Below, in pieces: positions 1 to 51,687 of a stretch of 51,687 nt of DNA. The notes under the pieces are model-generated. The model worked only from the letters and a program-made list of their open reading frames with translations. It searched no databases and was not told where the DNA came from. The DNA is from Candidatus Pelagibacterales bacterium. GTDB taxonomy: Bacteria > Pseudomonadota > Alphaproteobacteria > Pelagibacterales > Pelagibacteraceae. The stretch is taken from NCBI GenBank assembly GCA_965235125.1, contig CBDDXH010000001.1, positions 1 to 51,687 of the forward strand, written 5' to 3'. The number at the start of each line of letters is the position of its first letter. Positions within the stretch are counted from its first letter, which is position 1. The position numbers and the translations under genes are program-made.

Positions 1-441
1 AAAAAATTTTTAAAATATTTTACAGAAATAGATGAGATTGAATTAGAAAAACTAATTAATGATGAAAAAAATATTAATAAGCTAAAAATTTTATTAGCTA
101 ATGAGGCTACAAAAATTTTGCATGGAGAAAAAAAATCTAAAGAATCTGAAATGACTGGAAAAGAAACTTTTGCCGGAAGTGGTGTTGGTCAAAATCTGCC
201 TGTTATTTTTATAAAAGATTCTCTTTTAAAAAATGGAATAAATATAATTGATTTTATTAATGACATTAAAATTTTAAATTCAAAAAGTGAAATTAGACGT
301 GCAATTAACGAAAGAGGTATTAAAATTAATGATAAATTAGTCACTGATGAAAAGAAAATTATTAGCATGAATGAGTTAAATAAAGATTATATTAAAGTTT
401 CTTACGGTAAGAAAAAACACTATAAAATTCAACTTAACTAA
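1..441 (+). CDS. tyrS: Tyrosine--tRNA ligase, C-terminal part (5' end outside window)
   Basis: Frame 1 is open from base 1 (KKFLKYFTEID...KILLANEATKILHG...). It ends in an S4-like RNA-binding domain (SKSEIRRAINERGIKIND...VSYGKKKH) typical of TyrS. Confidence 0.9.
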   Translation, partial: KKFLKYFTEIDEIELEKLINDEKNINKLKILLANEATKILHGEKKSKESEMTGKETFAGSGVGQNLPVIFIKDSLLKNGINIIDFINDIKILNSKSEIRRAINERGIKINDKLVTDEKKIISMNELNKDYIKVSYGKKKHYKIQLN

Positions 442-2645
442 TTATTTTTATTATCTTTCTTCTTTTTTTCTAAAGCTCTAGTAATAAATCGAGGTGTTAA
501 AGTTTTTATTGGATTAACAGTAGTTTCAATTTTACCTGGCAAGCCTTTCATTTTAAAACTCACTCCAAATATACCTTCTCCGATTTTATCTCCGATTAGA
601 ATGTTGCCAATAACTGGAATTTTTGAAATTAAATTATTTAATGTTTTTGCAGGTACTAAAGTTCCACTAAAACTTATTAATCCACTTTTGCTTTCAATGT
701 ATCCGTCCATTAGAACGGAAATACTTGGACCTAATGCTAGGATTTCTTCAACGTTAGTCACATTGTTTTCGCTTTTCATATTGATTTCTAAAATATCAAA
801 GCTCATTCCTTCGCCAGATAATAAATCTGAAACTCCTCCAAGATCTGCTAAAGTTAATAGTTTTGCTAAAGCAGGTGCTTTAATAACTTTAAAGTTTTCT
901 ATTGTCATTTTTGATACAGAGACCTTGTCATCAAATGACATTTTATAGAGTAATTTACCCCCTTTAAGACCCTCAAAAAATTTATAGTCTGATAACAAAA
1001 CCTGCGGAAGATCAGAATAGATTTCTAAGATTTTTTTATTATTTTCATTCTTCTTCAACGAAATATCAATAAATTCAGTTTTTGAAAATTCGCCTTTCGC
1101 AGAGAATTTTTCAAATTTACCATTGATGATTTTACCTATTAAATTAAAATTTTTTAATGGCACTTGCGATTTAGTATTTAAAGTATTAATTTTTATTTCA
1201 ACATCTTTAGTAAAATTTTTTATAGGATTGGCTTTACTATCGCTTGAAATCTGCTTGAGCAAATAAGTAGCATCAAATTTATTTCCAATAATATAGATTT
1301 TTTCTTTAAAAGAAATTTTAAAATTGTTATTTTCTTCATTGTTATTAAAAGTAAGAACCTCAAGATCTAAAATTGATGCTATTTCATTTTTGCTGTTTAA
1401 TTTTAGATCATTTATAGAAATTAAATTTTTATCTTCAGTAAATTTTATATAATTGAATGTAAGATTATTATTTTTGTAATTTATTTCACTTTTAATATTG
1501 CTGTTATTTTTATAATTGCTTTTATAATTTAAAAATTCTAAAAAAATATTGTCAACTAAGTCAAGATCAATAACATAAGTAGGATTTTTATTATTTAAAT
1601 CATGGGAAATTTTAAATTTTTTATTTTCTATTCCTCCTAGATTATAGAAACCATCAAACTTTAAAAGATTCGTATTTTTTGAATTTAAAGTTATTGATAA
1701 ATTTATATTAGATGCTGAAATTTTTTTAATCTGATTTTCTAAAAAGTTACTTTTAAAATTTTCTTTCAAATCTAGTTGAGCTTCTGAAATATTTCCGCTT
1801 GATTTATAATCGTAATCAATTAATTTAAAATTTTCATCAATTTTTAGTGTAAAATCATGTAATAAAGATCCTTGTATACTCAACTGATTTTTTTCTAAAA
1901 AATTTAAATTTAAATTAGTAAATAATTTCTTTATTTCACCTTCTTTTGCTTTGAGTTGGGAGTCGAATTTTCCTTCAATATCTATTTGTTTGTCTCGCTT
2001 TAAACTTATAGAACCATTAGATACTGAAATACCTTCATATTTTGCATTTAGAGAGTTTATTAACGTTAGGTTTTTATCAGTTATGAAATTAAGACTTACG
2101 TCTTGAATTAATAAATCATTTAAAACTTTAACATTAATTTTTTTTACTGAGCCATTTATTTTATAATCTTCAATTTTTAAATTTTCTCCTAACTTTATAT
2201 CAATGAAAATTTTTTCAATCTCTCCATTATTTAAATTATTGAGTAAATAATTTTTAAAATTGGAAGGTTTGATCCTAATGGCTATTTTTTGAATATCAGT
2301 AATGTTAAAATTTTCAAAAGAAAAAATAGCTCTGTTTATTTCATTTTTTGATTTTAAAACTGATATTATTTTAGTGTAAAGATTTATTTCTTTAATTGGT
2401 ATTTTAATATTCTGATAAATAATTTTTGGCTCTACTGTTGAGAGATAAACCTGAAATTTTTTAATATCAAATTTAATTTTTATTTCATCTAATGAAAGCT
2501 CAATATTAGGTTCTTTTTTTTTAATTTCACTGATAATTATGCTATTAAATTTAGATGTTTTAATTCCAAATACAGAAAGATAAAAAATAGAACCAATAGC
2601 TAATGCTATTATGATTAAAAAAGATCTAAAAATTATTTTTTTCAT
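438..2645 (-). CDS. AsmA-like/YhdP-type protein (N-terminal membrane anchor, AsmA-like C-terminal domain)
   Basis: 735 aa. N-terminal hydrophobic helix, long beta-rich body, and C-terminal GTLVPAKTLNNLISKIPVIGNIL...GIFGVSFKMKG...VNPIKTLTPRF typical of alphaproteobacterial AsmA-like proteins. Confidence 0.7.
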   Translation of the reverse strand: MKKIIFRSFLIIIALAIGSIFYLSVFGIKTSKFNSIIISEIKKKEPNIELSLDEIKIKFDIKKFQVYLSTVEPKIIYQNIKIPIKEINLYTKIISVLKSKNEINRAIFSFENFNITDIQKIAIRIKPSNFKNYLLNNLNNGEIEKIFIDIKLGENLKIEDYKINGSVKKINVKVLNDLLIQDVSLNFITDKNLTLINSLNAKYEGISVSNGSISLKRDKQIDIEGKFDSQLKAKEGEIKKLFTNLNLNFLEKNQLSIQGSLLHDFTLKIDENFKLIDYDYKSSGNISEAQLDLKENFKSNFLENQIKKISASNINLSITLNSKNTNLLKFDGFYNLGGIENKKFKISHDLNNKNPTYVIDLDLVDNIFLEFLNYKSNYKNNSNIKSEINYKNNNLTFNYIKFTEDKNLISINDLKLNSKNEIASILDLEVLTFNNNEENNNFKISFKEKIYIIGNKFDATYLLKQISSDSKANPIKNFTKDVEIKINTLNTKSQVPLKNFNLIGKIINGKFEKFSAKGEFSKTEFIDISLKKNENNKKILEIYSDLPQVLLSDYKFFEGLKGGKLLYKMSFDDKVSVSKMTIENFKVIKAPALAKLLTLADLGGVSDLLSGEGMSFDILEINMKSENNVTNVEEILALGPSISVLMDGYIESKSGLISFSGTLVPAKTLNNLISKIPVIGNILIGDKIGEGIFGVSFKMKGLPGKIETTVNPIKTLTPRFITRALEKKKKDNKNN

Positions 2646-3734
2646 TATGATTTAAAAAAATGTCCTTCGATAAACTGATCTAGGTTACCGTTTAAAATAT
2701 CTTCTGGGTCTGTACTTTCAACTTTAGATCTTAAATCTTTTACAAGTTGATAGGGTTGTAAAACATAAGAACGTATCTGATGTCCCCAGCCAATATCTGT
2801 TTTTGCACTTACGTTTTTTTGTTCTTGCTCTTCTCTTTTTTGTAATTCATGTTCATATAATCTTGCTTTCAACATTTTATAACATGTTTCTTTATTTTTA
2901 TGTTGTGATCTTTGATTCTGACACTGAACAACAATCTTGGTTGGTAAATGAGTAATTCTAACCGCACTATCTGTAACGTTAACGTGCTGACCTCCGGCCC
3001 CACTTGATCTATAAGTGTCAATTCTTAAATCTTTTTCATCAATTTTAATATCAATTGCATCATCTATTGAAGGATAAACCCAAACACTAGCAAAGCTAGT
3101 ATGTCTTCTTGAACCGCTATCAAAAGGAGATATTCTTACCAATCTATGCACGCCTGACTCATTTTTCATTAGTCCATAAAGATATTCTCCACTTACTTTT
3201 ATGGTTGAAGACTTAATTCCAGCTTCTTCGCCTTTATGTTCGCTAATAATTTCAGATGTAAATGATTTTTTATCGAACCATTTTAAATACATTTTCCTCA
3301 ACATTTCAGCCCAATCTTGACTTTCGGTTCCCCCAGCACCAGCATGAATTTCTAAATATATATCTAGATAGTCATTTTCTCCTGATAAAAAACAGCTAAT
3401 CTCAGTTTTTTTTATTTTTTTTTCTATTTCTTTAATCTTATTTAAACAATCAGAGATTGTTGCTTCATCAGATTCCTCTTTTGCTAAGTTATAAATATCT
3501 CTAAGGTTTTGAAGATCTTTTTTAGAATTATTAAACAAATCGAAAATAGTTTCAAAATGTTTTTTTTCTTTAACTGTTTTTTTTACTTTATTATTATCTT
3601 TCCAAAAATCTTCTTTTGCAATTATAGAATTTAAATCATCTAATTTTGATTTAATATTATTGGTTTCAAAGATACCCCCTAATATTAATCAATGCTTTTT
3701 CGGCTAAGTCTATTTGTGTCTCTATAAATTCCAT
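2645..3734 (-). CDS. prfB: Peptide chain release factor 2 (programmed +1 frameshift after codon 22)
   Basis: SPF and GGQ motifs in ORF 2645..3538. The true start is ATG 3734 (MEFIETQIDLAEKALINIRGYL), followed by CTT TGA. The +1 frame (ETNNIKSKLDDL...FWKD) runs into the listed ORF, giving 362 aa. Confidence 0.95.
3665..3680 (-). promoter_or_regulatory. prfB +1 frameshift cassette (internal SD + shifty stop)
   Basis: Minus strand reads AGGGGG TAT CTT TGA A. Confidence 0.95.
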
Positions 3735-6082
3735 TAATAAAACTGTCTAAATTTAATCAAACTATCATAATTTAATTTTTTATCTAAATTATTATTTCGC
3801 ATTCTGTCAACATCCTTTGATTTAAACGCTTCGACAATTGCTTCCGCGTTGCTAAAATTTTCTTTTTTTCCAGTGTTATAATCAATTGCTGCAAAAAATA
3901 TTTCTTCTGGAACAGAAAATGGCTTAAATTCATCCTTGTATAAAGCTTGCCTAACAAAATTTTTAAATATTGGTAATGCTGCTACAGCTCCAGTTTCATT
4001 CTTACCTAGTGTTTTTGGATCGTCAAACCCAATATAGACTCCAACTATTAGTTTTGATGTTGCCCCTATAAACCAAGCATCATAATTATCATTAGTTGTT
4101 CCTGTCTTTCCAGCAAGAGGTACATTTAAATCCTTAAGATTTTTACCTGTTCCCCTTTGAACGGCTCCTTCTAGCATTGATAAAATTTGGTAGGAAGTTT
4201 CTTTGCTTATAACCTGTTTGTAGTTATCTTTTAAGTATGGAGTTAAGTTTTCTGTTTCTGAAAATTTGTCACATCCGACACATTCTCTTTTATCGGAATT
4301 ATAAATAGTTTTACCTCTTCTATCTTGAATTCTTTCAATAAAAATAGGATTAGTTTTTTTTCCACCATTAACAAATATAGTGTAAGCATTTGTAATTTGG
4401 AGCAAAGTTGTCTCAGCTGAACCTAATGATACTGATAATAGTTCTGGAATTTCATTATAAATATCTAATTCATTAGATAAATCTAATATTTTTTTTAATC
4501 CTAAATCTTGAGCTATTCTCACTGTCATTAAATTTCTAGAATATTCTATACCTTTTCTTAAAGTAGATGGGCCATAAAATTCTTTACCATAATTTTCTGG
4601 TTTCCAATTTTTTAAACCAACACCTTGTTCGGCCGTAAAAGGAGCATCAAGTATTATAGAATTTGGCAAAAAATTATTCTCTAATGCTGCGGCATAGACA
4701 AAAGGCTTGAAAGCAGAACCTGGCTGCCTTTTAGCTTGTGTTGCTCTATTAAATTCACTTGAGTTAAAACTAAATCCACCAGCTAAAGCTTTAATTTTTC
4801 CATTAAATGGATCTATAACTACAATAGCACCATTAACATTTGGATATTGTTTTAGCTCCCACTTTTGATTTGTATCTTTATTTATATAGATTACGTCATT
4901 TATTTTAAATGAATCGTAAATAGTTTTTCTAATCGCCCATTTCAAATTATTAATTGCAATGGTTCCTTGCTCTTCTTTATTTAAAATTTTAAAAACTATT
5001 TCTGAATCTTTAACGTTTATAATTTCAGCTAAACTCCAATTTAAACTAGAGTCTAATTTTTTTTCATTTAAAATTTCCTGCCAATTATTTTTAGTTTTTG
5101 TATTTAAAATTGGACCTCTCCATCCATGTCTTCTGTCATAGGCCTCTATTCCTGAACGCAAAGCGCTCAATGCATAAAGCTGATAATTAACATCTAGGGC
5201 AGATTTAATAGATAATCCTTCAGCGTAAAGTTTATCAAATCCATACTTATCTTTAATTGTTTTTCTAATTTCCTCAGTGTAATAATTAGCTTCTTCGAGA
5301 AGTTCTATTTTTCTTTTTTTTAAATTAATTTCTTCTAACTTATATTTTTCTAATTCACTATTACTAATAAAATTATTTTCATTTAAATTTTGTAATACTA
5401 AGTTTCTTCTTAATTTTGCTTCTTCATAAGATTTAAATGGATTGTACTTATTTGGTGCTTTTGGTAGAGCAGCTAATAATGCTGCCTCTGAATAATTAAG
5501 TTCTTTAACAGATTTGTCGAAATATTCTAGGCTTGCCGCGGCCACTCCGTAAGTGCCGCTGCCTAGATAAATCTGATTTAAGTAAAGCTCTAAAATTTTT
5601 TCTTTGGTATATGCTTTTTCTATTCTAAAAGCTAAAATAGCTTCTTTGATTTTTCTTTTTAAAGAAACCTCATTCGTCAATAAGAAGTTTTTTGAAACTT
5701 GTTGTGTTATAGTTGATGCGCCTTGTAATCTTTTATCATTAACAATATTCTTAAAATTATTAATTACTGCTCTTAAGATACCTTGTGGGTCTATGCCGGA
5801 ATGATCAAAAAAATTTTTATCTTCAGCTGAAATGAAGGCGTTTATTATGAGTTTAGGTATTGAATCATAAGGAATAAAAAGTCTTTTTTCGACAGCGTAT
5901 TCTGCGATCAAATCTCCGTTATTTGCATATACTCTGCTTGAAACTGGCGGTTCATAAGTTTCTAATTTTTTATAATCAGGTAATCCTGAAGATAAATACA
6001 AAAAACCAGAAAAAAATATAAATAATATAAATAAAAAAGAAATAATTGCCGATTTTACAAAGATGTTAAAATGACTAAACAT
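3734..6082 (-). CDS. mrcA: Penicillin-binding protein 1A (transglycosylase/transpeptidase)
   Basis: Transglycosylase motifs EDKNFFDHSG and GASTITQQ. Transpeptidase motifs SAFK (SxxK), SRN and KTG. N-terminal TM helix. Confidence 0.93.
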   Translation of the reverse strand: MFSHFNIFVKSAIISFLFILFIFFSGFLYLSSGLPDYKKLETYEPPVSSRVYANNGDLIAEYAVEKRLFIPYDSIPKLIINAFISAEDKNFFDHSGIDPQGILRAVINNFKNIVNDKRLQGASTITQQVSKNFLLTNEVSLKRKIKEAILAFRIEKAYTKEKILELYLNQIYLGSGTYGVAAASLEYFDKSVKELNYSEAALLAALPKAPNKYNPFKSYEEAKLRRNLVLQNLNENNFISNSELEKYKLEEINLKKRKIELLEEANYYTEEIRKTIKDKYGFDKLYAEGLSIKSALDVNYQLYALSALRSGIEAYDRRHGWRGPILNTKTKNNWQEILNEKKLDSSLNWSLAEIINVKDSEIVFKILNKEEQGTIAINNLKWAIRKTIYDSFKINDVIYINKDTNQKWELKQYPNVNGAIVVIDPFNGKIKALAGGFSFNSSEFNRATQAKRQPGSAFKPFVYAAALENNFLPNSIILDAPFTAEQGVGLKNWKPENYGKEFYGPSTLRKGIEYSRNLMTVRIAQDLGLKKILDLSNELDIYNEIPELLSVSLGSAETTLLQITNAYTIFVNGGKKTNPIFIERIQDRRGKTIYNSDKRECVGCDKFSETENLTPYLKDNYKQVISKETSYQILSMLEGAVQRGTGKNLKDLNVPLAGKTGTTNDNYDAWFIGATSKLIVGVYIGFDDPKTLGKNETGAVAALPIFKNFVRQALYKDEFKPFSVPEEIFFAAIDYNTGKKENFSNAEAIVEAFKSKDVDRMRNNNLDKKLNYDSLIKFRQFY

Positions 6083-6238
6083 GATTCTTATCAGATAAAG
6101 CTTAAATTTTGGCTATCTTAAGGCGCATTTTTAGACTTCTATTGTTGATGAATAAACTCAAAAAGTTTTATATAAGATCATCATGGAAAATCTTAAACAA
6201 AAATTTTTAAATTTAATCATTAAAGGAATTCATTCGAA

Positions 6239-8143
6239 ATGGAAAAAAATTTATATATCGATGCCTCGCATCCAGAAGAAACTAGAATTGTTCTCAGATC
6301 AGAAAATGGAATTGAAGCATACGAGTACGAAAACAAAAATAAACTAAATTTCAAAAGCAATATTTATTTAGGTACTGTAAGTAGAGTTGAGCCCTCCTTG
6401 CAGGCGGCTTTCATTAATTTCGGTAGAGTTAAACATGGATTTCTTGCATTTAATGACATTCAGTCAGATTATTATCAAATTCCAACTGAGGATAAGGAAA
6501 GACTTCAAGAAGTAGAAGAAAAAATAAGGGAAGATTTAAAAAATGAAAACTTAAATGATTTAAATAATGGAATTAACACAGATGATGAATCAGTAAATGG
6601 AAATAATAAGGATTTAGAAAATAGTGAAAAAAATCCTGCAATTGTCAAAGAGGAAAACTCTGAGTCAATAATTTATAAAAATGAAGATGATGCTCCAGCT
6701 GAAATAGAGAAAAAAAATAATGTAAGAGAAAAATTAAAAAATTCATATGGTGTTAAAAGATATAGAATTCAGGAAGTTATAAAGCCAGGTCAAGTAATTT
6801 TAATTCAAGTAATTAAAGAGGAAAGAGGAAATAAAGGTTCTGCGTTAACTACTTTTATATCTTTAGCCGGAAAATATATGGTCTTAATGCCTAACACAGC
6901 CAAAGGTGGCGGTATATCCAGAAAAATTTTTAATTCTGCTGATAGAACAAAAATAAGAAATATTCTAAATGAAATTGAGATACCTAAAAGTATGGGGGTT
7001 ATTGTTAGAACTGCAGGAGCTAATAAAACTAAGAATGAAATTGAAAAAGATTTCCAAAATACTTTAAAAACATGGGATCAAATCCAAAGTAAAACTTTGG
7101 ACTCTAATGCGCCATCATTAATTTATGAAGAAGGAGATATTATAAAAAGAGCTCTAAGAGATATATATGATAACGATACATTAAATATTTATGTAGATGG
7201 TAATGACTGCTATCAAAAAACTAAATCATTTATTAAAGAATTAATGCCAAAAAGTGCGAAATTTTTAAAAAAACATAAAAGTAAAATTCCATTATTTCAT
7301 GAGGCTGGAATTGAAAAAGAACTTAATAATATTTTTGATCCAGTAGTTAAATTAAAATCTGGCGGTTATTTAGTAATTAACCCGACTGAGGCTTTAGTTG
7401 CTATAGATATTAATTCTGGACAATCAATTAAAGCCTCTAATATTGAAAAAACTGCTTTGAATACTAATTTAGAAGCTGCAGAAGAAATAGCAAAACAAAT
7501 TAAAATTAGAGATTTGTCTGGTTTAATTGTCATAGATTTTATCGATATGATGAATTTCTTTAACAAAAGATTAGTAGAAAAAAAAATAAGAGAAGCTGTT
7601 AGGAACGATAGAGCAAGAATCCAAGTTGGTAAGATTAGTGCTTTTGGATTGTTGGAAATGACCAGACAAAGACTTAGAGAAAGTTCAGTTAAATGGGAAA
7701 CAAATTTATCTTTGGAATCTTTTGCTTTAAAAATAATAAAAAAATCAGAAATGCTATCATTTACAGATAAAGTAAAGAGTATAGACGTTCATGTTCCTGA
7801 AAAAGTTAAGATTTATATAAATAAAATTTTAAATAAGGAAATTAATTATTTTGAAAGTAAATTCAAAATAAAAATCAATTTTATGGCAGATCCTCAACTT
7901 ATTATCCCCGAGTATAGTCTCAATTTATTCGATAAAAATAAAAAATTAATTAATAAAATTGAAAATATAAATAAAATTGAAGGATTTGAGAAGTTAACTG
8001 AAGAAAAAACAAATGAGGTAAAAAATTTAACAAAAGATGAAAATAATAAAAAATCTGTTTTGGTGAAAAAAAAAAATAATGAAAAAAAAGAGAAAAAAAA
8101 ATCTCCTAGAACACTGTGGGTGAGAAGAAAAAAACCTTCCTAG
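6239..8143 (+). CDS. rne: Ribonuclease E/G family endoribonuclease
   Basis: [52 protein letters not shown]. Acidic S1-domain insertion typical of alphaproteobacteria. SD-like AAAGGA at 6222-6227. Confidence 0.93.
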
Positions 8144-8913
8144 ATTAAACCTTTAGATGGACTGCTGGCATCTGCATAAAATGATTTTTGCATTCTGACA
8201 GCGATAAAAGATTGACGGCCAGAGATTACTGCGTTTTTGAAAGATTGTGCCATTAAAAGAGGATTTTTTGCTTTAGCAATTGCACTATTAACTAAAACTC
8301 CATCACATCCTAATTCCATCGCAATAGTTGCATCAGAAGCTGTGCCAATGCCAGCATCAACTATAATTGGTACCTTAGCGTTTTTAATTATAATAGATAA
8401 ATTAATTTTATTTTGTATTCCTTGGCCTGAACCTATTGGAGAGGCTAATGGCATTACAGCGGATGCACCTAGATACTCCAGCTCTTTGGCCAATAATGGA
8501 TCGTCTGAACAATAAACTAAAACTTTAAATCCTTCTTGAACTAATACTTTAGTTGCTTTTAATGTTTCTATCATATCAGGATATAAAGTTTTTTTATCTC
8601 CAATGACCTCTAATTTGACCATTTTCCATCCACCTATCTCTCGAGCCAATCTTAATGTTCTCAGAGATTCATCTGCGTTAAAGCAGCCTGCAGTATTAGG
8701 AAGATATTTTATTAGTTTTGGGTTTAAATAATCGGTTAATATAGGTTTTTTTTTATCTAAAATATTTAATCGTCTAATAGCTACAGTAACCATGTTAGCT
8801 CCAGATGCTTTAACCGCTTCAGCTGTTTCTTTAAAATTTTTATATTTGCCAGTACCTACAATTAATCTAGATTTTAGAATTTGATTATCTATTTTAAAAA
8901 TATCTTTCTTCAT
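8140..8913 (-). CDS. thiG: Thiazole synthase
   Basis: [40 protein letters not shown]. Confidence 0.95.
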
Positions 8914-8918
8914 AAGGA

Positions 8919-9122
8919 TTACCCACCGCCAATAAAATGCACTATTTCAATTTTGTCCTTATTTTTTATATAAATTAATTTATATTTATTTCGATTAATT
9001 ATCTTACCGTTTAATTCAACTGCAACTTTTTTACTTTCGATTTTATATTTTTTTAATAATATGGCTATAGAGTATTTATTACTTAATTTTAAATTACGTC
9101 CATTTAATTGTATTTTAACCAT
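8919..9122 (-). CDS. thiS: Sulfur carrier protein ThiS
   Basis: 67 aa with VAVELNG and C-terminal EIVHFIGGG; directly upstream of thiG. Confidence 0.93.
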
Positions 9123-9156
9123 AATTAAGATATCTAATATATCTACTTTTCAAAAA

Positions 9157-9618
9157 ATGAAGTACAAAATTATTATAATTAATGGTCCGAACCTTAATCT
9201 TTTAGGCGAAAGAGAGATAAACAAATACGGGGCTGTAACGTTAAAAAAAATTGAAAAAGATTGTAAAAATTTTGCAAAAAAAAAAGATATTCAAGTAACT
9301 TTCAAACAATCGAATATTGAAGGTAAAATTATAGATTTTATTCAAAATTCTAGAAAAAAATTTCATGGTTTAATAATTAATGCTGCTGGATATACCCATA
9401 CATCAGTAGCAATTAGAGATGCTCTTATGATTCTAACAATGCCTATAGTAGAATTACACATTACAAATATATACAATAGGGAAAAATTCAGACATAAATC
9501 TTTAATAAGTAAGACGGCAAGAAGTATTATTTGTGGTTTTGGAGTAAAAGGCTATATTTTAGCATTAGAAGGAATTAAAGAAATTATAAAAAATGAAGAT
9601 AGACAAAAAGTTAATTAA
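9157..9618 (+). CDS. aroQ: Type II 3-dehydroquinate dehydratase
   Basis: NGPNLNLLGERE, QSNIEG, INAAGYTHTSVAIRDA. Start moved to ATG 9157 because the 9061 start overlaps thiS. Confidence 0.93.
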   Translation: MKYKIIIINGPNLNLLGEREINKYGAVTLKKIEKDCKNFAKKKDIQVTFKQSNIEGKIIDFIQNSRKKFHGLIINAAGYTHTSVAIRDALMILTMPIVELHITNIYNREKFRHKSLISKTARSIICGFGVKGYILALEGIKEIIKNEDRQKVN

Positions 9619-10015
9619 AGAGCTTGTAGATAATTTAGACGAATTCAAATTAACTGAGCTTGAATATCAAAATGGCGATACGAAAATAAAGGTTTCCAAA
9701 GCATTCAAAGCAGCTGGTATAGGTAAATTATCTGAAAATTTGATTTCTAACAACAAAGCTGTCTTAAATGAGGAAGAAGAAGGAATTAGAATAAAGTCTC
9801 CAATTATTGGCACAGCTTATTTGGCACCCGAACCAGGTGCAAATCATTTTGTTAAAGTTGGAGAAAAAATCAAAAAAGGACAAACAATAATGATCGTTGA
9901 AGCTATGAAAACAATGAATCATATCCCCACTACAAGAGACGGAGAAGTAAAAAAAATATTAGTAAAAGATGGTCAGCCTGTTGAATTTGGACAAACCTTA
10001 ATTCTTTTAAAATAA
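9593..10015 (+). CDS. accB: Acetyl-CoA carboxylase biotin carboxyl carrier protein
   Basis: IKSPIIGTAY and the EAMKTM biotinylation motif; lies between aroQ and accC. Confidence 0.95.
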   Translation: MKIDKKLIKELVDNLDEFKLTELEYQNGDTKIKVSKAFKAAGIGKLSENLISNNKAVLNEEEEGIRIKSPIIGTAYLAPEPGANHFVKVGEKIKKGQTIMIVEAMKTMNHIPTTRDGEVKKILVKDGQPVEFGQTLILLK

Positions 10016-10019
10016 TTTA

Positions 10020-11357
10020 ATGTTTAAAAAAGTTTTAATTGCTAACAGAGGAGAGATTGCTGTTAGGGTGATTAGGGCTTGCAAAGAATGGGGTATTTCA
10101 ACTGTTGCAGTTCATTCTGATGTTGACGCTGATTCTATGCATGTAAGAATGGCTGATGAAAGTGTTTGTATTGGTTCCCACCAACCTTCAAATAGTTATT
10201 TAAATATTGCTGCAATAATTTCTGCTGCAGATCTTACTGGGGCAGAAGCTATTCATCCAGGTTATGGTTTTTTATCGGAAAATGCAAAATTTGCAGAAAT
10301 AACAAATAATCATGGAATAAAATTTATAGGTCCAAGTGCAGAATTAATTAGAAAAATGGGAGATAAAATAGAAGCTAAAAAGATTGCAAAACAATATGGA
10401 CTTTCAGTTATTGAAGGATCTGAAGGTGGAGTTAAATCTGTTGAAGAAGCAAAGAAAATTTGCTTTAGAATTGGATACCCCATCTTAATTAAAGCTGCTG
10501 GAGGAGGTGGTGGAAAAGGTATGAAGATTGTTGAAAAAGAGTCAGAATTAGAAAATCTATTTTTAACAGCAAAATTAGAAGCTAAAAAATATTTTGGAAA
10601 CGATGAACTGTATATTGAAAAATATTTTAAACATCCGCGACACATCGAAGTACAAATTCTAGCAGGAAAAAATAGAACTGTTCATTTACATGAAAGAGAT
10701 TGTACTGTTCAAAGAAGGCATCAAAAACTAATTGAAGAAACCCCTAGCCCCGTACTAAGCGTAGAATCAAGAAATGAATTACTGAAAAGTACGGTCAATA
10801 TGGTTGAAAAACTTGGATATGAAGGTTCTGGAACTATCGAATATATTTACGAAGATGGAAAATTTTATTTTTTAGAAATGAATACAAGAATTCAAGTCGA
10901 ACATCCGGTTACTGAGGTAGTAACAGGAATAGATATAGTTAAAGAGCAAATATGGATAGCCTATACTGGTAATACGGCGCTAGAACAAAGCGATATTGCT
11001 CCAAAAGGACATGCAATTGAGTGCAGAATAAATGCTGAAAACCCATTTAAGGACTTTGAACCAAGCCCAGGTATTATTTCAGTTTGTCATCAGCCCGGGG
11101 GGTTTAGAACAAGAGTTGATGGAGCTATATTTCAAGGTTGTAAAATAACTCCTTATTACGATAGCCTAATTGCTAAGCTTATCTGTCATGGCAGAAATAG
11201 AACAGAAGCTATTCAAAGGATGCAAAGATCTTTAAATGAATTTGTCTTAGAAGGAATTGAAACAACTGTACCATTTCACAAAAAACTTATTTCTCACGAA
11301 AAATTTATTAGTTCTAATTTTGATACCAATTGGCTAGCAAATGAAAAAATTATTTAA
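10020..11357 (+). CDS. accC: Biotin carboxylase
   Basis: KVLIANRGEIA, IHPGYGFLSEN, GGGGKGM, QRRHQK, EMNTRIQVEHP. Confidence 0.96.
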   Translation: MFKKVLIANRGEIAVRVIRACKEWGISTVAVHSDVDADSMHVRMADESVCIGSHQPSNSYLNIAAIISAADLTGAEAIHPGYGFLSENAKFAEITNNHGIKFIGPSAELIRKMGDKIEAKKIAKQYGLSVIEGSEGGVKSVEEAKKICFRIGYPILIKAAGGGGGKGMKIVEKESELENLFLTAKLEAKKYFGNDELYIEKYFKHPRHIEVQILAGKNRTVHLHERDCTVQRRHQKLIEETPSPVLSVESRNELLKSTVNMVEKLGYEGSGTIEYIYEDGKFYFLEMNTRIQVEHPVTEVVTGIDIVKEQIWIAYTGNTALEQSDIAPKGHAIECRINAENPFKDFEPSPGIISVCHQPGGFRTRVDGAIFQGCKITPYYDSLIAKLICHGRNRTEAIQRMQRSLNEFVLEGIETTVPFHKKLISHEKFISSNFDTNWLANEKII

Positions 11358-11866
11358 ACATTTTCACAATTAACAAGCCATAAATCATAGACTGGATGAT
11401 CTAGTGGATTTAAAGTAGTGCTTGTAGAAAAGGTCCAACCATTAAATACGAAAACTTTATTACTTAAATTATCTGTGAGATCTTTAACTTGAATATATGC
11501 TGCCTGACCCTGCTCTGATTGAGACTCAATATTTCCACATTTTAAGGCTTTTATCTCGAGTAAACCAAATTTTTTTGTTTCACCCAAAAATAAATTAATA
11601 TTAGAAGTTTTAGCAGTTATTTTATCTAAAGCGACTATATTAACTCTAGTTGATTTATTTTCTGATTCTTTAATTTTTTTTTCTTTTAGTATTAAAGTTT
11701 CCTTATTTAAAATTTTTTGTTCTTCAGCATCTTCTTTATCAAAACTAGCTTCTAAATCTTCAAGATTTACTAAAGGGACAGTACTTATTTTTTCTTCGGC
11801 GTAAGAAAAAGTGATTAAATTAATTAAAAATAAAATAAAAAGTAAACTAATTTTTCCAAGTTTCAT
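11354..11866 (-). CDS. DUF2155 family exported protein
   Basis: Signal peptide, ALDKITAKT, VFNGWTFS...LDHPVYDLWLVNC; usual neighbour of NDUFA12 in alphaproteobacteria. Confidence 0.85.
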   Translation of the reverse strand: MKLGKISLLFILFLINLITFSYAEEKISTVPLVNLEDLEASFDKEDAEEQKILNKETLILKEKKIKESENKSTRVNIVALDKITAKTSNINLFLGETKKFGLLEIKALKCGNIESQSEQGQAAYIQVKDLTDNLSNKVFVFNGWTFSTSTTLNPLDHPVYDLWLVNCENV

Positions 11867-12203
11867 ATTTTTTTTTTGAGTTATTTAATTTTGAAATCTG
11901 ATTTGGTTTGTAAGCGTTTAGTGTGCCTGTTTGATTTTCTAAATGTTCTTTCTGCCATAGATATTTTTTTTTTTTGTTATTAGGTGTTTCATTAATTGTA
12001 TGATGAATCCAAAGAAACCATTCAGATGTTATTTTTGATGCTTCAATATTGTCTTTATAAACAACCCATCTTTGATCATTTTTACTCTTATAATATTTGT
12101 TTCCATAAGAGTCTGCTCCAACAAATTTTCCGAAAAATAATGTTTTTAAAAACGTTCCTAAGGTTTGTTTGTGCCACCAGGTAAAAATTTGTTTTAGGTT
12201 CAT
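11847..12203 (-). CDS. NADH:ubiquinone oxidoreductase accessory subunit NDUFA12 (17.2 kDa family)
   Basis: GKFVGADSYGNKYY, RWVVY, EASKITSEWFLWIHH, WQKEHLENQTGT. Likely start is ATG 12203. Confidence 0.9.
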   Translation of the reverse strand: MNLKQIFTWWHKQTLGTFLKTLFFGKFVGADSYGNKYYKSKNDQRWVVYKDNIEASKITSEWFLWIHHTINETPNNKKKKYLWQKEHLENQTGTLNAYKPNQISKLNNSKKKYETWKN

Positions 12204-12244
12204 TATAATAACATCCACACACTTTAAGAGTGTATATTAAGCCC

Positions 12245-12272
12245 TAGACACTTACTATATTTGTTATATATC
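12245..12272 (+). promoter_or_regulatory. Putative sigma70-type promoter of the TSCPD-domain gene
   Basis: TAGACA (12245-12250), 16-bp spacer, TATATC (12267-12272), about 30 nt upstream of ATG 12301. Confidence 0.4.
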
Positions 12273-12300
12273 TTCAATTGTTGATTCCTAAAATATTTAA

Positions 12301-13131
12301 ATGAAAAAATTTATAGTTGAGACTTATTATACTTGTACGTTTAAAACAGTTCATACACTTGATGAACTAAATGAAGTTGAATTATCTAAAATTGACAGTC
12401 GAAATGATGGTGAGGTTGAAGTTATTGATGTAAGACTTAATAATAGAAAAACAAAGAAAATTGGAGACAAGTCTAAACCAGTTAATAAAAAAAATGAAGA
12501 TTTTGCTGGCATAGACCAGATAGTTGGAAAAGAGGTTCTTCAAAAGAATTTTGCCCACACATCTGCAATTAAAGAAGAAAGTTTAAAAGTTAAAAGCCAA
12601 ATAAGTTCAAGATTTAGAATGCCTGATCGAAGAAAAGGCTACATTCAAAAAGCTTCAATTGGTCAACAGAAAATTTATCTTCATACAGGTGAATATGACG
12701 ATGGTAAGATTGGTGAAATCTTTATTGATACAAATAAAGAAGGAGAGTTAGTCAAAGCATTAATGAATAACTTTGCTATCGCCATTTCTATAGGACTACA
12801 ATACGGGGTACCTCTAGATGAATTTGTTGATGCTTTTGTAGATACAAAATTTGAGCCATCTGGAAAAATAGAAGGAAACGATAGAATATTAAGTGCTACT
12901 TCTATTTTAGATTATGTGTTTAGAGAACTCGCTATATCCTACCTTGGAAGAGAAGAGATGGCACACACTCCATCTATAGCAAGCACTAAGGAACTAAACA
13001 ATGAGTCTAGTGATGATAAATTTTTAAAAATAGTAAAAAATATTACTTCCAAAGGATTTGTTCGAAGTAATTATGAAGATAAACTTATAGATCTAAGCGA
13101 TATAAGAATTAATTTGAAAACTAAGAAGTAA
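12301..13131 (+). CDS. Stand-alone protein homologous to the C-terminal (TSCPD-type) domain of class II ribonucleotide reductase NrdJ
   Basis: [36 protein letters not shown]...[24 protein letters not shown]...FEP.G...[17 protein letters not shown] matches the alphaproteobacterial NrdJ C-terminal region. No catalytic RNR core is present. Confidence 0.85.
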
Positions 13132-14911
13132 TCTTTTTATCTACTTTAATATTTAATTCTTTTAATTGTTTTTCTTCCACTTCAGAAGGTGCACCCATTA
13201 AAAGATCCTGGGCATTTTGATTTAATGGAAAAAGAGTAACCTCTCTAATATTTTTTTCACCTGCTAACAACATGATAATTCTATCAATACCGGGAGCTAT
13301 CCCGCCGTGTGGAGGCGCACCATAACTTAATGCATTAATCATTCCACTAAATTTTTCATCTACTTGTTTTTTATTATAACCTGCAATTGCAAATAATTTA
13401 TACATCAAATCAGGTATATGGTTTCTAATAGCTCCTGATGATAGCTCAATGCCGTTACAGACAATATCATACTGGTAGGCTTTAATTTCTAAAGGTTTAT
13501 CAAAATTTATTTTGTGAATATCGCCCTGGGGCATAGAAAAAGGATTATGACTAAATTGAATTTTTTTACTTACTTCATCTAACTCGAACATTGGGTAATC
13601 AACTACCCAGCAAAATGCGAATTTATTTTCATCGATAAGATTTAAATCTTTAGCTATTTTTTCTCTTGCCTGAGAGATAATTTTTTCTACATCATTTATT
13701 TTGCCACAAGCAAAAAATATACTATCCCCTACTTCTGCAGAAGTAACTTTCATTATTTCTTTTAAAGCTTCATGTTTAAAAAATTTTCCAATAGGGCCTT
13801 TTGATGAAATTTCTTTATCTTTTTCAAAAGTGAAATAAGCAAGACCTGATGCGCCCTGTTCTTTGGCCCATTTATCAATATTGTCAAAAAAACTTCTTGG
13901 TTTGTCTTTTGTATTTTTGGTAACAATGCATCTAACTTTTGAACCAGACATTACTAATTTTTTAAAAATATCAAAAGTTACATCATCTCTGGTAAAAATA
14001 TTTGTTAAATCGTGAATTAATAAAGGGTTTCTTAGATCCGGTTTATCAGATCCGTACTTAAGCATTGCCTCCTCGTAAGAGATTCTTGGAAATTTTTTAT
14101 ACATTAATTCTTTTGTAGAAAAATTTTTAAATAAATTGATCATTAATTTTTCTACAACTTCAAATACATCTTCTTGTTCAACAAAAGACATCTCTATATC
14201 TAATTGATAAAATTCACCCGGGCTACGATCAGCTCGAGCATCTTCGTCTCTAAAACATGGGGCAATTTGAAAATATTTATCAAATCCTGAAACCATAATT
14301 AATTGTTTAAACTGTTGTGGCGCTTGAGGAAGTGCATAAAATTTTCCAGGATTTAATCTGCTTGGAACTAAAAAGTCTCTAGCTCCCTCTGGGCTCGAAG
14401 ATGTTAAAATTGGGGTTTGAAATTCTAAAAAACCAAGTTTTGACATTTCACTTCTTATAAATGAGATTACATTTGACCTTAAAACAATGTTTTTATGCAT
14501 TTGATTTCTTCTAAGGTCTAAAAATCTATATTTTAATCTAATGTCTTCTGGATATTCTTGCTCACCAAAAACAGGCATCGGCAGATCTTTTGCTTCCGAT
14601 AAAATTTCAATATCGTCAATATGAATTTCAATTTTCCCTGTTTTTAAATCTTTATTTTCTGTTCCTGATTCTCTTTTTTTAACTTTTCCATAAACTTTTA
14701 TTACAGACTCTGATCTAAGGCTTTCTAAAATTTTAAAATATTTATTTTTATTTTCAATTACACATTGAGTGACACCAAAATGATCTCGTAAGTCTATAAA
14801 AAGTAAATTACCATGATCTCTTTTTCTATGAAGCCATCCAGATAAATATACTTTTTTATCAGAGTCACTTTCGTTTAACTCTGAACAATTATGAGATCTG
14901 TATTTATTCAT
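13121..14911 (-). CDS. aspS: Aspartate--tRNA ligase
   Basis: [63 protein letters not shown]. Confidence 0.97.
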
Positions 14912-15561
14912 TTATTTAATGCTTTTTTTATTAGATTAATATTTATAGATCTTCCAGTAGATAAAGAAAAGTCGTCTAATCTATCAATTAAATCAAATAT
15001 AGCTTCATAAGATCGATCGATATTTTTTATAATATATTCAAGTAGTTTACTTTCTATTTTAACTTGCTTATCAGAAAAGATTTTACCTATAATAACCTTT
15101 ATCAACTCATCTGATGGTAAATCAATTCTGATATTCACAAAGCTGGTAAACCGTGACTTTAGATCATTTAATTTCACGTTATGAGATTGAATCGGCTCTA
15201 GAGAGTTAATAACAATATACTGATTGGATAATTGTGACTGATTTAAAACTGAATAAAACAAATTTTCATCTATATTATCTTTATAATTATCTATAATTAA
15301 ACACTCCTTAACTTTTATATCTAAAAGACTATTCTCTTTTATATCCATTGCTTTGATATAAAAAGAATTAATTTTTTTATTAAAAATATTAGCTAAGTGA
15401 GTTTTTCCACAACCAGAAGGTCCAAAAATATTTATAAATTTACTAGACCATTGGGGCCAGCTTTCTAAGAGTTTGTATGCTTCAAAATTACTCTCAGAGA
15501 CATAGAAATCTTCTTCAAAATAATTTGTTATAAACGGAAACTTAAAAATTAACTGGCTCAT
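14908..15561 (-). CDS. hda: DnaA regulatory inactivator Hda/HdaA
   Basis: N-terminal clamp-binding-like motif QLIFKF, Walker A GPSGCGKT, DLKSRF; conserved position near purM. Confidence 0.85.
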   Translation of the reverse strand: MSQLIFKFPFITNYFEEDFYVSESNFEAYKLLESWPQWSSKFINIFGPSGCGKTHLANIFNKKINSFYIKAMDIKENSLLDIKVKECLIIDNYKDNIDENLFYSVLNQSQLSNQYIVINSLEPIQSHNVKLNDLKSRFTSFVNIRIDLPSDELIKVIIGKIFSDKQVKIESKLLEYIIKNIDRSYEAIFDLIDRLDDFSLSTGRSININLIKKALNK

Positions 15562-16632
15562 TTAATTAATGGTTGCTATCCAAATGTTATCTTCAATTTT
15601 AATATTAATTTTATTTTCTAAAAGTTTATCTTTTAGTTTGTTTATTTTTCCATTGTATTTTAATCTTACTTTTGTATTTTCATTTGTCATTTCTAATACA
15701 GAATAATCTTCAACTAAATCTATCAAATTCAAAATATCACGAAGCTTTAAATAATCGTTTGCTTTTTTTATATCTAAAGATAAATCTAAAAAAGAAGGTG
15801 TACTAACATCAATTAAGTTTTGATATTTCCAAATTTGATTTATTTCTTCTTTTGCAGTTATAATTGCTTGTTCATAAGTTTTAATTTCATTTGAAGAATA
15901 TTTCTTTAAATTAAAATTTTTATCTATTTCTTTTCCTGCAATTGAGGTCTTCAGATATGCTCTAAAATCATTTTCGGTGAAATAAAAGACTAAAAAAGCG
16001 TTGTTCTTAATGTCACTTAGTGATGTTAATTTTTTTATATCGATTAACTCTAAATTTTCTTTATTCAAGGCGATATATTGAAGATCTTCGATATTTTCTA
16101 AAGCTAAATTATAATTAATCAGTATATTTTTATTATTTGTAATTTCTTTATTTTCATTTTTGAGCCAATTATTATAAAAAAAATTTTCTGAAAACATAAA
16201 AATATTTTTATCTTTAATAAATACCGGAAACAAGGTTAGCGAAATACTTGAAACGTCTGAATAAGAAACTCCATTTATAGCAAGAAAATTATTTATTTTT
16301 TTTGGATCAAACTTAATATTTATAGTTAAAGTATTTTCTTTTTTTTCATTTTTTTCATTTTTAATAATTTGATATGCAAATATTAGATCTTCGATAATAT
16401 TAATTTTAGTTTTATATAAATTTTCGGCATCTTCCTTAAGTAGTGTTTTATCAGCAAAAGATATAAATGCCGTCTTAAATGCTAATTGAATTAATTTTTT
16501 TTTATCTAAATCATTATTAATTTTACCACTTACCTCAATATTATTCACATCATAAATAAAATTATTTGATAAAACTGTTTGAGTTTTAGAGAGAAAGACT
16601 ATTATACAAACTATAAAAAAAAATTTATTCAT
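15562..16632 (-). CDS. Exported protein, probably DUF2066 family
   Basis: Signal peptide, 356 aa, YDVNNIEV...AFKTAF pattern; occupies the usual slot between purM and hda. Confidence 0.55.
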   Translation of the reverse strand: MNKFFFIVCIIVFLSKTQTVLSNNFIYDVNNIEVSGKINNDLDKKKLIQLAFKTAFISFADKTLLKEDAENLYKTKINIIEDLIFAYQIIKNEKNEKKENTLTINIKFDPKKINNFLAINGVSYSDVSSISLTLFPVFIKDKNIFMFSENFFYNNWLKNENKEITNNKNILINYNLALENIEDLQYIALNKENLELIDIKKLTSLSDIKNNAFLVFYFTENDFRAYLKTSIAGKEIDKNFNLKKYSSNEIKTYEQAIITAKEEINQIWKYQNLIDVSTPSFLDLSLDIKKANDYLKLRDILNLIDLVEDYSVLEMTNENTKVRLKYNGKINKLKDKLLENKINIKIEDNIWIATIN

Positions 16633-16655
16633 TTCAACTTATTATCATTTTATTC

Positions 16656-17681
16656 ATGGCAAAAAAAAATACATATAAAAAAAGTGGTGTTAATATTAAT
16701 TTGGCCGATCGCTTTGTAGAGCATATTGCAAAGATTACAAAAAAAAAAGTTCAAAAAAAGAGTAAATACTTAAATAAAGATAATATTGGTGCGTTTGGTT
16801 CAACTTTTGATATTAGTAAAATAAAAATAAAAGATCCCTTAATCGTCTCAAGTACTGATGGCGTAGGTACTAAAATAGATTTAGCTAACCAATTTAAAAA
16901 ATTTGACACGATAGGAATAGATTTAGTTGCTATGTGCGTTAACGACCTAATTGTTCAAGGAGCTAAACCATTATTTTTTCTAGATTACATTGCTATAGGA
17001 AAAATAAAATTTAATAAATTAAAGCAAATTCTTAATGGTATTATAAAAGGATGTTATATTTCTGATTGTAGTCTTGTTGGAGGAGAGACTGCAGAAATGC
17101 CTGGTATTTATGATAATGATAAATTTGATTTAGCAGGATTTTCTGTTGGAATTGTTTCTAAAAAAAAACTGCTTCATAAAAAAAATGTTAAAAATGGAGA
17201 TGTGGTGCTAGCCGTACCGGCAAGTGGGGTCCACTCTAATGGATATTCTTTAATAAGAGCAATTATAAAAAATAAAAAAATCTCTGAAAAATTAAAAAAA
17301 GATCTCCTAATTCCTACTAAAATTTATGTAAAAGAAATATTAAATTTAACTAAAAATAATTTACTTCACAGCGCAGCTCATATTACGGGTGGTGGACTGG
17401 TTGGTAATTTAACTAGATCGGTGCCTGAGCATTTATCGCTAAATCTAGATCTGGAAAAAATTAAAACTCAAAGTATTTTTAAATGGATAAAATCAAATAA
17501 TATCAGTGATCGTGAAATGCTTAAAACTTTTAACTGCGGTGTTGGATTTTGTTTAATTACAAAAAAAATAAATATACACAAAATAAAAAAATATTTTTCT
17601 AGAGATTATAAGCCATATCAAATTGGTTTTATCTCAAAGAGTAAAAATAAAGTAAATATTTATAATAAGATTAAATGGTAA
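16656..17681 (+). CDS. purM: Phosphoribosylformylglycinamidine cyclo-ligase
   Basis: STDGVGTK, DLVAMCVND, GGETAEMPG, GVHSNGYSL, HITGGG, TFNCGVG. Confidence 0.96.
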   Translation: MAKKNTYKKSGVNINLADRFVEHIAKITKKKVQKKSKYLNKDNIGAFGSTFDISKIKIKDPLIVSSTDGVGTKIDLANQFKKFDTIGIDLVAMCVNDLIVQGAKPLFFLDYIAIGKIKFNKLKQILNGIIKGCYISDCSLVGGETAEMPGIYDNDKFDLAGFSVGIVSKKKLLHKKNVKNGDVVLAVPASGVHSNGYSLIRAIIKNKKISEKLKKDLLIPTKIYVKEILNLTKNNLLHSAAHITGGGLVGNLTRSVPEHLSLNLDLEKIKTQSIFKWIKSNNISDREMLKTFNCGVGFCLITKKINIHKIKKYFSRDYKPYQIGFISKSKNKVNIYNKIKW

Positions 17682-18238
17682 AAAAAAAAGCTTGTGTTTT
17701 TATTTCTGGATCAGGGACTAATCTAAAAGCCTTAATAAAAAGCTCCAGAGAATATAATTTTCCAATAAGTATTAATTATATTATTAGTAATACAAATAAA
17801 TCTAAAGGCATAAAATTAGCAAAACTATACAAAATTCCTTTCAATATTTTAGATTTAAATAAAACAATAAATTTAGAATCTTTTTTAAATGAACTAAAAA
17901 AAAGAAATATTTATATAATTTGTTTGGCAGGATATATGAAAATTCTAGGTAAAGATTTTATCAGTAGATTTAATAAAAAAATAATAAATATCCATCCTTC
18001 TCTCTTGCCAAAATATAAAGGGTTAAATACTTTTAAAAGAGCTCTGAAAGATAAGGAAAAATTAACTGGCTGTACTGTTCATTTTGTAAATAGTAAATTA
18101 GATTCAGGTAAAGTAATTCTAAAAAAAAAAGTTAATATAGAATCTAGTGATAATGAAGAAACTTTAAAAGCTAAAGTTCAGTCAAAAGAATATAGAGCTT
18201 ACTCTGAGTCAATTATTAATATTTTTAGATCAAATTAA
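17675..18238 (+). CDS. purN: Phosphoribosylglycinamide formyltransferase
   Basis: SGSGTN, LAGYMKIL, NIHPSLLP, GCTVHFV..LDSG. Confidence 0.95.
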   Translation: MVKKKACVFISGSGTNLKALIKSSREYNFPISINYIISNTNKSKGIKLAKLYKIPFNILDLNKTINLESFLNELKKRNIYIICLAGYMKILGKDFISRFNKKIINIHPSLLPKYKGLNTFKRALKDKEKLTGCTVHFVNSKLDSGKVILKKKVNIESSDNEETLKAKVQSKEYRAYSESIINIFRSN

Positions 18239-18636
18239 TATTTAAAAAAAAAATTAATTTCTTGTTTTGCATTTTCGAGAGAATCTGATCCGTGCACAGA
18301 ATTTTTATCTATTGAAATTCCGTAAAGTTTTCTAATAGTTCCAGTTTCCGCATCATTCGGATTTGTTGAACCCATAAGTTTCCTATTTAATGCAACAGCA
18401 TCTTTGCCTTCGAGAACCATAACAAATATTGGTCCTGATGAAAGGTAAGCACATAAATCTTCATAAAAAGATCTTGCTTGGTGAACTTTATAGAATTCAG
18501 CAGCTTCTTCTTTTGATAGGTGTATTTTTTTGCTATTTATAATTTTTAAATTATTATTGACAAAAATATTTTTAATAACTTCTATTAAATTTCTTTCTAC
18601 TGCGTCTGGTTTTATAATCGATAGCGTCTTTTCCAT
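18235..18636 (-). CDS. ndk: Nucleoside-diphosphate kinase
   Basis: TLSIIKPDAV, GTIRK, NSVHGSDS. Confidence 0.96.
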   Translation of the reverse strand: MEKTLSIIKPDAVERNLIEVIKNIFVNNNLKIINSKKIHLSKEEAAEFYKVHQARSFYEDLCAYLSSGPIFVMVLEGKDAVALNRKLMGSTNPNDAETGTIRKLYGISIDKNSVHGSDSLENAKQEINFFFKY

Positions 18637-20108
18637 TATTTTTTTTCATAATTTTTCTTAATTAAATCACTCAAAAGCCTCACTCCATATCCGGTAGCTC
18701 CACCGCTATTTAAACTAGCTGCTTTTTTAGAAAATGCCATACCCGCAATGTCAAGGTGTACCCAAGGTGTATTTTTTAAGATAAATCTTTGTAAAAATTC
18801 AGCTGCTGTAATCGAACCAGCTCCGCCTGCATAATTAATGTTTTGTACATCCGCATATGAAGAATTCATGAGTTTATTATAGTTTTCATGTAAAGGAAGT
18901 CTCCAAACTTTCTCATTTATCTCATTTCCAATTTTATGAAGTTCCTCAGAAAGTTCATCGTTGTTTGAAAATAATCCAGCATATTCTTCTCCAAGTGAAA
19001 CTATAATTGCACCAGTTAATGTAGCTAAATCGATTATAAATTTTGGTTTGAATCTTTCCTCAGTGTAAGTTAGAGCGTCAGCTAAAACTAATCTTCCTTC
19101 TGCATCGGTGTTTAAAACCTCTATTGTTTTTCCTGAATATGATTTAACAATGTCACCTGGTCTTTGAGCATTTCCATCTGGCATATTTTCTACCAAACCA
19201 ACAACACCAACCGCATTTACTTTAGCTTTTCTTAAAGCAAGACTTTTCATTAATCCGACTACTACAGCGGAACCGCCCATGTCGTATTTCATTTCTTCCA
19301 TGAATTTTGCTGGTTTTAATGAAATACCACCAGTGTCAAAACAAACTCCTTTACCAACAAATGCTAGAGGCTTACCAAAATTATTTTTGGCACCTATCCA
19401 TTTTATTACAACTAAAAAAGATTCATTTTGACTTCCTTGGCCAACACCTAATAGAGCATTCATGCCTAATTTTTTTAGTTTGGCTTCATTTAGAATTTCG
19501 ACTTTTAATCCAAGTTTAGAAAGTTTTTTTATTTCTTCAGTGTATCTTTTTGGATTCAAAACATTTGGTGGTTCGGAAACTAAATCACGAGCTAAAAAAA
19601 TACCTTCTTTAATAGCTGAAAAATAATTATAGTTCATTTTAAAGCTATTTAAATTTGGGATAGTTAGTTCTAATGATTGAAAATTACTTTTCTTTTTAGA
19701 AATGTATTTTTCAAAACTATAACTCTTTAGCTCAAAGCCAAAAATAAATTCGTGAATAAAATTCTCATCAGAAATATTTTGTATTTTAAAATTTAGTTTG
19801 GGAAAAATATTAACTTTCTTAATATTTTTGTCTGTATTTATAATTGTTTTAAAATTAGCACCTAAACTATTTATTTCGTGTAAATGTATTTTTTCTTTCA
19901 CAATGATAAAAAAACATTTTTGATTTTCGGAAAGATCGAAGGATAATATTTTTTTTTCATTGAAATCTTTATTTTTTTTTAAGAAAGAAAGTATTTTTGC
20001 ATTATCTAATGGTTTAAATTTTAAGTTGTTTTTAAAAACCATTTTTTCAGATAAAAAAAATGCCATATTATTTGCTTTAGTATCAAATTTAGTTGAATAA
20101 TTAATCAT
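18636..20108 (-). CDS. pepA: Leucyl aminopeptidase (M17)
   Basis: VGKGVCFDTGG, MKYDMGG, NTDAEGRLVLAD, DLATLTG. Confidence 0.95.
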   Translation of the reverse strand: MINYSTKFDTKANNMAFFLSEKMVFKNNLKFKPLDNAKILSFLKKNKDFNEKKILSFDLSENQKCFFIIVKEKIHLHEINSLGANFKTIINTDKNIKKVNIFPKLNFKIQNISDENFIHEFIFGFELKSYSFEKYISKKKSNFQSLELTIPNLNSFKMNYNYFSAIKEGIFLARDLVSEPPNVLNPKRYTEEIKKLSKLGLKVEILNEAKLKKLGMNALLGVGQGSQNESFLVVIKWIGAKNNFGKPLAFVGKGVCFDTGGISLKPAKFMEEMKYDMGGSAVVVGLMKSLALRKAKVNAVGVVGLVENMPDGNAQRPGDIVKSYSGKTIEVLNTDAEGRLVLADALTYTEERFKPKFIIDLATLTGAIIVSLGEEYAGLFSNNDELSEELHKIGNEINEKVWRLPLHENYNKLMNSSYADVQNINYAGGAGSITAAEFLQRFILKNTPWVHLDIAGMAFSKKAASLNSGGATGYGVRLLSDLIKKNYEKK

Positions 20109-20167
20109 TATAGGTCAAATCATATTGAGTTCTCTTATAAGTTGATTTAGATATACATGAAATTTAA

Positions 20168-21316
20168 ATGTTTAAAAACAAAATTTATAATTATTTTTTT
20201 AATGAAATTTTTAAAAATTTTATAACTATTTTATTAACTTTTTCTGCAATAGCCTGGGTTATAAAAGCTATTAATTTTTTGGATCTAGTTGTTGTTGATG
20301 GATATGGATCAGTTATTTACTTTAAATACACTTTATTAAATATCACTGCAGTTCTATCTCGGTTTATACCTTTGTCATTTCTTCTGTCTTTAATTATTTC
20401 CATTATTAAATTTGAAAGACAAAAAGAGTTTCTTATATTGTGGGTTTCGGGACTCTCTATAAATAAAATTATAAATATTTTTATATTAACGGGTTTATTA
20501 ATAACTTCATTACAACTAATTTTATCTATATTTATTAACCCTTATTTACTAAATAAATCAAGGTTTCTAATTGGTGATGATAATCAAATATCAGTCAACA
20601 CAGTTCTAAGATCAAATGATTTTAATGCTTCTTTTGAAGAAATAACTTTTTTCATAAATAAAAAAAATTCAAATAATGAGTTATTGAATGTTTTTATAAA
20701 AGATGTCGGTGATAATATAAATATCAATACTGAATCAGATCAATTTGAAGAAAAAAAAAATCTAACAATTCTTGCTAAAAAAGGTTTTATTGATAAAAAT
20801 AAATTAATTCTATTTGATGGACAATTACAAACTTTAAATGAAAAAAACCAATATAAAAATATTTTTTTTCAAAAAACAGAACTTGCTTTAAACAACCTTT
20901 CTACAAGAACAATTAAACAAGCAAAAATTCAAGAAACTTCTACTCTATCTTTGCTTGAATGTGCTTTTAATCAAAATAAGAATTTAAATTTAATTAATTG
21001 TTTTTCAAATGATAGATACAATATTGAAATTAACAAAATGCTTTCCAGAAGATTCGGATCCCCCTTGTACATTCCATTAATTACAATTATAGCTTTATTT
21101 TTAATAATTAATAAAATAGAAAAAAAATATTTTATTTTTAATAAGTATATAAATTTCTTTTTTTCTTTTTCAATTTTAGTTTTCTCTGAAATTATTTTAA
21201 GATATTCGAGTTCAATCTCTTTTAATATTTTTTATTTTGCTTTACCTATTGTCTTATCTATTTTATTTTATTTCTACCTAACAAAAAAAATAATCAACAG
21301 CACACTAATAAAATGA
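20168..21316 (+). CDS. lptF: LPS export permease LptF
   Basis: LptF/G (YjgP/Q) topology of 3 TM, periplasmic beta domain, 3 TM; first gene of lptF-lptG-lptD, divergent from pepA. Confidence 0.8.
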   Translation: MFKNKIYNYFFNEIFKNFITILLTFSAIAWVIKAINFLDLVVVDGYGSVIYFKYTLLNITAVLSRFIPLSFLLSLIISIIKFERQKEFLILWVSGLSINKIINIFILTGLLITSLQLILSIFINPYLLNKSRFLIGDDNQISVNTVLRSNDFNASFEEITFFINKKNSNNELLNVFIKDVGDNININTESDQFEEKKNLTILAKKGFIDKNKLILFDGQLQTLNEKNQYKNIFFQKTELALNNLSTRTIKQAKIQETSTLSLLECAFNQNKNLNLINCFSNDRYNIEINKMLSRRFGSPLYIPLITIIALFLIINKIEKKYFIFNKYINFFFSFSILVFSEIILRYSSSISFNIFYFALPIVLSILFYFYLTKKIINSTLIK

Positions 21317-22395
21317 ATAGTATCATTAATAAATATTTAATTATAAAATTTATTAAAATTATTTTAAATACTACTTTAATCTTTTTTACTTTAGGAATTA
21401 TTTTAAACTTATTTGAAGAAATAAATTTTTTAAAAAATTCAAGTTTATCTTTTTTGTTTCCACTAACTTTAGCTTTGTTGTATGTCCCATCTTTAATATT
21501 AGATTTGCTGCCTTTTATAATTTTCTTATCATCTGTATTTTATTTCTTACATTTAAGGTTTTCGAAAGAATTAGTTATGATAAAAGTATTTGGGTACTCA
21601 AATTTAAAAATAATTTTAATTTTATCTTTTTTTTCATTATTATTAGGTTTGTTTGTATTATTTGCTATAAATCCAATTACCGCTAGACTTATTAAACAGT
21701 ACGAAATTGAAAAAGCTCGCTACTCAAAAGATGTTGATCACTTAATTTCAATAAATAAAAATGGTGTATGGATAAAAGAAACTGATAGCGTTGGATATAA
21801 AATTATAAATGCTAAAAGTTTAAATGAAAATACTTTAGAAAATATTTCAATATATATATTTGACAGCAGTGGTTCATTATTAAAAAGAATTGAGTCTGAA
21901 ACTGCATTAATAACTAATAATCCATGGCAATTGAAAAAAAATTACATCCATAATAATTTAGAAAATTCTACTATTTTTTACGAAAACTATGAATTGATAA
22001 GCGAGAATACATCAGAGAAAATTAATTCTCTTTATAAAAACTTAAATACGATACCTTTTTTACGATTGATTACAAATTATCAAGATTTAAATAAAGGAGG
22101 ATATTCAAATAAAATATTAAATGAAAAATTAAACAAATTTACCTCTTTACCCATATTTCTATTTTTAATGGTAGTTTTAGCAGGAATATTTTCGATTGAT
22201 TCTTTAAAGAATAAACAAAATTTTTATTATTTACTTAGTTCTATATTAATATGTGTTGTTATATATTATTTAAAAGATCTTTCTATTGCCCTGGGACAAA
22301 CTGAAAAAATTAATTTAACTTTATCGATTTGGATGCCAATAATAATAATCAGTTTATTTTGTTCAATAGGTATTATTCAAATTAATGAAAAATAA
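21313..22395 (+). CDS. lptG: LPS export permease LptG
   Basis: Same topology; ELVMIKVFGYS, GVWIKE, SIWMP. Confidence 0.82.
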   Translation: MNSIINKYLIIKFIKIILNTTLIFFTLGIILNLFEEINFLKNSSLSFLFPLTLALLYVPSLILDLLPFIIFLSSVFYFLHLRFSKELVMIKVFGYSNLKIILILSFFSLLLGLFVLFAINPITARLIKQYEIEKARYSKDVDHLISINKNGVWIKETDSVGYKIINAKSLNENTLENISIYIFDSSGSLLKRIESETALITNNPWQLKKNYIHNNLENSTIFYENYELISENTSEKINSLYKNLNTIPFLRLITNYQDLNKGGYSNKILNEKLNKFTSLPIFLFLMVVLAGIFSIDSLKNKQNFYYLLSSILICVVIYYLKDLSIALGQTEKINLTLSIWMPIIIISLFCSIGIIQINEK

Positions 22396-24712
22396 CCTTT
22401 TAATATTTTTAAATTTATTTTTTTTAATTATACTTTCGAGTCTAAATGCGCAAGAGCTAGAAATTAATTCTTCCGAGGTAAAATATAATGATGTAGATAA
22501 AATTATTGTTTTTGAAGGTGCTGTAAATTCGGTAGATAACAAAGGTAACAAACTTTTTTCTGAGTACGTAAAATACAATAAAATTGAAGAAATACTAGAA
22601 ACAAAAGGTGATACAAAAATTATAACTTCTGCCGATTACGAAATTATAGGCACTAATATAATATTAGATAATAAAAAAAAAATAATTTTCTCAAGTAATA
22701 AAGCCAATATTATAGACAAAGAAGGCAACAATATTATAGTTGAAATGTTTAATTATTCAATTTTGAATAATATTTTTTTTTCAAAAGGAAATATTAAAAT
22801 AAAGGATATGAATAACAATGAATATAATTTGTCTGAAATTTATATTGATGAAAAAGAAAAAAAAATTGTAGGATCTGATATTAAAGCTTTTTTAAATCAA
22901 CCTGAAATTTCCCCAAATCCTTTAAATGATCCAAGATTTTTTGCTAATACCTTTTTTTTTTCAAAAAATACAAGCGTTTTTGAAAAAGGAATATTTACTT
23001 ATTGCCAAAATAAGGAAAATGAAACTTGTCCTTGGACATTGCAATCAAAAAAAATTAAGCACGATTTAGCAAAAAAAACAATTTATTACGACAATGTAAT
23101 TTTAAAAATTTATGATTTTCCAATTTTTTTTTCTCCAAAATTTTCACATCCCGATCCTACAGTTAAAAGAGCAAGTGGATTTCTAGCACCATTATTATCA
23201 AATAGCACTAATTTAGGCTCTGGATTTGCTGTCCCTTATTTTTTTAATATTGCAGGAGATAAAGATTTTACTTTAACACCAAAACTCTATTTTAATGAAA
23301 ATCCTTTATTTTTAGGTGAATATCGACAAGATTTTTCAAATTCTTTTTTTATTGCTGATGCAGGTTTTGGTGAAGGTTATAAAAAAAAAAAATCTGGCGG
23401 TAATATTGGGCATTTTTTCACTAATTTTAATTTGAATCTTATAAACGAAGAAGAAAAAAAAAGCAGTTTTGAAATAAAAACTGAAAAAGTTTCTAATGAC
23501 ACTTATTTCAAAATCTTTGATTTTAAAAGTTCTTTGGCAAATGCAAATAAGTCTGTACTTGAAAATAAAATAGATTATTTTTATCAAAATAAAGATTTTT
23601 ATTTTGCTGCAAATCCTAGTTTTTATGAAGATACAAATAAACTTGGAAATAAACGTTATGAATATTTATTGCCTTTAAATTTAGAAAAGAACCTTTTGAC
23701 TAATGAAAAATATGGTCTCTTAAATCTTGGTTCTAACATTCATTTAAGAAATTATGAAACCGATAAACAAACTGATTTTTTAGTTAATAATTTTAATTGG
23801 AAATCAAATACATGGTTAAATTCATTCGGAATTAAAAACTATTTTGAAGGAGTTGTTAAAAATGTCAATTACAAATCTCAAAACACAAAAGAACACAAAA
23901 ATAATAAAGATAATTTTGAAATTCACCCTGCTATTGGATATTTTTCTGAATTTCCCTTATATAATGAAAATTCTCTAAATAAAACATTTGAAACATTATC
24001 GCCAAAATTTCTTTTAAGATATGCACCAGGACAAATGAGAAATGTTGATGGGGGAAAACTGAACTATGGAAATTTATTTAATTTAAATAAAGTTGAAAAA
24101 ATAGATGTATTAGAAAAAGGATTAAGTGCTTCTATAGGTTTTGAATATAAAAAAAATAAATTAGATGAAACAAATATAATAGGTGAAGAACAATTATCAT
24201 TATCAATTGGGCAGGTTATAAATGCGAAAGAAAACATGGATATACCCGCAAGTACATCGTTAGATCAACATTTCTCTGATATTGTTGGCGAAAGTAAATA
24301 TAATATTAACAACAATATAAGTTTGAATTACAATTTTGCTTTAGATCAGGGATATAAAACTTTAAATTATAATGAGTTGAATGCAGAATTTGCTTTTGAA
24401 AAAGCAAAATTTAATTTGGGTTTTTTAGAAGAAAAAAATCATATAGGTAAAAAAGAATATATTCAATCAGGGGTCGAATTTAAGATAAATGATTCTTCGG
24501 GGTTAGATTTTAACTTTAAAAGAAATCTTTTAACAAATTCGTCTGATTTTTATAATTTAAATTATAGTTATTTTAACGATTGTCTAAAAGCAGCAATAAC
24601 CTATCGAAGAGAATTTTATACTGACAGAGATCTTAAGGCAAATAATTCTTTAATGTTCACCATATCGATAATACCTTTTGCAGAAATTAACGCACCAGCT
24701 TATAGAAATTAA
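22385..24712 (+). CDS. lptD: LPS-assembly outer-membrane protein LptD
   Basis: Signal peptide, OstA-like N-domain, FTYC...PW, SHPDPTVKRASGFLAP, PYFF, YFNDC. Confidence 0.88.
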   Translation: MKNNLLIFLNLFFLIILSSLNAQELEINSSEVKYNDVDKIIVFEGAVNSVDNKGNKLFSEYVKYNKIEEILETKGDTKIITSADYEIIGTNIILDNKKKIIFSSNKANIIDKEGNNIIVEMFNYSILNNIFFSKGNIKIKDMNNNEYNLSEIYIDEKEKKIVGSDIKAFLNQPEISPNPLNDPRFFANTFFFSKNTSVFEKGIFTYCQNKENETCPWTLQSKKIKHDLAKKTIYYDNVILKIYDFPIFFSPKFSHPDPTVKRASGFLAPLLSNSTNLGSGFAVPYFFNIAGDKDFTLTPKLYFNENPLFLGEYRQDFSNSFFIADAGFGEGYKKKKSGGNIGHFFTNFNLNLINEEEKKSSFEIKTEKVSNDTYFKIFDFKSSLANANKSVLENKIDYFYQNKDFYFAANPSFYEDTNKLGNKRYEYLLPLNLEKNLLTNEKYGLLNLGSNIHLRNYETDKQTDFLVNNFNWKSNTWLNSFGIKNYFEGVVKNVNYKSQNTKEHKNNKDNFEIHPAIGYFSEFPLYNENSLNKTFETLSPKFLLRYAPGQMRNVDGGKLNYGNLFNLNKVEKIDVLEKGLSASIGFEYKKNKLDETNIIGEEQLSLSIGQVINAKENMDIPASTSLDQHFSDIVGESKYNINNNISLNYNFALDQGYKTLNYNELNAEFAFEKAKFNLGFLEEKNHIGKKEYIQSGVEFKINDSSGLDFNFKRNLLTNSSDFYNLNYSYFNDCLKAAITYRREFYTDRDLKANNSLMFTISIIPFAEINAPAYRN

Positions 24713-24727
24713 TAACTCTAAAATTAA

Positions 24728-25369
24728 ATGAAAAAAAATAATTTCTTAATTTATATCTTTTATATTCTAATTTATAATTTTATTTTTTTAAATTTACAGG
24801 CAAAAATTATTAATAATATTATAGTTAAAGTTGGAGGGGGCATCATCACTTCTATTGATATAGAAAATGAAATAATGACAAATTTAATCTTAAATAAAGA
24901 AGAAATATCACAACAAAATATAGACAAAATTAAAAATGCTTCTGTAAAAAAATTAATAAATAAATTAATTAAAAAAGGAGAAATAGATAAATTCAATATT
25001 AAAGAATACGATAAGAATGATCTACAAAAATATATTGAATTTGTATCAAAATCATTGAACCTACCCTCTAATGAATTAAAAAATTTCTTCGAACAAAAAA
25101 ATATCAACTATGACACTTTTTTAGAAAATCATAAAATAGAGCTTTTGTGGAATACGCTAATTTATGAAATTTATCGAAATCAATTAAATATTAATATTAT
25201 AGAAGTTGAAAATGAAATTAAAAAAATCAAAGAAAATAAAAGCGAAGAAGAATTAAAAAAATTTAATGAAAATATTTTAAATCAAAAAAAAGAGGAAAAA
25301 TTGAACTTATTTTCGAGATCTCACTTCTCAAATATTGAAAATACTATTCAAATAATGTTCAATGAATAA
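24728..25369 (+). CDS. surA: SurA-like periplasmic chaperone, core domain only
   Basis: IIVKVGGGIITSIDIENE N-terminal pattern; sits between lptD and pdxA; only 213 aa with no parvulin domain. Confidence 0.72.
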   Translation: MKKNNFLIYIFYILIYNFIFLNLQAKIINNIIVKVGGGIITSIDIENEIMTNLILNKEEISQQNIDKIKNASVKKLINKLIKKGEIDKFNIKEYDKNDLQKYIEFVSKSLNLPSNELKNFFEQKNINYDTFLENHKIELLWNTLIYEIYRNQLNINIIEVENEIKKIKENKSEEELKKFNENILNQKKEEKLNLFSRSHFSNIENTIQIMFNE

Positions 25370-26324
25370 TTTAATTGCGATAGTTGCGGGTGAACCAAAT
25401 AGTATTAATTCAGAAATTATTGCTAAAGCTTGGAAAAAAAATAAGTTTAAAAATATTTTTATTATCGGAAATTACTCTATTTTTAAAAAACAAATTTTAA
25501 AATTACGTTTTAAAATTCCAATAATCAAAATAAATAAAATCGAGCATTTTAAAAAAGAAAAAAAACTTGTCATTCTTGATATTCCGCTAAAATTTAATTC
25601 AATATTTAATGTAAATTTACAACAAACTAAAGCTTATATATTTGAATCTTTAAATACAGCACATAATCTAGCTATAAATAATAAAATTAAAGGTTTTATA
25701 AATGCTCCGATCGATAAAAAAAATTTTAAAATTAGAAATAGATACTTTGGTGTAACAGAATATCTTTCAAAAAAAAATAAATCTAAAAACAAGGAGGTAA
25801 TGTTAATTTTTAATAAAAAATTATCAGTTGTTCCTTTAACTACACATATTGAAATTAAACATGTAAATTCTAAAATTAATTTTAATTTAATTAAAACAAA
25901 AATTATTACTCTAAATAAATTTTACTATAGAATATTTAAAAAATATCCAAAAATAGCTATCCTTGGTTTAAACCCTCATAATAGCGAAAACAACAAAAAT
26001 TCAATTGAAAATAAAATTATTAGACCATCAATTAGTAAATTGAAAAAATTAAAGATAAATATTAATGGACCATTTCCAGCTGACACAGCTTTTAGTAAAA
26101 AAAATATTATTTATTATGATGTAATCGTTGGAATGTACCATGACCAAGTTTTAGGTCCCTTCAAAGCACTTTATGGTTTTGATGCAATAAATATAACATT
26201 AGGTTTAAAATATCATAGACTGTCTCCTGATCATGGAACAGCGCGGGATATTATTGGATTAAAAAAAGCAGATCCTAAAAGTCTAATTAATGCAATTAAT
26301 TTTTTAAATAAAATTAATGATTAA
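25362..26324 (+). CDS. pdxA: 4-hydroxythreonine-4-phosphate dehydrogenase
   Basis: GEP, APIDK, LTTHI, GLNPH, GPFPADT, GMYHDQ, NITLGL, SPDHGTA. Confidence 0.92.
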   Translation: MNNLIAIVAGEPNSINSEIIAKAWKKNKFKNIFIIGNYSIFKKQILKLRFKIPIIKINKIEHFKKEKKLVILDIPLKFNSIFNVNLQQTKAYIFESLNTAHNLAINNKIKGFINAPIDKKNFKIRNRYFGVTEYLSKKNKSKNKEVMLIFNKKLSVVPLTTHIEIKHVNSKINFNLIKTKIITLNKFYYRIFKKYPKIAILGLNPHNSENNKNSIENKIIRPSISKLKKLKININGPFPADTAFSKKNIIYYDVIVGMYHDQVLGPFKALYGFDAINITLGLKYHRLSPDHGTARDIIGLKKADPKSLINAINFLNKIND

Positions 26325-27117
26325 ACCAAAAAAATCGTTAGGACAAAATTTTCTAATTGATAATAATATTTTAAATAAAATTCTAAAATTAACTAATATA
26401 AATAATCAAAATATTGTCGAGATTGGTCCCGGAACTGGAAACTTAACTAAAAAAATTTTAGAAGAAAAGCCAAAAAATTTAATTCTTATAGAAAAAGATC
26501 AATTATTATCAGATCATTTAATAAATGAACTTAAAAAATATAATAACATAAAAATTTTTAGTGATGATGTTCTTAAATTTGATTTAGAAAAAAATATAAA
26601 AAAAAACTCTATTATAATAGGAAATTTACCTTACAATATTTCTTCTCAAATATTGTTAAAACTTATAAAATTCAAAAAATGGATGCCTAAATATAAAATG
26701 TTAATTTTAATGTTTCAAAAAGAGGTGGCAGATAAAATACTAGCTAAATATAAAACTCCCGATTATGGTAGACTTGGTATAGTTGCAAGTGCTAGGTTAA
26801 AAATTACAAATTACTTCAATGTATCGCCTAATAGCTTTTATCCGATACCAAAAGTTAATTCAACTGTTCTTGTATTTGAGCCAATTAAAAATAAAAATTT
26901 TAAAATTAAAAAAATTGAAAATTTAGAAAAAGTTTCTCATATTTTTTTTTCAAGAAAAAGAAAAATGATAAATAAAGCATTTAGTATTTTGTTTAAAAAT
27001 CCACTTAACATTGCTAAAGAAATAAATATAAACCTAAAACTCAGACCAAACGAATTGACTAAAGAAGAATATTATAAAATTACAGAATATTTTGAAAATC
27101 AAACTCAATTAAATTAA
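26317..27117 (+). CDS. rsmA: 16S rRNA m6,2A dimethyltransferase
   Basis: KKSLGQNFL, EIGPGTG, GNLPYNIS, MFQKEVA. Confidence 0.96.
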   Translation: MIKPKKSLGQNFLIDNNILNKILKLTNINNQNIVEIGPGTGNLTKKILEEKPKNLILIEKDQLLSDHLINELKKYNNIKIFSDDVLKFDLEKNIKKNSIIIGNLPYNISSQILLKLIKFKKWMPKYKMLILMFQKEVADKILAKYKTPDYGRLGIVASARLKITNYFNVSPNSFYPIPKVNSTVLVFEPIKNKNFKIKKIENLEKVSHIFFSRKRKMINKAFSILFKNPLNIAKEININLKLRPNELTKEEYYKITEYFENQTQLN

Positions 27118-27133
27118 TTTTTTATCAATTAAT

Positions 27134-27706
27134 TTAACTTTTTGCTGATAAAATAATCTTTTCTATTTGAGAAAAACAATGATCTAGATTGTCATTTATG
27201 ATTACATGATCATAGTCTGACCAATGGTGAATATCGATATCGTAAGCTTTTAGTCTTTTAGAGATAATATCAATATTATCTTGATTTCTATATATTAACC
27301 TTTTTTCTAATTCTTTTTTATCCGGTGGCAATAAAAATATTTTAATTAAACTTAATTCTTTAAATTTTGATAATTGCAAAGTACCCTGCCAATCTATATC
27401 AAATAAAATATTATTATTATTTTTTAATAGTGAATTCACTGAATCCCTGCTGGTGCCGTAAAAATTATCGAATATTTTTGCATATTCATAAAATTCATTA
27501 TTAGAAATTTTTTTTTCAAATATTTCTTTGCTAACAAAAAAATAATCAACTCCTTCTACCTCGTTTGGTCTTGGTCTTCTGGTGGTGTGCGAAACAGATA
27601 TTTTAAAATTTTGATATTTCTGTTGAATTTTTTTGGTTAATGTTGTTTTTCCAGAACCAGACGGTGAGGATAAAATTAGCATTATGCTGCCATTTCTGGA
27701 GTCCAT
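27134..27706 (-). CDS. gmk: Guanylate kinase
   Basis: SSPSGSGKTT, SVSHTTR, GVDYFF, DIDWQG. Confidence 0.96.
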   Translation of the reverse strand: MDSRNGSIMLILSSPSGSGKTTLTKKIQQKYQNFKISVSHTTRRPRPNEVEGVDYFFVSKEIFEKKISNNEFYEYAKIFDNFYGTSRDSVNSLLKNNNNILFDIDWQGTLQLSKFKELSLIKIFLLPPDKKELEKRLIYRNQDNIDIISKRLKAYDIDIHHWSDYDHVIINDNLDHCFSQIEKIILSAKS

Positions 27707-27730
27707 AAAACAACTATAACCTAGAATAAA

Positions 27731-27970
27731 TTAATTTGCTGCTTTGCTTTCAATAAATTTAATAGCATCTCCGACTGTTAATATTTTTTCTGCTTCGCTG
27801 TCGGAAATTTCTGAGCCAAATTCTTCTTCGAATGCCATAACTAATTCTACAGTGTCTAAACTGTCTGCTCCTAAATCGTCTATAAAGCTTGCTTCATTTG
27901 TGACTTTGTTTTCTTCAACGCCTAAGTGATCTGCTACTATTTTTTTTACTTTCGCACCTACATCTGACAT
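27731..27970 (-). CDS. acpP: Acyl carrier protein
   Basis: [20 protein letters not shown]; SD AAAGGA at 27982-27977. Confidence 0.97.
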
Positions 27971-28028
27971 TTAAATTCCTTTATTCGATTAATAACTTAT
28001 TTTGTTATTAAATTAATATTGATAATTG

Positions 28029-28760
28029 TCAAGCCATATACATGCCTCCATTAACATGTATTGTTTCTCCGGTAATATAATTAGACATCTCTGATCCAAG
28101 AAAAACTGCACAGTTAGCTATGTCTTCCGCTGTTCCAAGATCACCGCTGGGTATTTTAGATATAAGTATTTTTTTAAATTCATCATTAATTTTTTCTGTC
28201 ATTTCGGTTTTGATAAAACCTGGAGATATACAGTTAACATTTATATTTTTTTTTGCGTACTCAAGTGCTAAACTTTTTGAAAAACCAATAATACCTGCTT
28301 TTGAAGCGGCATAATTAGCCTGTCCTAAATTTCCAGTATGAGCAACTATAGAAGTGATATTTATAATTTTTCCTTTTTTATTTTTTAACATTTTTTTTAT
28401 AGCGTATTTGCACATCAAAAAGGTTGATGTTAAATTAATATCAATAACTTTTTTCCAATTTTCATCTGTTAATCTTATAGAAAGATTATCTAGAGTTATA
28501 CCGGCATTATTTATTAAAACATCAATTCCTCCTAGTTCTAAATTACAGGAGTCTATAAATTTTTCTATCTCTAAATGCTGGTCTAGTTTGAATGATTTTA
28601 TCTTGATATGTTTAAAGTTTTTTTGTAATTCATTGAGTTTATTTTCATTTGTTCCTGTGGCTAAAATAACTGAGCCAAGTTCGTAAAATTTTTTTACTAT
28701 ACTGTGGCCGATACCTCCGGTCGCGCCAGTGATAATAACTTTTTTATCTTTAAGATTCAT
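28029..28760 (-). CDS. fabG: 3-oxoacyl-ACP reductase
   Basis: TGATGGIG, NNAGIT, NYAASKAG, PGFIKTEMT, VNGGMYM. Confidence 0.95.
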   Translation of the reverse strand: MNLKDKKVIITGATGGIGHSIVKKFYELGSVILATGTNENKLNELQKNFKHIKIKSFKLDQHLEIEKFIDSCNLELGGIDVLINNAGITLDNLSIRLTDENWKKVIDINLTSTFLMCKYAIKKMLKNKKGKIINITSIVAHTGNLGQANYAASKAGIIGFSKSLALEYAKKNINVNCISPGFIKTEMTEKINDEFKKILISKIPSGDLGTAEDIANCAVFLGSEMSNYITGETIHVNGGMYMA

Positions 28761-29682
28761 TTATAAGATTTTTAATATCATCTATTGAGTTAATACTAAA
28801 GGTGTTACTATTAGGTATTATTCTTTTAACTAAACCAGTTAAAACTTTGCCAGGTCCTATTTCTATAAAATTATTTATTTCATTTTCTTTCATAAAAATA
28901 ATACTCTCTCTCCATCTAACTTTTGAATAAATTTGTTTTATTAAAATTTTTTTAATATCATGCGGTTCATTTACCGGTGATGCAGTCACATTTAAAACTA
29001 TTTCAAAATCGGGCTTTTTAAAGTTTACATTATTAATTTTTTCTTCCATTTTAATTGCAGCAGGATTCATTAAAGAGCAATGGAAAGGTGCACTAACTGC
29101 TAAAGGAATATATTTTTTTTTATTTTCTTTTAAAATATTTTTTAATTCTTCAATAAGTTCGATGTTACCGCTTACTATAATTTGGCCTTGTGCGTTATCG
29201 TTAGCAACTTCACAAACTCCTTTTAATTTTATTTGAAGTATATAATTATTAATTTCTTCAATCTCGGATCCTAGTACAGCTAACATGCCACCTTTTCCTA
29301 GAGGAACAGCATCTTGCATAGATTTTCCTCTTTCAAAAAGCAATTGCAAGGAGTCATGAAAACTTAAAGAATTAGCACATAGAAATGCACTATATTCTCC
29401 AAGAGAATGACCGGCAAAATATTTTACTTTATCTAAATTAAAATTAAATTCACTTTTTAAAATGTTAAAAATTGAGTAACTTACAAGCAAAATTGCTGGT
29501 TGAGTATTTTGCGTGCGTTGAAGTTCACTTTCTGGTCCATCTAATATTATTTTTGAAATTTTAAAACCTAAAATTTCATCAGCTTGTGCAAATAGTTTTT
29601 TAACATAAGAAAAGTTATTATAAAACTCTGATCCCATGCCGACTACTTGCGAACCTTGGCCTGGAAATAATATAGCTTTCAT
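28750..29682 (-). CDS. fabD: Malonyl-CoA:ACP transacylase
   Basis: FPGQGSQ, GHSLGEY, VSAPFHC, EIGPGKVL. Confidence 0.96.
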   Translation of the reverse strand: MKAILFPGQGSQVVGMGSEFYNNFSYVKKLFAQADEILGFKISKIILDGPESELQRTQNTQPAILLVSYSIFNILKSEFNFNLDKVKYFAGHSLGEYSAFLCANSLSFHDSLQLLFERGKSMQDAVPLGKGGMLAVLGSEIEEINNYILQIKLKGVCEVANDNAQGQIIVSGNIELIEELKNILKENKKKYIPLAVSAPFHCSLMNPAAIKMEEKINNVNFKKPDFEIVLNVTASPVNEPHDIKKILIKQIYSKVRWRESIIFMKENEINNFIEIGPGKVLTGLVKRIIPNSNTFSINSIDDIKNLINES

Positions 29683-29715
29683 TTGTATTAATGTTTTTTT
29701 ATAACATTATTAGTA

Positions 29716-29744
29716 TTGAATTGACGAATTTATAATAGTATAAA
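29716..29744 (+). promoter_or_regulatory. Putative sigma70 promoter of rpsF-rpsR-rplI
   Basis: TTGAAT (29716-21), 17-bp spacer, TATAAA (29739-44); an overlapping TATAAT lies at 29731-36. Confidence 0.5.
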
Positions 29745-29782
29745 ACCGTTCTTTTAATAAATAAACAATTAATGATCGAACA

Positions 29783-30103
29783 ATGAATTTTTACGAGCAT
29801 ACATTAATAGCGAAACAGGATCTATCGACTTCTGAATTAGAAAATTTAGAAAAGAAATATAAAGATATTATTAATAAAACAGAAGGTAAGGTTATAAAAG
29901 TAGAAAATTGGGGCTTACTTAATTTTGCTAAAAAAATTAAATCTTATAATAAAGGATTTTATATTCATTATAAATTTGAAGCTGAAAATAAGACCTTAGA
30001 GGAAATAAGAAAAAATAGTATTTTTGATAATTCTCTGCTTAGACATTTGACAGTTAAATATAAAAAACTAGATACCGAGACAGAATATTTTAAAATAAAA
30101 TAA
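29783..30103 (+). CDS. rpsF: 30S ribosomal protein S6
   Basis: FYEHTLIAKQDL, ENWG, KGFY, LLRHL; first gene of rpsF-rpsR-rplI. Confidence 0.93.
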   Translation: MNFYEHTLIAKQDLSTSELENLEKKYKDIINKTEGKVIKVENWGLLNFAKKIKSYNKGFYIHYKFEAENKTLEEIRKNSIFDNSLLRHLTVKYKKLDTETEYFKIK

Positions 30104-30375
30104 TGAAAAGAAAAAATAATAAATTTAATAAAAAACCTCAAAATCCTTTAAACAAGCTTAGCTTGTTTCAAAAATCTGATTATAGATTTTCAAAAAAATG
30201 TCCTCTATCAATAAAAGATGCTCCGGTTATAGACTATAAAAATGTAAAATTGTTAAAAAGATACGTATCTGATACTGATAAAATTATGCCTTCAAGAATT
30301 ACATCTGTTTCTCAAAATAAACAAAGAAAATTAACAAGTGAAATTAAAAAAGCTAAAATTTTAGGATTAATTTAA
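30103..30375 (+). CDS. rpsR: 30S ribosomal protein S18
   Basis: KCPL...IDYKNVKLLKRYVS..KIMPSRIT...QRKL...IKKA. Confidence 0.95.
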   Translation: MKRKNNKFNKKPQNPLNKLSLFQKSDYRFSKKCPLSIKDAPVIDYKNVKLLKRYVSDTDKIMPSRITSVSQNKQRKLTSEIKKAKILGLI

Positions 30376-30377
30376 TT

Positions 30378-30833
30378 ATGCAAGTTATACTTTTAGAAAA
30401 CATTATGAAACTTGGAAAAATTGGAGACCAAGTCGAAGTAAAAAATGGTTTTGCCAGAAATTATTTATTAAGACAAGGCAAGGCTTTAAGAGCAAGTAAA
30501 GAAAATGTTGAATATGTAAATAAAAAAAAAGTTGAATTAAATAAAAAAAATGAAGAAGCTAAGAATCAATTCGAATTAATTGCAGCAAAAATTTCAAATA
30601 AAACTTTAAAATTTAATAAGGAATCTAAAGAGAATGGAGAACTTTACGGTTCAATAAAACCTAAGGAAGTTTCTAGTGCATTTAAAACAATTTTAGATAT
30701 TGAAATTAGTCCTTCTCAAATTGACTTAAGACAAGAAATTACACAAATTGGTAAATACAAAATAAATATAAATCTTCATGCTGAAGTTTCAGTGAATGTT
30801 AACTTAAGTATTGATAAAATAGACTCAATTTAA
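30378..30833 (+). CDS. rplI: 50S ribosomal protein L9
   Basis: MQVILLE..LGKIGDQVEVKNGFARNYL, LYGSI. Confidence 0.96.
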   Translation: MQVILLENIMKLGKIGDQVEVKNGFARNYLLRQGKALRASKENVEYVNKKKVELNKKNEEAKNQFELIAAKISNKTLKFNKESKENGELYGSIKPKEVSSAFKTILDIEISPSQIDLRQEITQIGKYKININLHAEVSVNVNLSIDKIDSI

Positions 30834-30840
30834 ATCCTAT

Positions 30841-30849
30841 TTTTCCACA
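30841..30849 (+). promoter_or_regulatory. DnaA box upstream of dnaB
   Basis: TTTTCCACA is a 9/9 match to TTWTNCACA. An inverted 7/9 match (TGTGTAACT) lies at 30864-30872. Confidence 0.55.
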
Positions 30850-30913
30850 GGTAGAAAAAAAAGTGTGTAACTTTTAATTTTCTATTAATTATTCATCTAT
30901 TATTATTCAATTA

Positions 30914-32341
30914 ATGGAAAAAACAAAATTAACACTTACCTCAACAGAAGAGGTAAAATTGCCCTCAAACATAGAAGCTGAACAGTCGATTATTGGATCC
31001 ATTTTAGTTAATAACGATATTATTGATGAGATATCAAACATTGTAAATGCTGGTAAATTTTTTGATCCTATTCATAGAAAAATTTATGAGGTTATAGAAA
31101 ACTTAAATACCAAAGGGATGATAGCAAACCCTATTACCTTGAAGAACTATTTTGAAAATGACTCAGGTTTAAGTGAGGTTGGAGGAGTTGATTATTTGGT
31201 AAAATTAACTAGATTTTCTTCTTCCATAAAACAAGCAATCGATTATGCAAAAATTATTCATGAAATGTATGTTAAAAGAGAATTAATATTTATTTCTGAT
31301 GGAATTTATGATCAGGCTAAAGATGATAAAAGCGAAAAGACTGGTGAAAATATAATTGAGAATGCTGAAAAGTCCTTATTTGATTTAGCTGAAAGAGGAA
31401 ATTTTTCACAAACTTTTTTAAAATTTAATCAAGCATTAGATCAAACTATCGAAATGGCTACCTTGGCTATGAAAAGTGAGCAAGGTATTGTCGGCGTTCC
31501 AACTGGATTAACAGATTTAGATGACAAACTAGGAGGTTTACATAAATCTGATCTAATAATTATAGCTGGAAGGCCTTCTATGGGTAAAACTTCTCTTGCA
31601 ACTAATATTGCATATTATGCAGCAAAAAATATGCAGGAAAATAATGAAAAAGGTTCTGTTGCCTTTTTTTCTTTAGAGATGTCATCAGAACAGTTATCAA
31701 CTCGAATTTTGTCTGAACAAGCAAGAATTTCAGCAAGTGAAATTAGAAGAGGTAAAGCGACTGAAGAAACTTTAAATCGATACATTGAAACATCGAGAAA
31801 TATTTATGACTTACCATTATATATTGACGAAACGCCTGCTATAGCTATTTCAACTTTAAGTAATAGAGCAAGACGAATTAAAAGATTATTTGGATTAAAA
31901 TTAATTGTTGTTGATTATATTCAGTTAATGAGAACGAACACAAATAGAATGGATGGTAGAGTTCAAGAAATTTCAGAAATAACTCAGGGACTAAAAGCAC
32001 TTGCTAAAGAATTAAATATCCCTGTAGTAGCCCTGTCACAATTATCAAGAGCGGTAGAACAGAGAGATGATAAGATTCCTCAATTATCAGACCTTAGGGA
32101 ATCTGGATCAATTGAACAGGATGCGGATGTTGTAATATTCGTTTATAGAGAACAATATTATTTAGAAAAAAAAGAACCAAAACAAGGTTCTATTGAGCAC
32201 GCCGAATGGCAATCCAAAATGAGCGATATTCACGGTCTAGCAAGTCTTATCATTGGTAAACATAGACACGGATCTACGGGTACGGTTTTTGTGGAGTTTG
32301 AGGGAATGTTTACAAAATTCAAAGATTTAAATAAAAATTAA
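30914..32341 (+). CDS. dnaB: Replicative DNA helicase
   Basis: AGRPSMGKT, FFSLEMS, VVDYIQLM, LSQLSR, DLRESGSIEQDAD. Confidence 0.97.
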   Translation: MEKTKLTLTSTEEVKLPSNIEAEQSIIGSILVNNDIIDEISNIVNAGKFFDPIHRKIYEVIENLNTKGMIANPITLKNYFENDSGLSEVGGVDYLVKLTRFSSSIKQAIDYAKIIHEMYVKRELIFISDGIYDQAKDDKSEKTGENIIENAEKSLFDLAERGNFSQTFLKFNQALDQTIEMATLAMKSEQGIVGVPTGLTDLDDKLGGLHKSDLIIIAGRPSMGKTSLATNIAYYAAKNMQENNEKGSVAFFSLEMSSEQLSTRILSEQARISASEIRRGKATEETLNRYIETSRNIYDLPLYIDETPAIAISTLSNRARRIKRLFGLKLIVVDYIQLMRTNTNRMDGRVQEISEITQGLKALAKELNIPVVALSQLSRAVEQRDDKIPQLSDLRESGSIEQDADVVIFVYREQYYLEKKEPKQGSIEHAEWQSKMSDIHGLASLIIGKHRHGSTGTVFVEFEGMFTKFKDLNKN

Positions 32342-32350
32342 TTCTTTAGT

Positions 32351-32375
32351 TATCTAAAATTTTAGATATATCTAA
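32351..32375. repeat. Two overlapping perfect palindromes upstream of the MMPL gene
   Basis: TATCTAAAATTTTAGATA (32351-68) and TTAGATATATCTAA (32362-75). Confidence 0.8.
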
Positions 32376-32383
32376 GTTTATCT

Positions 32384-34846
32384 ATGTTTGGAAAAGTTTA
32401 TAAAGCAATAATTACTGATTATGCAAAAATTTCTATTACCATCATTTGCTTAGTACTTGCGTATTTTCTCTATTTTTCTAAAGATTTTAAATTAGATGCA
32501 TCCTCGGACTCTTTGCTTCTTGAGAGCGATAAAGACTTAAAATATTTAAGAGAAGTTAACGAAAGATACGGATCAAAGGACTATTTAGTCTTAACATATA
32601 CACCGATAGCAAGTTTTATAGACGAAGAGACAATAATTAATCTTCAATTTTTTAAATCAAAAATAGAAAAATTAGAATGGGTAGATAGTGTCATAACTAT
32701 AATTGATGTTCCGCTTTTAAAAAATAGCAATGCACCTTTGATGGAAAGGTTAAAAAACTACAAAACTTTATCCTATCCTGAAATAGATAAAAAAAGAGGA
32801 TTTAATGAAATAATTAATAGTCCTATTTATAAAGACTACGTTATTAGTGCTGATGGCAAGACTTCGGGAATAGTTGTTTATCTCAAACAAGATAAAAAAT
32901 TAAACGAATTTATTAAAATTAAAAATAACTTTTTTAATCTAGATTTAGAAGGCAATTTAGATAAATCTCAAAAAAAAGAGCGAGCTATTTTTAATAGTGA
33001 ATATGATTCTTATAAAAATATTTATAATCAAAAAAACCATCAAAATATAAATGAAATTAGAGAAGTTATAAAAAAATATAATGTAAATGCTGAGGTTTTT
33101 TTAGGTGGTTTACCCATGATCACCGACGATATGATGTCATTTGTTCAAAATGACATTGTGGTTTTTGGTATTGGGGTTTTCATATTTATCGTAATTACCT
33201 TATGGCTAATTTTTAAAAAAATTAAATGGGTAGTAATTCCTTTACTTGGTTGTGCGTTTTCTGTTGGAGCCATGATAGGTATGGTGGGTTTATTAGGATG
33301 GAAAGTTACCGTTATCTCCTCAAACTTTATTGCAATTATGCTAATTCTCAATATGGCGATGAATATTCATATCACAGTCAGGTTTTTGCAAATAAAAAAA
33401 GAGTTTGAAGGCATAGATATTAGAGATGCTGTTTATGAAGCGAGTAGTAAAATGTTTATGCCAATTCTTTATACTGTCTTAACTACAATATGCGCTTTTT
33501 TATCATTAATATTTAGTGGAATTAAACCAATTATTGATTTTGGTTGGATGATGACCTTGGGTCTTACTATTTCAACTATAATTACACTTACGCTAATTCC
33601 TGCTCTACTTAATGAGTTTAGTAATTCTGAAGATTCAATTGATCAGCATGAAGAAAAATCTAAAATTACTAGCGCACTAAGTAATTTTTCAAAAGGAAAT
33701 ACTTCTTTAATATTTGGTACGACTTTAATAATTATTTTTTTAAGCATCATAGGAATATTCAAGTTGGAAGTAGAAAATAGTTTTATTAATTATTTTGATA
33801 AAAAAACTGAAATTTATAAAGGAATGAAAAAAATTGATGATCAGTTGGGGGGTACCACTCCACTTGATATTATTTTAAAATTTCCAGTAAAAGAAGAAAA
33901 GAAAGAAAAAGATGATGAATTTTCTGAGTGGGATAAAGATACTAAAGATAAAGATGAAACATATAAATATTGGTTTACAAGAGATAAAATTGATAAAATT
34001 TTGAAAGTTCATGATTATTTAGACTCTCTTCCGGAAATAGGTAAGGTTATTTCATTTGGAAGTATTATTAGAGTTGCGGAGGATTTAATTGGTAATAAAT
34101 TAGAGACTTTAGAAACTGGTATACTTTACAGTAAATTTCCTGAAGAGATTAAAAAAGAAATAATATCTCCCTATATTTCTATAAAAGACAATGAAGCAAG
34201 AATTAGTGTAAGAATAAAAGACTCTTTAGAAGATTTAAGAAGAAATGAATTAATTAAAAAAATTAATTCTGAATTAAAAACAAAAGTTGGCTTGGATGAA
34301 GAAGAATATAAACTTTCCGGTGTATTAATTTTATTTAATAACTTGCTACAAAGTCTTTTTAAATCTCAAATTTTATCCTTAGGTGTGACAATGATAGGGA
34401 TTTTATTAATGTTTTTAGTTCTTTTTAGAAATTTGACTTTATCTTTAATTGGAGTTGTTCCAAATTTTATAGCTGCTTTTTTTATTTTAGGAATTATTGG
34501 TCTTTTTGGAATTCCATTAGATATGATGACTATTACGATTGCGTCAATTACTATTGGTATAGCCGTTGATAATAGCATTCATTATATCTACCGGTTCAAA
34601 GAAGAATTTGAAAAAATAAAAAATTATAACGATACAGTTAGCAAATGTCATAATACTATTGGTATTTCTATACTTAACACCACTGTCACAATAATTTTTG
34701 GTTTTTCTATTTTATTTTTATCTAACTTTATCCCAACAATATATTTTGGAGTATTAACGGGTGTTGCGATGTTACTTGCTTTAATATCTGTATTAACTCT
34801 TTTGCCTAAACTCATACTAGTTTTAAAACCTTTTGGTAATGAATAA
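32384..34846 (+). CDS. MMPL/RND superfamily transporter
   Basis: 820 aa with two repeats of 1 TM, large periplasmic domain, 5 TM. Motifs GGLPMITDDM, IIDFGWMM, GGTTPLDI, IGIAVDNSIHY, SNFIPTIYFG. Confidence 0.88.
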   Translation: MFGKVYKAIITDYAKISITIICLVLAYFLYFSKDFKLDASSDSLLLESDKDLKYLREVNERYGSKDYLVLTYTPIASFIDEETIINLQFFKSKIEKLEWVDSVITIIDVPLLKNSNAPLMERLKNYKTLSYPEIDKKRGFNEIINSPIYKDYVISADGKTSGIVVYLKQDKKLNEFIKIKNNFFNLDLEGNLDKSQKKERAIFNSEYDSYKNIYNQKNHQNINEIREVIKKYNVNAEVFLGGLPMITDDMMSFVQNDIVVFGIGVFIFIVITLWLIFKKIKWVVIPLLGCAFSVGAMIGMVGLLGWKVTVISSNFIAIMLILNMAMNIHITVRFLQIKKEFEGIDIRDAVYEASSKMFMPILYTVLTTICAFLSLIFSGIKPIIDFGWMMTLGLTISTIITLTLIPALLNEFSNSEDSIDQHEEKSKITSALSNFSKGNTSLIFGTTLIIIFLSIIGIFKLEVENSFINYFDKKTEIYKGMKKIDDQLGGTTPLDIILKFPVKEEKKEKDDEFSEWDKDTKDKDETYKYWFTRDKIDKILKVHDYLDSLPEIGKVISFGSIIRVAEDLIGNKLETLETGILYSKFPEEIKKEIISPYISIKDNEARISVRIKDSLEDLRRNELIKKINSELKTKVGLDEEEYKLSGVLILFNNLLQSLFKSQILSLGVTMIGILLMFLVLFRNLTLSLIGVVPNFIAAFFILGIIGLFGIPLDMMTITIASITIGIAVDNSIHYIYRFKEEFEKIKNYNDTVSKCHNTIGISILNTTVTIIFGFSILFLSNFIPTIYFGVLTGVAMLLALISVLTLLPKLILVLKPFGNE

Positions 34847-35384
34847 TTTTATAGAATTTTTAAAAAATGATGTTTTTTTATTTGATATAGTTTTTGTAAT
34901 AATTATTTTATTCAATACAATAAAGTGCTTCTCTCAAGGGTTTTCCTTAAGTTTCTTATCTGCTCTCAAATGGATAATTTCTATAATAGCCACAATTATA
35001 CTCGTACCTCAATTACAACCTTGGGTAAGTAATTATATTGAATCAGATTTTATAAATAGTGTTGGTATAAGTGTTCTTGTTTTTATTGTTTCGTTATTTA
35101 TCTGCATTGTTTTGAGTAAATCAATTGGCACCGCTGTAAAGTGGACTGGTTTTGGATCGGTGGATAAGTCTTTCGGAATACTTTTTGGTTTGTTTCAAGG
35201 ATATGTAGTTGCTGTTTGTTTTTTTTCTATTTTAAATTGGTTTTATTCATATGAAAAATGGAATATATCTACGGAAAGCACTTTTTCTTTTAATATTGTT
35301 AAAAAAGGAAGTGATTTACTTATTGAAGAATTCCCAAATTTTAAAGACATAATTGATGCAAAAGAAAAAATTGAAAAAATTTAG
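34839..35384 (+). CDS. cvpA: CvpA family membrane protein
   Basis: Four TM segments, DKSFGILFGLFQG motif, directly upstream of purF. Likely start is ATG 34839. Confidence 0.88.
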   Translation: MNNFIEFLKNDVFLFDIVFVIIILFNTIKCFSQGFSLSFLSALKWIISIIATIILVPQLQPWVSNYIESDFINSVGISVLVFIVSLFICIVLSKSIGTAVKWTGFGSVDKSFGILFGLFQGYVVAVCFFSILNWFYSYEKWNISTESTFSFNIVKKGSDLLIEEFPNFKDIIDAKEKIEKI

Positions 35385-36822
35385 ATTAGATAAACCTAGA
35401 GAAGAATGTGGAGTTTTCGGTGTCTCTGAGTGTGAAGAGGCTTCTTCTTTAGTTGCTCTTGGTTTGCATGCTCTACAACATAGAGGTCAAGAAGGTTGCG
35501 GAATTGTCTCCTTCGATGGTAAAAATTTTCATTCAGAAAAGAGACAAGGCCTAATTGGAGATCATTTTACTAATCCAGAAGTTATAAAAAAACTCCCAGG
35601 TAAATCAGCTGTAGGACATAATAGATATTCAACAACTGGTGAAGTTTCTCTTAGAAATATTCAGCCTTTTTTTGCTGATCTTTACGGTGGAGGTATAAGT
35701 TTGGCGCACAATGGAAATTTAACAAATGCCCTAGAACTAAGAGATGCTCTCGTTAAAGATGGAGCAATTTTTAGAACGACTAGCGATACGGAGATAATAG
35801 TTCAATTAATTGCAAAATCGCAAAGAGCAAAAATGATTGATAAAATTATTGATACTCTTTTTCAAATACAAGGCGGTTATGCTTTGGTTATGATCACAAA
35901 TAAAAAAATGATTGGATTAAGAGATCCTTTTGGTATCAGGCCGTTAGTTTTAGGTAAATTAGGTAAATCTTATATTTTTGCTTCTGAAACTTGTGCCTTA
36001 GATATTATAGGTGCTAAGTTTGTGAGAGAAGTTGAAAATGGTGAAATCATAGTTATTGAAAATGGCGAATTAAATAGCATTAAACCTTTTCCATTAATGA
36101 AAGCTAGGCCTTGCGCATTTGAATACATTTATTTTGCTAGGCCAGACAGTTTACTTAATGGGGAATGCGCTTACGAATACAGAAAAAAAATGGGAGAAGA
36201 ACTTGCAAAAGAAACAGATTTAGAAGCTGATTTTGTGGTCCCTGTACCAGACTCAGGAGTGCCGGCTGCGCTTGGTTTTAGTCAATATACCAAAAAAAGA
36301 TTTGAATTAGGATTAATAAGAAATCACTATGTAGGCAGAACCTTCATTGAACCAACACAAAGTATTAGAAGTTTTGGGGTCAAACTAAAATTAAACCCAA
36401 CGCAAACTCTAGTTAAAAACAAATCAATTATACTAGTCGATGACTCGTTGGTTAGAGGAACTACTTGTCATAAGATAGTCAAAATGCTTTATGATTCAGG
36501 AGCTAAAGAAGTGCATGTAAGAATTGCTTGCCCAGAAATACTTTTTCCAGATTTTTACGGTGTTGATATGCCAACAAAAAAAGAATTACTAGCTAGCAAT
36601 AAAACAAATGAAGAAATGTGTAAGTATATTAACGCTAAGTCATTAAAATTTTTAAGTTTATCAGGCTTGTATAGGGCGCTAGGATTTAAAGAGAGAAATA
36701 AATTATATCCTCAATTAAGTGATCACTATTTTACGGGCGAGTATCCTATAAAACCTTCAAATTTACTAGGCGAAGGAAAGATTACACAACTTTCGTTATT
36801 AAGCGGAAAATCAAATAATTAA
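35353..36822 (+). CDS. purF: Amidophosphoribosyltransferase (propeptide type)
   Basis: EECGVFG, LQHRGQE, GHNRYST, HNGNL, VDDSLVRGTT. Exact start uncertain (35353, 35356 or 35371). Confidence 0.96.
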   Translation: MMQKKKLKKFRLDKPREECGVFGVSECEEASSLVALGLHALQHRGQEGCGIVSFDGKNFHSEKRQGLIGDHFTNPEVIKKLPGKSAVGHNRYSTTGEVSLRNIQPFFADLYGGGISLAHNGNLTNALELRDALVKDGAIFRTTSDTEIIVQLIAKSQRAKMIDKIIDTLFQIQGGYALVMITNKKMIGLRDPFGIRPLVLGKLGKSYIFASETCALDIIGAKFVREVENGEIIVIENGELNSIKPFPLMKARPCAFEYIYFARPDSLLNGECAYEYRKKMGEELAKETDLEADFVVPVPDSGVPAALGFSQYTKKRFELGLIRNHYVGRTFIEPTQSIRSFGVKLKLNPTQTLVKNKSIILVDDSLVRGTTCHKIVKMLYDSGAKEVHVRIACPEILFPDFYGVDMPTKKELLASNKTNEEMCKYINAKSLKFLSLSGLYRALGFKERNKLYPQLSDHYFTGEYPIKPSNLLGEGKITQLSLLSGKSNN

Positions 36823-38183
36823 TTAAATTTTAATAATTTATTATCGTTATCTAAAAATAACATATTATTGTCTAAAAAAACTATTTCAGAACTTATTCCA
36901 TTTTTACTAATTTCGTTGAAAAAAGTTAGAGCTCCATTGCTAGGATTAAAAGTAAATAAATATCCATTTTTTGAATATATATAAATTTCACTATTAACTA
37001 TTTTAAAATCTGAAATTAAACCAAATTTATTTTTTATTTTTTTATCTTTCAGATTAGTAAAAATATTTTTAGACCAAATAACTTTACCACTAGCATTCTC
37101 CAGGCAAACTAAAAGATCATTTTTTAAAATAACATAAATATAATTAGAAGTTATTATTGGCTTAAAAATGGACTCAGAAGAAAACATCCAATTCCTTGAA
37201 GCTGTTACAGTATCATAATTTAATAAAAATTTTTCTGTACTTACAGTTAGATTATTATTTTTAATAACAATTGGATGACTTAGAAATAATTCTGTGTCTC
37301 CAGCTAAAGAAGAATTTTTGAAGTTTAATACCCAATTAATTTTTTGTGATTCAAAATTTATAGAATAAAGTTCACCACTAGTATTTAAAAAAATTAAATT
37401 GCTATTAATTAAGTCCAATGCAAAATTATTGACAAAATCGGACTTTAAAAATGTAAGACTAGTTTGAAATTGCCAATTTTTTTCCCCTGTATTTGCATTA
37501 ATAGCGTAAATAACGTTATCTTGATTTGCTAAAAAAATTTCATTATTTATAAATTTTAAATTAGATCTAAAAGGTATTCCATAATTTTTAGCCCAAATAA
37601 TAGATTTATTATCTAAATTAATTGCATATAAATAACCAAGATTATCGGATACATATAAAAAATTATCGTTAACAATAAAATTAAGTTCTTTATTAATATT
37701 TTCAAAATTTTTTTTATAAAAGTTATATTCAAATATTTTCTTATTTAAGCTCAATGAAAAAATGAAAATTGTTCCTTTTTGATCGTGGGAAATTAAATTA
37801 TTATCATAAAAGATAATATTTCTATTTTTACTTGAAGAAACGCTACTTAATTTAGGACTTTTATATAACAATCTTTTATTACCGCTATAAGAAATATTTG
37901 AAATATTATTTGTTGGTATAGCAAATTGTTCAAGCCAATATGATATCTTTATAGGATTATCGATTTCAAAATTGGATAAATTGACAGCATCTTTTTCTTC
38001 ATTATAAATTATATTTTTAGTTGAAACATTCTCATATATTATCCCTGGTAGGTTTTTTGAAATTGATTTTGATTGTTTATTATCTACTGAAATATCTGAA
38101 GCGTCTTTCCATATTCCTGTTTTATTATCAAATGAGCAAGAGCTAAAGATTAATACCGCTAAAACTGGCAATAATTTTTTCAT
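36819..38183 (-). CDS. PQQ-like beta-propeller lipoprotein (BamB-like)
   Basis: Lipobox-like IFSSC, repeated YAIN..TG...W blades; downstream of a YfgM-like gene. Confidence 0.75.
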   Translation of the reverse strand: MKKLLPVLAVLIFSSCSFDNKTGIWKDASDISVDNKQSKSISKNLPGIIYENVSTKNIIYNEEKDAVNLSNFEIDNPIKISYWLEQFAIPTNNISNISYSGNKRLLYKSPKLSSVSSSKNRNIIFYDNNLISHDQKGTIFIFSLSLNKKIFEYNFYKKNFENINKELNFIVNDNFLYVSDNLGYLYAINLDNKSIIWAKNYGIPFRSNLKFINNEIFLANQDNVIYAINANTGEKNWQFQTSLTFLKSDFVNNFALDLINSNLIFLNTSGELYSINFESQKINWVLNFKNSSLAGDTELFLSHPIVIKNNNLTVSTEKFLLNYDTVTASRNWMFSSESIFKPIITSNYIYVILKNDLLVCLENASGKVIWSKNIFTNLKDKKIKNKFGLISDFKIVNSEIYIYSKNGYLFTFNPSNGALTFFNEISKNGISSEIVFLDNNMLFLDNDNKLLKFN

Positions 38184-38195
38184 TATTAATTATTC

Positions 38196-38771
38196 TTAAA
38201 AATTTTTATTTAATAATTGAAGATATTCTTTGGCTTTTGCTTTTTGATCTTTAGATAAAAAATAATCTGATATTAGATTAATTGCCATATTTCTCCAAAC
38301 TGAGTCAGAATTAATTATTGGGTTTAATGTTTTTATTATTGCTTCTTCTTCTCCCAATTTAAATAAAAATATAGTTTTTTTTATTTTAATTAAATTTATA
38401 TTTTCTTTATCAATAGAACTTATTAATAAAATTCTATCAAAAAAACTAACTATTTTTAAAGAATCTTTCTCTAAGTTATTATCAATAATAAAATATAACG
38501 CTAAAGGTGAATAAAACCTATGACCTTTCTGTATAATATTTTCTAATAATTGTTTTGCTTCATCTGATTTATTTTCTTTAAATTTTATAGTGGCTTGCGT
38601 ATAATTTTCTGCAATTTTAATTTCATTTTTTTTTTGTAAATCTTTATAAATGAAAGCACTAAATAATACTAAAATTAAAAAAATTAATAATATAATTAAA
38701 TTTTTAAAATTTTTCTTAATAAAATTAGAGATTTTACTTTGAAAACTATTATTTAATATTTCTTCAGACAT
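38196..38771 (-). CDS. YfgM-like membrane-anchored TPR protein
   Basis: N-terminal TM followed by helical repeats (YSPLALY, SVWR..A...DY); typical slot upstream of bamB. Confidence 0.65.
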   Translation of the reverse strand: MSEEILNNSFQSKISNFIKKNFKNLIILLIFLILVLFSAFIYKDLQKKNEIKIAENYTQATIKFKENKSDEAKQLLENIIQKGHRFYSPLALYFIIDNNLEKDSLKIVSFFDRILLISSIDKENINLIKIKKTIFLFKLGEEEAIIKTLNPIINSDSVWRNMAINLISDYFLSKDQKAKAKEYLQLLNKNF

Positions 38772-38774
38772 AGT

Positions 38775-39548
38775 TTAGAATTCGTTTTGTTTGCTCGGAA
38801 ATTTCTTAGTTAATACTGTTTTATGGTAATTTTGAACTCCTTTTTGAATTACATTATTTAAACTTACAAATTTTTTAACAAATCTTGGGTAAAAACCGCT
38901 CAGTCCTAGCATATCATCGGTAACTAAAATTTGCCCATCACAATGTATGGATGCTCCTATTCCTATTGTTGGAATTTTCACAGATCTTGTGATTTCTTTA
39001 GCTACATCAGATGTGACACACTCGATTACAATACTAAATACTCCAGCTTTTTCATTCTCTTTTGCTTGTTTAATTAATTTATTTCTATCCTTTTCCATTA
39101 AACCTTGAACTTTAAATTTTTTAAAATATTGAGGAGTAAAACCTATATGACCCATTACTGGAATGCCTATCTTAACCACGCTTTGTATAATTCTGAAATT
39201 TTTTCCATTATATTCCATTTTAACTGCGTCGCATTTTGTTTTTTTAACAATTAATTTTGCATTTTTTTTTGCTTCTTTTACACTTCGGTATGTGTTGATT
39301 GGCATATCTACAACACACAATGCTTTTTTTAGATTAGACTTTACGCTAATGCCATGTTGTATCATCGTTTCAATAGTAACTTGGTGAGTGTTGTTCATGC
39401 CATACATGGCTGTTGCTAAAGAGTCTCCTACTAAGACAATATCACAATATTTATCCAAAATTTTTGCTATTGGCTTAGAATAAGCAGTAAGACACACTAA
39501 AGGTCTTTTGTTTTTTTTTTCTATAATTTTTAAAATTTTTTTTTTCAT
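38775..39548 (-). CDS. panB: 3-methyl-2-oxobutanoate hydroxymethyltransferase
   Basis: CLTAY, LVGDSL, VDMP, MGHIGFTPQ, IPTIGIGA, DGQILVTDD. Confidence 0.95.
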   Translation of the reverse strand: MKKKILKIIEKKNKRPLVCLTAYSKPIAKILDKYCDIVLVGDSLATAMYGMNNTHQVTIETMIQHGISVKSNLKKALCVVDMPINTYRSVKEAKKNAKLIVKKTKCDAVKMEYNGKNFRIIQSVVKIGIPVMGHIGFTPQYFKKFKVQGLMEKDRNKLIKQAKENEKAGVFSIVIECVTSDVAKEITRSVKIPTIGIGASIHCDGQILVTDDMLGLSGFYPRFVKKFVSLNNVIQKGVQNYHKTVLTKKFPSKQNEF

Positions 39549-39551
39549 TAA

Positions 39552-41114
39552 TCATTCAAGCTCAATAGTGCTTGGAGGTTTTGAAGTTATATCATAAACA
39601 ACTCTATTTATACCTTTTACGCCATTTATGATTTTATTTGAAATTTTATCTAAAAAATTCTTTGGAAAATTAAAATAATCAGCTGTCATGCCATCTTCTG
39701 AAACTACCGCTCTAATTAAACAAATATATTCATACGTTCTTGAATCGCCCATAACACCTACGGTCTTTACTGGCAACAAAGCAGCGTAGGCTTGCCAAAT
39801 TTTATCATATAAATTATTTTTAATAAGTTCTTGGATAAAAATGTAGTCAGCTTCTTGTAAAATTTTAACTTTTTCAGGAGTTATATTTCCAACCATCCTT
39901 ATAGCTAATCCAGGGCCTGGAAAAGGATGCTTACTTGATATGCTTTTAACTAATCCAAGTGATTTTCCTAATGCTCTCACCTCGTCTTTAAAAAAATCTT
40001 TTAAAGGTTCTATCAATTGTAAATTCATTTCTTTTGGAAGCCCTCCAACATTGTGGTGTGATTTAATTTTAGAAGTTTTACTGCCTGTAGCTGATCTGCT
40101 TTCAATAATATCAGGATATAAAGTTCCTTGAGCTAAGAATTTCACATTTTTAAATGATTTAGCCTCTTTTTCGAATAACTTAATAAATAAATTACCTATA
40201 ATTTTTCTCTTTTTTTCAGGGTTGATGACATTTTTAAGCTTTTTAAAGTAAATTTTTGATGCATCAATTATTTTTACATTTAGTTTATATTTATTTCTAA
40301 ATATTTGATAACTGGTTTTAAATTCATCTTTTCTCATTAAACCTGTATCGACCATTATGCATTTTAAATTTTTACCTATAGCTTTGTGAATCAACAAAGC
40401 GACTACACTGCTATCGACTCCGCCTGATAAAGCACAAATAACTCTATTTTTTTGTACTGTCTCTTTGATTTCTCTTATAATTCTATTTTTTTCAGAATTT
40501 AATTTCCATTGTTTTTTTGCTTTACAAATATCAAAAATAAAATTTTTAAAAATAATATTTCCATTATCTGTATGAGTGACTTCGGGATGAAATTGGATTC
40601 CATATATTTTTCTTTTTTTATCTTCTATAATAGTCATTGGGGATTGGGACGTCGAAGCGATTCTTGAAAATCCTTTAGGTAATTTCTGAACTGAATCTTG
40701 GTGGCTCATCCAAACAGTAGATTTATTTTTATTAAAAAAATTCTTAATTAATCGAGAATTTTTTTTTTTAATTAGAATAGCTCTACCAAACTCTCTTTTT
40801 GTAACATTTGCTTTAACTATTCCTTTAAATTGTTTAACAATTAATTGGAGACCATAGCAAATTCCAAGAATAGGAATATTTAAATGAAATATTTCTTTCG
40901 GTATTTTAGGAAATAAACTTTTTGTAACCGTTGAGGGTCCGCCAGACAGGATGATGCCTCTTACATTTGAAGATATACTATTTTTTTTTAAGTCTTTTAA
41001 AGCAATAACTTCAGATAAAACAGAATATTCCCTGATTCTTCTTGCGATTAATTTTGTAACTTGGGAACCAAAATCAATAACAACAATTTTATCTTTATTT
41101 AAATCGTTGTTCAT
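39552..41114 (-). CDS. guaA: GMP synthase (glutamine-hydrolysing)
   Basis: [44 protein letters not shown]. Confidence 0.97.
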
Positions 41115-41542
41115 TCACTTTTGAATGAACTGTCTAGTTTTGATTGTAGTTCTGCTTTAGATGAGCACATTTTTTCACATACTAAAGTAAATGTTTTTAT
41201 AAGTTCTTTAGCTTTAACATAATTAGAATTCTTAATATTCAGTAAAGTTAAAAGATAAATTGCCTCTTCTTTTTTTGGATTTAGTAACAATACAGTATTT
41301 AAGTTATTTTCTTCTAAACTATTTTTTTCTTCTTCTTTAAAAATCTTTGCTAGAAAAAGATAAGAGTTTTCATTTTTAGGATTGAAAACTATATCCTTTT
41401 CAAAATAAAATTTTGAATCTTTATATTTTTTGTTTTCAAAAAGTTTTTTTCCATTTTCAAAATATGAGTTTTTAGCGTTTGCAGATAAATGACTGTGAAT
41501 AAATAAAAATATAGATATAAAAATAATCAGAAATTTTTTCAT
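41111..41542 (-). CDS. Exported tetratricopeptide-repeat protein
   Basis: Signal peptide; TPR-like helices ([35 protein letters not shown]). Confidence 0.65.
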
Positions 41543-41566
41543 AGTTAATAATTAGTTACTTCTTTT

Positions 41567-42619
41567 TTATGTTTCTACGCTATGTACCATACTTTCATAA
41601 AATCCTGCTTTAGTGATTTTTATAAACTTTGCTTTTTTTTGAATGTCTTCAATCGTTTTTGCCCCTATATAGCCCATAGACGATCTAAGGCCACCTTGTA
41701 ATTGATATAAAATTTCATCAACTGAACCTTTATAGGGTACTTTTGCTTCAACACCTTCTGGAACAAATTTTGATTTATCTTTTTGGTGTTTCTGAAAATA
41801 TCTATTTGAAGAGCCTGCTGACATTGCTCCTATTGATCCCATGCCTCTATAGGTTTTATAAAATTTATTTTTATATTTAAATTTCTTTCCAGGGCTTTCA
41901 TCGGTTCCAGCAAATATTGAGCCCATCATTATAGCATCTGCTCCAGCTGCCAAACCTTTAATAAGGTCTCCTGAAAATTTTATTCCTCCATCAGATATAA
42001 TCTTTATTTTTTTATTTTTCATACTTTTTTTAACTTCCATAACTGCGGAAATTTGAGGAACACCTATGCCCGCTATTATTCTAGTAGTGCAAATAGAACC
42101 AGGGCCAATACCTACTTTTAGAATATCTGCCCCTTCATTGTAAAGCTTAAGCGCTGCTTCGCCTGAAGCAATATTTCCTACACAGATTGGGGTTTTAATA
42201 ACTATTTTTTTAATTTTGCTTAAAATTTTTATAACCCTTTCACTATGCCCATGAGCAGTATCTATAACTATAAGATCTACTCCTGCATTTAAGATTGATT
42301 TAGCTCTTATTAAATCTTCGTCAGCAGTACCTACTGCAGCACCTACGATTAATTTTTTATTTTTAACTTTTTTAATTTCTTTAACCTGATCGTTTATAGA
42401 TAAATTACGATGAATAATTCCTATGCCCCCTTTTTGAGCAATAGCTATAGCCATATTAGATTCAGTTACAGTGTCCATAGCAGATGACAAAAATGGAGAT
42501 TTTAAATTTAAATTATGGCCTAGTTTTATGTTTAAATTTGTTTCTGAAGGAAGGACTGAGGAATACCTTGGTAAGAGAAGTACGTCATCGAATGTGAGAG
42601 TCTCTTTGATTGGTTCCAT
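41567..42619 (-). CDS. guaB: IMP dehydrogenase lacking CBS domains; C-terminus apparently frameshifted
   Basis: [46 protein letters not shown]. Likely start is ATG 42619. Confidence 0.93.
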
Positions 42620-42645
42620 ATACACTTATATACAATTTTAATAAT

Positions 42646-43272
42646 TTATAAAGTCTTTAATAAGGAACAAATAATATAAGTTTCTTTTGACTCACTTCTG
42701 CTTGATTCTGGTTTAAAAAAATTAACTTTTTTGAAATTATTTTTTGCTAAATTCTGTACATTTAAAAAATCTTCACCCATAAATAATTTACATATTAAAG
42801 TTCCTTTATTATTTAGCATCTTTAAAGAAAAATTAATAACCTCAGTACAAAGGTTATTAGTTCTAATAGAATCAAGACTTTTATTTCCAGTTGTATTTTC
42901 GGCCATGTCAGAAACGATAACATCAATTTTAGTGCCAAAGGTATTAAGAATTTTTTCCTGCGTTTCTTTTTCTAAAAAATCATTGTTTAAAAAAAAAACA
43001 TTTTCAATCTTCTCCATAGAAGTTATATCTATAGCTACAATTTTTCCATTAGTAACAATTTTAGACGCTACTTGAGACCAACCACCGGGCGCAGAACCAA
43101 CATCTAATAAATTAGAGTTTTTTTTTATAAAATTAAATTTTTTATTTAATTCTAATAATTTAAAAGCTGATCTTGATCTATAACCTAAAACTTTAGCTTT
43201 TTTAAAGAATTGATCCCTGTGTTGTTTTATAACCCAGGTTCTACTTTTCTTTGCTCGTTTTGACTTTTTCAT
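42646..43272 (-). CDS. rlmE: 23S rRNA Um2552 methyltransferase
   Basis: GYRSRSAFKL, DVGSAPGGWSQ, SDMA, KPESSR.ES.E.Y. Confidence 0.95.
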   Translation of the reverse strand: MKKSKRAKKSRTWVIKQHRDQFFKKAKVLGYRSRSAFKLLELNKKFNFIKKNSNLLDVGSAPGGWSQVASKIVTNGKIVAIDITSMEKIENVFFLNNDFLEKETQEKILNTFGTKIDVIVSDMAENTTGNKSLDSIRTNNLCTEVINFSLKMLNNKGTLICKLFMGEDFLNVQNLAKNNFKKVNFFKPESSRSESKETYIICSLLKTL

Positions 43273-44060
43273 TAAAGAATATCTTCATGATCTTCTTCCA
43301 GAATGTTATGAGCTTTTTTTAAAGTTTGTTTATATGAGTAATAACTTATTGGGATTGATAACAAGTATGTAATTCCAACAACTAATAAGGATTCAAACGT
43401 AAAAAAAATTAAAAAAATAAAAATAATAATTATCCCAAATAATAAAAAAATAGTTAGCTGACTGGATACTTTTATTTTTTTTAATGAAAAAGTCGGTATT
43501 TTACTGATTAAAAGAAAAGCGACAAAAACGACAAGATATGGCGTGATAATTTTAACATCAAAGTTTAATTCAAGATTAGATAGTTCATAAATTAATGGCA
43601 ATAATATTAAGCCCGCTCCGGCAGGAGAAGGAATACCTTCAAAAAAATGTAATTTCCATTCTGCATCTTCTGAAGTTTTGGTTAAGTTAAACCTTGCTAA
43701 TCTTAAGACACAACAAACAGAAAAAATTAAAGTTATAGCCCAGCCAATTTTTCCATAATTTTTTAATTCCCAAAAATATAAAATGAAGGCTGGTGCAATT
43801 CCAAAACTTACAAAATCAGTTAGAGAGTCTAATTCTTTACCAAACTCTGATGTGCCCTTAATTAGTCTTGCTATTCTTCCGTCTAGCGTGTCTATGATCC
43901 CGGCACAAACTAGAAAAATAACTGCTAAATTATAATTTTGATCTAGGGCAAATTTGATGGAACTAATCCCTAAACAAACACCAATGATAGTTAGCAAACT
44001 AGGTAAAATAAATCTAGATTTTTTTGATGAGACTAGATGAAAAGGATTTTTTTTTTCCAT
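43272..44060 (-). CDS. pssA: CDP-diacylglycerol--serine O-phosphatidyltransferase
   Basis: DTLDGRIAR...FGKELDSLTDFVSFG CDP-alcohol phosphotransferase motif, RLARFN; follows psd. Likely start is ATG 44060. Confidence 0.88.
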   Translation of the reverse strand: MEKKNPFHLVSSKKSRFILPSLLTIIGVCLGISSIKFALDQNYNLAVIFLVCAGIIDTLDGRIARLIKGTSEFGKELDSLTDFVSFGIAPAFILYFWELKNYGKIGWAITLIFSVCCVLRLARFNLTKTSEDAEWKLHFFEGIPSPAGAGLILLPLIYELSNLELNFDVKIITPYLVVFVAFLLISKIPTFSLKKIKVSSQLTIFLLFGIIIIFIFLIFFTFESLLVVGITYLLSIPISYYSYKQTLKKAHNILEEDHEDIL

Positions 44061-44061
44061 T

Positions 44062-44709
44062 TTATTTAACTGCAATTAAGCTTTCTCCTGCAACTACATT
44101 CTGACCAAGCTTAGCTAATAATGTTCTATTTCTAAAATAAAGATCAACCCTACTTCCAAATCTGATCATTCCAACTCTATCACCTTGAACTAGAGTTTGA
44201 TTTACCTCTACTTCGCAAACTATTCTTCTTGCGATTAATCCTGCTATTTGAACAATAATAATTTCGTCTCCTTCTTTAGTTTTTAATCGATAATAATTTC
44301 TCTCATTTAAATCACTAGCCTTGTCGAGTGAGGCATTTAAAAATATTCCAGGTTCATAAAGTATTTCTTCTACCTTACCAGATACTGGCGTTCGATTTAC
44401 ATGGCAATTAAAAACATTCATAAAAATACTAACTTTAGTAAATTTTTCATTCTCTAAAGAAAGTTCCATTGGACCATCAACTTCGTCTATACTGCAAATT
44501 AATCCATCTGCAGGACTCACAAGATAATTGTCATCTTGTATTGAAACACGATCAGGATCTCTAAAAAAATAATAAACCCAAACGGTGAGAAGCATTGTGA
44601 TCAAACCTAAAGGTTTAGATAAAAGTAAAGATACAAATGTTATTAATGCTGCTATCGCTAAAAAACGGTAACCTTCTTTATGTATTTTCGGAAACACTGA
44701 ATCAAGCAT
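44062..44709 (-). CDS. psd: Phosphatidylserine decarboxylase proenzyme
   Basis: FFRDPDR, SPADG, HVNRTP, QIAGLIARRI, and the FGSRVD self-cleavage motif. Confidence 0.95.
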   Translation of the reverse strand: MLDSVFPKIHKEGYRFLAIAALITFVSLLLSKPLGLITMLLTVWVYYFFRDPDRVSIQDDNYLVSPADGLICSIDEVDGPMELSLENEKFTKVSIFMNVFNCHVNRTPVSGKVEEILYEPGIFLNASLDKASDLNERNYYRLKTKEGDEIIIVQIAGLIARRIVCEVEVNQTLVQGDRVGMIRFGSRVDLYFRNRTLLAKLGQNVVAGESLIAVK

Positions 44710-44772
44710 ATATAAAATTTGATAGTTTTTGTTAATAAGTATAAAAATCTATTTTAGTCAATTTAAATTTAT

Positions 44773-45987
44773 ATGTCTAAGATTAAGGTAAAAAATCCAG
44801 TAGTAGAGTTAGATGGTGACGAAATGACTAGAATTATTTGGTCATTTATCAAAGAAAAACTTATTACTCCCTATTTAGATTTAAACATCAAATACTATGA
44901 CTTAGGTGTTGAAAATAGAGATAAAACATCTGATCAAATCACTATCGACTCGGCTAATGCGATCAATAAATTTAGCGTTGGAATTAAGTGTGCAACAATT
45001 ACTCCAGATGAAGAAAGAGTAAAAGAATTCAATTTAAAAAAAATGTGGAAATCTCCTAATGGAACTATAAGAAATATTTTAGGCGGAACCGTTTTTAGAG
45101 AACCTATTCTATGTAAAAATATACCAAAATTAGTTCCTACGTGGACCAAACCAATTGTAATTGGACGACATGCATTTGGTGATCAATATAAAGCTACAGA
45201 TTTTTTAGTTCCTGGAAAAGGCAAGATGGAAATTAAATGGACTTCTGAAGATGGAAAACAAAAAAAAGAATTTGAGGTGTTTAACTTTCCTGGGCCAGGC
45301 GTTGCTTTGTCTATGTACAACTTAGATGAATCTATCAAAGATTTTGCAAGAGCTTGTATGAATTATGGTCTACAAAGAAATTGGCCCGTCTATTTATCAA
45401 CAAAAAACACAATTTTAAAAGCTTACGATGGAAGGTTTAAAGATTTATTTGAAGAAGTTTTTAAAAAAGAATTTTCGGTAAAATTTAAATTAGCCAATAT
45501 AACTTATGAACATAGATTAATTGATGACATGGTGGCATGTGCAATGAAATGGAGTGGAGGATATATATGGGCATGTAAAAATTATGATGGTGATGTTCAA
45601 TCAGATACAGTTGCCCAAGGGTTTGGTTCGTTAGGTCTTATGACAAGTGTATTAATATCTCCCGATGGAAAAACGGTTGAAGCAGAAGCCGCTCATGGAA
45701 CTGTTACGAGACACTATCGAATGCATCAACAAGGAAAAGAAACTTCTACTAATCCAATTGCTTCTATTTTTGCGTGGACACAGGGTTTGGCTCACAGAGG
45801 TAAGTTAGATGGAAATAACGAACTTATTAAATTTTCAAAGACATTAGAAAATGTGTGCGTTAAAACAGTAGAGAGCGGATCAATGACTAAAGATTTAGCT
45901 ATATTAATTAATAAATCGACTAAGTACCTAACAACAACAGAATTTCTTGAAACCATAAATTCAAATTTAAAAAAAAAACTTAACTAA
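44773..45987 (+). CDS. icd: NADP-dependent isocitrate dehydrogenase
   Basis: [49 protein letters not shown]. Confidence 0.97.
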
Positions 45988-48655
45988 TATTTTTACTTAA
46001 AGCTTTATAAGCTTCTTCAATTTTTTCTTTATTTACCCCACCAGCTTGTGCAAAATCTTTTCTTCCGCCTCCGCCTTGACCACCCAAAATTTCAGATGCT
46101 TGCTTGACTAAAGCTACAGCATCAAATTTTTCGGTTAGCTTGGTAGAAATGCCAATGGCTACGCCAACTTTATCTTCAAAGTTACAAAAAACTATTACAA
46201 CTCCTTCTTTGATTTCTTTTTTTCCTTCTTCAACTATATTCTTTAATTCTTTAAACGGAAGACCATTTAATATTTGATATCTTAAAATAAAATTATTTAT
46301 TTTTATATCTTTGATAACGTTTTTGTTTTTATCTTTGATAATATTTTGAATTTTAATTTTTTCTAATTGTTTTGTTAGATTTTTTAGATTTTCTTTTAAT
46401 TCAATGTTTTCATTGTAATCTGGTGATATATTAAATGATTTTAATTCTAGTTTAATAGAATTAATTTCTTCCATTAAATTTTTTTCTTTATTATATTTAT
46501 TTTCGTTTAATGATTTTTCATAAACCTCTAGTTGTTTATCTCTTAATGCCTCAACTCTCCTGATTCCAGAAGCGATGGATGATTGACTGACTATTTTAAA
46601 TCTTCCAATATTTTTTGTATTCCTAACATGAGTTCCTCCACACAGTTCAGTTGAAAAAAAAGAACTTCCTTCTTTACCCATAGATAAAACCCTAACTTCT
46701 TCACTGTATTTTTCTCCAAATAAAGCTAAAGCCCCATTTTCTACTGCTTCAGTTTTTGACATAATTCGGGTTTTTACATCGCTAGCGGTAGCAACCATAT
46801 CGTTTACAAATTTTTCAATCTTAATAATTTCACTATTTTCTATGGGTTTATTGTGACTAAAATCAAATCTTAATTTCTCATGACTAACAAAAGATCCTTT
46901 CTGTGTAACGTGTTTACCAAGAGTTCTTCTTAATGCCTCATGAAGTAAGTGAGTTGCTGAATGATAGGCTCTTGTATCATTTCTCTTTTCAGTATTAATT
47001 TCTAAATTTACGCTTTGACCAATTTTAATTTTTCCCGATTCAACTTTTGCTACATGGACATGTAGGTCTCCCATCTTCTTTAAAGTATCTTTGACAGTAA
47101 TTTTACAATCAAAATTTTTGATAATACCTTGATCGCCTATTTGACCGCCTGATTCTCCGTAAAAAGGCGTTTGATTTGTTATTAATTCAATCTCATCTCC
47201 AGCTTTAGCCTCATTAACAAAACTATTTTCTTTTGATATTTTTAGAACAACACCTTCAGCTTTATCGTATTCGTAACCTAAAAATTCTGTTGGATCTAAT
47301 TCTTCTCTAACTTTAAACCATTTTTCCTCTAAAGATTTATCACCTGAGCCTTTCCAGTTAGCTCTAGCTAATTTTTTACTCTTCTCCATTGATTTTTTAA
47401 AGCCAACTTTATCCACGGTAGTATTTTTGCCTCTTAAAATATCTTCAGTTAAATCTAATGGAAATCCGTAAGTATCGTAAAGTTTAAAGGCAATTTCGCC
47501 TGGTAAAACCTTGTTTTTAACTTTTTCTAAATTTTCATCTAAAATTTTAATACCACGCTCTAATAAAGATGAAAACTTTTCTTCCTCGTTTTTAAGTGTT
47601 TCTACAATTAAATCCTTTCCTCTTTTTAATTCAGGATAACTTCCTGACATTTCATTTAAAAGTGTATCAAATAATTTAAAGAAAATAGGATTCTTGCAAC
47701 CTAACGTATGGGCATGACGCATACCTCTTCTCATAATTCTTCTAAGCACATAGCCACGACCTTCATTGGAAGGAAGAATGCCTTCAGCTATTAAAAAACT
47801 GCTTGCTCTTAAATGATCAGCTATAACTCTATGACTAGCAATTGTTTTTTCATTGATTGCTATTTTTGTAATGTCTGCTGAAGCGCTCATTATTTTTTTA
47901 AAATGATCGATACTATAATTATCGTGAGTGCCTTGAAGAACTGCAGTCATTCTCTCTAAACCCATACCTGTATCAACTGATGGTTTTGGTAAATTAATTT
48001 TTTTGTCTTTGGTGACTTGCTCGTACTGCATAAAAACTAGATTCCATATTTCAATGAATCGGTCTCCGTCTTGCTCGGGCGTGCCTGGAGGACCTCCTTT
48101 TAATCTTTCTCCGTGATCATAAAATATTTCGGAGCATGGACCGCATGGGCCTATATCTCCCATTGACCAAAAATTATCTGAAGTTGATATTCTAATTATT
48201 TTATTTTCGCTTAATCCTGCAATTTTTTTCCATAAATTAAAAGAATCGTTATCTTCAGCAAAAACGGTTACTAATAATTTTTCCTTAGGCAAACTAAAAT
48301 CTTTAGTTAACAATTCCCAAGCATGTACAATTGCTTGTTCTTTAAAATAATCTCCAAAAGAGAAATTGCCCAACATTTCAAAAAAAGTATGGTGTCTTGG
48401 AGTGTATCCAACATTTTCTAAATCATTATGTTTACCGCCTGCACGTACACATTTCTGAGATGTGGTTGCTAATTTAAATGGCTTCTTTTCAAGACCGGTA
48501 AAAACGTTCTTGAATTGAACCATTCCAGAATTCGTAAACATTAATGTTGGATCGTTATTTGGAACTAAATTACTAGACTCAACAATTTGGTGATTGTTTT
48601 TTTTAAAATAATCTAAAAATTTTCTTCTAACATCGGTTAATAAAATCTGACCCAT
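45980..48655 (-). CDS. alaS: Alanine--tRNA ligase
   Basis: [52 protein letters not shown]. Confidence 0.97.
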
Positions 48656-48718
48656 ATTTCAATAAATACAGATATTTTTTGATATGTCTATAAGGCTAAG
48701 TGATGATTTTTTTTACTT

Positions 48719-49057
48719 TTAATTGTCTTCGACCAAACAAATTTCTGATTTAGTGAGAAATCTTCGACCTGTTCCATTATCAAGCGAAAACATTCCACCT
48801 ATACCATTTACAGCATCGATAATAAGATCGGTATGCTTCCAAGTCTCGTATTGGTCTACATTCATGTAAAATGGTGTGCCGTCAATTTCACCTAATTTAA
48901 TGTCACTATTTCCTACTAAATATTCTTTAGCAGGAAAACACATAGGAGCGCTCCCATCGCAGCAGCCGCCTGACTGATGAAAAAGAAGATCGTTGCCATG
49001 AACTTTTTTAAGATCGTTTAGTAATTTTTTAGCAGGTAAGGTTGCGGTAACTTTCAT
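48719..49057 (-). CDS. DUF779 family protein
   Basis: FHQSGGCCDGSAPMC, QYETWKHT, GGMFSLD..G.RFL; typical neighbour of AldB-type dehydrogenases. Confidence 0.88.
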   Translation of the reverse strand: MKVTATLPAKKLLNDLKKVHGNDLLFHQSGGCCDGSAPMCFPAKEYLVGNSDIKLGEIDGTPFYMNVDQYETWKHTDLIIDAVNGIGGMFSLDNGTGRRFLTKSEICLVEDN

Positions 49058-49062
49058 AATTA

Positions 49063-49089
49063 AATGGCCCGTAATTGATACGGGCCATT
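49063..49089. repeat. Perfect 11-bp GC-rich stem-loop between the aldehyde dehydrogenase and DUF779 genes
   Basis: AATGGCCCGTA-ATTGA-TACGGGCCATT. No clear U-tract follows, so a terminator role is uncertain. Confidence 0.85.
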
Positions 49090-49101
49090 ATAATATATTT
49101 T

Positions 49102-50652
49102 TTAAAAGAAACCTAGTTTACTCTCACTGTACGACACGTGTAAATTTTTCACTTGTCTATAATGATTTAACATCATTTTGTGAGTCTCTCTTCCAATACC
49201 AGATTGTTTATATCCACCAAAAGCAGCATGAGCTGGATAAGCGTGATAACAGTTTGTCCAAACTCTACCAGCTTGTATTCCTCTACCCATTCTGTATGCG
49301 ATGTTACCATTTCTAGTCCAAACACCTGCGCCTAATCCATAAAGAGTATCGTTAGCAATCTCTAACGCTTCTTTTTCATCTTTAAACTTAGTAACTGATA
49401 CTACAGGTCCAAAGATTTCTTCTTGGAATATTCGCATTTTGTTATGACCTTCAAAAATAGTTGGTTGGATATAATTTCCTTTTTCCAAACCACTATTTAA
49501 TTTAGCAACTGATCCACCACTTAGAACTTTGGCACCTTCTTTCTTGCCTAAATCTAGATAAGATTTTACTTTTTCCATTTGTTCTAATGATGCTAGTGCA
49601 CCAATCATAGTTTCCATCTTCAAAGGATTGTCTTGTATAATGGCTTTTGTTCTCTTTATAGCTCTCTCCATAAATCTATCGTAGATAGACTCTTGAATTA
49701 AAGCTCTGCTAGGACAAGTACAAACTTCTCCTTGGTTAAGAGCAAACATTGTGAACCCTTCTAAACATTTGTCAAAAAATGCATCATCTTTATCCAAAAT
49801 ATCTTCAAAGAAAATATTTGGAGATTTTCCACCTAATTCTAATGTGATTGGAATTAAGTTTTGTGACGCATATTGCATGATCAATCGTCCAGTTGTTGTT
49901 TCACCTGTGAAAGCAATCTTTCTAATTCTTTTTGAAGATGCTAAAGGTTTGCCTGCTTCTAAACCGTAGCCACTAATTACGTTAACCACTCCCGCCGGTA
50001 ACAAGTCACCAATTAATTCCATTAAAAGTAAAATAGAAGCTGGTGTTTGTTCGGCTGGTTTTAATACTACGCAGTTTCCAGCAGCTAATGCTGGTGCTAA
50101 TTTCCAGGTTGCCATTAAAAGTGGAAAATTCCAAGGTATAATTTGCGCAACTACACCAAGTGGTTCAGGTACGTGATAAGAATATTCATTATTACTTATC
50201 TCCGCTACTGAGCCTTCTTCCGCCCTAATTACGCCCGCAAAATATCTCCAGTGATCAATAACTAGTGGTAAATCAGCATAAATACATTCTCTAATTGGCT
50301 TACCATTGTCTAAACATTCTGCGGTTGCTAATAAATTTAGATTTTTTTCTATTACATCAGCAATTTTTAAAAGAATGTTAGATCTTTCTGTGATTGAAGT
50401 CTTTCCCCATGTTGGAAAAGCTGCGTGCGCCGCATCTAATGCTAGCTCTACGTCTTTTTCGTCTGAACGTGGCACCTGACAGATAACTTCATTAGTAATT
50501 GGAGTTGTATTATCAAAATACTTTCCTGATTTTGGTTCTACAAATTTTCCACCAATGTAATTTCCATATCTTGCTTTAAATGGAAATTTTACTTTTAGAT
50601 GAGAGGTATCTATGGAAGATGACATTTTCGTGACTTTAACTTGTGCACTCAT
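49102..50652 (-). CDS. aldB: NAD-dependent aldehyde dehydrogenase (AldB/ExaC/AcoD type)
   Basis: [36 protein letters not shown] (catalytic Cys), [19 protein letters not shown]. Strong SD AGGGGG at 50662-50657. Confidence 0.9.
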
Positions 50653-50783
50653 TGTTCCCCCTTTTGTTTATAAATAAAATTTAACTACAAGGAAGAATTT
50701 TTATATACGTAAATTTTTACCTGTATTAAACTTTAGGTTGAAAAATTATTAAGAATAAAGAGGTACAAATTGCGTTTTCATCA

Positions 50784-51641
50784 TTATTTTTTATTTATAA
50801 GTTCGCTTATAAAATTTTCACCATAACCATCATCAACTGCTTTTTGAAAATAGTTTTTATTCATTTCTGCAGTCTTTTCAGCTTCAGGAAAATCTCTTAA
50901 AAGTTCTTGGATATAAGTCAAGTCTTTAACTGAATTTTTTGCAGTAAATTTAAACCCAGTGTAATCGTTCTTTAATAGATTATCAAAAACCCTAACTAGA
51001 GCTGCCGAATTTGCTGATCCTAATTTTGCAACTTCATATAATTTTTTAAGATCCAAACCTAATTCTCGAGCAGCTTTTGCCATATGATTAATTAAGGCTG
51101 CATTTCCTAAAGTTAAAAAGTTATTTAATAGTTTAGATTTTGCACCCATTCCAACAGGACCAAAATGAAAATAATTTTTGCAAAATATTTTTAAGTAAGG
51201 TTCAGCTATTTTAAAATTTTTATCAGAGGCACCAACAATACCGCCTAAAACCCCCTCTTCAGCCTGAACAGGTCCGCCCATCACTGGGCATTCAACATAT
51301 TGAATATGATTAGACTTATAAATAGTCTCTGTCTCAATTGATCCAGTTTTATTATGTGTTGTAATATCAATCACAAGTGCATCTGAATTTAATATTTTAG
51401 ACATTATTTCAGATATAGATTTTGCAATAGGTGTATTCGTGACACACATAAATAAAATATTTAAATTTTTATTTGAAAAATCTTCAAGCGACTTAACTTC
51501 TAGAGCGCCATCTTTAATAATTTTATCGATAGGTTTTCTATTTTTGTTTGCAACTACAAAAAGTTTGTGCCCATGTTTTAAAATATTTTTAGCTATACCA
51601 TAGCCCATGTAACCAACGCCAATAAATCCTATATTTTTCAT
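50784..51641 (-). CDS. NAD(P)-dependent oxidoreductase, beta-hydroxyacid dehydrogenase (3-hydroxyisobutyrate dehydrogenase-like) family
   Basis: IGFIGVGYMG, CPVMGG, GAKSKLLNN (catalytic Lys), KDL. Confidence 0.85.
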   Translation of the reverse strand: MKNIGFIGVGYMGYGIAKNILKHGHKLFVVANKNRKPIDKIIKDGALEVKSLEDFSNKNLNILFMCVTNTPIAKSISEIMSKILNSDALVIDITTHNKTGSIETETIYKSNHIQYVECPVMGGPVQAEEGVLGGIVGASDKNFKIAEPYLKIFCKNYFHFGPVGMGAKSKLLNNFLTLGNAALINHMAKAARELGLDLKKLYEVAKLGSANSAALVRVFDNLLKNDYTGFKFTAKNSVKDLTYIQELLRDFPEAEKTAEMNKNYFQKAVDDGYGENFISELINKK

Positions 51642-51687
51642 GCTTCAAGATACCAAAAAATTAATACAGATATCACAAAAAAAATTT

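What the first reader, a model, noticed from the sequence alone, without database searches (positions are those of the whole stretch)
12301..13131. Orphan NrdJ C-terminal domain fused to an unrecognised N-terminal module: an RNR remnant that may have a new job
Seen: an intact 276-aa ORF whose residues ~105-230 match the C-terminal TSCPD-type region of alphaproteobacterial B12-dependent NrdJ. It has no catalytic barrel and only one Cys (C12), so the terminal CxxC...CxxC segment is gone. The N-terminal ~50 aa ([20 protein letters not shown]...[13 protein letters not shown]) look structured and unfamiliar, followed by a charged linker. It has its own promoter-like element. Known: full-length nrdJ commonly lies beside NDUFA12/DUF2155 in alphaproteobacteria, and split NrdJb subunits rely on C-terminal cysteines to re-reduce the enzyme. 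Inference: a streamlined genome has kept this domain after losing the enzyme core and the redox cysteines, which suggests an undescribed non-redox function.
Basis: partly seen in the sequence, partly recalled or inferred. Interest (0 to 1): 0.75.

Follow-up and report, generated by a model that had tools for sequence, protein, structure and literature searches.

The report
Kept tail of lost B12 reductase
SAR11 bacteria have lost the working part of their vitamin-B12 enzyme for making DNA building blocks but keep its tail domain as a strongly conserved small protein, as several other bacterial lineages likely did independently, so this tail likely has an old second job, such as holding other proteins together.

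Summary
Observation confirmed. The 276-aa ORF is a core gene of Pelagibacteraceae (SAR11): 259 of 273 genomes carry the domain. It sits where the sister family has a 1,200-aa NrdJ. No NrdJ N-terminus was found in 0/273 family genomes, and class I NrdAB does the reduction, so it is no split enzyme. Folded parts are under purifying selection (dN/dS about 0.07-0.19), so it is no decaying relic. The same domain survives, 62-80% identical to intact NrdJ, in other alphaproteobacterial lineages whose catalytic barrel is deleted or dead (21-33%), all without the two redox cysteines. Its job is therefore likely old and non-redox rather than newly invented. The promoter lacks the NrdR-type box and mostly carries a CcrM-type GANTC site (30 of 36 against 7% background). 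Best reading: a protein-binding scaffold or adaptor. The 54-aa head has no known relative. Ten paper searches listed no description. This scan reported the SAR11 remnant three times before on other genomes, and dead NrdJ forms elsewhere.

The parts
12301..13131 (+). 276-aa NrdJ-remnant gene at the ancestral nrdJ position (between NDUFA12 and aspS)
12301..12462 (+). Family-specific head, aa 1-54; predicted long strand-helix-strand; invariant C12, H18
   Evidence: no relative found outside the family
12463..12609 (+). Variable charged linker, aa 55-103
   Evidence: 18% mean pairwise identity, dN/dS about 0.9; pLDDT below 50
12610..12978 (+). TSCPD / IscU-like domain, aa 104-226, cysteine-free
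   Evidence: PF12637; 88% mean pairwise identity, dN/dS about 0.07; confident model; weak SufE/IscU-type fold matches, Z 4.8
13015..13128 (+). Conserved tail, aa 239-276: helix, KGFVR segment inherited from NrdJ, terminal KLIDLSDIR motif (candidate short binding motif)
   Evidence: 73% mean pairwise identity, dN/dS about 0.13
12245..12274 (+). Sigma-70-like promoter TAGACA-N18-TATCTT; no NrdR-type box
12283..12287 (.). GANTC site (CcrM-type methylation target) 18 nt before the start codon
   Evidence: within 60 nt upstream in 30 of 36 orthologues against 64 of 865 genes of this genome
11847..12218 (-). NDUFA12 gene, divergent neighbour (context marker, also beside intact nrdJ)
13121..14911 (-). 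aspS, convergent neighbour overlapping the last 11 nt (context marker)

Best explanation
The gene is the in-place remnant of a vitamin-B12 ribonucleotide reductase gene that lacks the catalytic barrel and all tail cysteines, and its cysteine-free IscU-like domain likely works as a protein-binding scaffold or adaptor, a second job that intact alphaproteobacterial NrdJ likely already had. Shown: same locus as the sister family's intact nrdJ; class I NrdAB present; no NrdJ barrel found in the family; strong purifying selection on head, core and tail; the core is as conserved in barrel-dead lineages as in intact enzymes. Inferred: the core self-associates and binds a conserved cellular partner. 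Inferred: the new strand-helix-strand head replaces the oligomer contacts lost with the barrel. Inferred: the tail, at the end of a floppy linker, tethers a second protein; the best named candidate is the ClpX N-domain (about 0.2 on its own, untested). Inferred: expression moved from dNTP feedback (NrdR) to CcrM-methylation, cell-cycle-type control. I put about 0.93 on 'selected, non-redox remnant' and about 0.5 on the scaffold/adaptor mechanism.
For: Locus: in 4 of 4 sister-family loci that were read, a 1194-1203-aa NrdJ lies between NDUFA12 and aspS; all 43 family loci read have the 268-289-aa form beside NDUFA12. Distribution: TSCPD in 259/273 family and 26/27 sister genomes; NrdJ N-terminal profile 0/273 against 26/27; NrdB 27/36 own genus against 0/24 sister family. 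Own genome: one barrel gene, class I NrdA over its cut-off, next to NrdB. Selection. Repeated retention: family f9, 36/42 genomes, about 275-290 aa, unrelated helical head, four zinc-position Cys kept and both redox-position Cys absent in 20 of 21 genomes read, no NrdJ N-terminus in 0/42; family f25, 60/61, mostly 430-710-aa frames, no finger-loop motif in the 15 non-intact copies read, 3 of them cut by contig ends; four 869-1067-aa barrel-dead proteins. Identity to intact sister NrdJ: barrel 64-68% intact against 21-33% dead; core 79-82% intact, 75-80% dead, 76% f9, 69% this protein, 62-63% f25. Regulation: NrdR-type box (consensus recalled) 4/4 before sister nrdJ, 7/7 before nrdA, 0/36 before the remnant; GANTC 30/36 against 64/865; NrdR, a CcrM-like methylase and GcrA are encoded. 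Literature: this C-terminal region drives tetramer/hexamer formation in S. nassauensis NrdJd (PMC5704485); its IscU-like part has no reported role and was proposed to dimerise (PMC9669993).
Against: No partner is shown. The domain is not generally needed: 100 of 301 alphaproteobacteria gave no match, and Caulobacter's 907-codon nrdJ is non-essential in a Tn-seq screen (PMC3202797 supplement; its catalytic state was not checked here). Independence of the retentions rests on different heads, tails and taxa, not on a tree. dS is near saturation (pS 0.57-0.64), so the dN/dS values are rough. Family f9 shows no clear GANTC or NrdR pattern in the 12 promoters printed (GANTC not counted there), so the regulatory switch may be SAR11-only. 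Promoter counts are across kin and overstate. The tail-motif likeness is from memory, and the tails of the lineages differ.
Confidence: 0.5

Rival explanations
1. It is an accessory or regulatory subunit of the class I NrdAB enzyme. The class I alpha subunit here has no ATP-cone, and the remnant would bind it or cross-link it into higher oligomers, as the domain does in class II enzymes.
For: The only ATP-cone found in the genome is NrdR. Every remnant-bearing genome checked has NrdB (G336, G493, G352, G536, G580, G456, G466, G061, G062). The domain promotes oligomers in PMC5704485. An unchecked scan note reports an ATP-cone+TSCPD remnant leading a class I operon in CPR bacteria (e1-2752569).
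Against: 78 of 301 alphaproteobacteria have NrdB and no match to the domain (the profile may miss divergent copies). Co-occurrence is forced, since any lineage that loses NrdJ activity needs another reductase. The remnant is unlinked to nrdAB and lacks the NrdR-type box that nrdA keeps (0/36 against 7/7).
Confidence: 0.18
2. The core binds a small ligand or nucleic acid (for example a dNTP, a metal or sulfur carrier, or DNA/RNA) through its basic R-x3-P-x-R-R-x-G-Y motif and acts as a sensor or carrier rather than as a scaffold.
For: Basic N-terminal motif nearly invariant even in 102-109-aa stand-alone copies. SufE/IscU-type fold. Removing this region lowered effector affinity in S. nassauensis NrdJd (PMC5704485). 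Invariant C12 and H18 in the head.
Against: No cysteine in the core, so no IscU-type cluster ligands. Fold matches are weak (best Z 5.1, IscU Z 4.8, rmsd 3.8, 90 aligned). The effector sites of class II enzymes lie in the barrel (PMC4520616).
Confidence: 0.17
3. A SAR11-specific new function: the head domain is the working part and the NrdJ-derived domain was co-opted after the fusion.
For: Head conserved family-wide (63% mean identity, dN/dS about 0.19) and not found outside the family. SAR11-specific changes in the core (for example D-T-N-K-E-G-E-L-V for D-M-H-K-E-G-A-x-x). New promoter logic.
Against: The core is more conserved than the head and is kept without this head in f9, f25 and the barrel-dead forms.
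Confidence: 0.09
4. A decoy against phages: the remnant binds and poisons phage class II reductases or phage stand-alone TSCPD proteins.
For: 284 viral stretches encode a relative of the domain; stand-alone phage TSCPD folds of 122-184 aa.
Against: Very slow evolution (88% mean identity across seven genera), a fixed housekeeping locus and single copy are unlike defence genes.
Confidence: 0.04
5. An ordinary NrdJb subunit of a split class II reductase, or a decaying relic.
For: Databases name orthologues 'ribonucleoside-diphosphate reductase alpha chain' or 'ribonucleotide reductase'. The own genome is 84% complete.
Against: NrdJ N-terminus 0/273 family genomes, many of them closed. No tail cysteines, which NrdJb needs (PMC4520616). 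Intact frames of about 260-300 aa in all listed family rows (first 150 of 286 matches) and dN/dS 0.07-0.19.
Confidence: 0.02

Closest known systems
[quoted passage not shown] 2017, PMC5704485)
   Same: aa 103-255 are 57% identical to residues 955-1113 of the sister family's intact NrdJ; same chromosomal slot.
   Different: No barrel, no finger loop, none of the six tail cysteines; new 54-aa head; no NrdR-type box.
IscU-like domain of class II RNR C-termini (Burnim et al. 2022, PMC9669993) = Pfam TSCPD PF12637
   Same: Above the Pfam cut-off; predicted three-strand meander plus helices with weak IscU/SufE-type matches.
   Different: Stands alone in a genome with no class II barrel; the paper (passages read) treats the domain only within RNRs or NrdJb and reports no role.
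NrdJb of the split class II RNR of Pseudomonas aeruginosa (Crona et al. 2015, PMC4520616)
   Same: A separate small protein built on the same C-terminal domain.
   Different: NrdJb has the redox cysteines and a partner NrdJa in the same operon; this protein has neither.
Barrel-dead or truncated NrdJ of other Alphaproteobacteria (families f9, f25 and loci L242-L244, L248 here; likely Caulobacter CCNA_01966)
   Same: Core domain kept at 62-80% identity to intact NrdJ, redox cysteines lost, class I NrdB present; f9 and most f25 copies also face NDUFA12.
   Different: Different heads (helical in f9, decayed barrel in the others); f9 and L242-L244 keep four zinc-position cysteines.
ClpXP adaptors SspB and RcdA (passages of PMC8138137 and 10.1101/2020.06.12.148478)
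   Same: Layout only: folded domain, floppy linker, short conserved C-terminal motif. The tails here (KLIDLSDIR) and in f25 (such as RRRALRVVGK) resemble SspB's ClpX-binding tails as recalled.
   Different: No homology to SspB or RcdA; binding to ClpX, dimer state and cargo were not tested.

Membership tests
Split class II RNR, NrdJb | Cognate NrdJa barrel in the genome | tested here: not met
   Only a class I barrel in G000; NrdJ N-terminal profile 0/273 family genomes, positive control 26/27 sister genomes
Split class II RNR, NrdJb | C-terminal redox cysteines and zinc finger | tested here: not met
   Single Cys at 12 in the orthologues printed (part of that output was cut); C12 invariant and no other invariant Cys in 44 sequences
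Split class II RNR, NrdJb | IscU-like/TSCPD domain | tested here: met
Intact alphaproteobacterial NrdJ (PRK07562) | Catalytic barrel with N-P-C-x-E finger loop; whole-protein score over 1737 bits | tested here: not met
   223 bits, C-terminal part only; sister NrdJ scores 2101
TSCPD domain proteins (PF12637) | Score above the gathering cut-off | tested here: met
   47.7 against 22.8 bits; Atlas neighbours all TSCPD, 0.94-0.95
IscU/SufU iron-sulfur scaffolds | SufE/IscU-type fold | tested here: inconclusive
   IscU 1q48 Z 4.8, rmsd 3.8, 90 aligned, tied with xanthine dehydrogenase and lipoate ligase C-terminal domains
IscU/SufU iron-sulfur scaffolds | Cluster-ligating cysteines in the domain | tested here: not met
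   No Cys in aa 104-276
ClpXP adaptor (SspB/RcdA type) | ClpX with N-terminal zinc-binding domain in the same cell | tested here: met
   G000 and 5 of 5 other genomes tried; near-universal, so weak
ClpXP adaptor (SspB/RcdA type) | C-terminal tether motif on a flexible linker | tested here: inconclusive
   Conserved tail after a variable linker; 15 of 15 f25 tails end in [LF][RKQ][VL][VI]; likeness to SspB tails is recalled, source paper not held
ClpXP adaptor (SspB/RcdA type) | Tail binds the ClpX N-domain; folded domain binds cargo and speeds its degradation | not tested

The most novel reading that the evidence does not exclude
Alphaproteobacterial NrdJ carries a hidden, moonlighting ClpXP-adaptor module (IscU-like cargo-binding domain plus a ClpX tether). 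The module is valuable enough to be kept in several lineages after the enzyme died, and in SAR11, where no SspB was found (0 of 6 genomes), it has become a stand-alone, CcrM-timed core adaptor.
Probability: 0.17. Interest if true: 0.85.

Novelty: new variant of a known kind. Interest (0 to 1): 0.6.

Why it matters
SAR11 genomes keep almost nothing dispensable, yet this gene is core and its domain is 88% identical across the family. Its survival there, and beside dead barrels in other lineages, is a natural experiment showing that the IscU-like domain of class II reductases does something apart from catalysis and electron relay; the published survey says no role has been reported (PMC9669993). 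The stand-alone SAR11 and f9 proteins make that question directly testable. There is also a practical point: orthologues are filed as 'ribonucleoside-diphosphate reductase alpha chain' or 'ribonucleotide reductase', and their only NCBIfam likeness is to B12-dependent NrdJ, so read- or annotation-based surveys could wrongly count SAR11 as a B12-dependent-reductase user.

Tried and rejected
Origin of the head: no credible Pfam or PHROG hit (best PHROG E 0.009 over 23 members, about chance). The 150 best of 477 profile hits in 1.8 billion proteins match the head at or near their own N-terminus and look like family members cut by contig ends; I read only 3 of them, and the 327 weaker hits were not visible. 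None in viral contigs, phage records or 16 sister genomes at E<=0.001. Profile comparison with the NrdJ N-terminus and with the f9 head both gave 0.3%. The Atlas gave unnamed 57-58-aa clusters at 0.89-0.91, a lead only. The head was not folded alone, so 'no known fold' is not claimed. Full-length model was poor (pLDDT 50.7) and its fold searches meaningless. Foldseek on the core found nothing in PDB at E<=0.001; no solved relative by sequence. Complex prediction (ClpX N-domain dimer with the tail) was not available: queue full, nothing folded; this says nothing about binding. NrdA binding and self-association were never submitted. The tree to test independent origins was not made (script machine lost). 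Expression: contigs of 8 lake or freshwater RNA runs (7 studies) cover the ORF at 95-100% identity, with listed pieces starting at 12295-12398 and none listed across 12245-12294. The runs were chosen for holding this stretch, no DNA run was laid, and contigs give no strand or level, so transcription is suggested, not shown. No Rfam match in the window or in 6 loci. A tail pattern drawn from this protein occurs at the C-terminus of only itself among 869 ORFs: circular, not used. Papers: searches listed no paper on this SAR11 gene (listings and abstract starts only; the three hits were not read; most subscription papers and bioRxiv supplements, where SAR11 proteomes may list it, were not searchable).

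Full report
Observation. The window encodes an intact 276-aa ORF at 12301-13131 (+) with one cysteine, C12, between a divergent NDUFA12 gene and a convergent aspS. Pfam finds TSCPD at aa 116-211. NCBIfam places aa 58-263 on positions 920-1131 of the 1222-position alphaproteobacterial NrdJ model, far below the whole-protein cut-off. Against an intact NrdJ of the sister family, aa 103-255 match 955-1113 at 57%.

What organism, and how widespread. Record titles and NCBI names of close relatives are Pelagibacteraceae and Candidatus Pelagibacter, so family f1 is SAR11. The domain occurs once in 259 of 273 family genomes over seven genera and in 26 of 27 genomes of the sister family f2. The 150 listed matches were all family rows, with open frames of about 260-300 aa. 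In the 61-genome draw, the own genus has the short form (29 of 36) and f2 has 1196-1218-aa frames (23 of 24; one is cut to 141 aa). In 4 of 4 f2 loci read, the long gene lies directly after NDUFA12, and where the contig reaches, before aspS. All 43 family loci read have the short gene beside NDUFA12. The remnant and f2 NrdJ share the letters Y-I-Q, L-H-T and G-N-x-R-I where most other NrdJ and f9 have Y-T-Q, L-R-T and other residues, which fits descent in place.

Not a split enzyme. The own genome (84% complete) has one barrel gene, a 649-aa class I NrdA over its NCBIfam cut-off, with an N-L-C-S-E loop and C-x2-C end, next to NrdB on contig C20. A six-frame search with intact NrdJ finds only the remnant and that NrdA. 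A profile of the NrdJ N-terminus rings in 0 of 273 family genomes and 26 of 27 sister genomes. NrdB is found in 27 of 36 genomes of the own genus and 0 of 24 of f2. In P. aeruginosa the role of NrdJb is thiol exchange through its C-terminal cysteines (PMC4520616, passages); those are absent here.

Not decaying. In 36 orthologues, mean pairwise identity is 63% (head 1-54), 18% (linker), 88% (core 104-226), 18% (second linker) and 73% (tail 239-276). Counting-method dN/dS over 18 disjoint pairs is 0.19, 0.93, 0.07, 0.74 and 0.13. Synonymous sites are near saturation, so these are rough, and the linkers align poorly. Ten allelic differences in RNA contigs, which I translated by hand, fall the same way: four replacements in the first linker, five silent changes and one R-to-K change in the rest. 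RNA-library contigs cover the ORF in 8 runs, which suggests but does not show transcription.

The domain outlives the enzyme repeatedly. Among 301 alphaproteobacteria, 201 match the domain, mostly inside 1200-1350-aa frames (150 places listed). Family f9, of another order, has a stand-alone protein of about 275-290 aa in 36 of 42 genomes, again facing NDUFA12, with an unrelated, poorly conserved helical head. It has class I-type barrels of about 620-665 aa and no NrdJ N-terminus. In 20 of 21 f9 genomes read, four cysteines stand exactly at the zinc positions (+0, +3, +17, +20), while the two positions modelled as the redox pair in PMC5704485 (parts 1-3 of 6 read) are not cysteine. Family f25 (Acetobacteraceae-like by my recall of the sequences, not by any search) has the domain in 60 of 61 genomes, mostly behind a shrunken barrel. 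None of the 15 non-intact copies read has the finger-loop motif (3 are cut by contig ends), and all 15 end in a basic stretch plus [LF][RKQ][VL][VI]. Four more proteins of 869-1067 aa lack the finger loop; three keep only the four zinc cysteines. Against f2 NrdJ the barrel falls from 64-68% (3 intact) to 21-33% (4 dead), while the core stays at 75-80% against 79-82%. The constraint on the core therefore does not depend on catalysis or on the redox cysteines. That these are independent events is inferred from different heads, tails and taxa; the tree was not made.

Results against a universal or essential role. 100 of 301 genomes gave no match. Crossing typed handle lists, after dropping six NrdB rows below the cut-off, gives 76 with both, 125 domain only, 78 NrdB only and 22 neither; the profile can miss divergent copies. 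Caulobacter CCNA_01966, 907 codons and so about 300 shorter than intact NrdJ, is non-essential with 184 insertions while nrdA and nrdB are essential (PMC3202797, supplement rows only). I did not check its active site; earlier scan notes call it dead.

Structure. With a 60-sequence alignment the core folds confidently (mean pLDDT 80, 98 residues at 90 or more; three-strand meander, then helices; tail beyond about aa 228 low). The best solved matches are weak and tied: xanthine dehydrogenase Z 5.1, IscU Z 4.8 (rmsd 3.8, 90 aligned), lipoate ligase C-terminal domains. This agrees with the 'IscU-like' label of PMC9669993 (passages), which reports no role and suggests dimerisation. Phage proteins of 122-184 aa share the fold. 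The head is predicted as two long strands around a short helix. Long unpaired strands suggest an oligomer, which is inference.

Regulation. A palindromic NrdR-type box (consensus recalled; perfect core, at most 4 mismatches) lies before f2 nrdJ in 4 of 4 and before nrdA in 7 of 7 loci, but before the remnant in 0 of 36, although NrdR is encoded. GANTC lies within 60 nt upstream in 30 of 36 orthologues, against 64 of 865 genes of this genome, or 22 of 378 with a free upstream region. A CcrM-like methylase (named by my reading of the sequence) and GcrA are present. The orthologues are kin, so this is one or a few events; it suggests a move from dNTP feedback to cell-cycle-type control.

Mechanism. 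Shown: a selected, cysteine-free, barrel-free descendant of nrdJ. Most likely (about 0.5), the IscU-like domain is a protein-binding scaffold or adaptor whose job predates the loss of the enzyme; the head would supply oligomer contacts and the tail a tether. The tails of the SAR11 and f25 proteins, and the L-x-V-[IV]-x-G-G stretch at the same place in many intact NrdJ, resemble the ClpX-binding tails of SspB as I recall them; the source paper was not held, and reviews confirm only that SspB and RcdA tether through such tails (passages). No SspB was found in 6 of 6 family genomes. No binding prediction could be run, so the ClpX idea is a lead at about 0.2. Rivals: accessory of class I NrdAB (0.18), ligand sensor or carrier (0.17), SAR11-only function of the head (0.09), phage decoy (0.04), split enzyme or relic (0.02).

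Novelty. Ten full-text searches listed no paper on this gene or on dead alphaproteobacterial NrdJ; coverage of subscription journals is poor. Other papers seen: PMC6538847 and PMC5869019, one passage each, both listing CCNA_01966 as NrdJ. This scan has reported the SAR11 remnant on three other genomes and dead NrdJ in Caulobacter-type and CPR bacteria; I reached the reading before opening those notes. Class: new variant of a known kind; interest 0.6.

Noticed in passing
L179:6132-6962 (G336) and L180, L195-L214: Family f9 carries its own stand-alone NrdJ remnant beside NDUFA12, with a helical head and a zinc finger stripped of just the two redox cysteines; 36 of 42 genomes.
   Followed up: yes
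L191, L228-L241: Family f25 keeps a shrunken, finger-loop-less NrdJ whose extreme C-terminus is a conserved P-x-L-P-L-x-L-P ... R-R-R-x-L-R-V-V motif; G716 has both an intact and a shrunken copy.
   Followed up: partly
L242:2009-4618, L243:2014-4752, L244:991-4038, L248:1641-4844: 869-1067-aa NrdJ descendants without the finger-loop cysteine but with a near-intact TSCPD domain.
   Followed up: partly
L192:1450-1758, L193:1444-1773, L194:1498-1827 (G395): Three 102-109-aa stand-alone, divergent TSCPD proteins in one genome besides its intact NrdJ, possibly prophage-borne; similar short folds in phages.
   Followed up: no
G000 C20:11484-14419 (L001, L003): Class I nrdAB with a conserved NrdR-type box; NrdA has no ATP-cone and a 40-residue N-terminal extension conserved in the genus.
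   Followed up: partly
L215, L216 (G637, G639): Two f9 genomes hold a second, longer class Ia nrdAB of another type, perhaps phage-derived or binned in.
   Followed up: no
G000 whole genome: No SspB found in this genome or in 5 near-complete family genomes, although ClpX keeps its zinc-binding domain; GANTC is depleted genome-wide (1788 seen, 2767 expected).
   Followed up: partly
L025:4473-4778 and L026-L028: The sister family has a 300-nt leader before nrdJ with two NrdR-like boxes and a conserved element near the start; no Rfam match in L025 and L026.
   Followed up: partly
window 15562-16632: 356-aa exported-looking protein between purM and hda with no Pfam match, kept in the same slot in relatives at about 33% identity.
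   Followed up: no
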